DNA from: Alphaproteobacteria bacterium
Lineage (GTDB): Bacteria > Pseudomonadota > Alphaproteobacteria > CALKHQ01
Length of the DNA stretch: 64,000 nucleotides
Direction: 5' to 3'
NCBI GenBank assembly: GCA_965227515.1
Contig: CBDDFZ010000002.1
Coordinates: 1,216,001 to 1,280,000 of the forward strand
Positions 1 through 64,000 of this stretch are shown here, piece after piece. The notes under the pieces are model-generated. The model was not told where the DNA came from, made no database searches, and saw only the letters and a list, made by a program, of their open reading frames with translations. The position numbers and the translations under genes were made by a program. How positions within the stretch are numbered: position 1 is the stretch's first letter; every line of letters starts with the position of its first letter.

Positions 1-2
1 GC

Positions 3-308
3 GAGCCCGGGCTGAACCGGTTTATTCACACTGGCTATCAGTTGCTTGATTTGATTACGTTCTTCACCGCTGGCCCGAAGGAGTCACGGGCCTGGACCAT
101 CAAGGACGGCACCACGGCCGCGCCGGCCGCCGGCACCATCCACACCGACTTCCAGCGCGGCTTCATCTGCGCCGAGACCATCGCCTATGACGACTACATA
201 GCCTGCGGTGGCGAGGCCGGCGCGAAAGAAGCCGGCAAGATGCGGCAGGAAGGGCGCGACTACGTCGTGAAGGACGCCGACGTGCTGCTATTTCGGTTTA
301 ATGTGTAG
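3..308 (+). CDS. ychF: Redox-regulated ATPase YchF, C-terminal part (truncated by window start)
   Basis: [53 protein letters not shown] is the YchF TGS-like C-terminus. Confidence 0.95.
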
Positions 309-535
309 ATCTAACTATCTGATCTTAATTTATAAAAATCGTATCTGGATGATGCGTTAGACCTGCCTGCCGCCTCCGCGGCTGTTTGTCGCCCGGGCGA
401 TTGGGGCGCGGCGGCTCCGCTCCGCCGGACCCACCTCAGTATTAGGCAGAGGGTGTGCAGTCGCGGCGATGCGGGCGCGCGCGAACTTCAGGACGCGCGT
501 TCCACTGATCCCGGCTGCGGATGCGAGGAGGTCGC

Positions 536-1933
536 ATGCGCAATCCCAGAACTTCCGACACACGGGTCGGTGCCGCCATGGCGGTGGCTGCGGCGATCGT
601 GCTTTGCGCGACGCCCGGGCCGGCGAACGCCGACGGCGTGATCGCGCCGGACGATCTTGTCTATCTCGGCGCGTTTCGCCTGCCGGGCGGTGAGGACCGG
701 CCGCTAACGTTTGCCTATGGCGGCAACGCGATGACGTTCAATCCGAACGGCGATCCGGGCGGCGGGGCTGACGGTTTTCCCGGGTCCCTGTTCATCACCG
801 GCCACGCTCGCCTGGCCTATGGCGAGTTGCCGAACGGCGACCAGGTCGCCGAGGTCAGCATCCCGGCGCCGGTCGTCGCGAATTCGGCGGCCGGGTTGAG
901 CGCGGCGTCGTTCATCCAGCCGTTTCATGACGTCGCCGCGGGCTGGTTCGTCGGCCTCGACGAGATACCGCCGTTGGCGATGCTCTATCTCGACAGCCCA
1001 CCGCTGGGGCCGGCGATCCATCTGGCCTGGGGGCAGCACATGCAGCCGGAAGCGGCAACCCCGTCGCACGCATTGTTCGCGCCCGACCTTAGCGCGCCGG
1101 CGATGCAGGGGCCGTGGTTCGTCGGCGACGCGTCGCCCTATGCCATCAACAGCTACATGCTGCGGGTCCCGGCCGACTGGGCGGCGGCCCATACCCAGGG
1201 TCGTGTCATCGGCACCGGGCGGTACCGCGACGGCGGGTGGTCCGGCATGGGTCCGGCGCTCTATGCCTACAGCCCGTGGGACGCTGAAGGGCAGCTCGCG
1301 GCATCCGGCGCGCGCCTGTCGGCAACCGCGCTGCTGCAGTACCGCAGCTCGCGCGAGACCGAGGATATCGACGGCGCGCTCGCTGGCTACCAGCATGCCG
1401 ACGAGTGGGAAGGGGCGGCCTGGTTGACCACCGCCGACGGGCGGTCTGCCGTGCTGTTCGCCGGCACCAAGTCCGTTGGCACGCGCTACTGGTACGGGTT
1501 CGTCAACCCCGAGGGGCACGACCGTTCGTGCGTGGCGGGCGACTTCGTCGGTCAGTTCCCGGTCTGCCGGCTGGCCGACGGGTCTTCGTGTCCCGCGGCC
1601 GAATTGGTCGAGTGCGCCAACCACAACGACTTTCGCGGTTGGTGGAGCACCCGGTTCGAGGCGCAGTTCATACTCTACGACCCCGCCGATCTTGCGCGGG
1701 TGGCCGATGGCGAGATGGCGCCGTTCGAGCCGCAGCCCTACGCCGCGATCGGCATCGACGAGGCGCTGCTGCTCGACCCGCCGCCTTGGGATGTGGAGTG
1801 GCTGGGCGAGGGCCCGCAGCGCCGTGCCCGTATCGGCGATGCCGCCTACGACGCGGCAAGCCAGACGCTCTATGTGCTGGAGCTGTTTGGCGATGGCGGC
1901 AAGCCGGTCGTCCACGCCTGGCGCGTTCAGTAG
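536..1933 (+). CDS. Secreted hypothetical protein (possible beta-propeller); start uncertain (536 or 578)
   Basis: Long ORF with host-like codon bias, signal peptide (AAAIVLCATPGPANA), Trp/Gly-rich beta-type segments. Confidence 0.75.
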   Translation: MRNPRTSDTRVGAAMAVAAAIVLCATPGPANADGVIAPDDLVYLGAFRLPGGEDRPLTFAYGGNAMTFNPNGDPGGGADGFPGSLFITGHARLAYGELPNGDQVAEVSIPAPVVANSAAGLSAASFIQPFHDVAAGWFVGLDEIPPLAMLYLDSPPLGPAIHLAWGQHMQPEAATPSHALFAPDLSAPAMQGPWFVGDASPYAINSYMLRVPADWAAAHTQGRVIGTGRYRDGGWSGMGPALYAYSPWDAEGQLAASGARLSATALLQYRSSRETEDIDGALAGYQHADEWEGAAWLTTADGRSAVLFAGTKSVGTRYWYGFVNPEGHDRSCVAGDFVGQFPVCRLADGSSCPAAELVECANHNDFRGWWSTRFEAQFILYDPADLARVADGEMAPFEPQPYAAIGIDEALLLDPPPWDVEWLGEGPQRRARIGDAAYDAASQTLYVLELFGDGGKPVVHAWRVQ

Positions 1934-1968
1934 CGCGCCCGACCGCAAACAACAGGAGGACTATCATC

Positions 1969-2322
1969 ATGCGATATCGACACATTGCGGCCGGGCTGAT
2001 GGCGCTTGGCTTGGCTGTGCCGGCCGCCGAAGCCTCGCCGGCCTGCGACCTGCTGCGCCGGTGCGCGGCCGAACTGGCGGCCGAAATGGCGACCGGCGTG
2101 GGCGACGGGTGCGGCGAGGTGTGGCGCGCGGCGACGATCCAGCAATATCGCCGGCTGAGCGTCAGTCCGTTGGAGCAAGGCGGGCCGGGGATGTGTGAGG
2201 CCGTGTTCCTGACCATCGCCAACAACACCCGCGAGTTCTATGAGCGGCGGCGCATCTGCAACATGCCGATCGCCTGCAAGCCGGAAAATGCCGACGACCT
2301 GCCGGCCCTGCCGCCGCTCTAG
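1969..2322 (+). CDS. Small secreted Cys-rich hypothetical protein (117 aa)
   Basis: AGGAGGA RBS at 1954-1960, ATG 1969, signal peptide MRYRHIAAGLMALGLAVPAAEA, 6 Cys. Confidence 0.7.
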   Translation: MRYRHIAAGLMALGLAVPAAEASPACDLLRRCAAELAAEMATGVGDGCGEVWRAATIQQYRRLSVSPLEQGGPGMCEAVFLTIANNTREFYERRRICNMPIACKPENADDLPALPPL

Positions 2323-2384
2323 GCGCGTTTCGCTGGCGCGGAATAGCTGTGGTCAGCGCTAGCGCATGATCACTTAAGTCGGCA

Positions 2385-2455
2385 CCGGCCCTCTCCCCCA
2401 CCCGGCCGCCCAACGACAGTATCCTGCTGGGTGGCCGGGTGGGGGAGAGGGCCGG
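2385..2455. repeat. Intergenic palindrome (CCCTCTCCC/GGGAGAGGG REP-like) between convergent genes
   Basis: ccggccctctcccccacccggcc ... ggccgggtgggggagagggccgg inverted repeat. Confidence 0.8.
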
Positions 2456-2483
2456 CGCAGATTCAGCGTAAGCTGATCCCGAT

Positions 2484-3680
2484 CTAGCGCAGGTCGCGGA
2501 CGGTCTGGGTCATCTCGTCGACGGTGCGGAAGGCGGTTGCGGCCGTCGAATAGGCGCGCTGTGTCACGATCATGGTCGAGAACTCGGTGCCGAGGTCGAC
2601 GTTCGACTGCTCGATGGTCGCGGCCCGGAACTGGCCCAGCTCGCTGCCGCGCGTGTCGATGAGTTCGGCTTCGCCGGAAAGCGTACTGACGCTGAACACG
2701 TCGTTCGACAGCGCCTTCAGGCCGTTGGTGTTGGGGAAGACCGCGCCTGGGATCAGGTAGAGCTGCGAGACGACGCCGTTGCTGTAGGACACGTTCAAGA
2801 ACCCGTCCTGGTCGAAATAGAAATTGGACGGCAGGCCCGGCCCCACGCCGTCGTTAGTGCTGCCCCGGGTCACGAATTCGCCGCCGGTCATGGACATGGC
2901 CGAGATATCGGTGGTGTAGGCCGCGGTCGACCCGCCAGGGAAGCTCGCACTGACGGCGTAGGACGTGGTGCCGGAGGCAAAGCCGGTGGACGGGTCGATG
3001 GTCAGCGTGGCCGGCGCACCGACGGTGGCTGTGCCGCCGGTGACCGACGCCGAGATCGACCAGGAGTTCAACCCGGTGTTCTGGAATGTGTAGGTCAGGT
3101 CCTGCGGGTTGCCGTCGCTGTCGTAGACAGTAATCGACCTCTCGTGAGTGTCGCCGACGGATGCGGTGGCAGGCAGGTTGTCGGCCAGCCCGACGGCGGT
3201 GGTGGCCTGCCCCGGTATCTGCTCGTTGCGCGTCGGCACCTCGATCAGTTCCAGCGACTGGGAAACCGTGCCGTTGGAGACCGGCCAGCCCTGCAGGTAG
3301 TAGCCGTTGGCGGTCGACAGGCGCAGCGTGCCGCTCTCGCCCTCGACAATCTGGAAATTGCCGTTGCGGGTGTAGTAGGCGCCACCGCTCTCACCCTGCT
3401 GCACGGCGAACATCGCGCGGCCGCCGAGTGCCGCATCCAGCCCCCGGCTCGTGCCGGCATACGCGCCATTGGCATCGACCCGTTGGGTGACCTTGGCCTG
3501 CGCGCCCTTCGACTTGGTCAGGAAGGTGCCGTCGCTGCCGAGGAGCGACGAGAAGTCGATCTCGCGGCGGCGGTAGCCGTTGGAGCTGACGTTGGCGACG
3601 TTGTCGGCAATCACGCCCAGCGCCGATCCGTGCGAGCGCATCGCGGTACTGGTGATGTAGAAGGCGGAGTTCAAACTCAT
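2484..3680 (-). CDS. flgE: Flagellar hook protein FlgE-like (hook-basal body family)
   Basis: N-term VIADNVANVSSNGY, YTRNGNF, C-term EQSNVDLGTEFSTMIVTQRAYS. Confidence 0.85.
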   Translation of the reverse strand: MSLNSAFYITSTAMRSHGSALGVIADNVANVSSNGYRRREIDFSSLLGSDGTFLTKSKGAQAKVTQRVDANGAYAGTSRGLDAALGGRAMFAVQQGESGGAYYTRNGNFQIVEGESGTLRLSTANGYYLQGWPVSNGTVSQSLELIEVPTRNEQIPGQATTAVGLADNLPATASVGDTHERSITVYDSDGNPQDLTYTFQNTGLNSWSISASVTGGTATVGAPATLTIDPSTGFASGTTSYAVSASFPGGSTAAYTTDISAMSMTGGEFVTRGSTNDGVGPGLPSNFYFDQDGFLNVSYSNGVVSQLYLIPGAVFPNTNGLKALSNDVFSVSTLSGEAELIDTRGSELGQFRAATIEQSNVDLGTEFSTMIVTQRAYSTAATAFRTVDEMTQTVRDLR

Positions 3681-3739
3681 GGCACATTCCCGTCCTGGGC
3701 CGAACCGAAGTCCTTGAGGGACACCGGCGCCGAGGGCAC

Positions 3740-3755
3740 CGCAAGATCGATGCCA
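3740..3755 (-). promoter_or_regulatory. Sigma54 (-24/-12) promoter of flgE
   Basis: Minus strand TGGCAT-CGATC-TTGC matches TGGCAC-N5-TTGC, about 60 bp upstream of the flgE ATG. Confidence 0.8.
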
Positions 3756-3781
3756 CGGGAATGGCCGCCGGAAACGCCACG

Positions 3782-3809
3782 AAAAAGGCCGGCGTCAGTG
3801 GCGCCGGCC
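3782..3809 (-). terminator. Rho-independent terminator after rpmF
   Basis: Minus strand ggccggcg-loop-cgccggcc followed by TTTTT. Confidence 0.7.
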
Positions 3810-3880
3810 GGTCGTTCTCGCAGTCTGCTAGGCAACTATTGCCATCGGCCCGGCAGGATCCGCCGGGCTGTCGGCAACCG

Positions 3881-4057
3881 CTATTTGGGTTCGATCACCT
3901 GCCGGCCCTTGTACATGCCGGACGCCAGATCGATGTGGTGCGGGCGACGCAGCTCGCCGCTGTCCTGGTCGACCACATAGGTCGGCTTGGCGAGCTTGTC
4001 GTGGGCACGTCGCTGGTTGCGGCGCGACTTCGATACCTTCTTGCGCGGTACGGCCAT
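3881..4057 (-). CDS. rpmF: 50S ribosomal protein L32 (58 aa, absent from the ORF track)
   Basis: Manual translation [58 protein letters not shown]; GGAGGT RBS. Confidence 0.95.
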
Positions 4058-4226
4058 TGGCCACCTCCAGATCGGTCACGTTGCCCAAGATGATTGGGCG
4101 TGGGATGAATGGAAAGGCGGTCATTTAGGCGATTGGGCCGCCAAATGCAACCCCGCATCGCAGTTCCCGCCGTGTTAGCGAGGGACCGGCACCCACGGGC
4201 GCCGGCCCCCCATCGCAATTGGCGCG

Positions 4227-5525
4227 CTACTGTGCCGCGATCAGCGACAGGTCGATGGAATTGGCCATTGCTTCATAGCCCGCGTCGTTCGGGTGCAGGT
4301 TGTCGCCCTTGTCGAAGGCGGGCAGGATCATGTTGGGATTGTCGGGGTCCTGCACCACGGCATCGAAGTCGATGACGCCGTCGAACGCCCCACCGTTGCG
4401 GATCCAGTCATTGACCGCCACGCGCACCGCCTCCTTCTCCTCGCTGTAGTAGCCATCCAGCGGTCCGCCGCCGAACGCGTTGTTGAACGGGGTCAGGGTG
4501 GCGCCGATGACGCGGATGCCATGGTTGTGCGCCCGCGCGATCAACTGCTTGTAGCCGGTAATGATGTCGTCGGCGGTGGGCGGCACGGCGTGCTGGTCCA
4601 GCATCATGTCGGGCCAGCCGATGTCGTTGATGCCCATCATGAAGATGACGGTATCGACATAGGGATGGACCAGCACCGCTTCCTCGAACCTGGCGAGCGC
4701 ATTGATGCCCATGCGGTCGGCCAGCACGCGCTCGCCGGAGATGCCTTCGTTCAGCACCGCGGTCTGGGTGTCGCCGGCCGCGTTCAGGCGTTCGGCCAGC
4801 ACGTCGGGCCAGCGGTTGTTCAGGTCTGCCGACGAGCCGTCGCCGTCGGTGATCGAATCGCCGAAGGTCACGATGGCGCGCGCACCCTCCGGCGCATTGA
4901 CGATCACCCGGCTCAGGAACAGGCGCGACAGGGTGGTGATGTCGGGCGTGATGTCGGCGTCCGCGGTCTTGTCGCCGGCAACGATGTAGGCGGTCTGCCG
5001 GCCGTCGAAGTGCATGGTCGTGGCAGGCGTGACGTTGGCGAAGTAGAGGCTGACCGCCACACTGCCGAGTGCCGGCACGCTGAGGTCGACGGGATCGCTG
5101 ACCACCGAAGCGCCGGCCGGAATGGTGATCGAGCTGTTGCCGCTGAAGGTGAGCGCCCGGTCGGTGCCGTCCTGGATCTTGGCGCCGGTGTCCTGCAGCG
5201 CGATGTGCGCCGCGTCGACGGTCATCGGCAGGTCGCCATACTCGTTGGAGAGTGCGATGCGCACCTGCTCGCCGCCAATGGACACGCGCGCGATCTGGCG
5301 GATGGTCTGGCCCCACAGATTGCGCGGGAAGGTGAAGCCGGCCAGGAAGTCAGGCTCCCAGATCGGCTGGGTGGCCGCCGACCAGGTGTCGATCCAGTCG
5401 CCACCGCCGCCGGCGGCAAAGCTCTCGGTGGTCGGGGCCGCCATCGCGACGGCGAGCGCGCCGGCAAGGGCAATGCCTTGCCACCGGCGCCGGGGCGTGG
5501 TCGTGTTTTTTGGTTCGTGGGACAC
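4227..5525 (-). CDS. Secreted SGNH/GDSL hydrolase
   Basis: FGDSITDG block I, GINDIG, DNLHPN catalytic DxxH; AAGGAGG RBS before GTG at 5525; signal peptide. Confidence 0.9.
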   Translation of the reverse strand: MSHEPKNTTTPRRRWQGIALAGALAVAMAAPTTESFAAGGGGDWIDTWSAATQPIWEPDFLAGFTFPRNLWGQTIRQIARVSIGGEQVRIALSNEYGDLPMTVDAAHIALQDTGAKIQDGTDRALTFSGNSSITIPAGASVVSDPVDLSVPALGSVAVSLYFANVTPATTMHFDGRQTAYIVAGDKTADADITPDITTLSRLFLSRVIVNAPEGARAIVTFGDSITDGDGSSADLNNRWPDVLAERLNAAGDTQTAVLNEGISGERVLADRMGINALARFEEAVLVHPYVDTVIFMMGINDIGWPDMMLDQHAVPPTADDIITGYKQLIARAHNHGIRVIGATLTPFNNAFGGGPLDGYYSEEKEAVRVAVNDWIRNGGAFDGVIDFDAVVQDPDNPNMILPAFDKGDNLHPNDAGYEAMANSIDLSLIAAQ

Positions 5526-5811
5526 GATGTTTCCTCCTTGGTCTCGGACCGACGCCTTCTGTCGGGCACGGTCCTTCAGGCTCGCGTCATGGCAGCGCCT
5601 ACGGACCATGCCCGCGGCGCGGCGTGCGCGAACTCTTCTGTGAACAACGGAACACCGGCTCCGGTCTGGGAACCGGTCACCATCGACTGCCGGGCATGCC
5701 CTGAACGGGGGTTGCGGGTCATACCGGCGGAGACGATTGTTCCACCACAATCGACGTCTGACAAGAGTGGCTGGCAAGAGCGCCTGGAGCGTCGAAAGCC
5801 GGGCTGGGCCC

Positions 5812-6756
5812 TCAGCGTTTCGCGCGCAGGCGGTCGGTGGCGGTGACCAGGCCGGCGCGGATGCCCGGCTCCATCGCGGCGTGGCCGGCATCCGGCACCA
5901 CGACGAGGTTGGCTTCCGGCCAGGCATCGGCCAATACGAACGCCGAGCGGGCGGGGCAGACGATGTCGTAGCGCCCCTGCACGATGGTCGCCGGAATGTG
6001 GCGGATGGCCTCTATGCCGTCGAGCAACGCGTTGTCCGGCAGGAACATCTGGTTGACGAAATAGTGCGCCTCGATGCGCGCCAGCGGCAGCGCCAGCGAC
6101 AGGCGCGCCGCGCCATCCACCGCGTCCTCGCTGGGCAGCAGCGTGGAGCAGCGGCTCTCGTAGATGCTCCATGCGACGGCGGCGGCTTCCCGCACCGCGA
6201 GATCGTCGTCGGTCAGGCAGCGGTAATAGTCGGCCAGCAGTCCGGCCTCGGTCGTCTGCGGCAGCGCGGCGATGAAGTCGCGGTGCGCATCGGGGAAGAC
6301 GTTGGCCATGCCGTGTAGGAACCAGTCGACTTCCCGCGCCGTGCCCAGAAAAATGCCGCGCAGCACCAGCGCGGTGCACTGGGCGGCGTGGGCCTGGGCG
6401 TAGGCAAGCGCCAGGGTGCTGCCCCACGACCCGCCGAACACGGCCCAGCGCGCGATGCCCAGATGGCGTCGCAGCGCCTCTATGTCCGCGATCAGGTGCT
6501 GGGTCGTGTTGTCCACCAACTCGCCCAAAGGGGTGGAGCGGCCGGCGCCGCGCTGGTCGAACAGGACGATCCGGTAATAGTCGGGGTCGAAGAAGCGGCG
6601 GTGAGCGGCGGTGCAGCCGGCACCGGGGCCGCCGTGCAGGAACAGGATCGGCACGCCGTTCGGCGCACCGGACTGTTCCCAATACAAGGTGTGTCGCGCG
6701 TCGACCGCCAGGTTTCCTGTCTCGAACGGTTCGATCGGCGGATAGAGGTCCGGCAA
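5812..6756 (-). CDS. pip: Proline iminopeptidase
   Basis: LYPPIEP, HGGPG, FDQRGAGRS, GGSWGS nucleophile, QGRYD, DAGH; TTG start inferred. Confidence 0.92.
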   Translation of the reverse strand: MPDLYPPIEPFETGNLAVDARHTLYWEQSGAPNGVPILFLHGGPGAGCTAAHRRFFDPDYYRIVLFDQRGAGRSTPLGELVDNTTQHLIADIEALRRHLGIARWAVFGGSWGSTLALAYAQAHAAQCTALVLRGIFLGTAREVDWFLHGMANVFPDAHRDFIAALPQTTEAGLLADYYRCLTDDDLAVREAAAVAWSIYESRCSTLLPSEDAVDGAARLSLALPLARIEAHYFVNQMFLPDNALLDGIEAIRHIPATIVQGRYDIVCPARSAFVLADAWPEANLVVVPDAGHAAMEPGIRAGLVTATDRLRAKR

Positions 6757-6904
6757 CGATGTGGTCCTGGTCGTTGGTGTGCGTGGCGCGCACGATGCCG
6801 CCACCGCGAATAGCATATCGCGCGAAGCCTTGATACTTTGCGCCACGTTGCGTGGCCACGGCGAAGGCGCTGGCCATGCCCTGCCAGGAGGCGCGGACGC
6901 CAAG

Positions 6905-8335
6905 ATGGGACGACCGGTGCGACAAGCCCTGCGGCGGGTGCTGGCCATGCTGGTGCTGGTGTCGGCGCCTTGGTCGGGAGCGTTCGCGTTGGACCTGGCG
7001 GAGGCCCGGCACCTGGTCGCGCGCACCGGCTTCGGCGCCACCGTGGCCGAGGTCGAGCGCCTGCTGCCGCTGAGCCGCGAGGCCGCGATCGACCTGCTGT
7101 TGTCCGAGGCTGCCCTGGAGCCTTCGACGCCGCTGCCGGCCTGGGCCGATGACAACCCGATGCTGGTCCGCCGGCTGGACGATCCCGGCGAACGGGCGGC
7201 GCTGGTGGCGCGCGAAGGGCCGTTGCTGAAAGCGTGGTGGGTCGGCGAGATGCTGAACACGCCGTCGCCGCTGACCGAGCGGATGACGCTGCTCTGGCAC
7301 GGCCATTTCACCAGCGGGCTCGCCAAGGTGGAATCGGTGCAGTTGATGCTGCGCCAGAACCTGATGCTGCGCCGCCATGCGCTGGGCAGTTTCCGCGCGC
7401 TGCTGGGCGACGTGCTGCACGACCCGGCGATGCTGATCTACCTCGACAACGACACCAACGTCCGGGGCAACCCGAACGAGAACCTGGCCCGCGAGCTGAT
7501 GGAGCTGTTCACGCTGGGCATCGGCAATTACAGCGAGGCCGACGTGCGCGAGGCGGCGCGGGCGCTGACCGGGCTGACGGTCCAGCAGGCCACCGGCGAC
7601 GTGCTGTTCGTTGCGGCGCGCCATGACGAGGGCGACAAGACGGTACTCGGCCGCACCGGGCCATGGAGCGCGGACGATCTGGTCGACATTCTGCTCGCCA
7701 CGCCGCGCACGGCGGAATTTGTCGTCGGCAAGCTGTGGGCCGCATTCGTCGTGGCGGAACTGCCGGACGAGGTCCGCGACGACCTCGCCGAACTGCTCCG
7801 GCAACGGGACTATGAGATCGCGCCGGTGGTCCGGGTGATCCTGTTGAGCGATGCGTTCTGGGCCGCTGACGAGCGCGGCGCGATGATCACGCCGCCACCG
7901 GCCTTTGCCATCGGCACGCTCAGGCTGATCGGCGGCGGCGACATGGTGCCGCCGGTCACCGTCGCGCGGTTGTCGGCCAATCTGGGCCAGGACCTGTTCG
8001 ACCCGCCCGATGTCGCCGGCTGGCCCGATGGCGAGGCGTGGATCACGCCGTCGACCCTGTCCGCGCGCTACCGCGCCCTGGAGCGGCTGATCGCCGGGCC
8101 GCCGGATGCCGGGGAGGGGGACGACACGCCGAGCGGGCGGCGGTCGGGCGCGCTGGTGCGCTGGCTTGCCGAGCTGCCGTTCGCCTGGCGCGATCAGCAG
8201 CGGCTGCGCCAGGTGGTGCTGCCGGCCTTGGCGCCGGAGGATGGAGAAGCGCCGGTCGGCCTGACGCCGGACCCGCAGGTGCTGGCCGGCGCCGTGCGCG
8301 ACTGGCTGCTCGACCCCACCTATCATTTGCGCTGA
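6905..8335 (+). CDS. DUF1800 family protein
   Basis: ERMTLLWHGHF, DPAMLIYLDN, PNENLARELMELFTLG, PPDVAGWP. Confidence 0.9.
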   Translation: MGRPVRQALRRVLAMLVLVSAPWSGAFALDLAEARHLVARTGFGATVAEVERLLPLSREAAIDLLLSEAALEPSTPLPAWADDNPMLVRRLDDPGERAALVAREGPLLKAWWVGEMLNTPSPLTERMTLLWHGHFTSGLAKVESVQLMLRQNLMLRRHALGSFRALLGDVLHDPAMLIYLDNDTNVRGNPNENLARELMELFTLGIGNYSEADVREAARALTGLTVQQATGDVLFVAARHDEGDKTVLGRTGPWSADDLVDILLATPRTAEFVVGKLWAAFVVAELPDEVRDDLAELLRQRDYEIAPVVRVILLSDAFWAADERGAMITPPPAFAIGTLRLIGGGDMVPPVTVARLSANLGQDLFDPPDVAGWPDGEAWITPSTLSARYRALERLIAGPPDAGEGDDTPSGRRSGALVRWLAELPFAWRDQQRLRQVVLPALAPEDGEAPVGLTPDPQVLAGAVRDWLLDPTYHLR

Positions 8336-8338
8336 GCC

Positions 8339-9526
8339 ATGGACCTGCGGAGCACATTCTCACGGTCCATCAGCCGCCGCTTGTTCCTGGCGGGTGCGGC
8401 GGGGGTTGCGACGTTAGGAGCGTGGCGCGGTTCGGCCCGTGCCTCCGCACCGGCGCGCACGCTGGTGCTGGTAAAGCTCGCCGGCGGCAACGACAGCCTG
8501 AACATGGTGGCGCCGGCCGCCGATCCGGACTACCGCCGGCTGCGCCCGACCATCGGGCTCGGCGCCGACGAGGTGCTGCCGCTGGCCGATGGACTTGGCC
8601 TCAACCCGGCGATGGCATCGCTGATGGCGTCGTGGGCGGATGGCGAGATGGCGGTGGTCGGCGGGCTCGGCCTGCCGGCGGCCGAGCGCTCCCACTTCAG
8701 CGCGATGGACATCTGGGAGACCGGGCGCGAGCAGCCGGGCGCCGATGCGCCGGGCTGGCTGACCGAAGCACTGCTGGCAAGCCCGCGCGCCGATGCCGAT
8801 CCGCACGGTCTCATCATCGGTTCCGATCCCGGCGTGGCTCTGGCCGGCCGAGGCACCAGCGTATTGCACCTGCGCCCGCCGCTGCGATCTGCGGCGCCAA
8901 GCGCGTCCCTAGACGCACCGGTGCTGGCCACCGCCAACCCGGCGCTCGCCCACATCCTGAACACCCATGCCCAGCTCCAGTCCGCCCATGCCGCGCTGGA
9001 CACCGCTATCGCGCGCCTGCCGGACCTGGAGGACTTGTTCCCGCGTACCGATTTCGGCCGGCGGATGGCGGCGGCCGCCGGCCTGATCGCTGCCGGGCTC
9101 GAGGTTCCGGTGATGATCGTGCCGCTGGCCGGTTTCGACACCCACGCCGGCCAGCGCGCGGTGCACGACCGGCTTCTCACCGATCTTGCCGAGGGCATTG
9201 CCGCTTTCCGTGCCGCGCTGGTGGCGGCCGACAGATGGCCGTCGGTGTTGCTGGCGACCTACTCCGAGTTCGGCCGGCGCGCGGCGGAAAACGGCAGCGG
9301 CGGCACCGACCATGGTGCCGCGGCAAGCCACATCGTGATCGGCGCGGACGTTGTTGGCGGCCTGCATGGCGACCGGCCGCGCCTCGACCGGCTGGTCGAC
9401 GGCGATCTGGCGCCGGCCATCGACTTCCGCCGCTATTGGCGGACGTTGGCCGACTATTGTTTCGCCGCGCAATTAAACGCGGACGGTCTCGGCAATCATG
9501 CGTCTTTGGATATTATTAACCATTAG
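8339..9526 (+). CDS. DUF1501 family protein, Tat-exported
   Basis: SRRLFL Tat motif, LAGGNDSLN, SHF, GFDTH, SEFGRR..ENGSGGTDHG. Confidence 0.9.
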   Translation: MDLRSTFSRSISRRLFLAGAAGVATLGAWRGSARASAPARTLVLVKLAGGNDSLNMVAPAADPDYRRLRPTIGLGADEVLPLADGLGLNPAMASLMASWADGEMAVVGGLGLPAAERSHFSAMDIWETGREQPGADAPGWLTEALLASPRADADPHGLIIGSDPGVALAGRGTSVLHLRPPLRSAAPSASLDAPVLATANPALAHILNTHAQLQSAHAALDTAIARLPDLEDLFPRTDFGRRMAAAAGLIAAGLEVPVMIVPLAGFDTHAGQRAVHDRLLTDLAEGIAAFRAALVAADRWPSVLLATYSEFGRRAAENGSGGTDHGAAASHIVIGADVVGGLHGDRPRLDRLVDGDLAPAIDFRRYWRTLADYCFAAQLNADGLGNHASLDIINH

Positions 9527-9620
9527 GAATTCGTTCATAAAGATATCTAAAAACTGAAATGATGTTGCTGGCAGATCTTTCTTGGTCTTGGTAGAGTCGC
9601 CACGGTAATTGGCAAGGAGA

Positions 9621-9902
9621 ATGTCCGTGGCTGATATTGCCATCAGCGGTAATTCCGGCCTGCAACGCCTGCAGGATCCGGTATCGGCACCGCGCAACGA
9701 CAACCAGGGGGCGCAGGCCACCCCGGCGCAGACGCCGCAGCAGGATGCCGCGTCCGATGCCAACCAGGTTGGCGAGCCCCAACCGTTGCAGGCCGCACCG
9801 GCCGGCAACCAGGCGCCACAGCAGCAGCCCGAGCCGGCGAACGACGCACCGCCGCCATCCGGCGACGGCGACCGCGGCCAGTATCTCGATATCTCGGCGT
9901 AG
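9621..9902 (+). CDS. Small Q/P-rich hypothetical protein ending RGQYLDISA
   Basis: AAGGAGA RBS at 9614-9620; start 9621 or GTG 9627; low-complexity linker between ordered ends. Confidence 0.65.
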   Translation: MSVADIAISGNSGLQRLQDPVSAPRNDNQGAQATPAQTPQQDAASDANQVGEPQPLQAAPAGNQAPQQQPEPANDAPPPSGDGDRGQYLDISA

Positions 9903-9914
9903 GTTGCGCCGGTG

Positions 9915-10796
9915 TCAGGCGGCCGCTTCGGTGGGCGCCTGAACGTCGAACAACCAGCGCTGTGCTTCGCTCAGCCGGTCGTAGAGGGCCGGCGTGAGAA
10001 ACTCCTGCTGCGGCAGTTGCTGCTTCAGGTCGCGCCGGGTGTAGGTCAGGTGCAGCATGCGCCTGCGCGCATCGTCGTTCTTGCGCGTGCCGCCGTGCCA
10101 GCAGCTTGAATTGAACACCGCGACCGAGCCGGCGGGAATGGTGACCAGCACTTCGCCCGGATAGGGTGCGAACGGGTCCGCCGGATACTTGTCGAACGCC
10201 AGCAGGTCCGGATCGGTCACTTCCGATGGCATCACGTTCTCGCCCGGCACGTTGAGTTCCGGCCAGGCTTGCGAGCCGGGCACGATGCGCGTCGGCCCGT
10301 TGTCCAGAGTCATGTCATCGAACATGATCAGCGAGTTGACCAGCCACCAATCGCCCTTGAAGCGCTTCTGCACGTCCGAGTGCAGCGGCTGATGGCCGTG
10401 GCCGCGATGCGGCTCGCGCAAGTTGGCGCCGTGTAGCTTGATCTCGCCGAGCAGGTGGGTGGAGGCGGCCAGCAGCGGGCCGATCGACAGGCAGCGGTCG
10501 AAGGCCGGCGACTTGTTGAAGATGTTGGAGATGCGGGTTGAGCCGGTCTTCAGCCCGGCCTGCCGCCCCTCTTGCGGATTGTAGAGGCGGCCGTCCTCGC
10601 CCTCCAGGCTGACTTCCATGCCGGCGTCCTCGCCGTCCGCGGCGCGCAACCGGTCGAACTCGGCTGCCATCTCGCCGCATTCGTCGGCGGAAAACACGTC
10701 ATTCAGGATGAAGAACCCATCCGTGTCGAACCGTTGCCGCTGATCGTCGCTGAGCGGCGCGACCCCCAGCGCATCGAGGGCGCTCTTCGTGTCCAT
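9915..10796 (-). CDS. Phytanoyl-CoA dioxygenase family (Fe/2OG) protein
   Basis: [15 protein letters not shown] (HxD), [16 protein letters not shown]; GGAGGAG RBS. Confidence 0.88.
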
Positions 10797-10992
10797 GGGG
10801 CTCCTCCCGTATCGTGTTGGTTGCCGCCAGTCGCACGGCGCCCGTTGGGCGGACTGTGCCGCCGCTTTCGGTATTCGGCGTAATGGATGGCCTGGGCGCA
10901 CGCAAGCCGGCTGTGGCCACCGGTCGCTGGTTGACTGTATGGGGCCCGCGCCGTACCGTCCGCGCCCTGATCCTGGGATTTCGCGGAAAACG

Positions 10993-12624
10993 ATGATGGG
11001 CAGCCACGACACGGACCGGCGCGCAGCTTGGCGCGCGGCCGCCGAGAACCTGAAAATCTGGCAGTTCGAGGAAGCCGGCAAGCTGGTCAAGCGCGTGGGT
11101 GGCGCGGGCGTGGAGCACACGCCGGCCAAGGGCCATGTGCTGTTCGAGACCGGCTACGGCCCGTCGGGCCTGCCGCACATCGGCACCTTCGGCGAGGTGG
11201 TGCTGACCACCATGGTCCGCCGCGCCTTCCAATTGTTGTCCGACATCCCGACCCGGCTGGTCTGCTTCTCCGACGACATGGACGGGCTCCGCAAGGTGCC
11301 CGACAACGTGCCGAACAAGGAGATGATGCAGCGCCACATCGGCATGCCGCTGACCAAGGTGCCGGACCCGTTCACCGACGAGTACCCCTCGTTCGCGCAC
11401 CACAACAACGCGCGGCTGCGGGCGTTCCTGGACGGCTTCGGCTTCGAGTACGAGTTCGTCAGCTCCACCGACTGCTATACCTCGGGTCGGTTCGACGACG
11501 CGTTGCTGAAGGTGCTGGCCTGCTACGACGAGATCATGGCGATCATGCTGCCGACCCTGCGCGAGGAGCGGCGCCAGACCTATAGCCCGTTCCTGCCGCT
11601 CTGCCCGCGCACCGGCCGCGTGCTGCAAGTGCCGATCGCCGAGACCAGGCCCGATGCCGGCACCGTCGTCTACCGCGACCCGGACACGCAAGAGATGGTC
11701 GAGGTGCCGGTGACCGGCGGGCACTGCAAGCTGCAGTGGAAGCCGGACTGGGGTATGCGCTGGGCCGCGCTCGAGGTCGACTACGAAATGTCGGGCAAGG
11801 ACCTGATCGACAGCGTGAAGGCGTCTCAGCGGATCGCGCGCGTGCTCGGCGCGCGGCCGCCGGAAGGGTTCAACTACGAGCTGTTCCTGGACGAGAAGGG
11901 TGAGAAGATCTCCAAGTCGCGCGGCAACGGCCTCGCGGTGGAGGAGTGGCTGCGCTACGCGCCGGTCGAGAGCCTGGCGCTGTTCATGAGCACCAAGCCG
12001 AAGACCGCCAAGCGGCTCTATTTCGATGTCATCCCGCGCGCGGTGGACGACTACCAGGCGGCCCTTGAGCGCTATCCGGAGGAAGACCCGGCGGCCCAGC
12101 TCAAGAACCCGGCCTGGCACATCCACGACGCCGACCCGCCGCACGAGCGCGTGCACCTGAACTTCAGCATGCTGCTGAACCTGGCCAGTGCCGCCAATGC
12201 GGCCGACAAGGCGGTGCTGTGGGGCTTCATCACGCGCTATGCGCCGGACGCGACGCCTGAGAACGAGCCATTGCTGGACCGGTTGGCGGGCTACGCCATC
12301 GCCTATTATCGCGACTTCGTCCTGCCCGAGAAGGCCTATCGCGCGCCGACCGCGACCGAACGGGCGGCCCTGGGTGATCTGCGCGCGGCGCTGGCCGGCA
12401 TGGAAGACGGCACCTCGGCCGAGGACTACCAGACCCAGGTCTACGAGATTGGCAAGGCGCACCCCTTCGAGAATTTGCGCGACTGGTTCCGCGCGATCTA
12501 CGAGGTGCTGCTGGGCCAGAGCCAGGGGCCGCGCTTCGGCTCGTTCATCGCGCTCTACGGCCGGTCGGAGACCATCGCCCTGATCGACCGCGCGCTCGCC
12601 GGCGAGGATCTGAGCGCCGCGTGA
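10993..12624 (+). CDS. lysS: Lysine--tRNA ligase, class I
   Basis: [14 protein letters not shown] (HIGH), KISKS (KMSKS), [11 protein letters not shown]. Confidence 0.95.
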
Positions 12625-13223
12625 CCGGCGCGTCCGAGGTGCGCCTCACGCCGGTGGGGCCACGGGATGTAGACCTGCTCCACAAGCTTCATCCCGGCCC
12701 GGGTGCCGAGCAGTTTGTCGACTATTCCTGGTACTGGCATGGCGTCGCGGCGCGCCGTGCGGCTATCGCCGATCGCCTGATCATGTTTGGTGGCGAGGCG
12801 GTCGGGCATGCCGCGTTCGGCGCGCATTACTCGGATCGGGCTCTGACGGTGGCGATGCCGGGCGAGGCCGAAATCTATCACCTGGTCATCGATGTGGCGC
12901 ATCAGGGCCGGGGGATCGCCGGGCGGGTTATTCCCATGCTTTGCAAGGAGTTGGTGCGGTCGCCGGACACCGAGACGGTGGTCGTTGCCGTCAACCCCGA
13001 CAACCGTGCGGCGCGACGGCTCTATGAGCGGCTGGGGTTCGAACCTGCCGGCCGCAGCAACTACGACGACGATCCGATGCTGCGGACGGCCGCTGGAGCC
13101 AGCTCCGATCCACCGCCGCTTCGCCCGCTGGGCGCCGCGGCCGCGGTCGACCGCGACGCCTGGGCCGCCGGGAGCAGGCGGGCCGAACGGGCCTTCGACT
13201 GGGATGAATGGGAAGCGGTTTAG
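12621..13223 (+). CDS. GNAT family N-acetyltransferase
   Basis: HQGRGIAG acetyl-CoA motif, [13 protein letters not shown]; GTGA overlap with lysS stop. Confidence 0.8.
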
Positions 13224-13405
13224 CCGCCGCCAGGCAGGCTCTGGTCGATGGCGGTGGAGAACTCGACCGCGTTGTGCTCGTGCAGTTCGCCGGTCTCCTG
13301 TCCCAGGTAGGTGACGGCGCCGACAATGCTGAGTGCCACCAGCGCGACGATCAAACTGTATTCGATCATTGCGACGCCGTCCGTCTGTCGCAAGAACTTC
13401 TTCAT
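13220..13405 (-). CDS. Flp/Tad family type IVc pilin
   Basis: MKKFLRQTDG/VAMIEYSLIVALVAL: prepilin cleavage G and Flp EY motif; GGAGGG RBS. Confidence 0.88.
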   Translation of the reverse strand: MKKFLRQTDGVAMIEYSLIVALVALSIVGAVTYLGQETGELHEHNAVEFSTAIDQSLPGGG

Positions 13406-13458
13406 GGCGTCGCCCTCCGCGATGTTGAGGCTTCAACATAGTAAAAAATGTGTTCAGG

Positions 13459-13474
13459 GTTAAGTAATGGTTTA
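13459..13474 (-). promoter_or_regulatory. CtrA-like box in the AT-rich pilin promoter
   Basis: Minus strand TAAA-CCATTAC-TTAAC, one mismatch to TTAA-N7-TTAAC. Confidence 0.55.
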
Positions 13475-13679
13475 GATTATCTTTCCGAATTTTAATCAAC
13501 TGTTGCTCAAATTGTTTAATGAACCTTATGCGCGCTGCCGGTCAGTGCTGAGCGACTGTGGGGTGGCGGCGCAGCGTCAGGCGCCTTGCGTTGCCGGCTG
13601 ACTTCAACGACAAACTCGACCTGAGCGAAACAATAGAGCTTCGGCCCCGGCATGCCCGGGCCGGGAACGTGAGCATCCC

Positions 13680-14063
13680 GTGGACGACAACACCGCCTTC
13701 GAGGTCCGCTTCGTGGACCTCGTCTTTCCGCGCCAGACCAACCACTACGGCACCATGTTCGCCGGCGACCAGTTGTCGGCGCTGGCCAAGGTCGCGTTCG
13801 TGACCGCCAGCCGCTACACCCGCGCGCGCATGGTGCTGCGCCGCACCGAGCAGGTCGATTTCAAGGCCCCGGTGCCGCAGGGCCGGCTGGTAGAGTTGAT
13901 CGGCCGCGTCGTCGAGGAAAGCGACTATGGCGTGGTGGTCGATGCCGAACTGGTGGCCGAGGACCTGTTGTCCGGGGAGCGGACCCGGTGCGTCACCGGA
14001 CGGTTCGACATGACCGCCGTCGACGAAGCGGGCAAGGCCACCAAGCTTGCCGGACGCGGCTGA
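13680..14063 (+). CDS. Acyl-CoA thioesterase (hotdog fold)
   Basis: VFPRQTNHYGTMFAG, VDFKAPV, AVDEAGK. Confidence 0.85.
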   Translation: MDDNTAFEVRFVDLVFPRQTNHYGTMFAGDQLSALAKVAFVTASRYTRARMVLRRTEQVDFKAPVPQGRLVELIGRVVEESDYGVVVDAELVAEDLLSGERTRCVTGRFDMTAVDEAGKATKLAGRG

Positions 14064-14104
14064 GGGGTCCAGACTTCGTGTAAACATACGCGAGGGAGGT
14101 TCGG

Positions 14105-14539
14105 ATGCGCACTAGCCTTGCAGTTCTTGTCTCGTCGCTTGTGATCGGCCTGGCGGCAGCCGCCCCGGCCACGGCAGGCGACATTTGCGGGATCGTGGAG
14201 CCCGCCCGGCCCGGCGACCTGTCCCTGCATTTCCCGACCGGCTATCTGGGCGCCGACTGGTCGTGCCGCGCGGCGTGCGGCAAGGCGGACAGCGCACACA
14301 TCTGCACAGCGGAGGAATTGCGGGCGGCAGCGGAACTCGACGGCAACCTCAACCGGCTGCTGCGTGAGGCCGGCCCCTATTGGCACGCAACAACACGGCC
14401 GACAGGGTTCGCCGAGCAGACCGCCGACTGCCGCGGTTTCCGCGACGGCGGCGCCGATGTGCAGGGCGCGGTCTGGCTGCGCGGCGCGTCGGAACAGCGC
14501 GCCTGCAGCACCCTGGCGATGGTGGCCTGCTGTTTGTGA
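14105..14539 (+). CDS. Secreted Cys-rich hypothetical protein
   Basis: GGGAGG RBS, signal peptide, 8 Cys ending in ACCL. Confidence 0.7.
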   Translation: MRTSLAVLVSSLVIGLAAAAPATAGDICGIVEPARPGDLSLHFPTGYLGADWSCRAACGKADSAHICTAEELRAAAELDGNLNRLLREAGPYWHATTRPTGFAEQTADCRGFRDGGADVQGAVWLRGASEQRACSTLAMVACCL

Positions 14540-14552
14540 GCGGTGCCGCCGC

Positions 14553-15374
14553 CTACATCCCCGGGTTTTCGTCCGCCGTGCACAGGATGGTCTGATCGAA
14601 CTCGAACACCGAGCCGGTCATCAGCCCGCTTTCGTCCGACACCAGGAAGCACAGGGCGCGCGCCACCTCGTCGACCTCGATCAGGCGGCCGAACGGCTGC
14701 TCCTTCGATGCCAGTTCCAGCCAGTTCTCCGGCCGGCCATGGGTCTGGGTCTGGATCACGTGCTCCCACGGCGTGTTGGTCCAGCCGATGTTGAGCGTGT
14801 TCACCCGGATGCGGTCATGCTTCAGCGTGTTGGCCAGGTTGCGCGTCATGGTCGCCAGCGCGCCCTTCGAGGTGGCGTAGGGCGCCAGGAAGGGCGGTCC
14901 GCCATAGGCGACGATGGAGCCGATGTTGGCGATGGCGCCGGCGATCTTGTGGCGGCGCATCACCTCGGCCGCGCGCTGGGTCAGGAAGAACGGCGCCCGC
15001 ACGTTCACCGCCATGATTTCGTCCCACACCTCCGGCGTGGTGTTGAACAGATCGCCACGGATGCTGGTGCCGGCCACGTTTAAGAGCGCGTCGAGCCGGC
15101 CGAACTTCTCTTCTGTCTTGTCGATGAAGTTGAAGCAGTCCTCGACGCTGTCCAGGCTCACCGGCACGAAGATGCACGGGCAGCCGGCCTCGGTGATGCT
15201 GTCGGCCACCGCCTGACCGCGCGCCGCGTTGCGGCCGCACACCGCCACGCCGGCCGCGCCCCGCTGGGCGATCAGCCGCGCCGTCGCCTCGCCGGAGCCG
15301 CTGGTGCCGCCGGTCACCGCGGCCACCTTGCCGGCGAACTGGTTGTTGAAATTGTCGGTGCTGGCGTCGGGCAT
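14553..15374 (-). CDS. SDR family oxidoreductase
   Basis: TGGTSGSG, NVAG, YATSK (YxxxK). Confidence 0.92.
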   Translation of the reverse strand: MPDASTDNFNNQFAGKVAAVTGGTSGSGEATARLIAQRGAAGVAVCGRNAARGQAVADSITEAGCPCIFVPVSLDSVEDCFNFIDKTEEKFGRLDALLNVAGTSIRGDLFNTTPEVWDEIMAVNVRAPFFLTQRAAEVMRRHKIAGAIANIGSIVAYGGPPFLAPYATSKGALATMTRNLANTLKHDRIRVNTLNIGWTNTPWEHVIQTQTHGRPENWLELASKEQPFGRLIEVDEVARALCFLVSDESGLMTGSVFEFDQTILCTADENPGM

Positions 15375-15458
15375 GTCGGGGCTCTTCGGTAGGGATTTTG
15401 CGGGCGCACATCATGCCCCAGGCGGGGGAGCGGTGCCACTGGGGAGTCAAACCCTCTA

Positions 15459-15637
15459 TCGTCGTCCTCGCCCATGTGGCGAGGACCCATTTGTGTCCAA
15501 TGATTCAGTTAGTTAACGCGGATCGCCCAGCGACGTGGCAGGCTCCGGGTCTCGATGGCCATCGAGAGCAGATTCCTTTGGCACTGGCTTGGACCGCCAC
15601 ACAAATGGGCCCTTGCGACAAGCGCAAGGGCGACGAT
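15459..15637. repeat. CGTC-type REP doublet (REPIN/MITE-like), copy 1
   Basis: Two hairpins in inverted orientation; ends nearly identical to the reverse complement of 29020-29196. Confidence 0.8.
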
Positions 15638-15686
15638 CTAGTGGCTGGAAGCGACCCAGCACGCGCGAGACCGGCTCACCGACCAC

Positions 15687-16685
15687 TCACCCCGGGTACC
15701 AGACCTTGCGCGGGTCGTCGGGCGCGCGTTCGTAGGTCCAGGCCTCCTCGATCAGGCGCGGCAGGTCGTAGGCCGGGCGCCAGCCGAGACGGAACTTGGC
15801 CTTGCTGTTGTCGAGCCAGGTGGAATGGAACTCGGACGGGATCGGCACGGAAGCCAGCCCCCTGGTGCGCGCCAGGTAGGCGGCCATCTCGCCATAGTCC
15901 AACGGCTCGTCCATGCAGATGTGGAAGGTCTCGGCCCGCGCGCCGGGGTGGTTGAGGGCAATCAGGATGGCGCTCGCCAGGTCGTCGACATGGACGAAGT
16001 TGCGCTTCAGCGGCACGCCGTCGCTGTCCTGCAGGATCGGCACGGCTCCGTCCGCCGCATACGCCTTCGCCTGCTCCGGCGGCACCAGCTCGCAATAGCG
16101 CGGGCCGCCGAACACGTCCTCGCCGAAGGTGTGGGCGAACTTCAGGTCGTCCTTCTCCATGATCCACGGCGCGCGCAGGCAGCAACCGTCCAGGTCGTAC
16201 TGGATGCGGTACTGCTCCAGCAGCACCTCCTCCAGCACCTTGGAGAGCGCGTAGCAGCCGGGATAGGCCATGAAGGGCCCGTCCTCGGTGACCGGGTTCG
16301 GGCGTGGATAGACGAAATGGCCGATGCCGGCGTCGCCGCCGATCAGGACGAAGCGCTGGAAGACGGCGCTCTCGCGCGCCTCCTCCAACAGCCAGAACAG
16401 GCCCTTGACGGTCACGTCCATCACGTCGTCGGGGGTTTCCTTGCAGGTGGCCAGGTGGACGACATGGGTGACCCCGTCCATGGCGCGGCGGGCGGTGTCG
16501 CGCTCGGCGATCGAGCCCTTCACCACCTGCACACGCGGGCCTTCGTCCAGGGTGCGGTTGTGGCAGAGCGCGCGGACCGTCCCGTTCGGCACTTCCGACA
16601 GGTATCGCGCAATGAAATGCCGGCCGACCTTGCCGGTCGCCCCGGTGACCAGAACGATGTCGCCGTGCGCTGCACCTGATGCCAT
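15687..16685 (-). CDS. NAD-dependent epimerase/dehydratase family protein
   Basis: VTGATGKVG, YALSK, RNFVHVDDLA, KAKFRLGWRP. Confidence 0.88.
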   Translation of the reverse strand: MASGAAHGDIVLVTGATGKVGRHFIARYLSEVPNGTVRALCHNRTLDEGPRVQVVKGSIAERDTARRAMDGVTHVVHLATCKETPDDVMDVTVKGLFWLLEEARESAVFQRFVLIGGDAGIGHFVYPRPNPVTEDGPFMAYPGCYALSKVLEEVLLEQYRIQYDLDGCCLRAPWIMEKDDLKFAHTFGEDVFGGPRYCELVPPEQAKAYAADGAVPILQDSDGVPLKRNFVHVDDLASAILIALNHPGARAETFHICMDEPLDYGEMAAYLARTRGLASVPIPSEFHSTWLDNSKAKFRLGWRPAYDLPRLIEEAWTYERAPDDPRKVWYPG

Positions 16686-16820
16686 GGTCGTCCTCTCCCT
16701 CCATCTGCCGCGTGTGGCGGCATGTTTCCACTGTGGGCTTCGGGTGGCAATGGGCGGGTCGTCGCTGGCATCGTTCTGTTGCGGTGATGAACTGGGATAG
16801 AGTTCGTCTGCCGACGACAC

Positions 16821-16907
16821 GAAAACCTAATTTCTAGACTCCTAAAAACCTAATCTTTAGACTCTTAAGAACCTAAATTCCAGACGCTCAAGAACCTAAC
16901 GACGCTC
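16821..16907 (+). repeat. Degenerate 23-bp tandem repeats (about 3.5 copies) upstream of the Fic gene
   Basis: ACCTAA recurs at 16825, 16848, 16871 and 16894; unit approx. AA(A/G)AACCTAA-N4-AGAC(T/G)C. Confidence 0.85.
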
Positions 16908-16919
16908 GCACCACACATC

Positions 16920-18473
16920 ATGGCTACACCGCAGGAAATGCTTGCCGAGTCTCTAGGGGCCCTCAAAGACCTCCAAGATCGCCAAATTGTAGCTATCCGG
17001 TCCGCCGACCTGACACGAAGCCATCGCGAGCGCCTGCTCAAAAATGGCTTCCTGCAGGAAGTCATGAAGGGCTGGTACATCCCTGCTCGTCCGCATGAAA
17101 CGGCTGGAGAGAGCACCGCTTGGTACACATCATTCTGGGACTTCTGCGCCACCTACCTCCACACCCGATTTGACGACCAATGGTGTCTATCGCCTGAGCA
17201 ATCGCTCTCCCTGCATGCCGGAAACCGCACAGTGCCCAGCCAACTCGTTGTGCGCGCGCAGAAGGGCGGCAACAAGGTCATAGATCTGCCGCATCGTACC
17301 TCCCTGCTCGATGTTCGTTCGGCTCTGCCTGATACGAAGGACATCGAGCGCAAGGATGGTCTCCGCGTTTACGCATTGCCCGCAGCCTTGATCGCATGTT
17401 CGCCAGGCTTTTTTGCCAGCAATCCAATAGATGCGCGAACGGCTCTGGCAAGTATCCGCGACGCTTCCGAGGTTTTGGACCGGCTACTCGAAGGCGGCCA
17501 TAGCACCATCGCTGGACGGCTCGCAGGAGCATTTCGCAATATCGGGCGCGTCCGCATTGCGGATGACATAATGGGGGCAATGCGCGCGGTCGGATACAAT
17601 GTGCGCGAACAAGACCCGTTCGACGACCACATCGAACTCGTCATCGCACGGCACGAAGCGCCCTACGCTCGTCGCATCCGCCTCATGTGGCAGCAGATGC
17701 GCCAGCCGGTCATCCAACGGTTTCCAGCGCCGCCCGGCATGCCAAGAGACGTCGTCGACTATCTCGCGCAAGTCGACGATGTCTATGCTGCGGACGCCTA
17801 CCACTCCCTTTCGATCGAAGGCTACCGGGTTAGCGGTCAACTCATCGAACGCGTACGTACCGGTGGCTGGAACCCCGACCGGAATGAAAAGGACCGCGAG
17901 CACAGAGACGCGCTTGCCGCGCGCGGCTACTGGGAAGCATTCAAGGCCGTCAAGCGCAGCCTGTCGAAAGTCTTGAGCGGAGAGAATCCCGGTGCGGTTG
18001 CCAATGCAGATCACAGTACCTGGTATCGGGAATTGTTCGCACCAAGTGTGGAAGCCGGATTGGCGCGGCCAGCCGACCTCGCCGGCTACCGCAACGCCCC
18101 GGTCTTCATACAGCGCGCCAAGCACGTACCCCCGAGCAGCGAAAATGTCCGAGACTCAATGCCGGTGTTCTTCGAATTGCTGGAGCATGAAACCGAACCA
18201 TCAGTGCGCGTGGTGCTGGGCCATTTCATCTTCGTCTATATCCATCCCTATACAGACGGCAACGGTCGCCTCGCTCGATTTCTCATGAACCTCATGCTCG
18301 CATCTGGGGGTTATCCCTGGACCGTCGTGCCCGTGGAACAACGGAGCACGTACATGGCAGCCTTGGAGGATGCGAGCACAAATGGTGACATCAGACAGTT
18401 AGCCGACTTCGTGGCCCAACTCGTTGACGCTGGGCTGGAAGGTCGCCCCCAGGCACATCTGCCGGCCAGCTGA
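16920..18473 (+). CDS. Fic-domain protein with a long N-terminal (AbiEi-like) region
   Basis: HPYTDGNGRLAR Fic motif, SLSIEG inhibitory motif; lower GC and atypical codons. Confidence 0.9.
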   Translation: MATPQEMLAESLGALKDLQDRQIVAIRSADLTRSHRERLLKNGFLQEVMKGWYIPARPHETAGESTAWYTSFWDFCATYLHTRFDDQWCLSPEQSLSLHAGNRTVPSQLVVRAQKGGNKVIDLPHRTSLLDVRSALPDTKDIERKDGLRVYALPAALIACSPGFFASNPIDARTALASIRDASEVLDRLLEGGHSTIAGRLAGAFRNIGRVRIADDIMGAMRAVGYNVREQDPFDDHIELVIARHEAPYARRIRLMWQQMRQPVIQRFPAPPGMPRDVVDYLAQVDDVYAADAYHSLSIEGYRVSGQLIERVRTGGWNPDRNEKDREHRDALAARGYWEAFKAVKRSLSKVLSGENPGAVANADHSTWYRELFAPSVEAGLARPADLAGYRNAPVFIQRAKHVPPSSENVRDSMPVFFELLEHETEPSVRVVLGHFIFVYIHPYTDGNGRLARFLMNLMLASGGYPWTVVPVEQRSTYMAALEDASTNGDIRQLADFVAQLVDAGLEGRPQAHLPAS

Positions 18474-18599
18474 TCGGGGCGATGGCGCCTCAATAGGCTG
18501 TTTCTCTCTGATAGCGCCCGCAATGCAGGGATGGTTGCCGCGCGCGCCACCCATGCGGTAGTGTTAACGAAGGTTAACAGGGGCATTCTCGGGGGAGAC

Positions 18600-18983
18600 A
18601 TGGCCAGTGTGGGCGTCGCGCGCGTGGGCGCGCGTTTTCTTGTGGCGGCCGCCGCCGTGTCGGCATTGGCGGCCGTGTCCGCATGCGGGGTCGGCACCAC
18701 CGACCGCTATCGCACGCGGGTGTCCGCCTGGGTCGACCGGCCGGTCGACGATCTGATGGCGCAGTGGGGCGAGCCCGACATGACCGAGCAGAAGGGCGAC
18801 GGGCTGGTTGCGTACGAGTACGCGCTGGACGGCCCGGGCGAGGCGCCGCTTGAGGATCTCGCGCCAGCGGCCGGGCCCGGCGCCCTTGGCAGCCCGGTGG
18901 TCGAAGGCTGCGTCACCCGCTTCGTCGCCGACGATGGCATCATTCGCACCGTCAGCTTCTGGGGCCAGGACTGCCAGGCGTGA
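18600..18983 (+). CDS. Hypothetical lipoprotein
   Basis: GGGGAGA RBS, lipobox VSAC, DDLMAQWGEP motif, paired Cys. Confidence 0.7.
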   Translation: MASVGVARVGARFLVAAAAVSALAAVSACGVGTTDRYRTRVSAWVDRPVDDLMAQWGEPDMTEQKGDGLVAYEYALDGPGEAPLEDLAPAAGPGALGSPVVEGCVTRFVADDGIIRTVSFWGQDCQA

Positions 18984-19094
18984 CTTGGAAGCGGGTCGCC
19001 AGCGGGTCGCCCAACGGTAAGTCGTGACGCGGCCCCGCGGCCGACATCTCGTGCACGGTTGACCGGCGCTGCGCCGCCCCGCATACCGGGGCCC

Positions 19095-20099
19095 ATGCGG
19101 ATTCTCTTCATCGGGCCGACCTACATCGGCGACGCCGTGGTCGCGTCCGGCCTGCTCGACCATCTGGCGCGCGTTCACCCGGCGGCCGAGATCACCGTCG
19201 TGTGCGGCAAGTCGGCGGTGCCGGTGCTGGCGAACATGCCCGGCGTCGTCAAGGTCATCCCGGTGGTCAAGCAGAAGCGCCGCGCGCACTGGTGGGGCGT
19301 GTGGAAACAGACCGCCGGCGTGCGCTGGGACATGGTGGTGGATTTGCGCTCGTCGGGGCTCGCCTATGTGCTGCGGGCCAAGCGGCGCTGCGTCTACTGG
19401 CGCAAGAAACAGAGCCCGCACCACCGCACGGCGCTGTGGGCGCAGACCATTGGCCTCTCGGAACTGCCGCAGCCACGCCTGCGCGCGACCGACGCCGAGC
19501 AAGCGCAAGCCGCCCAACTGGCGCCCGATGGGCCGCCGATCCTGGCACTTGCGCCGTCGGCCAACTGGCAGGGCAAGATCTGGCAGATCGAGAACTTCCG
19601 CGACCTGGCGCTGCGGCTGACGGCCGACGCCGGACCGCTGGCCGGCGGACGGGTCGCCGTGCTCGGCATCGAATCCGAGCGCCCCGGCTTCGGCCCGTTG
19701 CTGGATGCGATTCCGGATGACCGGCTGATCGACCTCACCCTGCCGGGCCGCACGGCGCTGATGCTGTCCTACGCCGTGCTGCAACGCGCCGCACTCTATG
19801 TCGGCAACGACAGCGGTCTGCTCTACATGGCGGTGGCGGCCGACATTCCCGCCGTGGGGCTGGTCGGCCCCAGCCTGCATTTGTTCGGCCCTGAGACCCC
19901 AACGTCCGCCGCGCCATGGGCGCCGAAGGCGGTGGTGGTGCACACGCCGATCACATACGAGGAGTTCCTCGCCCAGCCCGGCTACAACCGGCTGACCACC
20001 GGCAGCCTGATGGGCTCGCTCACCGTCGACGCGGCGTATGAGGGTGCCTTGCAGGCGCTGGCGTTGGGTGCCGGTGCTCCTGCACTGGCGCCGGTCTGA
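19095..20099 (+). CDS. Glycosyltransferase family 9 (heptosyltransferase-like)
   Basis: MRILFI..IGDAV, KIW, YVGNDSGLLYMAVA. Confidence 0.88.
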   Translation: MRILFIGPTYIGDAVVASGLLDHLARVHPAAEITVVCGKSAVPVLANMPGVVKVIPVVKQKRRAHWWGVWKQTAGVRWDMVVDLRSSGLAYVLRAKRRCVYWRKKQSPHHRTALWAQTIGLSELPQPRLRATDAEQAQAAQLAPDGPPILALAPSANWQGKIWQIENFRDLALRLTADAGPLAGGRVAVLGIESERPGFGPLLDAIPDDRLIDLTLPGRTALMLSYAVLQRAALYVGNDSGLLYMAVAADIPAVGLVGPSLHLFGPETPTSAAPWAPKAVVVHTPITYEEFLAQPGYNRLTTGSLMGSLTVDAAYEGALQALALGAGAPALAPV

Positions 20100-20110
20100 G
20101 GCACGCCCGC

Positions 20111-20773
20111 ATGCCGCTCGACAACTATCGCCTGGTGATCGGCCGGCCGCGCGCGCTGGCGCTGGACGACGACGAGAGCCCGCATCTCGGCATTCACGTC
20201 GACGCGGCGGGGCTGGACCACCGTATCGCGGTCAACGTCCGCTCGCGGGTGGCGCCGCACACCTTGCTCTATGCGCGCAAGGAGCCGTTCGTACATCCGC
20301 TGGTCGACCGTCTGGCGCTGCTGTCGCCGGGCACGGTCGACGTGCGCCGCAAGCGGCCCGACCTGGCGGTGGATTTCGCGCGCGGCGGTTTGTTCTCGCG
20401 CGAGGAGATGCGCGCGGCCCCCTATGAGCGGGCCGGGCCGAACAACGACCTGCGCGAGTTCCTGTGGCCGGTGCTGCAGCGCGCTATCGCCCAGTCGGAG
20501 GCGTTGGTCTATGCGTTCGGCGAGACCTGGGGGCCGGAGCAGCGGCGGCGCGACGAGTGGTTCGGCTTCCGCCCCAGCCGCGGGGTGCACGACATCCACA
20601 TGAACCAGGGCAGCTCCGACTATCACGCCCACAGCAACGGCGCGAACCAGGACGGCGCGTTGCTGGTGCGATTGGCCGACCCGCCGCATTGGGTCGCGAT
20701 CTTTCTGGCGTTCCAGGACCAGACCTTCGACACCGACCCGCAGACCGGGCATCCGATCGTGGGACCTCAATAG
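20111..20773 (+). CDS. YukJ/DUF2278 family protein
   Basis: IAVNVRS, GVHDIHMNQG, QDGALL, AIFLAFQ.Q. Confidence 0.85.
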   Translation: MPLDNYRLVIGRPRALALDDDESPHLGIHVDAAGLDHRIAVNVRSRVAPHTLLYARKEPFVHPLVDRLALLSPGTVDVRRKRPDLAVDFARGGLFSREEMRAAPYERAGPNNDLREFLWPVLQRAIAQSEALVYAFGETWGPEQRRRDEWFGFRPSRGVHDIHMNQGSSDYHAHSNGANQDGALLVRLADPPHWVAIFLAFQDQTFDTDPQTGHPIVGPQ

Positions 20774-20857
20774 GGCGTGACGAGACGCGGCATGGCGCCT
20801 GCACGGCCGGCGTGACACCCTGGCGGCGCGCACGAATCAGCACGGAGCAGGCCCGAT

Positions 20858-21784
20858 ATGAGCGACGGAGACACCGACACCTGTAACATCGCCGTCATCG
20901 GCCTGGGATCGATGGGCCACGGCGTGGCACTTTCGGCGTTGCGGGCCGGCCACCGGGTGTGGGGCGTCGACATAGATGCGGGGCGTGCCGAGCGGTTCCG
21001 GGCCGAGGGCGGCGCGCCTGGCACACTGGCAGAGGTAGCTGCCGACCTGGACGCGGTGGTCGTCGTTGTACTGAACGCCGCCCAGACCGAGAGCGTGCTG
21101 TTCGGGGATGGAGCCGGCAATGGGGGCGTCGTACCGACGCTGCGGCCAGGCGCCGTCGTTCTGGGTTGTGCCACGGTCGCACCGGCGTTCGCGCGCCAGA
21201 TGGCGGCGCAGTGCGCCGAACGCGGCGTGCACTATCTGGATGCACCGATCTCGGGCGGCGCGACCAAAGCGGCCGAGGGCGCGCTTTCGGTGATGGCGTC
21301 GGGCACGCCGGAAACGTTCGCTGCCGCGCGAACGGTGCTATCCTGCATGGCGACGACGGTCTTCGAGCTTGGCGAGGCGCCCGGCGCCGGCAGCGCCATG
21401 AAAGCGGTGAACCAACTGCTGGCCGGCGTGCACATCGCGACAATGGCCGAGGCGCTGACCTTCGGCATGACCCAGGGCGTCGATCCGGACACGTTCATCG
21501 AGGTCATCACCAAGTGCGCCGGGTCGAGCTGGATGCTGGAGAACCGCGCACCGCACATTGCCGACGGCGACTACACCCCACGCAGCGCCGTCGATATCTG
21601 GCCGAAGGACCTGGGCATCGTGCTCGATATCGCGAAGGCGGCCGGCTTCGACGCACCTATCGCAACCGCTGCGCTGCAGCGGTTCAGGGCGGCAGCCGAG
21701 ATGGGGCTGGGCGGCGAGGACGATGCCGCCGTCGCCAAGGTCTATGCCCGGGCCGCGGGCCTGACCCTGCCCGGCGAGGACTGA
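20858..21784 (+). CDS. NAD(P)-dependent 3-hydroxyacid dehydrogenase (L-threonate dehydrogenase-like)
   Basis: IGLGSMG, DAPISGG, KAVNQLLAGVHI, SWMLENR, SAVDIWPKDL. Confidence 0.85.
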   Translation: MSDGDTDTCNIAVIGLGSMGHGVALSALRAGHRVWGVDIDAGRAERFRAEGGAPGTLAEVAADLDAVVVVVLNAAQTESVLFGDGAGNGGVVPTLRPGAVVLGCATVAPAFARQMAAQCAERGVHYLDAPISGGATKAAEGALSVMASGTPETFAAARTVLSCMATTVFELGEAPGAGSAMKAVNQLLAGVHIATMAEALTFGMTQGVDPDTFIEVITKCAGSSWMLENRAPHIADGDYTPRSAVDIWPKDLGIVLDIAKAAGFDAPIATAALQRFRAAAEMGLGGEDDAAVAKVYARAAGLTLPGED

Positions 21785-21873
21785 CGCCGCGCCCGCATCG
21801 CCGAACATGGGCCTTGATTTGCATGGCCCGGTGGGTCACAGGTGCGGCACGGGGTAAACACGGGAGTGTCGCC

Positions 21874-22164
21874 ATGACCGAGACCACCACCGAACACGGC
21901 CACGATCACGAGGGCGAAGGCGAGGGCAAGCAGCTACTGCACCTGGTGCTGGGCGGCGAGCTGGTCAGTTCCCAGTCCACCGAGTTCAAGAACATCGACG
22001 AGATCGATATCGTCGGCGTCTTCCCGAACTATGCGACGGCCTACAAGGCCTGGCGCGGCAAGGCGATGTCGACCATCGACAACGCGATGACCCGCTACTT
22101 CATCGTCCACCTGCACCGCATGCTGGACCCGGAAACCGACACCACCCGCGGCGATCAGGACTGA
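21874..22164 (+). CDS. DUF4170 family protein
   Basis: LLHLVLGGEL..DIVGVFPNYATAYKAWR..DNAMTRYFIVHLHR; GGGAG RBS. Confidence 0.85.
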   Translation: MTETTTEHGHDHEGEGEGKQLLHLVLGGELVSSQSTEFKNIDEIDIVGVFPNYATAYKAWRGKAMSTIDNAMTRYFIVHLHRMLDPETDTTRGDQD

Positions 22165-22206
22165 CTGCAGGTCTACCCGGTCGGCAGCGGCTTTCACCCT
22201 CGCCAA

Positions 22207-22346
22207 TTGTCATCCTCGGCCGGAGCCCAAGTACATCTACTTGGGCGGAGCGCCGGGGATCCATTGCGCCGCTCGCGCGATGACAACGATGGATCCTCGA
22301 CGCGACGCGGCGAACAAGTTCGAACCGCGCCGGTCAAGGATGACAA
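22207..22346. repeat. TGTCATCC..GGATGACA palindromic repeat (CGTC-family REP doublet)
   Basis: Terminal inverted repeats ttgtcatcct/aggatgacaa; inner ggatccat/atggatcc pair. Confidence 0.75.
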
Positions 22347-22383
22347 GGGGGGTAGTGGCGGGCACTGAGTCTGCCGAGGCAAT

Positions 22384-22467
22384 CGTAGCCCGGGTGGAAC
22401 GGCGTGAAACCCGGGGACATACCTTCACCTCTCTGTGCCCCGGATTGCGCTGCGCTCCATCCGGGCT
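22384..22467. repeat. GTAG-family REP doublet interrupted by the IS110 element (remaining acg at 23888-23890)
   Basis: cgtagcccgg at 22384; removing the IS restores ccatccgggCTacg, its inverted partner. Confidence 0.85.
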
Positions 22468-22499
22468 TCTGTAACGGGCCATTGTTGGTCAATCCCTTT

Positions 22500-22670
22500 T
22501 TCGTCGTCCCGGCGCCTGGGTCATGCTTCTGTACGGGGTCGGCGCAGGGCCGCCGCCAAGATGGATATGCGAGGATCGGTCGGTCCAATCTACGGAAGCG
22601 TGCTCTCATGCGAGGCGACATCCCGGATGGCGGCCTGACCTGATCCATCGTCCCGGCGCGGGACGGCGCT
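22500..22670 (-). ncRNA. Putative bridge/seek RNA of the IS element (boundaries approximate)
   Basis: Structured region containing CCATCCGGG and CGTAG (target matches) and CCATCTT and TACAGAAG (circle-junction matches). Confidence 0.7.
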
Positions 22671-22731
22671 TGACGGGCCGGTGTCGGTGCCCGTCGAAGC
22701 TCGTGTGTCGGTTCTCCTTATGCCGCGGCCA

Positions 22732-23775
22732 TCATGCTGTCGCCATCGCCGGGCGCACCGGTCCGGCATGGTTGAACGGTGTGCCGTCAACCCACATCCG
22801 GTGCATGATGACGGCGAGCCGGCGCGCCAGCGCGACCTTCGCCTTCCTCATGCCCGCACGCCTGGCCAGCTTCATCGCCCAGCTCTTCAGCCAGCCGCCC
22901 TCGATCGGCCGGGTCAGAACCACGTGCGCCGCCTCATAGAGGGCCGAGCGCACATCGGCGTCTCCTACCTTCGATATCCGCCCCATCACCTCGCTCTCGC
23001 CCGACTGGCGCTTGGTCGGCGTCAGGCCGAAGTGCGCACCCACCAGGCGCGACGAGGCAAACCGCCCGGGGTCGTCCACTCCCGACAAGTAGGTCAGTCC
23101 GACAATGCTCCCCACGCCCGGCACCGTCATCAGCAGGCGAGCGCGATCGTCGGCCTGCGATGCCGCTCGGACCTGCCGGTCCAGCGCCGTGAACGATAGC
23201 AACAGGCCATCGCGTGCCGACAGCAGCGCCCCCGCCACCGCCTCCAGTACCGGATGCCCCGCCACAAGCTCCGAAATACGTGTCGAAAAGCTGCGCCTGG
23301 TGGTGTGCCCTACCTTCAGCCCGAAGTTCCGCAGCTGACCACGAAGGTGCATCTCAAGATCGTGCAGCTTCGCGCGGAGCTGGTCGCGACCCTTCAAAAG
23401 GGCCCGCATCTCCTGGGCCGCCAAAGACTTGCAGTGAACCGGCCGAAACCAGCCCACACGCATCAGCTGAGCAATCCCGCGTGCGTCCGAGCGGTCCGAC
23501 TTCACCGGCATCGTCGAAAGGGCTCGCGCAACATGACGCGTCTCCAGCAACTCAACCGAAAGACCGCCCTCGCTACATCCCCGCACAAGCCATTGCGACA
23601 ACGGCCCCGCCTCAAGACCAATCCGCTCAACCGAAATCCCCAAAGACCCAAACCACAACAACAAACCCGCCGGCGTGCTCGCAATACGAGCCTCGCAGAC
23701 AATCCCGCCCGCGCCGTCAACAACGCACACCGATGACCATTCCAAAGAAACGTCAATCCCGGCATAGTAGTTCAT
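22732..23775 (-). CDS. IS110 family transposase/recombinase (347 aa)
   Basis: GIDVS, GLEAG, KSDRSDA (DEDD RuvC-like), VPGVG, GLTPTKRQSG Ser motif, KAKVALARRL; GAGGAG RBS. Confidence 0.95.
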   Translation of the reverse strand: MNYYAGIDVSLEWSSVCVVDGAGGIVCEARIASTPAGLLLWFGSLGISVERIGLEAGPLSQWLVRGCSEGGLSVELLETRHVARALSTMPVKSDRSDARGIAQLMRVGWFRPVHCKSLAAQEMRALLKGRDQLRAKLHDLEMHLRGQLRNFGLKVGHTTRRSFSTRISELVAGHPVLEAVAGALLSARDGLLLSFTALDRQVRAASQADDRARLLMTVPGVGSIVGLTYLSGVDDPGRFASSRLVGAHFGLTPTKRQSGESEVMGRISKVGDADVRSALYEAAHVVLTRPIEGGWLKSWAMKLARRAGMRKAKVALARRLAVIMHRMWVDGTPFNHAGPVRPAMATA

Positions 23776-23905
23776 GGTCGTCTCTCCTCGATGTCTTGGA
23801 GCGGCAAACCCGACTCCGTGTATGACACCGACATCTTGAGGGACGACCACTCATGCAAGCCACCAAACGAGGGCCGTTAGCCCATCTACGCAGTCAGCAG
23901 CGGGC

Positions 23906-24892
23906 TCAACCGTCCCCCGGCCACGGGCCGGCCTGGGCCTCCAGCGCCTCATAGTCGATATCGGGCTCATGCACCGCGCGGATACGGGCGAACTCCCGGC
24001 CCTTGACCAGCGCGGTCAGCGCGCGGTTGTAGGGCACGTCGATCCCCAGCGCCTCTGCCTCGCGCACCAGCGCGCCGTTCAGCGCATTGATCTCGGTCCG
24101 CCGCCCGGCGTCGACATGCTGCTGCATCGACGGGCGCGAGAACTTGGTCCAGCAATGCCGCTTGATGGTGCTGCGGATGTCCTTGTCCGGGATGTCGAGC
24201 CCCTTGGCGGCAACCACGGCGAGCGCCTCGTCGATGATCCGGTCCTGGAAGTCGTTCACATCGGGCTGCCGGGCCAGTTCGCCGAGCCGGAGCCCGGTCG
24301 CGGCGCAGATCGGGTTGATGGCGATGTTGAGCAGGAACTTCTGCCAGATCACCGCCATGATGTCGGGGCTGATGGAGGTGGGAAAGCCTGCCGCATCCAG
24401 CATCGCCTTCACAGTCGCGGCGCGGTCCGTTGACCGCCCGTCCAGTTCGCCGATGGTGGTGGGGCCCTGGTGGGTCTGGGTCACCTGGCCCGGTCCGCGC
24501 ACCATGAAGCTGGACATGCTGGACCCGCCCAGCACCCGCGCCGCGCCGAGCACCTCGACCAGCGCCTCGACATTGCCGATGCCGTTCTGCAGCGTCAGCG
24601 CGAACCCGTCCGGCGCCAGCACCTGTGCCGCGGTCATGGCGGCATCGGCGCTGTGGTTGGCATCGACCGTCACGATGGCGAGGTCGGCGGGCGGCGCCTC
24701 GGCGGGGTCGGCGTAGGCCGCCATCGCGACCGTGTGCGCGCCCGGTACGCCGTCCAGCCGCAGCCCGTCGCGGTTGATCGCCGCGACGTGGTCGGCCAAC
24801 ACATCGATCAGTGTCACGTCGACACCGCTCAACGCCAAGCGCGCGCCATAGCTGCCGCCCAAGGCCCCCGCGCCGATCACGCATACCCGCAT
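23906..24892 (-). CDS. 2-dehydropantoate 2-reductase family protein
   Basis: IGAGALG, TLQNGIG, WQKFLLNIAINP, SMQQH..GRRTEI..NG. Confidence 0.88.
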   Translation of the reverse strand: MRVCVIGAGALGGSYGARLALSGVDVTLIDVLADHVAAINRDGLRLDGVPGAHTVAMAAYADPAEAPPADLAIVTVDANHSADAAMTAAQVLAPDGFALTLQNGIGNVEALVEVLGAARVLGGSSMSSFMVRGPGQVTQTHQGPTTIGELDGRSTDRAATVKAMLDAAGFPTSISPDIMAVIWQKFLLNIAINPICAATGLRLGELARQPDVNDFQDRIIDEALAVVAAKGLDIPDKDIRSTIKRHCWTKFSRPSMQQHVDAGRRTEINALNGALVREAEALGIDVPYNRALTALVKGREFARIRAVHEPDIDYEALEAQAGPWPGDG

Positions 24893-24941
24893 GCCGTCCT
24901 CCCGTTGTTGCGCGATAGCAGAGAGAGGATGCGGCGCAAGG

Positions 24942-26237
24942 TCAACCGCTTTTGAGGTCCGCGAGCTTGCGTTCCAGCAGCCGTTGCTCCTGGCGCGACG
25001 TCGTCTTGCGCCACGCCGTGCGCAGATCGGCGCGCGCGCCCGCCATGTCGCCCAGCCGGGTCCTGAACTCGGCGCGTGCGGCATGGAACAGGTAGTAGTC
25101 CGCCGACAGGTTCCAGTCTCGGTCGACCTGCTCCAGCGCGGCCAGGGCGGCGTGCGGCCCATCGGTTTCCGCGACCGCGATGCAGCGGTTGAAGGCATAG
25201 AGCGGACCGGGCGCCAGCGCCATCAGACGGTCGTAGTCGCGCAGGATCGCTGGCCAGTCGGTGGAGTCGTAGTCGCTCGCCAGGCAATGCCGGGCCGCGA
25301 TGCCGGCCTCCAGGTGATAGCGCGAGATGTCGTCGCCCTCCGCCGAGGCCGCCAAGTGCGCTAGTCCCGCGCGGATGGCGTCGCCGTCCCAGGCACCGCG
25401 GTCCTGGTCGCGGAGCAGCACGATGGCGCCGGCATGGTCGATGCGCGCATCGAACCGGGCGGCGTGCAGCAGCATCAGCGCCATCAGGGCGCGTACCGGC
25501 GGGCGGTTGCAGGTGGGGTTGTCGAGCAGCACCTGGCAGAGGCGCATAGCATCGCCGCACAGCTCGCGCCGGATCAGCGCGTCCGGGTGCGCGGAGTGGT
25601 AGCCGGCGGCGAAGATCGCATAGATGGTGGCGAGCACGCCCTCCAGCCGTTGCGGCATCTCGGCGGGCGGCGGCACCTCAAGGGCGATGGCGCCGTCGCC
25701 AAGCTGTCGGCGCGCGCGCTGCACCCGCTTTGCCGCCGTGTCCTCGCCGGTCATCAGGCAGCGGGCGATTTCCGCCGTGCTGAAGCCGCCGAGGAATTTC
25801 AGCGCGAGCGCGACCTGGCCGGGCAGGGGGATCGCCGGGTGGCAGCAGGCGAACAGCATCCGCACCTCGCTGTCGCCGATCTCCGCGCCAAAGTGCGGTT
25901 CGTCCGCATCGTCGGGCGGGAACAATTGGTCCAACAGGCCGGGGTCGTCGGCGTAGCGTTGCGCGGTGCCTTGCCGGCGGGTGCGGTCGATCAGGTGATT
26001 GCAGGCGGCCCGGTAGAGCCAGCCGCGCACGTTCGCCGGACGTCCACTGAAACGCCAGCGTTCCAGCGCGCGCAGCACCGCCACCTGTACCGCGTCCTCG
26101 ATCTCGTCGATGTAGGCCGGGCCGAACCGCGCGGTCAGCACGGCGATGATGCGCGCGGTGTCGTGGCGGAAGCTCTGCTCGACGGTCCGCGCGACGTTCT
26201 CCACGCCCGCTGGCGCGGCAGCGCTCATGTGGCTCAT
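24942..26237 (-). CDS. ECF sigma factor with C-terminal extension (ECF42-like)
   Basis: EDAVQ, WLYRAACN, LFACCHP, QDRGAWD, YHLEAGIAA; ATGA-coupled to the YCII gene. Confidence 0.88.
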   Translation of the reverse strand: MSHMSAAAPAGVENVARTVEQSFRHDTARIIAVLTARFGPAYIDEIEDAVQVAVLRALERWRFSGRPANVRGWLYRAACNHLIDRTRRQGTAQRYADDPGLLDQLFPPDDADEPHFGAEIGDSEVRMLFACCHPAIPLPGQVALALKFLGGFSTAEIARCLMTGEDTAAKRVQRARRQLGDGAIALEVPPPAEMPQRLEGVLATIYAIFAAGYHSAHPDALIRRELCGDAMRLCQVLLDNPTCNRPPVRALMALMLLHAARFDARIDHAGAIVLLRDQDRGAWDGDAIRAGLAHLAASAEGDDISRYHLEAGIAARHCLASDYDSTDWPAILRDYDRLMALAPGPLYAFNRCIAVAETDGPHAALAALEQVDRDWNLSADYYLFHAARAEFRTRLGDMAGARADLRTAWRKTTSRQEQRLLERKLADLKSG

Positions 26238-26596
26238 GGGTCGGTGGCGTCCATGCACATGCCGTCTTCCAGCCGGCGCACCTCGACCGAGCCGTCGTAC
26301 TCGAAGATGGGGCACTGGCGCGCGATCGCAGCAGCCTCGTCTGCGTTGGCCGCGCGTATGACGCAATAGCCGCCGACCGCCTCCTTCGATTCCGCGAACG
26401 GCCCGTCGACGACGAGCCCGCCACGGCGGACGAGCTGGCCGCCCGGCCCCAGCGCCTCGCCGCGCTCGAACCGGCCGTCGCGGGTCAGTTCGGCGACCCA
26501 CGCCTCCCACTTGTTCAGGTGCGCCTCGACCTCGCGCGCCGAGAGGCCGGGCGTCTGGGGCGCGCCGCCGCGATACAGGAACATGAAGCGGTCCAT
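26234..26596 (-). CDS. YCII/DGPF-domain protein
   Basis: DGPFAESKEAVGGY, VEVR; GGAGGAG RBS. Confidence 0.9.
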   Translation of the reverse strand: MDRFMFLYRGGAPQTPGLSAREVEAHLNKWEAWVAELTRDGRFERGEALGPGGQLVRRGGLVVDGPFAESKEAVGGYCVIRAANADEAAAIARQCPIFEYDGSVEVRRLEDGMCMDATDP

Positions 26597-26657
26597 GGTC
26601 ATCTCCTCCACATCGGCATGTCATACCGCGCAGTCCATCCAGGCAACATGCATGAAC

Positions 26658-26687
26658 CGAGACGCATGAGCCGGGCCGGATCGGACG
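26658..26687 (-). promoter_or_regulatory. Putative ECF promoter of the YCII-sigma operon
   Basis: CGTCCG-N17-CGTCTCG. Confidence 0.55.
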
Positions 26688-26731
26688 ACGGAACGCGTGT
26701 AACGCCATCACATTGATTTCAATGCCGGTTT

Positions 26732-26761
26732 CGTCCCGATCAGGCGTGCGCAGCCGTCTCG
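26732..26761 (+). promoter_or_regulatory. Putative ECF promoter of the SnoaL-VOC operon
   Basis: CGTCCC-N17-CGTCTCG, same motif as the divergent promoter. Confidence 0.55.
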
Positions 26762-26813
26762 TCGTTGGATGCCGCAAAAACGCGCGCATCGAACCGAAAC
26801 TCGGGAGACGACG

Positions 26814-27299
26814 ATGATCCGATCACTTGGCCGCCATGCGATGCGCGGCATGACACTCGGCCTGGCCCTGTCGGCCGCAACGGCGGCGCTGGCGCAGGAC
26901 GGCCCCGACCCGGCGGTGCTGGTCGCCGGCAGCGAGGCGTTCTTCGCCACCATGAACGCCGGCGACATGCCGGGCTGGCTGGCGACCATGGCGCCGGACG
27001 TGGTGACCTTTGAGCCGGTCGGCACGCCGCCGAACGTCGGACATGAGGGCGTGATGGCCTGGATGCAGCGCAATGCGGAGATGGGCATGACGTCCGTCCA
27101 CGTCACGCTGGACCGGGTGATCCCGGCCGGCCAGGAGACCGCGGTGCTGTGGACGGCAGACTTCACCCTCGCCAACGGTGCGGCGGTGACGGTCTCCGGC
27201 GTCGATATCCACCGCTTCGACGACGACGGCCTGATCGTGGAAGTGCGCGGCTATTTCGACCCCATGCCCATGATGGCGGCGATGGCGGCAAACCAGTGA
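26814..27299 (+). CDS. Secreted NTF2/SnoaL-like protein
   Basis: Signal peptide, MAPDVVTFEP, GVDIHRFDDDGLI..RGYFD. Confidence 0.85.
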   Translation: MIRSLGRHAMRGMTLGLALSAATAALAQDGPDPAVLVAGSEAFFATMNAGDMPGWLATMAPDVVTFEPVGTPPNVGHEGVMAWMQRNAEMGMTSVHVTLDRVIPAGQETAVLWTADFTLANGAAVTVSGVDIHRFDDDGLIVEVRGYFDPMPMMAAMAANQ

Positions 27300-27313
27300 G
27301 CGGGAGACGGACA

Positions 27314-27682
27314 ATGGCGCAAGACGTGAGGATCAACTGGTTCCAGATCCCGGCCACCGACCTTGAGCGCGCAACGGCATTCTATGCCGACGTGCTGCGG
27401 GCCGAGACCATGCCGATGACGATGCCCGGCGCGCGCATGCAGGCGTTCGTATCGGGCGGCCGCCCGGTGGGCGCGATCGTGGAGTCCGAGCATGTGGCAC
27501 CATCGGACCAGGGCACGTTGATGTTCCTGGATGCGGGCGGGCCGGTCGGCGATGCGCTGGCGCGAGTGGAGCGCGCCGGCGGGCGCATCGTGCTGCCGCG
27601 CACCGAGATCGGCGAGTATGGCGTGATCGGCCAGTTCCTGGACACTGAGGGCAACCGCCTCGCGTTCCACGGGATGAGTTAG
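27314..27682 (+). CDS. VOC/glyoxalase family protein
   Basis: WFQIPATDLERATAFY, FLDTEGNRLAFH. Confidence 0.88.
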   Translation: MAQDVRINWFQIPATDLERATAFYADVLRAETMPMTMPGARMQAFVSGGRPVGAIVESEHVAPSDQGTLMFLDAGGPVGDALARVERAGGRIVLPRTEIGEYGVIGQFLDTEGNRLAFHGMS

Positions 27683-27707
27683 GGCCTGTCAGCGTGTTCT
27701 GAGCCGA

Positions 27708-27844
27708 CCCTCACCCTCCCGTCCGGCGTTGCCGGCCGCATCCATCCCCTCTCCCGAGATGGGAGAGGGGATGGATGCGGCACCAAGACCCCTCTCCCCG
27801 TGTGGGAGAGGGAGGGGCCCAGCCGAAGGCTGGGAGGGTGAGGG
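27708..27844. repeat. Composite CCCTCTCCC/GGGAGAGGG palindromic element between convergent genes
   Basis: Outer IR ccctcaccctccc/gggagggtgaggg; perfect 21-bp stem 27735-27781. Confidence 0.85.
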
Positions 27845-27848
27845 GGCT

Positions 27849-28310
27849 CTAGCGCCCGCGCAGCGCTGCCTGCACCGCGGCGTCGAGGGCGTTCAGGAAC
27901 CGGCTGCGGTCGGCCCTGGCGAAGGGCTTGTTGGTGCCCTTGATCTCGCCCATGTCGCGCAGGTCGGCGGTGAGCGCGCGCATCGCCACCGCCGAGCCGA
28001 TATTGTCGCTGGTGAACGGGCGCCCGTCCGGGCCGATGGCTTTTGCGCCCCGCTCCAGGCAGCGCCCGGCGAGCAGGATGTCGGCGGTGATCGCGATGTC
28101 GCCGGCGCCGATGTGCTCCGCGATCCAGTCGTCGGCGGCATCGAAACCGTCGCCGACCACCACCGGGTGGACGCGCGGATGGGTGCCGAGGCGCATACCC
28201 TGGCCGCTGACCAGATGCACCGTCAGCTTGCAGCGCTCGGCGACCCGCAGCACCTCGTCCTTCACCGGGCAGGCGTCGGCATCGACATAGATCTCGGGCG
28301 AGCGCGCCAT
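27849..28310 (-). CDS. YaiI/YqxD (UPF0178) family protein
   Basis: IYVDADACPVK, DAADDWI, ITADILLA. Confidence 0.9.
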   Translation of the reverse strand: MARSPEIYVDADACPVKDEVLRVAERCKLTVHLVSGQGMRLGTHPRVHPVVVGDGFDAADDWIAEHIGAGDIAITADILLAGRCLERGAKAIGPDGRPFTSDNIGSAVAMRALTADLRDMGEIKGTNKPFARADRSRFLNALDAAVQAALRGR

Positions 28311-28333
28311 CGGTGCGTGCTGTGGGCGACCGG

Positions 28334-28831
28334 CTACTCGGCCGCCATGCTGCCGTGGGCGCGGCCGGGCAGGGTGCCGCGAATGACGTAGGCCAGCGTC
28401 TCCACGACCTGTTCGGGCGTGGCGCAGGTGGCGAGTGCTGCCGCGTCCACCTCCTTCAGCGCGTGGTTGACCGCCGGGTCGTGCAGGGTGATCAGCGCCT
28501 TGCCGAGGGCGGCGGCCATGCCGGCATCGAACGCGGCATTCCACTGCTTGTACTTCTCGCCGAAGCGCACCACGACCACGTCGGCCTCGCCGATCAGGGT
28601 GCGGGTGCGGATGGCGTTCATCGAGGCACCCTTGCGGTCGTGCCAGAACGCATTGTCCTCGGCGCCCAGGATCACGGCACCGCAGTCGTCGCTGTCCTCG
28701 TGCACCGTCACCGGCGCGTCCAGCCGCACCGGCAGCCCGGCGGCGGCAACCCCGTCGCGAATGCGCTCGCGCCAGTCGGAGTGAATCTCGCCGGAAAGAT
28801 AGACGCGCCAGGTGCGCTCTTCGGTGGTCAT
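28334..28831 (-). CDS. YtoQ family protein
   Basis: VYLSGEIHSDWR, RFGEKYKQWNAAFDAG, HALKEVD. Confidence 0.9.
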   Translation of the reverse strand: MTTEERTWRVYLSGEIHSDWRERIRDGVAAAGLPVRLDAPVTVHEDSDDCGAVILGAEDNAFWHDRKGASMNAIRTRTLIGEADVVVVRFGEKYKQWNAAFDAGMAAALGKALITLHDPAVNHALKEVDAAALATCATPEQVVETLAYVIRGTLPGRAHGSMAAE

Positions 28832-29019
28832 GGCTTGCGGCCCTCCCGTTTGTCCATGGGAGGGGGATAGCGGTCCCGGGCCGGGGGATCAATGGGCGGC
28901 GACCCTGTTGCCGGCACAATATGGGGTGTTGGCCCCATACAGGCGGCAGGTCTGGGTTCCCATGTGGTGACGGGCAGACGGCCACACCCCGTGGCCCGAT
29001 TCAATTCGGTGTAAGAATC

Positions 29020-29196
29020 ATCGTCGCCCTCGCACTTGTTGCGAGGGCCCATTTGCGGGGCGGACTGGGCGACGCCAACCAAAGCTGGCAGGGCTGGCCC
29101 ATCAGGTTTGGCGGCCGCCCCGCGAGATGGCGCTTCACCTCAAATCTTTGGCGTACCGGACAAAAATGGGTCCTCGCCACAAGGGCGAGGACGACA
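29020..29196. repeat. CGTC-type REP doublet, copy 2
   Basis: atcgtcgccctcgcacttgttgcgagggcccattt ... aaatgggtcctcgccacaagggcgaggacgaca. Confidence 0.8.
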
Positions 29197-29280
29197 GTTT
29201 GTTCTATTGCAGGCATCAAGCGCGCCCTGCGACTTATGTGGAAACCATAAGGGGGCAGAGGGCCGGGTCGGGCCAGGCGG

Positions 29281-31320
29281 TCAGGCGGCGCCGCGCCGCC
29301 GGCCGCGCTCGCCGCGCGCACCTGCGCCGCCGGTCCCGGCCTGTTCCTCGAACAGCTCGGCAAGCTGGTCCATCATGGTGCCGCCGAGTTGCTCGGCATC
29401 GACGATGGTGACCGCGCGCTCGTAGTAGCGGGTGACGTCGTGGCCGATGCCGATCGCCATCAGCTCCACGGTCGAATACTTCTCGATCCAGTCGATCACG
29501 CCGCGCAGATGGCGCTCCAGGTAGTTGCCGGCGTTGACCGAAAGGGTGCTGTCGTCCACCGGCGCGCCGTCGGAGATCACCATCAGGATGCGCCGCTGCT
29601 CGGGCCGGCCGAGCAGGCGGTTGTGCGCCCACAACAGCGCCTCGCCGTCGATGTTTTCCTTCAGCAGGCCCTCGCGCAGCATCAGGCCCAGGCTCTTGCG
29701 GGCCCGGCGCCATGGCGCATCGGCCGACTTGTAGATGATGTGGCGCAGGTCGTTCAGCCGGCCGGGGTGCTGCGGCTTGCCGCCGGCAATCCACTTCTCG
29801 CGGCTCTGGCCGCCCTTCCAGGCGCGGGTGGTGAAGCCAAGGATCTCCACCTTCACCGCGCAGCGCTCCAGGGTGCGGGCCAGGATGTCGGCGCTCATCG
29901 CCGCCACCGAGATCGGGCGGCCGCGCATCGAGCCGGAATTGTCGATCAACAGCGTGACCACCGTGTCGCGGAAGGTGGCTTCCTTTTCCAGCTTGAACGA
30001 CAGCGGGTTCATGGGGTTGGCGACGACGCGCGCCAGCCGCGCGCAATCCAGCAACCCTTCCTCCAGGTCGAAGTCCCAGCCGCGCTGTTGCTGCGCCATC
30101 AGGCGCCGTTGCAGGCGGTTGGCCAGCCGCGAGATCACGCCTTGCAGATGGTGAAGCTGCTGGTCGAGCTGCAGGCGCAGCCTGGTCAGCTCGTCGGTGT
30201 CGCACAGTTCAGACGCGTCGATCGTCTGGTCGAACTCGGTGGTGAACGCGTGATAGGGCGGCTCGCCGGGCACGTTGCGGAAGTCGGGCTCGCGGCGCGA
30301 GGGGTCGCCGATCTGCTCCATGTCGTCCTGGCCGTCGCCGGGCTCCATCTCGGCGTCCATCTCCTGGGCCGCCTCGCCCTCGCTCTCGTTGTCGGCGTCC
30401 GTGGTGTCTTCTTCCTCGGTGGCGCCCATCGCGGTCGGGTTCTCCGAGTCGTCGGACTGCTCCTCGCTGTGGTCGTCCGGCTGCTCGGTATCGGTGTCGT
30501 CGTCGCTGTCCTCGGTCTGGTCGTCGCGCAGGTCTTCCTCGCCCAGGTCGAGCCCCTGAATGAGCTGCCGGGCGATGCGCGCGAACACGTCCTGGTCGTC
30601 GATGTTGCGGACCAGATTGCCGATCTCGGCGCCGACCTTGGCCTCGATGTCCGGGCGCCACAGGTCGACCATGGCGCGCGCCGCCTCGGGCGGCACCTGG
30701 CCGGTCATTGCCTCGCGGGCCAGCAGGCCGATCACATCGGCCAGCGGGGCGTTGTCGCGGTTGGAGATGCGGGCATAGCCGCGGGTGCGGCACTGCTCGG
30801 TCAGCGCGGCTTGCAGGTTGTCGCGCACGCCCTGCATCCGCCGGGCGCCGATCGCCTCGCAACGGGCCTGCTCCAGCGCATCGTAAACGCCTCGGGCGAG
30901 CGCGTTGGCGGGCATCGACTTGGCATGCAGCTTGGCGTTGTGGTGCCGCTTCTTCAGCGCAATGGCATCGCTGTAGCCGCGCACCTGGGCGACCTGATCC
31001 GCCGGCAGGTCGCGCGACGGCATCGGCAGGTGCACTTCGTTGCCGACGATTTTCGGGCCATCGGCGGTCAGCGCGACCTCCAGCTCGGGGTCGTGGGACA
31101 TCGCCCGGACGACGGCGCCGGTGACGCGGCGGAAGTTCTCGACCACCGCCTCGCGCTCGCGGCGCGCCGAGGCGCCACGCAACTTATCGGACGCTTCCCT
31201 GGCGATGCGGTCGGCGGTGGATTCGGCGCGCGCGACGCCCGGGTCGCTGGGCTTGTCGCCGGACGACGGACCGGAGCGCACGTGCTTCTCCGCCACCTTG
31301 CTCAAGGTGGTCGTGGACAC
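29281..31320 (-). CDS. cobT: Cobaltochelatase subunit CobT (start uncertain)
   Basis: Acidic linker, v[32 protein letters not shown]; follows cobS. Confidence 0.93.
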
Positions 31321-31400
31321 GCGGCCGGCGCCGGTGCGATGCAGGGTCGCGGACCGGCCCGGTTTGCGTCCGTCTTTTGGCGGCGCGCCGGACAAGGGCT

Positions 31401-32399
31401 TTAGCTCCGCAAGGCGGTGGCCTGGGCAGGCAACTCCGTCCCGAAGCAGCGCTGGTAGTATTCCGCCACCGTGGCGCGCTCGGTCTCGTCGCACTTGTTC
31501 AGGAACGTCATCCGGAACGCCAGGCCGATGTCGCCGAAGATCTCGGTATTCTCGGCCCAGGTGATGACGGTGCGCGGCGACATGACGGTCGAGATGTCGC
31601 CGGCCACGAAGCCGGCGCGGGTCAGGTCGGCGACCGCGACCATGGCCGAAATGGTCTTGCGGCCGTCCTCGGTGTCGTATTTCGGCACCTTCGACAGCAC
31701 GATCTCGACCTCGGTGTCGTGCGGCAGGTAGTTCAGCGTGACCACCAGGCTCCAGCGGTCCATCTGGCCCTGGTTGATCTGCTGGGTGCCGTGATAGAGG
31801 CCCGTGGTGTCGCCCAGACCGACGGTGTTGGCGGTGGCGAACAGGCGGAACGACGGGTTGGCCTGCAGCACGCGGTTCTGGTCCAGCAGGGTGAACCGGC
31901 CGCTCGCCTCCAGCACCCGCTGGATCACGAACATCACGTCAGGCCGGCCGGCGTCGTACTCGTCGAACACCAGCGCGCAGGGGTTCTGCAGCGCCCACGG
32001 CAGCACGCCCTCGCGGAACTCGGTCACCTGCAGGCCGTCGCGCAGCACGATCGCATCCTTGCCGACCAGGTCGATACGGCTGATGTGGCTGTCCAGGTTG
32101 ATGCGGATGCACGGCCAATTCAGGCGCGCCGCCACCTGCTCGATATGGGTCGATTTGCCGGTGCCGTGATAGCCCTGGATCATCACCCGGCGGTTGTGGG
32201 CGAAGCCGGCCAGGATGGCGAGCGTGGTGTCGTGATCGAAGCAATAGGCTTCGTCCACCGGCGGCACGTGCTCGGTCGGCGTGCTGTAGCCCATGACTTC
32301 CATATCGACGTCGATGCCGAATGTCTGGCGGACGTCGATCTTGATGTCGGGTGCGCCCTCGGGCATGGCGGGGGCGTCGTCGACGGTATCCAATGGCAT
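31401..32399 (-). CDS. cobS: Cobaltochelatase subunit CobS (AAA+)
   Basis: [33 protein letters not shown]. Confidence 0.95.
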
Positions 32400-32454
32400 G
32401 GTTCTTCAATTCCGCAATTTCGGTGGGTCGAGTGCCCTCGACCGGGTTGTCATA

Positions 32455-33087
32455 TCAAGACGTGAGCGCCGATACCAAGGTCTTTAACGTGGCATAGGCC
32501 TGATTGACCGCCTTCAGCCGATCTTCCGCTGCCTTGTCCCCGCCATTGGCATCCGGATGGTGACGTTTTACCAGCCGCTTGTACTGCGCCTTAAGCTCGT
32601 CCGCCGTAACCGGTGGGGTGACCTCCATGACCGCCAGCGCCTGTTCGGCTTCGGCGCCGATCTGCCGCCAGCGGGCCCGTTCAATATCCTCCGCGGTGCG
32701 GAAGCGGCGCTGCGCACCGCCCGGCATGTCGTCCTCGGCGAACGTCGCATAGAACTTGTTGAACGCTTGGCGCGCCGCGTTGTCGTTCTTCTGGCCGTCC
32801 TGACTCATGCGGCCGTCGCCCAGCGGCCATGTCGGGCGCTGCCACGTCGTGTCCTGCCTGATATGGCGCTCGATGGCGGCCTGGTCCATGCCTTCGTAGT
32901 AGTTCCAGGCCGCGTTGTAGGCGCGCACATGATCCAGGCAGAACCAGAAATAGTCGCGGAGCTGGTCGCGCGACTTCGGTGCCGGATGCACGCCGTGGTC
33001 GGCACAGCCGGGCATGTCGCAGCCGCGTGGCGGCGGCTGGTCCTCATCGTCGATCCAGAGCGACTGAACTTTGCTGGTTCTGGCCAT
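32455..33087 (-). CDS. J-domain (DnaJ) protein
   Basis: FCLDHVRAYNAAWNYY N-domain, HHPDANGGD J-domain; conserved position next to cobS. Confidence 0.88.
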   Translation of the reverse strand: MARTSKVQSLWIDDEDQPPPRGCDMPGCADHGVHPAPKSRDQLRDYFWFCLDHVRAYNAAWNYYEGMDQAAIERHIRQDTTWQRPTWPLGDGRMSQDGQKNDNAARQAFNKFYATFAEDDMPGGAQRRFRTAEDIERARWRQIGAEAEQALAVMEVTPPVTADELKAQYKRLVKRHHPDANGGDKAAEDRLKAVNQAYATLKTLVSALTS

Positions 33088-33343
33088 TTGTTGCCGAGTA
33101 TGGGGTCGAGGCTGTGGCGTGGCAACCCGGCAGGCCGGCGGCGTATCGCCCGGGCGAGGCGCCTCGCAATGGCTGTCGGCCACCGCGGCCGCCACATCCC
33201 ATGCCTAGCAGGATTGTGTCAACGACGGGTTGTCACATCCCTTCGCGTCATTCCGGCGCAGATGATGGGGCACTATTGTGGACAGGTGCCGGACGCCATA
33301 TCCGGGCACATCCGTTCTCGCCATCGCAGGAGCAGCAGACCCT

Positions 33344-33604
33344 ATGTCCCGCATCGACCGCATTCGCCAGACCCTCGAAGACACATTTCAACCGGAGTCG
33401 CTGCAGGTCGACGACGATTCGCACCTGCATGCCGGCCACGCCGGTGCCAGGCCGGGCGGTGAGACGCACTACCGCGTCGCGATGGTGGCGTCGGCCTTCG
33501 AGGGCATGAGCCGTGTCGACCGGCAGCGCGCCGTGAACAAGGCGCTCGCCGCGGAATTCGCGGATGGCCTGCACGCCCTGCAGCTCAACCTCCGCACTCC
33601 GTGA
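33344..33604 (+). CDS. bolA: BolA family protein
   Basis: DDSHLHAGHAG, GETHY, FEGMSRVDRQR, GLHAL. Confidence 0.92.
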   Translation: MSRIDRIRQTLEDTFQPESLQVDDDSHLHAGHAGARPGGETHYRVAMVASAFEGMSRVDRQRAVNKALAAEFADGLHALQLNLRTP

Positions 33605-33961
33605 TACGACTAATGCGAGAAATACAGAATCATTTTGTAACAAAATGGCAGAATTAATTGTTCTAGGGTTGATCTTGAGGACATTGGTATGTCAGAAATT
33701 ACACTCTTTCGCTCATGGAGTGCAATTTTGGTGCATGCATAGGTATATGTAGCTCGGGGGGGGTTACAATTAATGCTTGGCGATAGAGGCGGCGACTGAA
33801 ACGTCGGTGTTGTCAAGCTGGGGGCTGATTGGTTACAATCGTATACATGATTTTTGAACCAACGACCCAGTAGGTATCGCGAACGGCTGGCGATTCCGAG
33901 CGTACTCGCCGACCGAATGGTCGGTCAAAACACCCTCCTGTCACCAAAATGGGCCCTTTGA

Positions 33962-34243
33962 GTGAAGACGGATCAAAGGGGGAAAGACGTGGCATTCGAT
34001 TGGGATGATCTGACCTTGGGCTCTACCTTGGTCAGCCGAAATATTACAATTCTAGGTCGGCGTACTAGCATTCGATTAGAGCCATCTATGTGGGATGCTC
34101 TGCGCGAGATCTGCAAACTGGAGGGCGCTTCAATGCACATTATTTGCGAGGAAGTGGAGGCCCGCCGCGGCGAGTTGGGCCGAACGGCTGCCATTCGCGT
34201 TTTCATCGTCAGCTATTTTCGCGCGCTGGTACGCGGCGACTGA
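33962..34243 (+). CDS. Ribbon-helix-helix (RHH_4) domain protein; start may be GTG 33989
   Basis: SRNITILGRRTSIRLEPSMWDALREI..TAAIRVF. Confidence 0.8.
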   Translation: MKTDQRGKDVAFDWDDLTLGSTLVSRNITILGRRTSIRLEPSMWDALREICKLEGASMHIICEEVEARRGELGRTAAIRVFIVSYFRALVRGD

Positions 34244-34283
34244 CGACGCTCCGACGCGTTTCGACAGAAGCGTGGGTAGATAT

Positions 34284-35168
34284 TCAACCGCCGATTGTCG
34301 GAAACGGTCGTCGCAGGTCCATCACGATTTTCTCGTAGTCCGGGCAATTGTCGGCATCCAGGTGCCCGTGCCGGACCAGGAAATCGATGACAACCAGGTT
34401 GCAGTTCCACTTGAAGTCGTCGGTCTGGAGCACGCGCGCCGCGAGTGCCGGGACCGGCCACAGCTCGAACCCCGCCACTTCGCCATCGGTGTTGCGGGGC
34501 ACGAAATCGGCCGGCAGGTCCAGGTCGTAGAGCAGCAGCGTGTCCGCCCTCATGTGACCTTCGGCGTTGGTGCCGCAATAGCTGACATGGCCGACCGGCT
34601 GCGCACGACGCGCCAGGTGCGGCGGTACGTCGGCCTCCTCGCCGGCTTCCTTGATCAGGTTATCGGTAACCGTGGCGTCGGCCGGCTGCCCGCCAGCGAC
34701 GAAATTGTCCAGCTCGCCCGGCGCGACCAGCCGGTCGTCGGCGCGGCGGCCGACCCAGACCCATGGTCCGTCAGGTTTCCGCACATAGCCGTTCACGTGA
34801 ACGCCCCAGGAGCGAATGCCCAGCAACGCCGCCGCGGCGCGGTCGACGGACGCCAACGGGGGCGCGGAAATGCTTGTCGCGATGCGGTAGTGCTCGCCGT
34901 ACAAGGCCTTGATGCGCCCATCCTTGGCCATCGGGTGCAACAGCGCGGCAAGTGCAGCGGTGCGCGCGGCAGGGGTTTCCAAGCCGGGGTGCAGGCGGAG
35001 CGGGCCCTCGGCATCGGCTGGCGCCGGCGCGAACGCGGGGTTGTCATCGGGCAATGCGTCGGCGAAGGCGCGCGGCATCCATCCGACGTGCTCGCCTGCA
35101 ATCGTCCAGGGCCGGTACGCGCTCAGCTCGGCACGGTTACAAAGCTCAATCCAGCGCAGGTAGGACAT
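34284..35168 (-). CDS. NUDIX hydrolase with DUF4743-like N-terminus
   Basis: GVHVNGY, DNFVAGG, KEAGEEA Nudix box, DGEV. Confidence 0.85.
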   Translation of the reverse strand: MSYLRWIELCNRAELSAYRPWTIAGEHVGWMPRAFADALPDDNPAFAPAPADAEGPLRLHPGLETPAARTAALAALLHPMAKDGRIKALYGEHYRIATSISAPPLASVDRAAAALLGIRSWGVHVNGYVRKPDGPWVWVGRRADDRLVAPGELDNFVAGGQPADATVTDNLIKEAGEEADVPPHLARRAQPVGHVSYCGTNAEGHMRADTLLLYDLDLPADFVPRNTDGEVAGFELWPVPALAARVLQTDDFKWNCNLVVIDFLVRHGHLDADNCPDYEKIVMDLRRPFPTIGG

Positions 35169-36492
35169 TGGATCCGCCGCCTGTGGCACCTTCCGAGAGC
35201 CGGGCCGGCGCCGGTCCGCCGGTGGCCCAGTCGAGCAACTCCACAGTGTGGACGATCGGCGGGCCGTCCGGATCGCTCAACTGCGCGATGCATCCGATGT
35301 TGCCTGTCGCCACCAGCGGCGCGCCGGTGCGTTCGATGTTCGCCCGCTTGCGATCGCGCAGGCGCCCGGCGATCTCTGGTTGCATGATGTTGTAGGTGCC
35401 CGCCGAGCCGCAACACAGATGGCCCTCGCCGATCTCGCGCACCTGGAAGCCCGCCTCCGCCAGCAGGGCGCGCGGCTGGCTCAGGATGCGCTGGCCATGC
35501 TGCATCGAGCAGGCGGAGTGGTAGGCGACCGCGGTCGCGTGGTCCGCCGACTTGGCGGGCTGCAGGCCGATCTCGGCCATGAACTCGGTGACGTCCTTGG
35601 CGAGCGCACTGACCTCTGCCGCCGCTCCGGCCAGATCCGGGTCGGTGCGGAACATGAAGCCGTAGTCCTTCACCGTCGTCCCGCAGCCGGATGCGTTGAT
35701 GATCACGGCGTCCAGCCCGTCGCCGTCGCGCTCCGCAATCCAAGCGCGGATATTGCGCGCGGCCTGGCGGTGGGCGAGGTCGGACTTGCCCATGTGATGC
35801 ACCAGCGCGCCGCAGCAGCCAGCCTTGTTCGCCACCACGACATCGACGCCATGGCGTGTCAGCAGGCGGACGGTAGCCTCGTTGATCTCCGGCGCCAGCA
35901 CTTGCTGGGCGCAGCCGGTCATCAGCGCGACCCGTGCCCGCCTCGGGCCCTGGGCACGAAATATTTGGGGCCGATCCACCGGGGACGGGGCGGGCAGGCG
36001 CGGCGGCGCCAGCCGCAGCATGGCCCCCATGCGGGCGCCGAACCACCTGCCCACCACACCCGCAAGCGGGCGGGCCAGCGTGGCACCGGCGAGGGCCAGG
36101 CGGAACAGCCCGGGGCGCGGCAGCACGACCGCCAGCAGGCGCCTGAGCGCGCGGTCGTGCCAGGGGCGGCGATACGTCCGCTCGATGTGGTGGCGGGCGT
36201 GGTCGACCAGATGCATGTAGTGCACGCCCGACGGACAGGTGGTCATGCACGCCAGGCACGACAGGCAGCGGTCGACATGGCGGGCGACCTGCGCGTTGGC
36301 CGGACGATCGGCCTCCAGCATCTCCTTGATCAGGTAGATGCGGCCGCGCGGACTATCCAGTTCGTCGCCCAACAGCACGTAGGTCGGGCACGTCGCGGTA
36401 CAGAAGCCGCAGTGCACGCAACTGCGCAGGATGCCATTGGCCTCGGCGATGTCAGGGTCGGCGAGCTGTGCGAGACTGAATTTGGTTTGCAT
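35146..36492 (-). CDS. glcF: Glycolate oxidase iron-sulfur subunit
   Basis: CVHCGFCTATCPTY, DSPRGRI, CLSCLACMTTCPSGV, CCG motifs. Confidence 0.93.
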   Translation of the reverse strand: MQTKFSLAQLADPDIAEANGILRSCVHCGFCTATCPTYVLLGDELDSPRGRIYLIKEMLEADRPANAQVARHVDRCLSCLACMTTCPSGVHYMHLVDHARHHIERTYRRPWHDRALRRLLAVVLPRPGLFRLALAGATLARPLAGVVGRWFGARMGAMLRLAPPRLPAPSPVDRPQIFRAQGPRRARVALMTGCAQQVLAPEINEATVRLLTRHGVDVVVANKAGCCGALVHHMGKSDLAHRQAARNIRAWIAERDGDGLDAVIINASGCGTTVKDYGFMFRTDPDLAGAAAEVSALAKDVTEFMAEIGLQPAKSADHATAVAYHSACSMQHGQRILSQPRALLAEAGFQVREIGEGHLCCGSAGTYNIMQPEIAGRLRDRKRANIERTGAPLVATGNIGCIAQLSDPDGPPIVHTVELLDWATGGPAPARLSEGATGGGSNVLPALD

Positions 36493-37131
36493 GGATGGGC
36501 GGCCGTCTTGCTCAAGCCTCGTTCGGGTCGGGGCGTTGCGCCCAGCCTCGCATCACATTTTTCGGCGACCTGTCCACAGGCACTTGACTCCCTTTGGCCA
36601 CAGGCGCAGCCTTCGATTGATGGATGCGCTGCGGACGGCCACGAGTTGAGCCTCCAGGCTCCACTCCCTGGACGTTTCTAGCACGGGCCACGTGCCCTGC
36701 GCACCATCGCGGAGCCCTACGGCGGGCGCGTCGTTTTCGAGCGACGTTGTGCCCCAGAACATGGAGGGTGTGTAAAAGCATGGAGCCGCCGAAGATACAC
36801 CTGCGGCCCCGCTTGGTCGGGGCCACGGCTTAGGTCCAACAGACGTATCGCGCGAACGTCGGTTGCCAGGCCGCCGACAACACGAAAAATGCGACAACGA
36901 ACGCCGCAGTGGGTTTGTCCCTGGGCGTTCGTCAGAGAATGCCCGACGATCCCGTTGGGCATCGGCCAAAGAGCCATTGAAACCCCGCTCGGCCACAGCG
37001 CCGGCGGGGTTTCTGATTCCGGTTCATCCAAATTTGGCGCGGGTGTGAGGTGGCTAACACGGCCGGCGGCTATCTGGCCCCAAATCCCAGTCATCGCAAC
37101 GGCCAATAAGGCCAATCACTGGGAGCCTACC

Positions 37132-37332
37132 ATGAACAAGATCGCCGCCATCGCCGCCGCCCTGACCTTCACCGCTGCCGCCACCGGCTCGGCGTTTGCC
37201 GACACCGCGACCGACCTGGTCGAGGAGCTGTCGGCCCCGACGACCGAGAGCGCGTCGAAGAACTACATCTGCGAGTACGTCATCGTGTACGACGCCTGGG
37301 GCAACTACTACTACGAGACCGTCTGCTACTAA
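37132..37332 (+). CDS. Small secreted Tyr-rich protein (66 aa)
   Basis: GGGAG RBS, signal peptide ending SAFA, strongly optimal codons, own terminator. Confidence 0.75.
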   Translation: MNKIAAIAAALTFTAAATGSAFADTATDLVEELSAPTTESASKNYICEYVIVYDAWGNYYYETVCY

Positions 37333-37361
37333 GCCGGTCTGCATTATCGGAAGGTGCTGAG

Positions 37362-37385
37362 GGCCCGGCCAACGCCGGGCCTTTT
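37362..37385 (+). terminator. Rho-independent terminator
   Basis: ggcccggc-caac-gccgggcc followed by TTTT. Confidence 0.7.
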
Positions 37386-37410
37386 GCCATGCATGCCGGT
37401 GTGCGCCGGC

Positions 37411-37440
37411 AAAGAAAAAGCGGGCCCGAAGGCCCGCTTC
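37411..37440 (-). terminator. Rho-independent terminator of the ABC operon
   Basis: gcgggcc-loop-ggcccgc with T-run on the minus strand. Confidence 0.7.
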
Positions 37441-37463
37441 CTCATTCAACAACGATGGCGCGC

Positions 37464-38462
37464 TCAGCCGCCGACGCAAGTGTCGACGTTGTCGGCATCG
37501 CAAATGTCCAGACCCGTGTAGAGCGGATCGGAAGGCATCACCCCGTCCATCATCTGGCGCAGGACGTACATCGAGCGGTAGCCCATCTCCCACGGGCGCT
37601 GGCCGACCAGGCCGTGGGTGTCGCCGGCACGCAGGAAGTCGAGCTGCACCGGCAGGGTATCGGCGATGACCACCGTCAGTTCGCCGGCATCCATCCGCTC
37701 ACGCGCGGTGGAGATGACCTGGGCGAAGGCGTTCGGCGCGAAGTGCGGGAAGCCGCCCGTCGCCACGAAGATGTCCAGGTCCGGGTAGGTCGCGAACACA
37801 TCGGCCATCTGCTGCACCGACAGCGGGAAGTCGTCGTTGGTGTACAGCGGGGAGACCTCGACCTCGGTGAAGCCGTTCTCGCCTTCCAGGCGCGGGCCCG
37901 GGTTCGGCTCGCCCGAAACCTCACCGCGCAGGGTGTCGCGGATACCGGCCATACGCTCGTTGTGGTTGGCCGCCGCCGCACCACCCGACTGGATGACGAT
38001 GGTGCCGCCGTCCGGGTTCATGGCCTTGATCTGCTCGGCCAGGCCGACGCCGATCATGTAGTTGTGGGTGCCCACATAGGCGGCGCGCATGCCGGCGTCT
38101 TCCGGCAGCAGGTCGCTGTCCCAGGTGATGACCGGGATGCCGGCGTCTGCCGCACCCTGCAGCACCCGCGCCATGGCCGGCGCGTTCGACGAGGCGACCG
38201 CGATGCCATCCACGCCCTGGCTGATCAGATCCTGCACGATCTGGAGCTGGTCGGCTTCAGTGTGCTCGGCCGGGCCGATGTAGTAGCACTCGACGTCCGC
38301 CAGCGCTTCGGCGGCCACGAAGCAGCCGTCGCGGGCCTGGTCGAAGAACGGGTTGTTCATCGCCTTTGGCACCAGTGCGAACGTGTAGGTGTCTTGCGCG
38401 CTTGCCGCGAACGGCACGGCCAGGACGGCCGCAGCCGCCGTGGCAAAGAATAGGTTCTTCAT
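37464..38462 (-). CDS. Sugar ABC transporter substrate-binding protein (RbsB-like)
   Basis: Signal peptide, NNPFF, GIPVITWDSD, GQRPWEMG. Confidence 0.92.
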   Translation of the reverse strand: MKNLFFATAAAAVLAVPFAASAQDTYTFALVPKAMNNPFFDQARDGCFVAAEALADVECYYIGPAEHTEADQLQIVQDLISQGVDGIAVASSNAPAMARVLQGAADAGIPVITWDSDLLPEDAGMRAAYVGTHNYMIGVGLAEQIKAMNPDGGTIVIQSGGAAAANHNERMAGIRDTLRGEVSGEPNPGPRLEGENGFTEVEVSPLYTNDDFPLSVQQMADVFATYPDLDIFVATGGFPHFAPNAFAQVISTARERMDAGELTVVIADTLPVQLDFLRAGDTHGLVGQRPWEMGYRSMYVLRQMMDGVMPSDPLYTGLDICDADNVDTCVGG

Positions 38463-38552
38463 GCGTCTTCTCCTCCCCAGGTCTTCATTGGGATCTCAGT
38501 TTTTTGGTCGATGTACGCGGACGACCGTTCGCGCATCGACCGTACAATAGCA

Positions 38553-39653
38553 CTATTTCGGTCGTCGCAGCAGATGGCCGGCGACGTTGCGCAGGTTCGC
38601 GGATGAATCGCGCAGTCGTTCCAGCAGGACCGCCAGGATGATGAAAAGGCCGACGAACCCGAGGTGGAAGTTCGGGTCGATCTTCAGCAGCACCAGCGAG
38701 TTGCGCAGGATCTCCAGCAGCCCGGCGCCGATGAACGCGCCGAACGCGCTGGCGGAGCCGCCCATCAGGTTGGCGCCGCCGATCACGCCGGCCGCAATCA
38801 CTTCCAGCTCGTAGTTCAGGCCGATCGAGTTGTTCAGCGAGCCGGACCAGCCCATCAGCAGGATGCCCGACAGCCCGGCCAGCGAGGAGCACAGCACGTA
38901 GGCGGAGACCTTGATGAACGCCACCGGCACACCGGTCATGCGTGCGGCCTGTTCGTTGCCGCCGACGGCGTAGAGGTGGCGCCCCCAGCGCGTCAGATAG
39001 AGGAAATAGGACAGCAGGAAGGTCAGCACCAGCAACACCAGGAACGGCACCGGGAACGAGGCCAGACCCTCGCCAACCAGCGGCGGCCGGCCCTCGAATT
39101 CCTCGCCCATGATGTACGGCGACGCGATGCCGCCGGTTCCGAGCCAGAACAGGTCGTTTTCGTCAGGGCCGAACTGGTAGATGAGCTGGTTGTTGGTTGC
39201 CGCCATCGCAATGGTGCGACAGATGCTGAGCGTGCCTAGGGTGACAACGAACGGTGGCAGGCGCACGAAGGCGACCAGGCTGCCGTTGAACAGGCCCACC
39301 GCCATCGAGAAGCCAATGCCGACCAGGAACGACACTTCGATGCCGTAACCGCCCTGCATCATCAGGCCAGTGCCCACCGCACCGACGGCCATCACCGAGC
39401 CGACCGACAGATCGATGCCGCCGGTGATGATGACGCAGATCTGGCCAAGCGCGATGATGCCGATGAACGACATGTTCATCAGGCTGTTGCGGATGTTGCG
39501 CCAGCTATCGAAGGCTTCGGTGTCGGTTGCCAGGTAGGCGGCCATGATCGCCACCGCCATCGTCACCCAGAATTCCTGGCTGATCAGGACCTTGCCGGCC
39601 AGCGACTGGCCGCGGTGCCCGGTGACTTCGTCTACGCCGAATGTGCTGCTCAT
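38553..39653 (-). CDS. Sugar ABC transporter permease
   Basis: GGIDLSVG, PPFVVTLG, YAVGGNEQAARMTG. Confidence 0.92.
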   Translation of the reverse strand: MSSTFGVDEVTGHRGQSLAGKVLISQEFWVTMAVAIMAAYLATDTEAFDSWRNIRNSLMNMSFIGIIALGQICVIITGGIDLSVGSVMAVGAVGTGLMMQGGYGIEVSFLVGIGFSMAVGLFNGSLVAFVRLPPFVVTLGTLSICRTIAMAATNNQLIYQFGPDENDLFWLGTGGIASPYIMGEEFEGRPPLVGEGLASFPVPFLVLLVLTFLLSYFLYLTRWGRHLYAVGGNEQAARMTGVPVAFIKVSAYVLCSSLAGLSGILLMGWSGSLNNSIGLNYELEVIAAGVIGGANLMGGSASAFGAFIGAGLLEILRNSLVLLKIDPNFHLGFVGLFIILAVLLERLRDSSANLRNVAGHLLRRPK

Positions 39654-39693
39654 GGTGCGGTGGTTTCTTTCGCTCTTATTTTCGCGCTGGGCG

Positions 39694-40437
39694 TCAGGCG
39701 TGCTCGATCGCGCCGGTGATCAGGCCGGTCACTTCTTCAGGCGAACTGTCCTTGATCGGCTTGTCGGCGACCACGCGGCCGCGGCGCATCACCACGATCC
39801 GGTCGCACACCGCGAACACGTCGGGCATGCGGTGGCTGATCAGGATGATGGCAATGCCGCTGTCGCGCAGGCGCTTGATCAGTTCCAGCACCTCGTGCAC
39901 CTGGCGCACGCTGATGGCGGCCGTCGGCTCGTCCATCAGGATCAGCTTGGCGTCGATCAGGCGCGTGCGTGCGATGGCGACCGCCTGGCGCTGGCCGCCG
40001 GACATCCGCTTGACCGGATCGCTGGCCCGGGTCTCCGACTTCAGCTCGTCGAACAGCGCGCGCGAGCGCCGGCGCATCACGCCGTACTTCAGCACCTGGA
40101 TGAACCCGGCCAGCCACTTCCGCTCCTCGCGGGCCAGGAAGACGTTGTCCGAGGCTGTCAGGTTGTCGCACAGCGCCAGGTCCTGATAGACGACCTCGAT
40201 CCCCCGGGCGCGGGATTCCGACGGACGGTGGAAATGAACGACATGGTCTTCCAGCCGCATCTCGCCGCCGTCTGGCGGGAAGTTGCCGGAGATCATCTTC
40301 ACCAATGTGGACTTGCCGGCGCCGTTGTCGCCCATCAGGCCGACGACTTCACCAGGCTCGATGTGGAAATCTACGCCACCCACCGCTTCGATCGCACCGA
40401 AGCGCTTGACGATTCCTGACATCGTCAGAAGCGACAC
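39694..40437 (-). CDS. Sugar ABC transporter ATP-binding protein (single domain)
   Basis: GDNGAGKS, MSGGQRQ, MDEPT. Confidence 0.92.
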   Translation of the reverse strand: MSLLTMSGIVKRFGAIEAVGGVDFHIEPGEVVGLMGDNGAGKSTLVKMISGNFPPDGGEMRLEDHVVHFHRPSESRARGIEVVYQDLALCDNLTASDNVFLAREERKWLAGFIQVLKYGVMRRRSRALFDELKSETRASDPVKRMSGGQRQAVAIARTRLIDAKLILMDEPTAAISVRQVHEVLELIKRLRDSGIAIILISHRMPDVFAVCDRIVVMRRGRVVADKPIKDSSPEEVTGLITGAIEHA

Positions 40438-40648
40438 TCATCCTCCCCCTGCGGTGTATGTAACGCCGCTATTCTTGTTACTGGCCGTTTGGCGCCCCAA
40501 AGATGCTCACGCGTCCGTGCGAGTCAAGCAAATGGTGCGCGCGGCAGCGCCTGTGGACATGGCCGGTTGCGCGGTTGGGAGCGGGCGGCAATGATGAGCC
40601 GCAACACGTGGCGGGAATGGCCGCCCACCAACGGTCGGGAGCAGCGCG

Positions 40649-41491
40649 TTGTCACTGGAGACCATCAGCGAACAGAAATGCTTCGGCGGTGTGCAGGGGT
40701 TCTACCGCCATGCGTCGGCGGCCACCGGTACCGACATGCAGTTTGCCGTCTATCGTCCGCCGCAAGCGAAAAGCGGTCCGGTGCCGGTGGTGACCTATCT
40801 TGCCGGCCTGACCTGTACCGAGGAGACGGCGACCATCAAGGCGGGTGCCCAGCGGCTCGCCTCCGAACTTGGGTTGATGCTGGTGATGCCGGACACCAGC
40901 CCGCGCGGCGCCGGCATCGAAGGCGAGGATGTGGATTGGGACTTCGGCACCGGGGCCGGCTTCTATCTCGACGCCACGGAGCCGCCGTGGGCCACGAACT
41001 ACCGCATGTACACCTACGTCACCGAGGAACTGCGCGGCCTGATCGAAGAGAGCTTTCCGGCCCGCGCCGATGCGCAGGGCATCGTCGGCCACTCCATGGG
41101 CGGCCACGGCGCGCTGACCATCGCGCTGAAGAACCCGGACCGCTACCGCTCGGTCTCCGCCTTCGCGCCGATCTGCGCGCCCAGCCAGTGCCCGTGGGGC
41201 GAAAAGGCGTTCAGCAACTACCTGGGCGATGATCGTGACGCATGGGCCGCGTATGACGCCACCAAGTTGGTCGCCACCGGCGCCACACATCATGAGATCC
41301 TGATCGACCAGGGCGAGGACGACCAGTTTCTGGCCGCACAACTGCACCCGCACCTGTTCCAGGCAGAGTGCGAGAAGGTGGGGCAGGCGTGCGAGGTCCG
41401 TATGCAAGCCGGCTACGACCACAGCTACTATTTCATCCAGACCTTCATGGCCGACCACCTGCACCATCACGCCTGGCTGTTGAACGGCTGA
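40649..41491 (+). CDS. fghA: S-formylglutathione hydrolase
   Basis: LAGLTC, PDTSPRG, GHSMGG, GYDHSYYFI. Confidence 0.93.
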   Translation: MSLETISEQKCFGGVQGFYRHASAATGTDMQFAVYRPPQAKSGPVPVVTYLAGLTCTEETATIKAGAQRLASELGLMLVMPDTSPRGAGIEGEDVDWDFGTGAGFYLDATEPPWATNYRMYTYVTEELRGLIEESFPARADAQGIVGHSMGGHGALTIALKNPDRYRSVSAFAPICAPSQCPWGEKAFSNYLGDDRDAWAAYDATKLVATGATHHEILIDQGEDDQFLAAQLHPHLFQAECEKVGQACEVRMQAGYDHSYYFIQTFMADHLHHHAWLLNG

Positions 41492-41504
41492 GAGGAACCG
41501 AGCC

Positions 41505-42239
41505 ATGTCCGCGCCGGCCAAGCCCATCCTGGTGTTCCAGCACATCGCGTGCGAGCACCCGGGCGTGTTCCGCGATTTCCTGGCCGAGGACGGCATCGCC
41601 TGGCAGCCTGTCGAGCTGGACGAGGGCGAGCCGATCCCGCCGCTGGAGGACTATGCCGCGCTGTGGGTGATGGGCGGGCCGATGGACGTGTGGGAGGAGG
41701 CGGATCACCCCTGGCTGGTGCCGGAGAAGGCGGCGATCCGCACCGCGGTGGCCGACCTGAAGATGCCGTTCTTCGGGCTTTGCCTGGGCCACCAGCTTCT
41801 CGCCGACGCGCTGGGCGGCAAGGCCGGGCCGGGCACGCCGGAGATCGGCATTCTGGATGTGCGGCTGACGGCGGCGGGCCGCGCCAATCCCTTCACCTCC
41901 GGTATCGATCCCCATGGGCGTTGCCTGCAATGGCACGGTGCCGAGGTGCAGCAGGCGCCGCCGGGTGCGGTGGTGCTGGCCGAATCGGATGCCTGCGCCG
42001 TCCAGGCGATGGCCATCGGCGAAACCGCGTTCTCGCTGCAGTATCATGTCGAGTTGACGCCGACGACGGTGAGCGACTGGTGGGCAGTGCCCGGCTATCG
42101 CGCGGCGCTGGAGCGCAGCCTGGGTGCCGACGCGTTCGACACCCTGAAGGCGGAGGCCGATGCCAACCTGCCGCGCTTCACCGCCGAGGCCCGCCGCCTC
42201 TACGACAACTTCATGGCCACGACCGGGCTCAAGACCTAA
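41505..42239 (+). CDS. Type 1 glutamine amidotransferase
   Basis: MGGPM, GLCLGHQ, WHG, QYHVE. Confidence 0.88.
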   Translation: MSAPAKPILVFQHIACEHPGVFRDFLAEDGIAWQPVELDEGEPIPPLEDYAALWVMGGPMDVWEEADHPWLVPEKAAIRTAVADLKMPFFGLCLGHQLLADALGGKAGPGTPEIGILDVRLTAAGRANPFTSGIDPHGRCLQWHGAEVQQAPPGAVVLAESDACAVQAMAIGETAFSLQYHVELTPTTVSDWWAVPGYRAALERSLGADAFDTLKAEADANLPRFTAEARRLYDNFMATTGLKT

Positions 42240-43318
42240 TCAAACACCACCACGTTGCGCAGGGCGGTGCCGGTGCGCGAGGCGGCGATGGCATCGTTGA
42301 TCTCGGCCAGCCGGAACCGGCCGGAGACGAGCTCGTCCAGCTTCAAGCGCCCAGCGCGATAGTGCTGCACCAACACCGGGATGTCGCGCGCCAGCACGGT
42401 CGAGCCCATCTTGCTGGCCAGGATGCGCTGGCCGGCGCCGACAAAATCGGCCGCCTCGATCTGCACTGCCGCGCCGGACGGCGGCATGCCGACCACGACC
42501 ATGGTGCCGCCGCGCCGGATCAGCCCCAGACCATCCTCGATCGCCCTGGCATGGCCGACCGCGATGAAGACGTAGTCGAGGCCGACCCCGCCGGTCATCT
42601 CGGCCACCGTGCCGGCGACGTCGCCCGAGCCGGCGTTGACCGCGTCCGTCGCCCCGAACGCGCGCGCGGTCGCCAGCTTGGTGTCGATCAGGTCGACGGC
42701 GAGAATGCGCTCGGCACCAGCCAGCACGCCGCCCTGCACGCAGTTCAGCCCGACGCCGCCGACCCCGACAACGGCCATCTTGGCGCCGGCCGGGACCTGG
42801 GCCGTCCGCAGCACGGCGCCGACGCCGGTGATGACGCCGCAGGCGAGGAGGGAGGCCGAGGGCGGCGGGATATCGTCCGGGATACCGACGACCTGCGACG
42901 CGTGCACGACCACCGCCTCGGCAAAGGCGCCGGTGTACATCGCCTGGTGCAGGTCGCTGCCATCGGCTGAGGCGAGCGGGCCAGCGCGCTCGCCGTTGGG
43001 CGCGGTCTGGCACAGATACGGCGCCTGGTCGGCGCACACCGCGCAGTGCCCGCAGGATCGCAGCAGCGTAACCACCACCGGCGTGCCCGGCATCACGCCC
43101 GACACGCCCTCGCCGATGGCCTCCACCACGCCGGTCGCCTCGTGGCCGTAGACGGCAGGCAACGTGCCGCCCCAGGCGCCGTCCATGTAGAGGATGTCGC
43201 TGTGGCAGATCGCGCATGCGCTCAGCCGCACCCGCACTTCCTGCGGCCCGGGCGCGCGCAGGCCAACTGTTTCAATCGATAATGGTGCGCCAAACGCGCG
43301 GCAGACGGCAGCTTTCAT
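42236..43318 (-). CDS. Zn-dependent alcohol dehydrogenase (class III-like)
   Basis: CHSD, GHE, CGHCAVC..C, GVGGVG. Confidence 0.9.
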   Translation of the reverse strand: MKAAVCRAFGAPLSIETVGLRAPGPQEVRVRLSACAICHSDILYMDGAWGGTLPAVYGHEATGVVEAIGEGVSGVMPGTPVVVTLLRSCGHCAVCADQAPYLCQTAPNGERAGPLASADGSDLHQAMYTGAFAEAVVVHASQVVGIPDDIPPPSASLLACGVITGVGAVLRTAQVPAGAKMAVVGVGGVGLNCVQGGVLAGAERILAVDLIDTKLATARAFGATDAVNAGSGDVAGTVAEMTGGVGLDYVFIAVGHARAIEDGLGLIRRGGTMVVVGMPPSGAAVQIEAADFVGAGQRILASKMGSTVLARDIPVLVQHYRAGRLKLDELVSGRFRLAEINDAIAASRTGTALRNVVVFD

Positions 43319-43408
43319 GCGGATAGGCCCGGTCGATGCGGAACCGGCAGGTTGTGCCGCACCTCGGCCCCGACCGCAATGGCCGAACGAACGCAGGTTG
43401 CGGCAGGA

Positions 43409-43435
43409 TGTCGAAATCGAACGGCCGTTCGCGTC
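43409..43435 (+). promoter_or_regulatory. Putative ECF42-type promoter
   Basis: TGTCGA-N17-CGTC upstream of the YCII gene. Confidence 0.6.
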
Positions 43436-43510
43436 ATCTGTATGGAGCGCCGGTTGTCGCCACACGCGATGCGGGCTCCGCCACGCCAACGGAGACGAGA
43501 CGAGGGAACG

Positions 43511-43864
43511 ATGTCGTACATGATGATGATCTACGAGACGACCGATGCCATTGCTGCGCGCAGCGACGCGGCGAAGCAGGCCGAGTACTGGGGGGCGTGG
43601 GGCGCCTATCACAAGGCGCTGCAGGATGCCGGCGTCATCACCGGCGGTGCCTCGCTGCAGGGCGGGCACACCGGCACCACGCTACGTGTCCGTGACGGCA
43701 AGCGCGAGGTGCAGGACGGCCCCTATGCCGACACCAAGGAACAGCTCGGCGGCTATATGATCTTCGACGTGCCGGATTTGGACAGCGCGCTCGACTGGGC
43801 GGCGCGTTGCCCGGCGGCGGAATACGGCGCGGTCGAGGTGCGCCCGATCCACAAGATGGAGTAG
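43511..43864 (+). CDS. YCII/DGPF-domain protein
   Basis: DGPYADTKEQLGGY, WAARCP, VEVRP. Confidence 0.9.
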   Translation: MSYMMMIYETTDAIAARSDAAKQAEYWGAWGAYHKALQDAGVITGGASLQGGHTGTTLRVRDGKREVQDGPYADTKEQLGGYMIFDVPDLDSALDWAARCPAAEYGAVEVRPIHKME

Positions 43865-43892
43865 GGCGCGCGCATTTGCGAAAGGATGCAGG

Positions 43893-45152
43893 GTGGGTGA
43901 CGGCGACGACGGGCGGGACGCACGGCAGGCGGCGGCTGACGCTGCCCGTGCATCCTACGGCCGGCTCGTTGCCTACCTCGCCGCGCGCTCGCGCGATGTG
44001 GCCGCCGCGGAGGATGCGCTGGGCGACGCCTTCCGCGCGGCCGTGCAGACCTGGCCCCGCGACGGGGTGCCGGATCGGCCGGAGGCCTGGCTGTTGGCCG
44101 CCGCGCGCAACCGGGTGAGCGATCTCGCCCGCCGCCACGCCGTGCGCGATGCGGCCATGCCGGCGCTCGCGCAGTTGACCGAGGAGGCGGCGGCAAGGGT
44201 GGGCGATGACTCCTTCCCCGACGACCGCCTGAAGCTGATGTTCGTCTGCGCCCATCCCGCCATCGACCCTGGCGTGCGCACCCCGCTGATGCTGCAGGTG
44301 GTGCTGGGCCTGGATGCGGCGCGCATCGCGTCCGCTTTCCTGGTCGCACCGGCTGCTATGGGCCAGCGCCTGGTGCGGGCGAAGGCGAAGATCCGCGATG
44401 CCGGCCTGCGCTTTGCGGTGCCGGGACGCGGCGAGCTCGATGAGCGGCTGGCGGGTGTACTCGATGCCATCTACGCCGCCTATGGCACGGGCTGGGAGGA
44501 CGCGGCCGGCGCCGATCCCCGTCGCAGCGGGTTGGCGGACGAGGCGCTGTGGCTGGCGTCGCTGGTGGTCGACCTGCTGCCCGACGCGCCCGAGGCGCAT
44601 GGCCTGCTGGCGCTGATGCTGTACTGCGAGGCCCGTCGCGATGCGCGCCGCACCGCGGCCGGGGCCTATGTGCCCTTGTCGGAGCAGAACACGGCACGCT
44701 GGTCGATGCCGATGATCGCGCGCGCCGAAGCAGCGCTTGGCCATGCCGCGCGCCAGGGTCGGCTCGGCCGCTATCAGCTTGAGGCGGCGATCCAGTCGGC
44801 CCACACCGCCGGCCGCATCCAGGGCCATATCGAGTGGCGCGCGGTGGTCGATCTCTACGACCGGCTGGTCGACCTGGCCCCCACGGTCGGCGCGCTGGTC
44901 AGCCGCGCGGCCGCCGTCGCCGAGGTGCATGGCCCGGCGGCGGGACTTGAGGCGCTCGCGGAACTGCCGGATGCGCGGGTTGCCACCTACCAGCCGTTTT
45001 GGGCGCTGCGCGCCCATCTGCTCGCCGGACATGGCAAGGCAGGCGAGGCAGCCGATGCCTATGAGCAGGCCATAGGCCTGGCCGAGGATCCGGCGGTGCG
45101 ACGGTTTCTCATGGACAGGAAGACGAATGTGGCGGCACCATGGACCCTGTGA
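43893..45152 (+). CDS. ECF sigma factor with C-terminal extension (ECF42-like)
   Basis: AEDALGDAF, FVCAHPAID, QRLVRAK, GRYQLEAAIQ. Confidence 0.9.
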   Translation: MGDGDDGRDARQAAADAARASYGRLVAYLAARSRDVAAAEDALGDAFRAAVQTWPRDGVPDRPEAWLLAAARNRVSDLARRHAVRDAAMPALAQLTEEAAARVGDDSFPDDRLKLMFVCAHPAIDPGVRTPLMLQVVLGLDAARIASAFLVAPAAMGQRLVRAKAKIRDAGLRFAVPGRGELDERLAGVLDAIYAAYGTGWEDAAGADPRRSGLADEALWLASLVVDLLPDAPEAHGLLALMLYCEARRDARRTAAGAYVPLSEQNTARWSMPMIARAEAALGHAARQGRLGRYQLEAAIQSAHTAGRIQGHIEWRAVVDLYDRLVDLAPTVGALVSRAAAVAEVHGPAAGLEALAELPDARVATYQPFWALRAHLLAGHGKAGEAADAYEQAIGLAEDPAVRRFLMDRKTNVAAPWTL

Positions 45153-45314
45153 CCCACGTCACAGAAAAAGTCATGGCTTTCCCAGAACTCGCCTCAATTG
45201 CCTCCCAACTGGATGAACCGAGACCGGCGTGTCATCGACCCACTCGCACGAAGCGTACTGATCCAACGAGACCCACGGCCTGCGGCGGCCGACAGAAATA
45301 ATGGAGCTTGACCC

Positions 45315-45977
45315 ATGCGGAAGATCCCAACCCTTGCGATTGCGTGCGTAATTGGCCTGGTTCCCTTGACGGCGAAGGCCTTTGAGGCGGCCGACGTGAA
45401 CGCGACGCTGACCTACGGCTCGTGCCCGGAATGCGATCTGGCGGGTGCCGATCTCGGCTATGCGACGCTTGGCGGCGCCGACTTCACCGGCGCGGACATG
45501 GAGCAGACCAACCTGGGCAGCGCCAATCTGCAGGGCACCAACCTCAGCGAGGTCGACCTGAGCCTGGCCAACCTGACCTACGCCAACCTGAACAACGCCA
45601 ACCTGACCGAGGCGTCGGCTGGCAACGCCAGCTTCGCCAACGCCCAACTGCGCGGCGCGGTGCTGTTTGGCGCCGATCTGGACGGCGCCAACTTCGCCAG
45701 CGCGATCCTGGAAGGCGCGGACCTGCGCGAAGCCAGCGTCGACGAGGCCAACTTCTCGGCCGCCAATCTGGCGCGCGCCAACCTGCAGGAAGTCGATTTC
45801 GACGGTGTGAACCTGTGGTCGGCCAATCTGCAGGGCGCGAACCTGGTCGGCACCGACCTGTCGGATGCGCTGTACCTGGAGACCGCCAACCTGGCGGACG
45901 CGCGCTGCAACGAGGAAACTGAGATTCCGAGCCACATCGGCTGGCAGTGCGTCGTCGGCCGCATGCAGTTCAAGTAG
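45315..45977 (+). CDS. Secreted pentapeptide-repeat protein
   Basis: Signal peptide, CPECDL, tandem A(D/N)Lxx repeats. Confidence 0.9.
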   Translation: MRKIPTLAIACVIGLVPLTAKAFEAADVNATLTYGSCPECDLAGADLGYATLGGADFTGADMEQTNLGSANLQGTNLSEVDLSLANLTYANLNNANLTEASAGNASFANAQLRGAVLFGADLDGANFASAILEGADLREASVDEANFSAANLARANLQEVDFDGVNLWSANLQGANLVGTDLSDALYLETANLADARCNEETEIPSHIGWQCVVGRMQFK

Positions 45978-46119
45978 GGCCGGAGCCGACTTCAGCTCAA
46001 GCTGACACAGCCTAACTCACGCCGTCGGTGGCAACGCCGGCGGCGTGTTTGGTTTTGGCAGCCGGTCACGCAATCGTCTAAGTTCCGGCGGAACCCATCA
46101 TCACCGCCGAACCCGCTTG

Positions 46120-46938
46120 ATGCCCGAATCCTCCGTTCCGCCGGCCGATGCCGCAACCCTGCTCGGCGTGGGCGACCCGCCGCCGTTCGAGGCCGTCCGC
46201 GCGACGTCGGACGTGCCGCTGGTGATCGTCTGCGACCACGCTTCCAATCGCATCCCGACGGCGCTCGGCGACCTCGGCCTGACCGAAGAGCAGCGGCGTC
46301 AGCACATCGCCTGGGATATCGGCGCCGCGGAGGTCGCCTACCGGTTGGCGCACCGCTATGGCGCCGGGCTTCTTCTCGGCAACTACTCGCGGCTGGTGAT
46401 CGATCTCAACCGCCATCCGCCGGATGCCGCGGCGATGCGGGCGGACAGCGATGGTGTGGCGGTGCCCGGTAACGCCGACCTCAGCTTCGATGCGCGCCAG
46501 GCGCGGGTCAGCGAGATTCACCGCCCATACCACACCCGCATCGCCGAATACCTGGACGATCTGCTGGTGCATGGGGTGCGGCCACTGTTCCTGGCCGTGC
46601 ATTCGATGACCGACCAGCTTTCCGACGGTCACCATCGGCCGCAGCAGATCGCCTTCTGCTGGGCCGAGGATGCGCGCTGGATGCGGGCCGCCAGCAAGGT
46701 GCTGGAGGCGAACGGCGACATCGTCGTCGGCGACAACGTGCCCTACGCCATCGACTTCACCGACTACACGGTGCCGGAGCACGCCATGCGGCGCGGCCTG
46801 CCGCATTTGCAGGTCGAGTTTCGCCAGGACCTGATCGCAACGCCCGCCGACGCCGCCACATGGGCGGACCGGTTCGTGCCGGCGCTCGATGCCGTGCTCG
46901 GCGATGCGGCCCTGATGGCCGAGGGGAAACGGTATTGA
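46120..46938 (+). CDS. N-formylglutamate amidohydrolase family protein
   Basis: CDHASN, HIAWDIG, SRLVIDLNR, PYH, VEFRQDLI. Confidence 0.88.
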   Translation: MPESSVPPADAATLLGVGDPPPFEAVRATSDVPLVIVCDHASNRIPTALGDLGLTEEQRRQHIAWDIGAAEVAYRLAHRYGAGLLLGNYSRLVIDLNRHPPDAAAMRADSDGVAVPGNADLSFDARQARVSEIHRPYHTRIAEYLDDLLVHGVRPLFLAVHSMTDQLSDGHHRPQQIAFCWAEDARWMRAASKVLEANGDIVVGDNVPYAIDFTDYTVPEHAMRRGLPHLQVEFRQDLIATPADAATWADRFVPALDAVLGDAALMAEGKRY

Positions 46939-48980
46939 GCGGCCGCGACCCGCGCTTCGACATCCTGTTCGAGCCGGTGCAGATCGGCCCGGTGACCGCG
47001 CGCAACCGCTTCTATCAGGTGCCCCACTGCAACGGCATGGGCCATGTCCACCCCAAGGCGATGGCGGCGATGCGCGGCGTGAAGGCCGAGGGCGGATGGG
47101 CCGTCGTGTCGACCGAGGAGGTGGAGGTCGACGTCTATTCCGATATCAGCCCCTACATCGAAGGCAGGCTGTGGGACGACGGCGACATCGCCTATCACGC
47201 CGCGATGGTGGAGGCGGTGCATGCCCACGGTGCGCTGGCGGCGATCGAGCTGGTCCACCAGGGGCTGGCCTGCGCCAACCTGACCAGCCGTGAGCTGCCG
47301 ATGGGGCCGTCCGGCGGACCGGTGAACCCGATGCATCCGGTGGCCGCGCGCACCATGACGCTGGACGACATCGCGGCCGCGCGCCGGCGCCATCGCGAAG
47401 CGGTCGAGCGGTCGGTCCGCGCCGGCTACGACATTGTCTATGTCTATGCCGGCCACGACTTGGCCTTACCGATGCATTTCCTGCTGCCGCGCTACAACCA
47501 GCGCGACGACCGCTATGGCGGCTCCCTGGAGAACCGGGTGCGCTTCCTGCGCGAGATGCTGGAGGACACGGCGGAGGTGCTGGACGGGCGCGCCGCCTTG
47601 GCGCTGCGCATCTCGCTGGACGAACTGCGCGGCGCGGACGGCATGCAGTCCAGCGGCGAGATGCGCGACATCGTCGGCATGCTGGCCGAACTGCCGGACC
47701 TGTGGGACGTGGCGCTGTCCGACTGGTCGAACGACAGCCAGACCGCGCGTTTCGCTGAGGAAGGTTTCCAGGAAGCACATTTCGGCTTCGTCAAGTCGCT
47801 GACCAGCAAGCCGGTGGTCGGCGTCGGCCGCTACACGTCGCCCGACCGCATGGCGTCCCTGGTGCGCAAGGGCGTGCTCGATCTGATCGGGGCGGCGCGG
47901 CCGTCCATCGCCGATCCCTTCCTGCCGGCGAAGATCGAGGCCGGGCGCGTGGACGACATCCGCGAGTGCATCGGCTGCAATATCTGCGTCTCCGGCGACA
48001 TGACGATGACGCCGATCCGCTGCACCCAGAACCCGACCATGGGCGAGGAATGGCGCAAGGGCTGGCATCCCGAGCGTTTGCCGACGGCCACGTCGGACGA
48101 CACCGTGCTGGTGGTCGGTGCCGGCCCGGCGGGGCTGGAGTGCGCCCGCGCACTCGGCCAGCGCGGTACGCCCGTGGTGCTGGCGGAGGCGGGCACGGCA
48201 CTTGGCGGGCGGGCGAAGGCGGAGGCGACGCTGCCGGGGCTGGCGAGCTACGGCCGGGTCGCCGACTACCGCATCCAGCAGCTTCAGCAGATGGCGAATG
48301 TGGAGGTCTATCTGGACAGCCGCCTCGGCGCCGAGGACGTGATCGGCTTCGGCTTCCCGCACATCGTGCTGGCGACCGGGTCGACATGGCGGCGCGATGG
48401 CGCCGGCCGCGCCGCGCGCGTGGGTTTTCAGGTTGCCGATGGCCTGCCGGTGTTCACGCCCGACGACGTCATGGCCGGCAAGCTGCCGCCGCCGGGCCGG
48501 GTGCTGGTGTTCGACGACGACCACTACTACATGGGCGGCGTCGTGGCCGAGCGGCTGGTCGACGCCGGTTGCACCGTGACCATGATGACGACCGCACCGG
48601 TGGTGTCGCAATGGACGGTGCACACGCTGGAGCAGCATCGCATTCAGGCCGGGCTTCTGGCGCGCGGGGTAACGCTGCTGACCGGGCGGCGGCCGGTCGG
48701 CTTCGGCCCGGTCACGCGGCATGCGTGCGTCTACAGCAGCGCTGAGGACAAGATCGACGTCGACGCGGTGGTGATGGTGACGTCGCGCGCGCCCGACGAT
48801 GCGCTCCACCAGGCACTTCTGGACACGGTAGGCGAGGGGACGCCGCCCTGGGCAAGTCTGCGGGTGATCGGCGATGCGGCAGCGCCGGGCACCGTCGCTG
48901 CCGCTGTCTATGCCGGTCACAAGGCCGCGCGCGCCCACGATGCGCCGCCTGCCGCCGAGGTGCCGTTCCGCCGCGAGTAG
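46935..48980 (+). CDS. Histamine/trimethylamine dehydrogenase-family iron-sulfur flavoprotein
   Basis: NRFYQVPHCNGMG (cysteinyl-FMN Cys), YAGH, CIGCNIC..C 4Fe-4S, VGAGPAG; TTG start overlaps the upstream stop. Confidence 0.88.
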   Translation: MSGRDPRFDILFEPVQIGPVTARNRFYQVPHCNGMGHVHPKAMAAMRGVKAEGGWAVVSTEEVEVDVYSDISPYIEGRLWDDGDIAYHAAMVEAVHAHGALAAIELVHQGLACANLTSRELPMGPSGGPVNPMHPVAARTMTLDDIAAARRRHREAVERSVRAGYDIVYVYAGHDLALPMHFLLPRYNQRDDRYGGSLENRVRFLREMLEDTAEVLDGRAALALRISLDELRGADGMQSSGEMRDIVGMLAELPDLWDVALSDWSNDSQTARFAEEGFQEAHFGFVKSLTSKPVVGVGRYTSPDRMASLVRKGVLDLIGAARPSIADPFLPAKIEAGRVDDIRECIGCNICVSGDMTMTPIRCTQNPTMGEEWRKGWHPERLPTATSDDTVLVVGAGPAGLECARALGQRGTPVVLAEAGTALGGRAKAEATLPGLASYGRVADYRIQQLQQMANVEVYLDSRLGAEDVIGFGFPHIVLATGSTWRRDGAGRAARVGFQVADGLPVFTPDDVMAGKLPPPGRVLVFDDDHYYMGGVVAERLVDAGCTVTMMTTAPVVSQWTVHTLEQHRIQAGLLARGVTLLTGRRPVGFGPVTRHACVYSSAEDKIDVDAVVMVTSRAPDDALHQALLDTVGEGTPPWASLRVIGDAAAPGTVAAAVYAGHKAARAHDAPPAAEVPFRRE

Positions 48981-49154
48981 ATGCCGCGCGGGACGGACAC
49001 AACACCCCGCGCCCGCCATCTATTCCCGGAGAATAAAAAAAGAATTTTCTCTGGATAGCCGGAATAAAGCCGTTTGCATTGGTGTTCTGCATACAACAAC
49101 GCAAAACAGCGGGGGTCCGAGTGGTCCTTTCACAGGAGCAAACGGAGCAGAACG

Positions 49155-49676
49155 ATGCCGAACTACACCATGACCCGTGTCGTCAATCCTTCCAGTTTTA
49201 CGCCCAGCGCAGCCTTCCAGCGCCAGAATTTCAATCAGGCGCAACGCACCAACCGCGGCAATGGCCTGGCCGAGGCCATGCAGAGCATCGGTGGCTGGAT
49301 CGACGGGTACCTGCTGGATGCGGAGCAAAAGGAAGTCTTCGACAGCCTGCAGTTTGAAATCGAAAAGGCGCTTGGCGGCAATGTCGTCGGCGGGGCCCTG
49401 GTAGCTCTGTACAGGTACCAAGACCCGTCGACGGGACGCCGTCGCTATACCTTCGGCGCACTGCTCGGTGTCGGCTTTACCTTCCAGTCGGCTTACCATG
49501 AATATCTTTGCGGCAAGCGCAAGTCCATGGGCAACCATATCGAGCTGAACATCATGACCAAGGAATACTATTGGATCCAAAAGACATCGCCGAACAGCGT
49601 CAACATGCCTTCGCTGTCCAAGGGCATCTTCACCGAGAATGCCAAGCTCAAGAGTTTTGATCCGCTGACCAACTGA
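49155..49676 (+). CDS. Hypothetical protein (lower GC)
   Basis: 173-aa ORF, GGAG RBS, AT-rich upstream region; no recognised motif. Confidence 0.65.
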   Translation: MPNYTMTRVVNPSSFTPSAAFQRQNFNQAQRTNRGNGLAEAMQSIGGWIDGYLLDAEQKEVFDSLQFEIEKALGGNVVGGALVALYRYQDPSTGRRRYTFGALLGVGFTFQSAYHEYLCGKRKSMGNHIELNIMTKEYYWIQKTSPNSVNMPSLSKGIFTENAKLKSFDPLTN

Positions 49677-49746
49677 CCAACTGACTGACTGGTCGAAGGA
49701 CAGGGTGCTGGCCGCCGTTGGTCGAGCGCCCGTCCTTATTGCGGGG

Positions 49747-51720
49747 TCAGGCAGCCTTGGCGGTTACGTCGGCGCCGGGCGTCCTGGGCCAGACCTTCGG
49801 CCAAGTGAACGCGATGGTCGAGCCTTCGCCCGGCGCTGTCTTCGGGTCGACCTCGATCGTGCAGTCGATGGACTGTGCGATCTTGCGCAGGATCGCCAGG
49901 CCCATGCCGCTGCTCTCCAGTTCGTCGCGTGCGCGCAACGTCTGGAACATCCCGAAAATGCGCTCGTGATGCTCCGGGGCGATGCCGGGGCCGTCGTCAC
50001 TGACCTCAAAGCGCCAGCGTGTTCCTTCATCCCGCGCACTCACCGTCACCAGGCCCTTGGGCTTGTCGTGATGCAGGCAGGCGTTGCTCAGCAGGTTGCG
50101 GAAGAACTGCTCCAGCGGCGCCTGGGCGGTCTCGATGACCGGCAGGTCGGTTGCGATCACCAGGGCAATCCTGTCGGCCGGCGCGACCAGGTCGAATGCG
50201 TCCTGAACGAGGCGCAGCACATCGACATTGGCGATTTCCGCGTCGTCGCGGCCGACACGCGAGTAGTTCAGCAGATCGTCCAGCAGGCGCTCCAGACGCG
50301 CCACCCGGCTCTTGATCAACTCCATGTGCATCAGCGATTCGGCATCGACCCTGCCTTGCAGGTCCTGCTCCAGGAACCCGGTGAGGTCGGCGATGCCGCG
50401 CAGCGGTGCCTTCAGATCGTGGGAGGCGACATACGCGAACTGGGCGAGTTCGGCATTGGTGCGCTGCAGCTCGATCGCGTTGGTGCGGAACTGGCGGACC
50501 GCGCTGGCCATCTCGCCGAGCTCGTCGCTGCCGCTGACAGTGACCTCGGTCTGCAGGTCGCCTTTGGCGATGGCAAGCGTGGCGTCGCTCAGAAGGCGCA
50601 GCCTCAATGCCACGCCGCGCATCACCATGCGCCAAGCCAGCGTGCCCGCAACAAGGAACGCGACGAACGCGATAGCAATCAGGGCATATTGCGCCACGCG
50701 GACGATATCGCTGACGCTGCTTGCATCGTCCTCGACCATGCCTTCCACGGTCTGAAACAAGCTGGTGACCTGGTTGCCCAGTTGACGGCCCAGATCAGTG
50801 TTTTCCTGATCAAGGTCGTCGATACCGCGCGTGATGTCGGCAAATCTATTGCGCACCGCCACCAGGCCATCCTCGTTGAGCACCTGTTCGTTGAGCAGTC
50901 CGAGCTCGGCGCCAATCGCCGCCTTCAGGCTTTCGTCCTGCAGATCCAGAACGGCGCGCGCCACGTGGCGTACGTCCAACAGGAAGCGGTCGCGCAAGAT
51001 GTCGATCTGGGAGGGATCTGTGGTCGCGCGCAATGTCTCGGAGATATCGCGCATGTCCTCCACCCGAGAGCGCAGGACCAGAATGGTTTGTATGTTGAAG
51101 ATGTCGCGACCACCCAGGTCGTCCAACAACCTGTTGACATCCTCCACCTGCATGTCCGGCGATGTCGCCATCGCGCGAAGGTCGTCCATGTCCCGGAACA
51201 GCTTGTCCATGGCGTCGACATTGGCGGGGGCCAGCCGACTGAGTATGAGGCTGGCGCTCTCTGCGGCTTCATCGGCCCGGTCGTTCGTCGAACGGCCAAG
51301 GATGTAGCGCTGTTCCACGAGTTGGAACAACTCGCGGATGTTGTCGCTCATCGCGCGCAACGTCGCATCGATCCGCTCGACGGACTCGGCGTCGATGTCG
51401 CGCAAACGGCTCAGCTTTGAGCGGGCATAGACCATGGCGCCGCTCAGTTCGCTGTAAAGCCGGGTGAAGCTGTCTGGGTCTTCGATGGACGTCACATCGG
51501 CGGCGTCGACGATGATCTCCAGCCCCAGGTCCTGCAGGCTCTTGGCCGTCTGCATCGCCGGCAGCGCGTCGTCGAGCATGTGGTCCTGCGCGACATCGAT
51601 CATGCGAAGGCTGGCCATGCCCACCAGTGCCGCGAGCAACGCAAACACAGCAATAGCCAGGAACGCGACCCGGAGCCGCGAACTGACACTTTTCCCAGTT
51701 TGTCCAGATGCACGCCCCAT
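49747..51720 (-). CDS. Sensor histidine kinase (TorS-like periplasmic domain, HAMP, HisKA, HATPase)
   Basis: Two TM segments, DELGEMA HAMP, SHDLKAPLR, NLLSNA, DDGPGI, GMGLA. Confidence 0.9.
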   Translation of the reverse strand: MGRASGQTGKSVSSRLRVAFLAIAVFALLAALVGMASLRMIDVAQDHMLDDALPAMQTAKSLQDLGLEIIVDAADVTSIEDPDSFTRLYSELSGAMVYARSKLSRLRDIDAESVERIDATLRAMSDNIRELFQLVEQRYILGRSTNDRADEAAESASLILSRLAPANVDAMDKLFRDMDDLRAMATSPDMQVEDVNRLLDDLGGRDIFNIQTILVLRSRVEDMRDISETLRATTDPSQIDILRDRFLLDVRHVARAVLDLQDESLKAAIGAELGLLNEQVLNEDGLVAVRNRFADITRGIDDLDQENTDLGRQLGNQVTSLFQTVEGMVEDDASSVSDIVRVAQYALIAIAFVAFLVAGTLAWRMVMRGVALRLRLLSDATLAIAKGDLQTEVTVSGSDELGEMASAVRQFRTNAIELQRTNAELAQFAYVASHDLKAPLRGIADLTGFLEQDLQGRVDAESLMHMELIKSRVARLERLLDDLLNYSRVGRDDAEIANVDVLRLVQDAFDLVAPADRIALVIATDLPVIETAQAPLEQFFRNLLSNACLHHDKPKGLVTVSARDEGTRWRFEVSDDGPGIAPEHHERIFGMFQTLRARDELESSGMGLAILRKIAQSIDCTIEVDPKTAPGEGSTIAFTWPKVWPRTPGADVTAKAA

Positions 51721-51839
51721 AACCAAACCGGTGCACCTTAGTATTGAGTTGTCTGCATGCTCGCCACTTTGGCTTGAACTATCTTAACCAATCGCTGATA
51801 TCACACAAATTGACGAAAATTGTATATGAGGGCCAGTCG

Positions 51840-53297
51840 TTGAGGCGCCGCCATTTTCTGTCCGCGGCCACCGCGTGCCTTGTGGGGCCGCGCCTATTCG
51901 CCGATGACGCGGCAGCGCAATCGCCTGCGCAGCCATTCGACCTGGAAACGGTCGATACCCAGGCGACGGATGCCGCGCGAGCCTTGGCCAGCGGCCGCGA
52001 TATCACGCTGACCATCCTGATGCCGGAAGGGTCGCCGGCGAATGTCCTGCCGGCGACGGAAGCGTTTCGCGCGGCCACCGGTATCGGCTTCGCGTTTCTC
52101 GAGACCCCGGTCGACGACATCAACACGCGCATGATCATCAACGCGCTGGCGGGGGAAAGCGAGTTCGACCTGGCCTTGCCGGCCACGTTCGGAATCCCCG
52201 ATCTGGCGGAGGCGGGAACGCTTGCGGAACTGGACGCCTATGCCGCTAAATACCAGCCGCATGATTTTGGCGACCAGGCGCTCTACAAGCTGGGCGACAC
52301 CTACAACGGCCATCTCTACGGTTATCAGACCGATGGCGACGCCTACGTCATGTTCTACAACAAGGCGTTGCTGGACGACCCCGACGAACAGGCCCGGTTT
52401 GCCGACGCGCATGGCTATCCGCTGGGAATCCCGCACACATGGGCTGAACTCGATGCGATGATGGCCCACTTTCACCGGCCCGATGAGGGCCGCTACGGCG
52501 GCGCGCTGTTCCGCTCCATCTTCTACATCGTCTGGGAGTTCTGGATCCGTATGCACGCGAAGGGCTGCTGGCCGTTCGACGCGGACATGGAGCCGAAGCT
52601 TCTGGATCCGGCCGCCGTTGCCGCTGCCGAGGAACTGGTTGCCGCGTCGCAATATCTTCACCCCGACGTGCGTACCGACGGCCTGTTCGAGAACTGGGTC
52701 GCCTACGCAGAGGGCAATACGTTCTGCAACATCGGCTGGGGCGGCACCCAGAAATACCTCAACGGTCCGCAGTCCGCCATACGTGGCAAGCTGGCGTTCG
52801 GGCCGACCCCCGGCGGCATCGTGGACGGCACGATGCTCTCGGTCCCCTACTTCAACTGGGGCTGGAACTACACGGTCTCCAAGGGATCGCGGTTTCCCGA
52901 GATCGCCTACCTGTTCGCATTGTTCGCTTGCAGTCCGCGGATTTCGACCGCGGCGGTGCGGCCGGCCGATGGGTTCTTCGACCCTTTCCGGGCCGAGCAT
53001 TACGAGGATGCCGAAATCGTATCGGCCTACACCGAGAGTTTCCTGGAGACCCACAAGGCCAGCATGCTTGGCAGTATTCCCGACCTCTACCTGTCGGGCC
53101 AAGGCGAGTATTTCGATGCCCTGCGCGAGAACCTGATCCTGGCCGACACCGGACAGGTCTCGGCGTACGAGGCGATGGATCGCACGGCCAAGCAGTGGTC
53201 GCAAACCACGCGTCGGCTCGGGCGCGCCAATCAGATCGCGCAATGGAAAAAGCTCCGTGACCGCTACCCAGCCGAGATCAGCGCCCTCCTGAGATAG
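51840..53297 (+). CDS. Tat-exported extracellular solute-binding protein (family 1-like)
   Basis: RRRHFLS Tat motif, YNKALL, PHTWAEL; no permease or ATPase adjacent. Confidence 0.8.
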   Translation: MRRRHFLSAATACLVGPRLFADDAAAQSPAQPFDLETVDTQATDAARALASGRDITLTILMPEGSPANVLPATEAFRAATGIGFAFLETPVDDINTRMIINALAGESEFDLALPATFGIPDLAEAGTLAELDAYAAKYQPHDFGDQALYKLGDTYNGHLYGYQTDGDAYVMFYNKALLDDPDEQARFADAHGYPLGIPHTWAELDAMMAHFHRPDEGRYGGALFRSIFYIVWEFWIRMHAKGCWPFDADMEPKLLDPAAVAAAEELVAASQYLHPDVRTDGLFENWVAYAEGNTFCNIGWGGTQKYLNGPQSAIRGKLAFGPTPGGIVDGTMLSVPYFNWGWNYTVSKGSRFPEIAYLFALFACSPRISTAAVRPADGFFDPFRAEHYEDAEIVSAYTESFLETHKASMLGSIPDLYLSGQGEYFDALRENLILADTGQVSAYEAMDRTAKQWSQTTRRLGRANQIAQWKKLRDRYPAEISALLR

Positions 53298-53333
53298 CCG
53301 GCCGGCGCCCAGCCGGTGCAGCCCGCGCCGGCG

Positions 53334-54719
53334 CTACTCGCTCGTCGGCAACCCGATCATCTGCTTGGCCTCGTCGTCGAAAATGCGACCACCCTCGATC
53401 CCCTCGGGGCGGCCCGCGATGACGATCAACAGCTTCGACGGATCCAGCCAGATCTCCGCGGTCTGGCGCGCCACGTCCAACGTGACCGCATCCACCAGGG
53501 CCGGGCGCAGGTCGTAATAGTCGATCGGCAGTTCGAGTTCCTGGTAAGTGCGCAACGCGGTCGCAATCGACGACGTGTTGTCATAGCGCAAGGGGTAGGA
53601 GCCATTGACGAACGTGCGCGCGTCCGCAACCTCCTGTGCCGTCGGCCCGTCCGTCGCCATCTTGTCCCACTCGGCCAGAAGCACTTCCAGCGTCTCGGCC
53701 GCGCGCGCGTTGATGGTGGACGTCTGGCCCATGATCATGCCGGCCTCGTCCCAGGACTGGAGCCATGTCGCCACGCCATAGGTCAGGCCGCGCTGTTCGC
53801 GAATCTCGTCGTACAGGCGCGAACTGAAGCCGCTGCCGCCAAGAATGCGATTGACGATGTTGACGGGGTGATAGTCGTCGGAATCGACCAGCGGGCCGGG
53901 TTGCCCGAACAGGAACACCGACTGCGCCAGGTCCACATCGACAATGACGATCTCGCCTTGTCCCTGCATCTCCACAGGCGGCAGCTCCCAAGGCGTCGCC
54001 TCGGCCGGCAGGCCGCCGAACACCTGGTCCAGGTAGGCGCCGAGCGCGTCCTTGTCGATGTCGCCGACAACGCCGATCACCAAATTGTCGCGGGCGAACC
54101 GGCGCTCGACGAAACCGCGCAGGTCGTCGGCCGTCATGGCGGCAATGGTGTCGAGCGTGCCCGACACAGGGCGCCCGTAGGGGTGGTCAGGGAATGCGGT
54201 GGCGAACCATGCAAGGCTGGCCAGGGTGCCGGGGTCCTGCAGGCTGCTGCGCAGGCCGGCCACAAGCGCGCGCCGCATGCGCTCCAAGGGCTCCTCGTCG
54301 AACCGGGGCGCGTTCAGCGCCTTGGTCAGCAGGTCGAAGCCCAGGTCTGCGTCCGAACTCAGCATATAGAGCGAGCCCGAAAAGCCGTCGCGATAGGCGC
54401 TGAAGCCAATGCCGATGGAGTTCTCGTTCAGCAGTCCTTGAAAGGCGCGCGAATCAAGGTCGTCCGCGCCCTCGTCGAGCATCACGGACACAAAGTCCGC
54501 CAAGCCCTCCTTGCCCTCCGGGTCCAGCGCGGACCCGCCCAGGAATGAGAACTTGACCGAGATCACCGGCACATCGGGCGCATACAGGTACCAGGCCTCG
54601 ATGCCGCCGGGCGACACCACGCGCTCGCCGACGAAGGCATCGGCGGGCCGGGTGGTCAGGGCGAGGCCGCAAACGGCAGCGAGGCCGACCAGCGTCATGA
54701 AGCGGGTGAGCAGGATCAT
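53334..54719 (-). CDS. M16 family peptidase, non-catalytic subunit
   Basis: No HxxEH; SRLYDEIREQRGLTY; paired with the catalytic subunit. Confidence 0.88.
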   Translation of the reverse strand: MILLTRFMTLVGLAAVCGLALTTRPADAFVGERVVSPGGIEAWYLYAPDVPVISVKFSFLGGSALDPEGKEGLADFVSVMLDEGADDLDSRAFQGLLNENSIGIGFSAYRDGFSGSLYMLSSDADLGFDLLTKALNAPRFDEEPLERMRRALVAGLRSSLQDPGTLASLAWFATAFPDHPYGRPVSGTLDTIAAMTADDLRGFVERRFARDNLVIGVVGDIDKDALGAYLDQVFGGLPAEATPWELPPVEMQGQGEIVIVDVDLAQSVFLFGQPGPLVDSDDYHPVNIVNRILGGSGFSSRLYDEIREQRGLTYGVATWLQSWDEAGMIMGQTSTINARAAETLEVLLAEWDKMATDGPTAQEVADARTFVNGSYPLRYDNTSSIATALRTYQELELPIDYYDLRPALVDAVTLDVARQTAEIWLDPSKLLIVIAGRPEGIEGGRIFDDEAKQMIGLPTSE

Positions 54720-54813
54720 CGTCAGGCTCCTATTCCGGCCGGGCGCGTGGCGCCGGTTGCGGCCGGTTTGAAATATCGATCCGGTGCGGTTGGCCAACGT
54801 CTTGGCGGCGTGG

Positions 54814-56205
54814 CTATTCGGCCGGAGCCGGCATCAGGATCGATGTCACCGAATTGGCGGGATCGAAAACGTAGGCGATGGCAGCGTTCACATCAGCCAC
54901 CGTGACCTCACCCAGCTTCTCCGGCCAGTTCTCGACATCCTCGATAGAGCGACCGGCCGCCAAAGCGCTGCCAAGGGTGCGCGCACCGGCCATCAGCGAA
55001 TCCTGGGCGAAGATGGCGTCCGACTGAAGCTGCTTGATCGCCGATGCGACCTCCTCCTCGGTCACGCCGTCGGTCATCAGCATGTCGATCTCAGCCTCGA
55101 TCGCGGCCTCGAGCGCCGCGACGGCTGCTTCGTCGTCGCCGTCGCTGACCGGCGAGCCATAGACGCCGAAGATGCCGTGATCGATGTTGTCGGGACCGTA
55201 GTAGGCCCCCGCGCTGACCGCGATGCCCTGCTCGAAGACCAGCCGCTCATAGAACCGGCTGTCGGTGCCATAGCCCATGATCTCGGCCAGCACTTGCAGT
55301 GCATAGGCGTGCTCGCTCGCCCCGTACTGGTAGCTGGGCGCCAGGTAGGAGCGGGACCACGACGGCTGGCCGATGGTGGGATGCTCCAGGTAGACCGTGC
55401 GCGGCGCATAGTGCGGCGGCTCCTCGATGCGCGCACGTTCCGGCGTGTCGGCGCGCGGAATTTCGGCAAAGTACTGCTCGACCAAGGGGCGCAATTCGTC
55501 CATCGACACCGCGCCGGCCACTGCCAGCACCGCGTTGTTGGGCGCGTACCACGTGCCGTAGAACTCCAGCATCTGCTCGATGGACAGGGTCTCGATCTCG
55601 TGCCGCCAGCCCAGGATCGGCGTGCCATAGGGATGGTGCGAGAACAGGGTCGCCAGGGCCTCGACCTGCGCCCAGGAGGACGGCTCGTTGCTGATGCGGG
55701 TGGCGAATTCCTCCAGCACGACCAGCCGCTCGGGCTCCACCACGTCCGGCGTCAGGATCAGGTTGGTCATCCGGTCAGCCTCGAACTCAAGCGCGCGTTC
55801 CAGGTGCTCCGGCGCGATGATTTCGTAGTAGGCGGTTTCGTCCCACGAGGTGTGGGCGTTCTGCTGGCCGCCGACGCTGGCGATGAACCTGTCGAAGGCG
55901 CCATGCTCGAACGTGGTGGTCTCGCCGAACATCAGGTGCTCGAATATGTGCGCGATCCCGGACTGGCCGCGCAGCTCATCGGCCGACCCGACGCCGTAGT
56001 AGATGATGACGCCGACCGAGGGCATCGCCGGCTTTTCCAGCAACAGGACGCGCAGGCCATTGTCGAGCGTGAAGCTCTGCGGGTTGAACACGCCAGCCGA
56101 TGCCGCCGGTGCGACGGCAGCCACGCCTGCCGAAATCAGCGCCGCGCCGGCCAGTCGGCGCGTCGTCGTCAACATGCGTGAGTGACCGGTCTCATTGTTC
56201 GCCAT
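54814..56205 (-). CDS. M16 family zinc peptidase
   Basis: GIAHIFEHLMF (HxxEH), NAHT, YAPNNA. Confidence 0.92.
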   Translation of the reverse strand: MANNETGHSRMLTTTRRLAGAALISAGVAAVAPAASAGVFNPQSFTLDNGLRVLLLEKPAMPSVGVIIYYGVGSADELRGQSGIAHIFEHLMFGETTTFEHGAFDRFIASVGGQQNAHTSWDETAYYEIIAPEHLERALEFEADRMTNLILTPDVVEPERLVVLEEFATRISNEPSSWAQVEALATLFSHHPYGTPILGWRHEIETLSIEQMLEFYGTWYAPNNAVLAVAGAVSMDELRPLVEQYFAEIPRADTPERARIEEPPHYAPRTVYLEHPTIGQPSWSRSYLAPSYQYGASEHAYALQVLAEIMGYGTDSRFYERLVFEQGIAVSAGAYYGPDNIDHGIFGVYGSPVSDGDDEAAVAALEAAIEAEIDMLMTDGVTEEEVASAIKQLQSDAIFAQDSLMAGARTLGSALAAGRSIEDVENWPEKLGEVTVADVNAAIAYVFDPANSVTSILMPAPAE

Positions 56206-56305
56206 GGCAGTGTCCTTCATCGGCAGTGCGGGCTCGTTCCGCAGCAAGTATTCCAGGTGGCGATGCTGACGTTCGATCAGCCTCGCCAGTCGTCGCAGGC
56301 GTCGA

Positions 56306-56854
56306 TCAGAACAGGACGATCGTGTCCGTGCGGCGCTCGATCACCGGCGTCTCGCCTTCGTTGATCGGTGCGCCGCGGGCCTGGTTGGCGCTGATCCGCT
56401 CAGCCTCGGCCGCGGCGTTCAGCACCGAGCCGGACGGGCCGTCATCCTGCCAGAACAGCAGATAGTCGGCCAAACCGCCGCTGTCCTCGTCCGACACGCG
56501 GCTTTCGGCGCTCAGGATGGCCCGGATCGACGGGTCGACGTCGCTGGCGCCGGCCTGGTTCAACAGCGCCTGTTCCGCCGCGCTGCCGGTCACGACCGGG
56601 GCGCCGGTGGCACCGACCAGCGCTTCGCGTGCCTGTTGCGCCGGCGCCTCGATGGTCGGGTCGGGCGCGTTCGGGTCCGGCGGCCGCAAGGTGAAGTCCG
56701 GCGGAATCGACAGCGGCAGGTTGGTCACCACCTGGAACTCGTCCGGCGGGTTCTGTCGCTTCAGGCCCAATGCCTCCGACAGGCCGCTGCACCCGCCGAG
56801 GACCATGGTCGCGGCGCATGCCATCACGATTGTAAGTGTCGTCCTAGAGGTCAT
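56306..56854 (-). CDS. DUF3035 family lipoprotein
   Basis: Lipobox LGGC, PDEFQVV..PLSIPPDFTLRPP. Confidence 0.85.
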   Translation of the reverse strand: MTSRTTLTIVMACAATMVLGGCSGLSEALGLKRQNPPDEFQVVTNLPLSIPPDFTLRPPDPNAPDPTIEAPAQQAREALVGATGAPVVTGSAAEQALLNQAGASDVDPSIRAILSAESRVSDEDSGGLADYLLFWQDDGPSGSVLNAAAEAERISANQARGAPINEGETPVIERRTDTIVLF

Positions 56855-56871
56855 TCCTGTTTCCCCCTCTT

Positions 56872-57426
56872 TCAACCTTTCTTGGTCAGTCCGAACAGGG
56901 CGTCGATCACCACAAGTCCCACCCCTATGGTGATCGCAGAATCAGCCACGTTGAACGCCGGCCAATGATAGTCCGCTACGTGCAGGTCCACAAAATCAAC
57001 AACCGCACCGAAGCGGGCGCGATCGATCACGTTGCCCAAGGCGCCGCCGGCGATCAGCCCGACGGCCCAGGCGAGCCAGCCCTGGCGCGAGCGCCACAGC
57101 CAAATCATCAGGCCGGCGGTCACCGCCAGCGCGATGGCGACGAACACCCACGGGCCGACGCCGCTCAACATCCCGAATGACACGCCCTGGTTGCCGACCA
57201 ACACCCAGTTCAGGAAGCCGGTGACTTCAATCGGCCGGGCCGGCACGAAGTTCTGGAACAGGCCGGCATCGCCGAAGTCGCGGCCGAACATTTCGACCGC
57301 CCAGAACTTGGTGGCCTGGTCGAGCACGATCACGACGATGGCGAGCACGATGGACACCCCGAACAGCCGGGAAAGTCGGCGTGGGCTGCTCGAGCCTTGC
57401 ATGGCGCTGGAGGCTTCCGCTGTCAT
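56872..57426 (-). CDS. lspA: Lipoprotein signal peptidase II
   Basis: DQATK, NQGVSFG, GGALGNVIDR, VVDF, FNVADSAI. Confidence 0.95.
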   Translation of the reverse strand: MTAEASSAMQGSSSPRRLSRLFGVSIVLAIVVIVLDQATKFWAVEMFGRDFGDAGLFQNFVPARPIEVTGFLNWVLVGNQGVSFGMLSGVGPWVFVAIALAVTAGLMIWLWRSRQGWLAWAVGLIAGGALGNVIDRARFGAVVDFVDLHVADYHWPAFNVADSAITIGVGLVVIDALFGLTKKG

Positions 57427-57430
57427 CGGT

Positions 57431-60334
57431 TTATGCCGCGATCGCCGGGCGGGCGCGCACCGCATCGGCACAGCGTCCGCAGACACCGGGCACGTCGGCA
57501 CTGGCGCCCACGTCGGGCAGCACCTGCCAGCACCGCGCGCACTTTTCGCCGTCCGCAACGCTGACCACGACCGCCACGTCCGCCACATCGGGCAGGCGGA
57601 ACGCGCCCTCGGGCGCCGCCGTCGTCACCGCCTCGGCGGACGAGGTGATGGTGATCTCGGCCAGGTCCAGGCCAGCCAATGTCGACACATCGTCGGGCGT
57701 CACGTGAACCTGAACGGCGGCCTGCAACGAGGCGCCGATCTGCTTGTCGGCCCGCGCCAATTCCAGCGCGCCGGTCACCGTCCGGCGGATGTCGCGCACC
57801 CGCGCCCACTTGGCCGCCAGCCCGGGGTTCGCCCAGTCCTTCGGCGTCTGCGGGAACTGGCGCAGATGGACGCTGGACGCGGCATCGCCCATGCGGGCCA
57901 GCCACGCCTCCTCGGCGGTGAACACCAGGATCGGCGCCAGCCACGCGGTCAGCCGGTCGAACACCAGGTCCAGCACGGTGCGCGCGGCACGGCGGCGCAC
58001 GCTGGTCGCCGGGTCGCAATAGAGCGCATCCTTGCGGATGTCGAAATAGAACGCCGAGAGGTCCGCCGTCGCGAAATTGTGGAGCGCGGTGAACTGGGCA
58101 TGGAAGTCGAACGTGTCGCTGGTCTTGTGCACCAGCTCGTCCAGCACCTGCAGGCGATGCAGGATCAGCCGTTCCAGTTCCGGCATCTCCTCAATCGGCA
58201 GCCGCTCCTGCGGGTCGAAGCCGTGCAGGTTGCCGAGCAGGAAGCGGAACGTGTTGCGGATGCGGCGATAGAGATCGACCTGGCGCTTCAGGATCTCCGG
58301 CCCGATGCGCAGGTCCTCCGAATAGTCGGAGCCCACCACCCACAGCCGCAGAATGTCGGCGCCGTACTGCTCGATCACCTGTTGCGGCACCACCTGGTTG
58401 CCCAGCGATTTCGACATCTTGCGGCCGTCCTCGGCCATGACGAAGCCGTGGGTCAGCACCGCGTCATAGGGCGCGCGCCCGCGTGTGCCGCAGCTTTCCA
58501 GCAGCGAGGAATGGAACCAGCCACGGTGCTGGTCGGTCCCCTCCAGATAGAGTGACGCCGGGAATGACAAGTCGTCGCGCGCCTCCAGCACGAACTGATG
58601 GGTCGAGCCGCTTTCGAACCACACGTCCAGGATGTCGTCGACCTTCTCCCAGTCGTCGGCATCGTAACTATTGCCCAGAAAGCGGGCCGCCGCACCTTCC
58701 GCGAACCAAGCGTCGGCACCCTCTTCGGCGAATGCGGCAGCAATGCGACCATTCACGGCGTCGTCGTGCAGCAGTTCGCCGGTGCGCCGGTGGACGAACA
58801 CGGTGATCGGCACGCCCCAGGCGCGCTGGCGCGAGATCACCCAGTCGGGCCGTTGCTCGATCATGCCGCGCAGGCGCTTCTGGCCGCTCGGCGGATAGAA
58901 TTTTGTCTCGTCGATTGCCTTCAGCGCCTTGCCGCGCAGCCCGTCAGGCCCAGCCGCGTCGTTCATGGCGATGAACCACTGCGGCGTGTTGCGGAAGATC
59001 ACCGGTTTGCGCGACCGCCACGAGTGCGGGTACTGGTGCTCCAGCCGCCCGCGCGCCGCCAGCATGCCGGCGGCGACCAGCGCGTCGATGACGGCCTTGT
59101 TGGCGTCGCCCTTCTTGCCGTCCTCGGTCAGCACATGATGGCCCTCGAAGCCCGGCGCCTCGCTGGTGAAGCTGCCGTCGTCGGCCACCGTGAACGGGAT
59201 GCGGGTGTCGATGCCGGCGTCCTTCAGCACGGCCTCGTTGTCCATCCAGATCTCGAAGTCCTCGGCACCATGGCCGGGGGCGGTATGGACGAAGCCGGTG
59301 CCGGCGTCCGACGTCACATGGTCGCCGTCGAACAATGGAACGGTGAAGTCATAGCCCTTGCCGGCCAACGGGTGGCGGCAGGTCAGGCCGGCCGAGTCCA
59401 CCGCCTGCAAGCGCTTGACGCCGTCCTCCGGCACCCGGGCGGCCTTGAACACGTCGGCGGCCAGGCTGTCGGCGATGACCAGGCGCTCGCCTGATTTCAC
59501 CCAGTTGTCCTCGGGCGCGCCGGTGACTTCGTAGAGCCCGTACTCGATGCGCGATGAGAAGCTGATCGCCCGGTTGCCGGGGATCGTCCATGGCGTCGTG
59601 GTCCAGATCACCACCGCGGCGCCGTCCAGAGCATCCTTGCCGTCGCGGATCGGGAACTTCACCCACACCGTGTCGGAGACGTAGTCGTGGTACTCGACCT
59701 CGGCCTCGGCCAGCGCGGTGCGCTCCACCACCGACCACATCACCGGCTTGGAGCCGCGATAAAGCTGGCCGGAGGTGGCGAACTTCATCACCTCGCGCGC
59801 GATCTGCGCCTCGGCCGCGAAATGCATGGTCGAGTAGTAGTTCTCCCAGTCGCCTGTTACGCCCAGGCGTTGGAACTCCTCCGACTGCACGTCCAGCCAG
59901 TGCTGGGCGAACTCGCGGCATTCGCGCCGGAATTCGTTGATCGGGATCGCGTCCTTGTCCTTGCCCTCGGCACGGTACTGTTCCTCGACCTTCCACTCGA
60001 TCGGCAGGCCGTGGCAGTCCCAGCCGGGCACGTAGATCGAGTCCTTGCCCAGCATCTGCTGGGACCGGCTGATCACGTCCTTCAGGATCTTGTTGAGCGC
60101 GTGCCCGATGTGCAGGTGCCCGTTCGCATAGGGCGGGCCGTCATGCAGGATGAAAGGTTCGCGCCCCTTAGCGTCGGCGCGCATCTGGTGCCAGACGTCG
60201 TCCTGCTTCCAGCGGGCCAGCATGTCGGGCTCGCGGTTCGGCAAGTTGGCCTTCATCGGAAAGCTGGTCTGCGGCAGATAGATAGTCGGGCGATAGTCGG
60301 GGTTGCCGTCCTTGTCGCGCGGCAGCTCGGTCAT
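57431..60334 (-). CDS. ileS: Isoleucine--tRNA ligase
   Basis: [36 protein letters not shown]-terminal Zn finger. Confidence 0.97.
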
Positions 60335-60646
60335 ATCGAATTCCTGGTTCGGTTACACCGCCTGCCGGTCCGCGAGGGCGCCGGTCTGGCGCGGCGTTCA
60401 GTCATGTCCTTGATATCCGGGGATATCGAAATGGGGATATCGGAAGATATCGGATTGGGTCTGGCATCGCCAATGGCCGGCGCGGCGGCGTGCGTTTGGC
60501 GTCAAACGCTCGGCCGGTGCGCCGGGGCGGTAATTCGTTCGTGGAAGGCGGCCATCAAACGCATCTCCGAGTTCGGCGCGGAGACTACGCCAATTGATGG
60601 CGGAATTGAAGCAATCTGATGCGGCAGGCCGGCAACCGCATACGGC

Positions 60647-61651
60647 TTACGGGAAGGGACCGGAGAAGCGACCCCAAACGGAGCGTTCGAAGGCCGCCTT
60701 GCTCTCGTCGTCAAGGCGCTGCAGCAGGGAGCGTGCCTCCTCGCTGTCACTCGCGATCTGGGCGCGCAGGGCATCGAGCCCGTCGAACTTCTGCTCGTCG
60801 CGCAAATGGGCGATCAGGGTCACGTCCAGTCGCTGCCCGTATAGGTCGCCATCGAAGTCGAACAGGTGGACTTCCAGCAATTCGTTCTCGCCGTCGACCG
60901 TTGGCCGGCGGCCGAGATTCGCTACGCCGGGCAGGCATTCCGACCCGTTCGGGCCTGTGCGCGATACCCGCACCGCGTAGACTCCGAACGCGGGCCGCAA
61001 GTGGCGGCCCAGCGCGATGTTGGCGGTCGGAAACCCCAGTGTGCGCCCCAGCTTGCGGCCGGTGGCGACACGGCCCTGGATCGACCAGGTCCAGCCCAAC
61101 AGCTTGGCCGCATCGTTCAGCCTTCCCGCGGCCAGATGTTCCCGGATCGCCGTCGACGAGAAGATGGTGTTCTCGCCGTCGGTCACCGGCACCATCGAGG
61201 TGACGCCGAACTTGCCGGCCTCGGCGCGCGACTGCAGCAGCGTGGCGTCGCCGGCGCGTTTGTGGCCGAAGCGGAAGTTGTGGCCGACAACGACATGGGA
61301 CACGCCCAGGCCGCTGACCAGTACATCGTCGACGAAGCGTTCCGCCGGCATGTTCGCCAGCGCCCGGTTGAAGCGCATGGCAAAGACGGCATCCACGTGC
61401 AGGTGGTGCAACAGTGCCAGCTTCTTGCGCACGGGCGACAGGCGAAAGGGCGGGGCGTCGGGGGCGAAGAGCGCACGCGGATGCGGCTCGAACGTCAGCA
61501 CGGCCAGCGGCGCGTTCAGATGTGCGGCGATGGACCGCGCCTCGCTGATGACAGCCCGATGGCCGAAATGCACGCCGTCGAAGTTGCCGAGCGCCACAAC
61601 GCAGCCGCGCGCACGGGGCGGCACGGTCGTCAGGTCGCGGATCAGCAGCAT
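60647..61651 (-). CDS. ribF: Bifunctional riboflavin kinase/FAD synthetase
   Basis: GNFDGVHFGH, TFEPHP, SSTAIR, GRTLGFPTAN, EVHLFDF. Confidence 0.95.
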   Translation of the reverse strand: MLLIRDLTTVPPRARGCVVALGNFDGVHFGHRAVISEARSIAAHLNAPLAVLTFEPHPRALFAPDAPPFRLSPVRKKLALLHHLHVDAVFAMRFNRALANMPAERFVDDVLVSGLGVSHVVVGHNFRFGHKRAGDATLLQSRAEAGKFGVTSMVPVTDGENTIFSSTAIREHLAAGRLNDAAKLLGWTWSIQGRVATGRKLGRTLGFPTANIALGRHLRPAFGVYAVRVSRTGPNGSECLPGVANLGRRPTVDGENELLEVHLFDFDGDLYGQRLDVTLIAHLRDEQKFDGLDALRAQIASDSEEARSLLQRLDDESKAAFERSVWGRFSGPFP

Positions 61652-61763
61652 CGCGTTGGGGAGGTCGCTCGCATCGCGGGCATTCTTAGCCGTTTTCGGT
61701 CCACTGGCGAACATGATAAACGGCCGCGAGAACGAATGCGTACCAACGGGGGGCAGGCCAACC

Positions 61764-62375
61764 ATGCGCACTATCGACACTATCGAGGCGCTGGAAGCGC
61801 TCTATGGCACACCGGGCCCAGCCTCGACCGTGAAGGTCGCCGACCGGATCACGCCGCAGTACGGCGCGTTCATCGACGCCGCGCCGTTCGCGGCGCTGGC
61901 CACCGTGGGGCCGGAGGGCGTGGACTGCTCGCCCCGCGGCGACATGCGCGGGTTTGTGCGCGTGGCCGATCCGAAAACGCTGATGATGCCCGACCGCCGC
62001 GGCAACAACCGGGTCGACAGCCTGCGCAACATCGTGCGCGACCCGCGCGTGGCCTTGATGTTCATGGTCCCGGGCAGCGGCAATTGCGTGCGCGTCAACG
62101 GACGTGCGGTCGTGGCGGTGGAGCCGGACCTGCTGGCGTCGTTCGAGGTCGACGGCAAGGCGCCGCGTTCGGTGATCGTGACGACTGTCGAGGAGGTCTA
62201 TTTCCAGTGCGCCCGCGCCATCGTGCGCTCAGACCTCTGGAACCCGGCGCATCATGTGGCGCCGGGCAGCCTGCCGACACCCGGCCAGATTCTGGCCGAG
62301 TTGAGCGAGGGCACGGTCGGCGGCGCCGATTACGACCGGGAATGGCCGGAGCGCGCTGCCAAGTCCATGTGGTAG
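61764..62375 (+). CDS. Pyridoxamine 5'-phosphate oxidase-family FMN-binding protein
   Basis: DCSPRGD, PDRRGNNRVDSLRN, YFQCARAIVRS. Confidence 0.88.
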   Translation: MRTIDTIEALEALYGTPGPASTVKVADRITPQYGAFIDAAPFAALATVGPEGVDCSPRGDMRGFVRVADPKTLMMPDRRGNNRVDSLRNIVRDPRVALMFMVPGSGNCVRVNGRAVVAVEPDLLASFEVDGKAPRSVIVTTVEEVYFQCARAIVRSDLWNPAHHVAPGSLPTPGQILAELSEGTVGGADYDREWPERAAKSMW

Positions 62376-62403
62376 TGCCGGTGTGGTAGTGCCGGTGTGG
62401 TAG
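62368..62403 (+). repeat. 14-bp tandem repeat (2.5 copies) at the stop codon
   Basis: tgtggtagtgccgg x2 + tgtggtag. Confidence 0.8.
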
Positions 62404-62445
62404 GGGCTGGCGCGGTTATGGGGCCGCGCCAGCGACAGAATCGGA

Positions 62446-62919
62446 TCAGGCCGCGGCGCGCGTCGGCACCAGGATCTCGGCCTCGCCTTCCAGCACCACG
62501 GTGTCGCCAACCGAGCACACGGTGCGCAGCTTGACGCGGCGGCGCTCGGTCTGGATTTCCAGCACGGTCGCCCGCGTTTCCACGGTTTCGCCGACCCGGA
62601 CCGGGGCTTTGAACTTCAGGTCCTGCTTCAGGTAGATGCAGCCCGGACCCGGCAGCTTGGTGCCGATCAGGGTCGAAATCAGGCTGGCGGTAAGCATGCC
62701 ATGGACGATACGGCCGCCGAAGCGGGTCCGCTTGGCAAACTCCTCGTCCAGATGCAGCGGGTTGGTGTCGCCAGACACGCCGGCGAACATGATCAGGTCC
62801 GCTTCGGTCACCGTCTTGCCGAACACCGCGGTCATGCCCACGGCCAAATCTTCAATGTAGAAGCCGTGCAACTCGTCGATGGACGGTTCGCGGGATACCA
62901 GATTTCCGTCAGGCGCCAT
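62446..62919 (-). CDS. MaoC family (R)-specific enoyl-CoA hydratase (PhaJ-like)
   Basis: FAGVSGDTNPLH, HGML, LPGPG, FKAPV. Confidence 0.9.
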   Translation of the reverse strand: MAPDGNLVSREPSIDELHGFYIEDLAVGMTAVFGKTVTEADLIMFAGVSGDTNPLHLDEEFAKRTRFGGRIVHGMLTASLISTLIGTKLPGPGCIYLKQDLKFKAPVRVGETVETRATVLEIQTERRRVKLRTVCSVGDTVVLEGEAEILVPTRAAA

Positions 62920-62942
62920 TGAGGGTAGCCTCCAAGTGATGA

Positions 62943-63111
62943 TGCATTGCACAAATCCAAAGCGAATATCTGCCGCGCTCTGCCACCCGATTCGGTTGTC
63001 CGGTTCAATGACGAGCCGCAGCGTTGGCTGATTGGCTCAGGAATCGGGCCGCTTCCGGGTACCGCGCGACCGCAGACACCCTCGGTCGTGCAAAATTGTG
63101 CAGCGCACAAT
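62943..63111. promoter_or_regulatory. Two PhaR-like boxes upstream of the MaoC gene
   Basis: TGCATTGCACAA (62943-54) and TGCAGCGCACAA (63099-110, within palindrome attgtgc-agc-gcacaat). Confidence 0.55.
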
Positions 63112-63273
63112 ATAGCGGTCTGTCACAAACCTGCAAGGGGGAACTGGTGGCGGAGTTGTGCGGTCAGGTAACTTCGTGGCGGCGTCGTCGAATCCTCCGC
63201 TTGGCCAGCGCGCTACTGTTCACCACAAATGGTTAACGTATTGCAAGCGCCGCAATCGCGGATGAGCCGGCGG

Positions 63274-64000
63274 TCAGGCGCCGGCCGCCACCGCCCGCTC
63301 GGACTCGGTGTCGTCGATGACCCGATCGATGGGGAAGGTCAGGTTCACGGTGGTGCCGGCATCGCGGGCACTGACGATGTCGAGCTTGCCGCCGTGGAAC
63401 TCCATCAGCGCCCGCGCGATCGGCAGGCCAAGCCCGGTACCCTCGATACCGGTGCGGTCCGGCGTTTCGATCCGGCCGAAAGGTTGCAGCGCGCGCTCGA
63501 TGCCCGCCTCGTCCATGCCGACGCCGGTGTCGATCACCGAAATCCGCATGGTGCCCTCCGGCGTCAGGCGCACGGAGACGCCGATCTCTCCGCCCGTGGG
63601 GGTGAACTTGATGGCATTGCCCAGCAGATTGAGGATGATCTGGCGGAACCTCAGCACGTCGGCGCGCAACTTGGGCAGCGCGTCCGGCAGGTCGCTGACG
63701 AATTCCAACCCGGCCTTGTCGATCTGCTCGGACACCAGGCGCGCGCACGATGCCAACTCGTCGCCGACGTCGAAGATGATGTCGGCCAGGTCCAGTTCCT
63801 CGGCTTCCACCCGCGAGATGTCGATAATGTCGTTGATCAGGTCGCGCAGATGCCTGCCGCTGGTGCTGATGTCCGCGAGATAGCCCTTGTAGCGCGGGGT
63901 GCCGATGGGCCCCAGGGTCTCTTTTTCCATCAGCTCGGCGAAACCGATGATGGCATTCAGCGGCGTGCGCAGTTCATGGCTGACACTGGCGATGAACCGG
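63274..64000 (-). CDS. PleC/DivJ-type histidine kinase, C-terminal part (truncated by window end)
   Basis: SHELRTPLNAIIGFAE, NLLGNAIKFT, DTGVGM, GTGLGL. Confidence 0.9.
   Translation of the reverse strand, partial: RFIASVSHELRTPLNAIIGFAELMEKETLGPIGTPRYKGYLADISTSGRHLRDLINDIIDISRVEAEELDLADIIFDVGDELASCARLVSEQIDKAGLEFVSDLPDALPKLRADVLRFRQIILNLLGNAIKFTPTGGEIGVSVRLTPEGTMRISVIDTGVGMDEAGIERALQPFGRIETPDRTGIEGTGLGLPIARALMEFHGGKLDIVSARDAGTTVNLTFPIDRVIDDTESERAVAAGA

What the first reader, a model, noticed from the sequence alone, without database searches (positions are those of the whole stretch)
22500..22670. Readable bridge/seek RNA with guides for both target and donor in the IS 3' end
Seen: on the transposase (minus) strand, the 3' non-coding end has a stem (ggatc..gatcc, 22573-22646) enclosing CCATCCGGG (+ 22622-30), identical to the 9 nt left of the insertion core. 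After an inner hairpin comes CGTAG (+ 22590-94), the reverse complement of CTacg right of the core. Further along are CCATCTT (+ 22558-64) and TACAGAAG (+ 22526-33), flanking a cggcg/cgccg hairpin; they match the two sides of the predicted circle junction cccatCTtctgta. Known: IS110/IS1111 recombinases use a bispecific ncRNA with separate target- and donor-binding loops. Inference: this is a complete, naturally programmed RNA-guided recombinase aimed at an alphaproteobacterial REP. The left target guide mismatches the core C (reads GGGAT rather than GGGCT), which may indicate a variant core-pairing rule.
Basis: partly seen in the sequence, partly recalled or inferred. Interest (0 to 1): 0.92.

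Follow-up and report, generated by a model that had tools for sequence, protein, structure and literature searches.

The report
Bridge RNA in an IS1111-type element
The non-coding tail of a jumping gene present in 20 copies in this genome encodes a guide RNA that reads both its landing site and its own ends, a very clear but ordinary example of the RNA-guided 'bridge' recombinases described in 2024.

Summary
The element (window 22468-23887, transposase on the minus strand) is an IS110-family insertion sequence of the IS1111 type. It has 20 intact copies in this genome, all in one REP-like repeat. Its 3' non-coding end holds a 165-nt RNA domain (minus strand, 22666 to 22502). All four guides track their DNA partners across homologues. 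The left target guide shares on average 7.75 consecutive bases with its own flank, against 3.88 for swapped flanks (0 of 20000 permutations as high). Within this genome, a sublineage with one changed guide base sits only in the REP variant carrying the matching change (7 of 7). No RNA data were available. This is a new, very readable member of a known class (bridge RNA / seekRNA), not a new mechanism. The core mismatch in the left target guide is real and shared by the closest relatives, but more distant relatives pair the whole core.

The parts
22468..23887 (-). Whole insertion sequence, 1420 bp counting one copy of the CT/AG core; 20 full copies in the genome
   Evidence: all copies share these boundaries; flanks differ beyond the REP unit; in run X3 a repeat contig spans 22464-23889.
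22735..23775 (-). Transposase/recombinase gene, 347 aa (stop 22732-22734)
   Evidence: PF01548 DEDD_Tnp_IS110 (E 9.6e-13) and PF02371 Transposase_20 (E 2.4e-20); open in 20 of 20 copies (345-347 aa).
22502..22666 (-). Bridge/seek RNA domain, about 165 nt, closed by a two-part long-range helix P1 (5' strand 22664-22652, 3' strand 22519-22506)
   Evidence: the P1 duplex forms in 26 of 26 homologues, mean -21.6 kcal/mol against -16.2 +/- 0.65 for swapped partners (0 of 20000); 4 of 165 variable sites among 20 copies, against 131 of 1044 in the gene.
22573..22646 (-). Target-binding arm: outer stem P2 (22646-22631 with 22587-22573) enclosing the target loop and the inner hairpin P3 (about 22619-22598)
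   Evidence: P2 89.2% of cells paired, 8 of 14 pairs with changes on both sides; P3 92.3% paired.
22622..22630 (-). Left target guide CCAUCCGGG. It reads like the + strand left of the core, so it pairs with the opposite strand. The next two bases AU (22621-22620) face the core.
22590..22594 (-). Right target guide CGUAG, complementary to + strand CT+ACG; followed by an invariant AU (22589-22588) at the handshake position
   Evidence: own-flank suffix match 4.47 against 2.66 +/- 0.22, 0 of 20000; AGAU invariant in 26 of 26.
22558..22564 (-). Left donor guide CCAUCUU, in the junction between P2 and P4
   Evidence: 6.16 against 5.36 +/- 0.19, 0 of 20000; n = 19.
22535..22557 (-). Hairpin P4 between the two donor guides
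   Evidence: 94.5% of cells paired, 5 of 7 pairs with changes on both sides (one pair is GC in 13 and AU in 13 sequences).
22526..22533 (-). Right donor guide UACAGAAG, between P4 and the 3' strand of P1; followed by CA (22525-22524) at the handshake position
   Evidence: 7.29 against 6.0 +/- 0.23, 0 of 20000; n = 24.
22487..22492 (-). TTGACC, likely -35 box of a promoter completed only when the IS ends are joined
   Evidence: TTGACN in 22 of 24 homologues, 17 nt (19) or 18 nt (3) before the hexamer that would span the joined ends.
22472..22480 (.). Subterminal inverted repeat, left copy (TAACGGGCC); partner at 23871-23879
   Evidence: 8 of 9 bases match in the window; 9 of 9 in most homologues.
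22436..22467 (+). REP-like target unit up to and including the CT core; the rest of the target (ACG) is at 23888-23890
   Evidence: 83 empty sites of the pattern CCAYCCRGGCTAC in the genome; the rejoined unit folds as a hairpin (-15.4 kcal/mol).

Best explanation
This is an active IS1111-type member of the IS110 family. Its 3' non-coding end encodes a bispecific guide RNA (bridge RNA, also called long seekRNA). The RNA folds into a three-way junction closed by helix P1. One arm (P2-loop-P3) is the target-binding loop. Its 5' side (CCAUCCGGG) pairs with one strand of the REP target left of the CT core, and its 3' side (CGUAG) pairs with the other strand across the core and to its right. The two donor guides (CCAUCUU and UACAGAAG) lie in the single-stranded joints of the junction on either side of hairpin P4. 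They pair in the same geometry with the two ends of the excised, circularised element. Inferred by analogy with IS621, the DEDD/serine recombinase bound to this RNA brings circle and target together and exchanges strands at the CT core, inserting the element without a duplication. Shown here: element boundaries, copy number, conserved structure, position of the guides in unpaired regions, and covariation of guides with DNA partners. Inferred: that the RNA is transcribed (probably from a promoter formed at the joined ends, through the gene), that it is processed and bound by the protein, and the chemistry.
For: (1) Family: Pfam PF01548 and PF02371; the GLTPTKRQSG motif in the translation; 347 aa; 264-nt 3' against 110-nt 5' non-coding end; subterminal inverted repeats. 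BLASTP to the IS4321 transposase gives 26% identity over residues 52-323, E 2e-16, whereas IS621 and ISCro4 match significantly only in the C-terminal part. (2) Activity: 20 full copies with open reading frames, all in the same place in a REP unit. (3) Structure: over 26 homologues, 86.4% of cells are paired against 75.9% in shuffles, and 20 pairs change on both sides against 12.0 (0 of 500 shuffles as high). Slid controls give 36-54%. P1 is supported in 26 of 26. (4) Guides are unpaired in the consensus, and the guide-guide pairings of the single-sequence fold are at shuffle level. (5) Covariation with DNA: the longest shared run between the left target guide and its own flank averages 7.75, against 3.88 +/- 0.30, and is at least 7 in 17 of 24. 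The right target, left donor and right donor guides also exceed all 20000 permutations. (6) Natural retargeting within this genome. Copies with guide ...CCGGG sit in ...CCGGG targets in 11 of 13. Copies with ...CCAGG sit in ...CCAGG targets in 7 of 7 (Fisher p 4.6e-4). The exact-match variant CCATCCGGGCT is only 10 of 83 empty sites, yet holds 9 of 13 subfamily-1 copies. (7) The RNA domain is the most conserved part of the element: 4 of 165 variable sites against 131 of 1044 in the gene; within subfamily 1, 0 of 165 against 25 of 1044. (8) The geometry (5' guide with the strand opposite the left half, 8-9 nt; 3' guide with the other strand of core plus right half, 4-7 nt) equals that described for IS621 (PMC11208160, passages). 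The order relative to the gene is the one reported for IS1111 elements (PMC11187229, abstract and section 9).
Against: There is no direct evidence that the RNA exists: no RNA run was listed. No sigma-70-like promoter was found in 22400-23950 (0 found). No Rfam family matched (best E 2.4, unrelated). The single-sequence fold is not more stable than shuffles (z -1.2), and it pairs 7 of 9 bases of the left target guide and 6 of 7 of the left donor guide. In the single sequence the 5-mer and 7-mer matches are within chance. Among 24 homologues, 3 left target guides clearly do not fit their own flank (L035, L059, L096) and L033 fits only out of register. Donor guides and termini vary little, so their permutation result leans on a few clade-level changes and on relatedness. 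The left target guide does not pair with the first core base, whereas for IS621 pairing with both strands of the core was 'strongly preferred' (PMC11208160, passage).
Confidence: 0.87

Rival explanations
1. Only the target loop is an RNA guide (a seekRNA in the narrow sense). The element's ends would be recognised by the protein through the subterminal inverted repeats. The two 'donor guides' would then be conserved scaffold or protein-binding sequence that resembles the termini for other reasons.
For: The donor segments vary little, and their excess over permutations is small (6.16 against 5.36; 7.29 against 6.0). The left donor guide has mismatches to its terminus in L034, L035, L044 and the window itself beyond 7 nt. 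The seekRNA paper raises the possibility that end recognition differs in the IS1111 family (PMC11187229, section 6). The experimentally dominant IS1111 RNAs are short (82-96 nt; PMC13604230 Table 1), about the size of the target arm alone.
Against: Where termini differ between clades, the guides differ with them. ACAGAAG, AGAGAAG and AGCGAAG termini go with matching right donor guides. ATGGGG, ATGCCG and ATGGTG termini go with CCCCAU, GGCAU and CACCAU in the left donor guide. The segments lie in unpaired joints of a covarying junction, in the same strand geometry as the target guides. Durrant et al. report donor-binding bases in a multiloop for many IS1111 orthologues (PMC11208160, passage).
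Confidence: 0.07
2. The region is a structured 3' untranslated region or a regulatory small RNA of the transposase gene (stability, termination or translational control). This was once proposed for sRNAs of ISPpu9. It would have no guide function.
For: It lies directly after the stop codon on the same strand, and no own promoter was found. ISPpu9 carries a small-RNA gene downstream of its transposase gene that is not needed for transposition (PMC12288879, abstract).
Against: A regulatory structure gives no reason for two loop segments to change in step with unrelated insertion sites across 24 elements, or with the REP variant within one genome. There is no U-tract terminator on the minus strand.
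Confidence: 0.03
3. The matches are DNA-level remnants with no RNA involved: internal copies of end and target sequences left by nested or abortive insertions, or used as protein-binding sites.
For: The right donor guide is an exact repeat of the last 8 bases of the element on the same strand.
Against: Remnants would not sit at fixed positions of a conserved, covarying RNA-type structure in 26 diverged elements. They would not be the least variable part of the element, and they would not be renewed for each new target.
Confidence: 0.03

Closest known systems
IS1111-family seekRNAs / bridge RNAs (ISEc11, ISPa11, ISKpn4; predicted in 93.0% of ISfinder IS1111 elements)
   Same: The long non-coding region lies downstream of the gene. 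There are subterminal inverted repeats. The guide complementary to the gene-sense strand lies 5' of the guide complementary to the other strand. The predicted sizes (about 74-nt target arm, about 165-nt closed domain) resemble the reported short (82-96 nt) and long (148-172 nt) RNAs. Donor bases sit in a multiloop. ISPa11 also targets a REP. Sources: PMC11187229 sections 6, 8, 9; PMC11208160 passages; PMC13604230 Table 1.
   Different: The host group differs (relatives here are mostly alphaproteobacterial), as do the target and the core. Protein identity to the one IS1111-family member I could compare (IS4321) is only 26%. The RNA here is predicted, not sequenced. I could not check whether this element or its clade is in ISfinder or in the papers' supplementary tables (supplements closed).
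IS621 bridge RNA (IS110 group; structures 8wt6 and others)
   Same: The four-guide logic and strand geometry are the same, as is the CT core. The target is the end of a REP: the E. coli REP queries quoted in PMC11208160 Methods end in ...GGCCTACG, and here ...GGGCTACG. A mismatch at target position 4 is tolerated as a wobble (rG:dT there; rU:dG would form here at the C/T position). Two bases after each 3' guide sit where the handshake guides lie (PMC11208158 passages).
   Different: Here the RNA is 3' of the gene rather than 5', and the gene lies on the opposite strand relative to the guide/target geometry. The donor guides are in a three-way junction, not an internal loop. The left target guide does not pair with core C. 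The proteins match significantly only in the C-terminal domain (E 1e-10).
ISPpu9 with Ssr9 (Pseudomonas putida)
   Same: It is an IS110-family element inserted in REPs at an AG/CT dinucleotide, with a small-RNA gene downstream of the transposase gene (PMC12288879, abstract and passages).
   Different: ISPpu9 belongs to the IS110 group and its bridge RNA is upstream. Ssr9 is dispensable and moves as its own module. Here the downstream RNA carries the guides, and no solo copy exists in this genome: 21 hits, of which 20 lie in full copies and 1 in the deleted copy.

Membership tests
IS110 family, IS1111 group (insertion sequence) | DEDD (RuvC-like) N-terminal domain plus PF02371 C-terminal domain | tested here: met
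   PF01548 residues 5-150 (48.6 bits, cut-off 29); PF02371 residues 212-287 (73.2 bits, cut-off 21.3).
IS110 family, IS1111 group (insertion sequence) | C-terminal GL-P----S(t)G motif and a length of 330-350 aa (as defined in PMC11187229 section 6) | tested here: met
   GLTPTKRQSG is present in the translation; the protein is 347 aa.
IS110 family, IS1111 group (insertion sequence) | Subterminal inverted repeats of 7-17 bp | tested here: met
   TAACGG(G/C)CC, 8 of 9, starting 5 and 7 bases from the ends. It is perfect at 9 bp in most homologues.
IS110 family, IS1111 group (insertion sequence) | The longer non-coding region lies downstream of the transposase gene | tested here: met
   264 nt downstream against 110 nt upstream.
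IS110 family, IS1111 group (insertion sequence) | Transposase related over its full length to IS1111-family transposases, and placed in that clade | tested here: inconclusive
   IS4321 transposase: 26% identity over 278 aa, E 2e-16. IS621 and ISCro4 match significantly only in the C-terminal part. No tree with ISfinder references was built.
IS110 family, IS1111 group (insertion sequence) | Insertion at one specific sequence, with only a shared core and no target duplication | tested here: met
   20 of 20 copies lie between ...GGCT and AC(G) of a REP unit; the CT is shared.
Bridge RNA / seekRNA | Conserved secondary structure with the guide segments in loops | tested here: met
Bridge RNA / seekRNA | Target guides: the 5' segment matches one strand left of the core (8-9 nt), the 3' segment the other strand across the core and to its right (4-7 nt), and both covary with insertion sites | tested here: met
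   9 nt and 5 nt in the window; permutation tests; within-genome sublineages.
Bridge RNA / seekRNA | Donor guides match the joined ends of the element in the same geometry | tested here: met
   7 nt and 8 nt. Covariation is present but rests on few changes.
Bridge RNA / seekRNA | [quoted passage not shown] | tested here: not met
   The right target, left donor and right donor guides include it. The left target guide has AU where CU would pair. Among 19 homologues with a clear register, 11 have CU. The left donor guide has CU only in the window (1 of 19).
Bridge RNA / seekRNA | The RNA is transcribed, bound by the recombinase and required for transposition | not testable with these tools
   No RNA holder was listed.
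Bridge RNA / seekRNA | Match to a curated RNA family model | tested here: not met
   Rfam 15 scan of 22000-24400 at E up to 10 gave only two unrelated weak hits. Either no Rfam model covers this RNA, or none reaches it.

The most novel reading that the evidence does not exclude
In this IS1111 clade the 5'-side guides need not pair with the core. The left target guide faces the core with AU, AA, UC, CA or CC in the window's closest relatives. The left donor guide faces it with CA, GG, GC, GA or AA in 18 of 19 elements. The AG of both 3'-side guides is invariant. This would mean strand-exchange licensing depends on core pairing with only one DNA strand, unlike IS621. In addition, two co-resident sublineages differing by one guide base have divided the REP variants of one genome between them. 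That would be retargeting by single-base guide mutation caught in nature.
Probability: 0.35. Interest if true: 0.5.

Novelty: new member of a known kind. Interest (0 to 1): 0.33.

Why it matters
It adds a well-documented natural example to the IS1111 branch of RNA-guided recombinases, for which no structure was found in the PDB sequence search or in my two paper searches, and for which little donor-recognition data turned up there. The example comes with 26 diverged RNAs, defined targets and donors, and a covariation-supported three-way-junction model. The two sublineages in one genome, which differ by one guide base and occupy the matching REP variants, show how such elements change target in nature. 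They also offer a ready-made pair for testing specificity. The variable core pairing of the 5'-side guides marks a point where the IS621 rules may not transfer. None of this changes the known picture of the mechanism.

Tried and rejected
Rfam scan at E up to 10: only two unrelated weak hits.

Promoter and terminator scan of 22400-23950: 0 promoter-like sites. The two terminator-like sites are on the + strand at the IS end and are no more than shuffles give.

RNA evidence: no RNA holder listed, so expression could not be examined.

Laying contigs of runs X1-X4 on 22000-24400: no contig joins across the element at this locus, so I obtained no empty-site allele and no circle junction. The one joint listed (22834 to 24261, one contig, 23 letters on the short side) is not at the element's ends, and I set it aside as spurious.

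Single-sequence folding: uninformative on its own (z -1.2), and it pairs the guides with each other. I rejected that fold as the functional one because those pairs are at shuffle level in homologues.

The local hairpin GUCCC...GGGAC that RNAalifold prefers was set aside in favour of the long-range helix P1. P1 shows compensatory changes between clades and forms in 26 of 26. Both cannot form at once, and a switch between them is not excluded.

Plasmid search: 230 records with relatives, the best 68% identical and annotated only as 'IS110 family transposase', so no name for this element was obtained.

Rows dropped before counts:
- Of 38 loci with a homologous 3' end at E up to 1e-4, 25 plus the window went into alignment A1.
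- Near-identical copies (97% or more) were removed, and L049 (close to L050) was left out by hand.
- L099 was dropped because it lacks the 5' half.
- L032 was added back because it differs from L031 in the guide.
- L030 and L046 have no recognisable 3' terminus. Seven loci have no 5' terminus in the fetched DNA. The 5' hit in L096 was rejected as a false pattern match. This gives n = 24 and n = 19.
- L021/L022 (the deleted copy) was left out of the subfamily counts.

Errors corrected:
- One search used coordinates two bases off and included the terminus itself. It was redone.
- The pattern missed the ACAGAAG termini (fixed).
- The handshake table took the wrong GAAG in one clade (fixed).

Supplementary files of the papers are closed, so I could not see whether this element or its clade is among the bridge RNAs in Durrant et al.'s supplementary tables.

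Full report
WHAT IS THERE. The finding lies in the 3' non-coding end of an insertion sequence that spans window 22468-23887 (1420 bp counting one copy of the core). Its only long reading frame is on the minus strand (22735-23775, 347 aa). It carries the two Pfam domains of IS110-family transposases: PF01548 (DEDD_Tnp_IS110) and PF02371. On the + strand the left flank ends in CCATCCGGG followed by CT, and the element begins TCTGTAAC. The element ends in GCCCAT followed by CT, and the right flank begins ACG.

COPIES AND TARGET. The window's genome (5.5 Mb, two contigs) holds 20 full copies, one internally deleted copy, and 7 further short matches to the 28-31-nt flank alone. All 20 copies sit at the same place in a REP-like palindromic unit, between ...GGCT and AC(G). 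The strict pattern CCAYCCRGGCTAC occurs 83 more times without an insertion. All 20 reading frames are open. In run X1 the element has a contig depth of about 258, against about 12 for the flanks. That fits a high copy number, though contig depth is a rough measure.

WHICH FAMILY. These features are the ones the seekRNA paper uses to define the IS1111 type, as opposed to the IS110 type (PMC11187229, section 6):
- The long non-coding region is downstream of the gene (264 nt against 110 nt).
- The ends carry subterminal inverted repeats: TAACGGGCC-type, 8 of 9 in the window and 9 of 9 in most relatives.
- The protein has the motif GLTPTKRQSG and is 347 aa long.
The protein aligns with the IS4321 transposase of plasmid R751 over residues 52-323 (26% identity, E 2e-16). 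With the solved IS621 and ISCro4 proteins only the C-terminal part matches significantly. I did not build a tree, so clade membership is likely but not proven.

THE RNA STRUCTURE. A scan of one genome per species found 75 loci encoding relatives at 37-69% protein identity. In 38 of them the region after the stop codon is alignable at the DNA level to the window's (E up to 1e-4). I aligned 25 non-redundant ones with the window (A1; the rows dropped are listed under Tried and rejected).

RNAalifold finds an outer stem and an inner hairpin around the two target segments, and a hairpin between the two donor segments. It leaves all four guide segments unpaired. I proposed a four-helix structure and counted its pairs:
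- 86.4% of cells are paired, against 75.9 +/- 0.8% in shuffles.
- 20 pairs change on both sides, against 12.0 +/- 1.8.
- The covariation score is 0.358 against 0.181. None of 500 shuffles reaches the observed value on these three measures (for further pair types, 4 of 500 do).
- Sliding the partners by 1-3 columns drops pairing to 36-54%.

The closing helix P1 is misaligned by MAFFT in the distant clade, so I tested it by duplex folding. It forms in 26 of 26 sequences. The mean energy is -21.6 kcal/mol, against -16.2 +/- 0.65 when 5' and 3' strands are swapped between sequences (0 of 20000).

The RNA is thus a three-way junction of about 165 nt (minus strand, 22666 to 22502):
- P1 closes the junction.
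- The arm P2-loop-P3 carries the target guides.
- Hairpin P4 separates the two donor guides, which lie in the single-stranded joints.
This is what Durrant et al. describe for many IS1111 orthologues: donor-binding nucleotides in a multiloop (PMC11208160, passage).

A RESULT AGAINST, AND ITS RESOLUTION. The thermodynamic fold of the window's RNA alone is no more stable than shuffles (z -1.2). It pairs 7 of 9 bases of the left target guide and 6 of 7 of the left donor guide, mostly with the opposite guide. Counted over the 26 homologues, however, those pairs are at chance: 37.5% paired against 37.7% in shuffles, with 297 of 500 shuffles as high and slid controls equal. Some complementarity between the two guides of a loop is expected anyway, because both cover the core.

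DO THE GUIDES FOLLOW THE DNA? For each element I located both ends by the conserved termini. I then compared each guide window with its own flank or terminus, and with those of the other elements:
- Left target guide: mean longest shared run 7.75 with its own flank, against 3.88 +/- 0.30 after permutation (n = 24). The run is at least 7 in 17 of 24.
- Right target guide: 4.47 against 2.66 +/- 0.22 (n = 19; 2 of these bases are the invariant AG).
- Left donor guide: 6.16 against 5.36 +/- 0.19 (n = 19).
- Right donor guide: 7.29 against 6.0 +/- 0.23 (n = 24).
No permutation out of 20000 reached the observed value in any of the four. Targets differ even between close relatives. For example, L031 and L032 differ by one guide base and by the same base in the target.

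The donor result rests on fewer changes: ACAGAAG, AGAGAAG and AGCGAAG termini, and ATGGGG, ATGCCG and ATGGTG termini, each with matching guide changes. Relatedness inflates such tests. Misfits: L035 and L059 carry a left target guide that does not fit their own flank but fits the guide of a sibling copy. L096 does not fit. L033 fits only out of register.

A NATURAL EXPERIMENT IN THIS GENOME. The 20 copies form two sublineages. Thirteen have the guide ending CCGGG. Seven have CCAGG, a change at 22624.
- The first group sits in targets ending CCGGG in 11 of 13 cases, 9 of them an exact 8-9-base match.
- The second group sits in targets ending CCAGG in 7 of 7 (Fisher p 4.6e-4).
- The exactly matching variant CCATCCGGGCT makes up only 10 of the 83 empty sites.
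- The frequent C at target position 4 would face the guide's U as a U:G wobble. This recalls the tolerated position-4 mismatch of IS621 (PMC11208160, passage).

Among the 20 copies, the RNA domain has 4 variable sites in 165, against 131 in 1044 for the gene. Within the first sublineage the figures are 0 in 165 against 25 in 1044. The four variable sites are the guide base, two loop bases, and a C-to-U change that keeps a P4 pair. Run X3, from another organism by its code, holds the element as a repeat contig with the CCAGG-type guide.

HOW IT WORKS (INFERRED). The strand geometry is that of IS621. The 5' segment of each loop reads like the strand written left-core-right, and so pairs with its complement. 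The 3' segment is complementary to core plus right half (PMC11208160, passages). Relative to the gene, the order is the one reported for IS1111 elements (PMC11187229, abstract and section 9).

By analogy, the recombinase-RNA complex pairs with the excised circle and with the REP target, and exchanges strands at CT. The two bases after the right target guide (AU, invariant in 26 of 26) are complementary to the last two bases of the element's right end. That is where IS621's handshake guide pairs after strand exchange (PMC11208158, passages). The base after the right donor guide pairs with the target base next to the core in 14 of 24 elements. It is A in exactly the 3 elements whose target has T there (Fisher p 0.005), but two of those three are sister copies.

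Transcription probably starts at a promoter formed only when the ends are joined. TTGACN lies 17 nt (19 cases) or 18 nt (3 cases) before the hexamer that would span the junction, in 22 of 24 elements. No promoter was found inside the element. This agrees with what is reported for ISEc11 (PMC11187229, section 8). The predicted sizes, about 74 nt for the target arm and about 165 nt for the closed domain, resemble the short and long RNAs sequenced for IS1111 members (PMC13604230, Table 1).

THE CORE MISMATCH. This is real and is not a defect of one copy: all 20 copies have it. The closest relatives have AU, AA, UC, CA or CC at these two positions. 11 of 19 elements with a clear register, mostly more distant, have CU. 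The left donor guide pairs with the whole core only in the window (1 of 19). The AG of both 3'-side guides is invariant. For IS621, pairing with both strands of the core was strongly preferred (PMC11208160, passage). So the rule may be looser here, but only an assay can tell.

COMPARISON AND VERDICT. Every element of the interpretation has a published counterpart: bridge RNAs predicted in the right end of 93.0% of IS1111 elements, multiloop donor guides, seekRNAs co-purifying with IS1111 transposases, REP targeting, and junction promoters. My two literature searches found no paper on this particular element or clade. I saw listings and abstracts only for the papers not named above. The best DNA match among 72,556 plasmids is 68% identical and unnamed. 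I therefore file it as a new, unusually well-supported member of a known kind, with moderate interest. What is missing is direct evidence for the RNA.

Noticed in passing
window 22487-22492 (minus strand), together with the element's two ends: TTGACC lies 17 nt before the hexamer that would be formed by the last two bases of the element, the core and the first two bases of the other end. TTGACN at 17-18 nt is kept in 22 of 24 homologues. This looks like a junction promoter (Pjunc) active only in the circular form.
   Followed up: partly
L035 (bRNA 2602-2760) and L059 (bRNA 2595-2763): These two copies carry a left target guide that does not fit their own flank (longest runs of 4), while the flank fits the guide of a sibling copy from the same assembly or clade (L034; L058/L053/L057). 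In L059 the right target guide still fits its flank over 8 bases. Either the RNA acted in trans, or the guide mutated after insertion.
   Followed up: no
L043:2599-2805 and L043:2852-3058: The RNA-coding region occurs twice, 253 nt apart. The second copy starts right after the element's terminus. It may be a tandem or solo RNA module, reminiscent of the mobile ssr9 module of ISPpu9.
   Followed up: no
G000:C1:998352-999205 (L021/L022): One copy has an internal deletion covering positions 149-729 of the 1481-base query window 22440-23920. The deletion removes the target-binding arm and the 3' part of the gene. Only the donor half of the RNA domain remains.
   Followed up: partly
window 22386-22398 and the left flanks of other copies: An unoccupied REP unit in the opposite orientation (GTAGCCCGGGTGG) lies about 60 nt from the occupied one. 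Many other copies show the same arrangement. The element therefore inserts into one unit of inverted REP pairs (BIME/REPIN-like).
   Followed up: no
window 22524-22525 and 22588-22589 (minus strand): The two bases after each 3'-side guide behave like IS621's handshake guides. AU after the right target guide is invariant and complementary to the end of the donor's left half. The base after the right donor guide pairs with the target base next to the core in 14 of 24 elements, and is A only where the target has T (3 of 3).
   Followed up: partly
window 22647-22651 (minus strand; ACGAU between P1 and P2) and 22631-22636: The joint GGGACGAUGG, and the bases AGGCCG just before the left target guide, are nearly invariant across the 26 homologues although unpaired or at helix ends. 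They are candidates for protein contacts.
   Followed up: no
window 22624, run X3: A run labelled as another organism holds the element as a repeat contig (22464-23889; depth 34.8 against about 3-4 for flanks). It has the CCAGG-type guide and the other subfamily-2 changes at 22547 and 22608.
   Followed up: no
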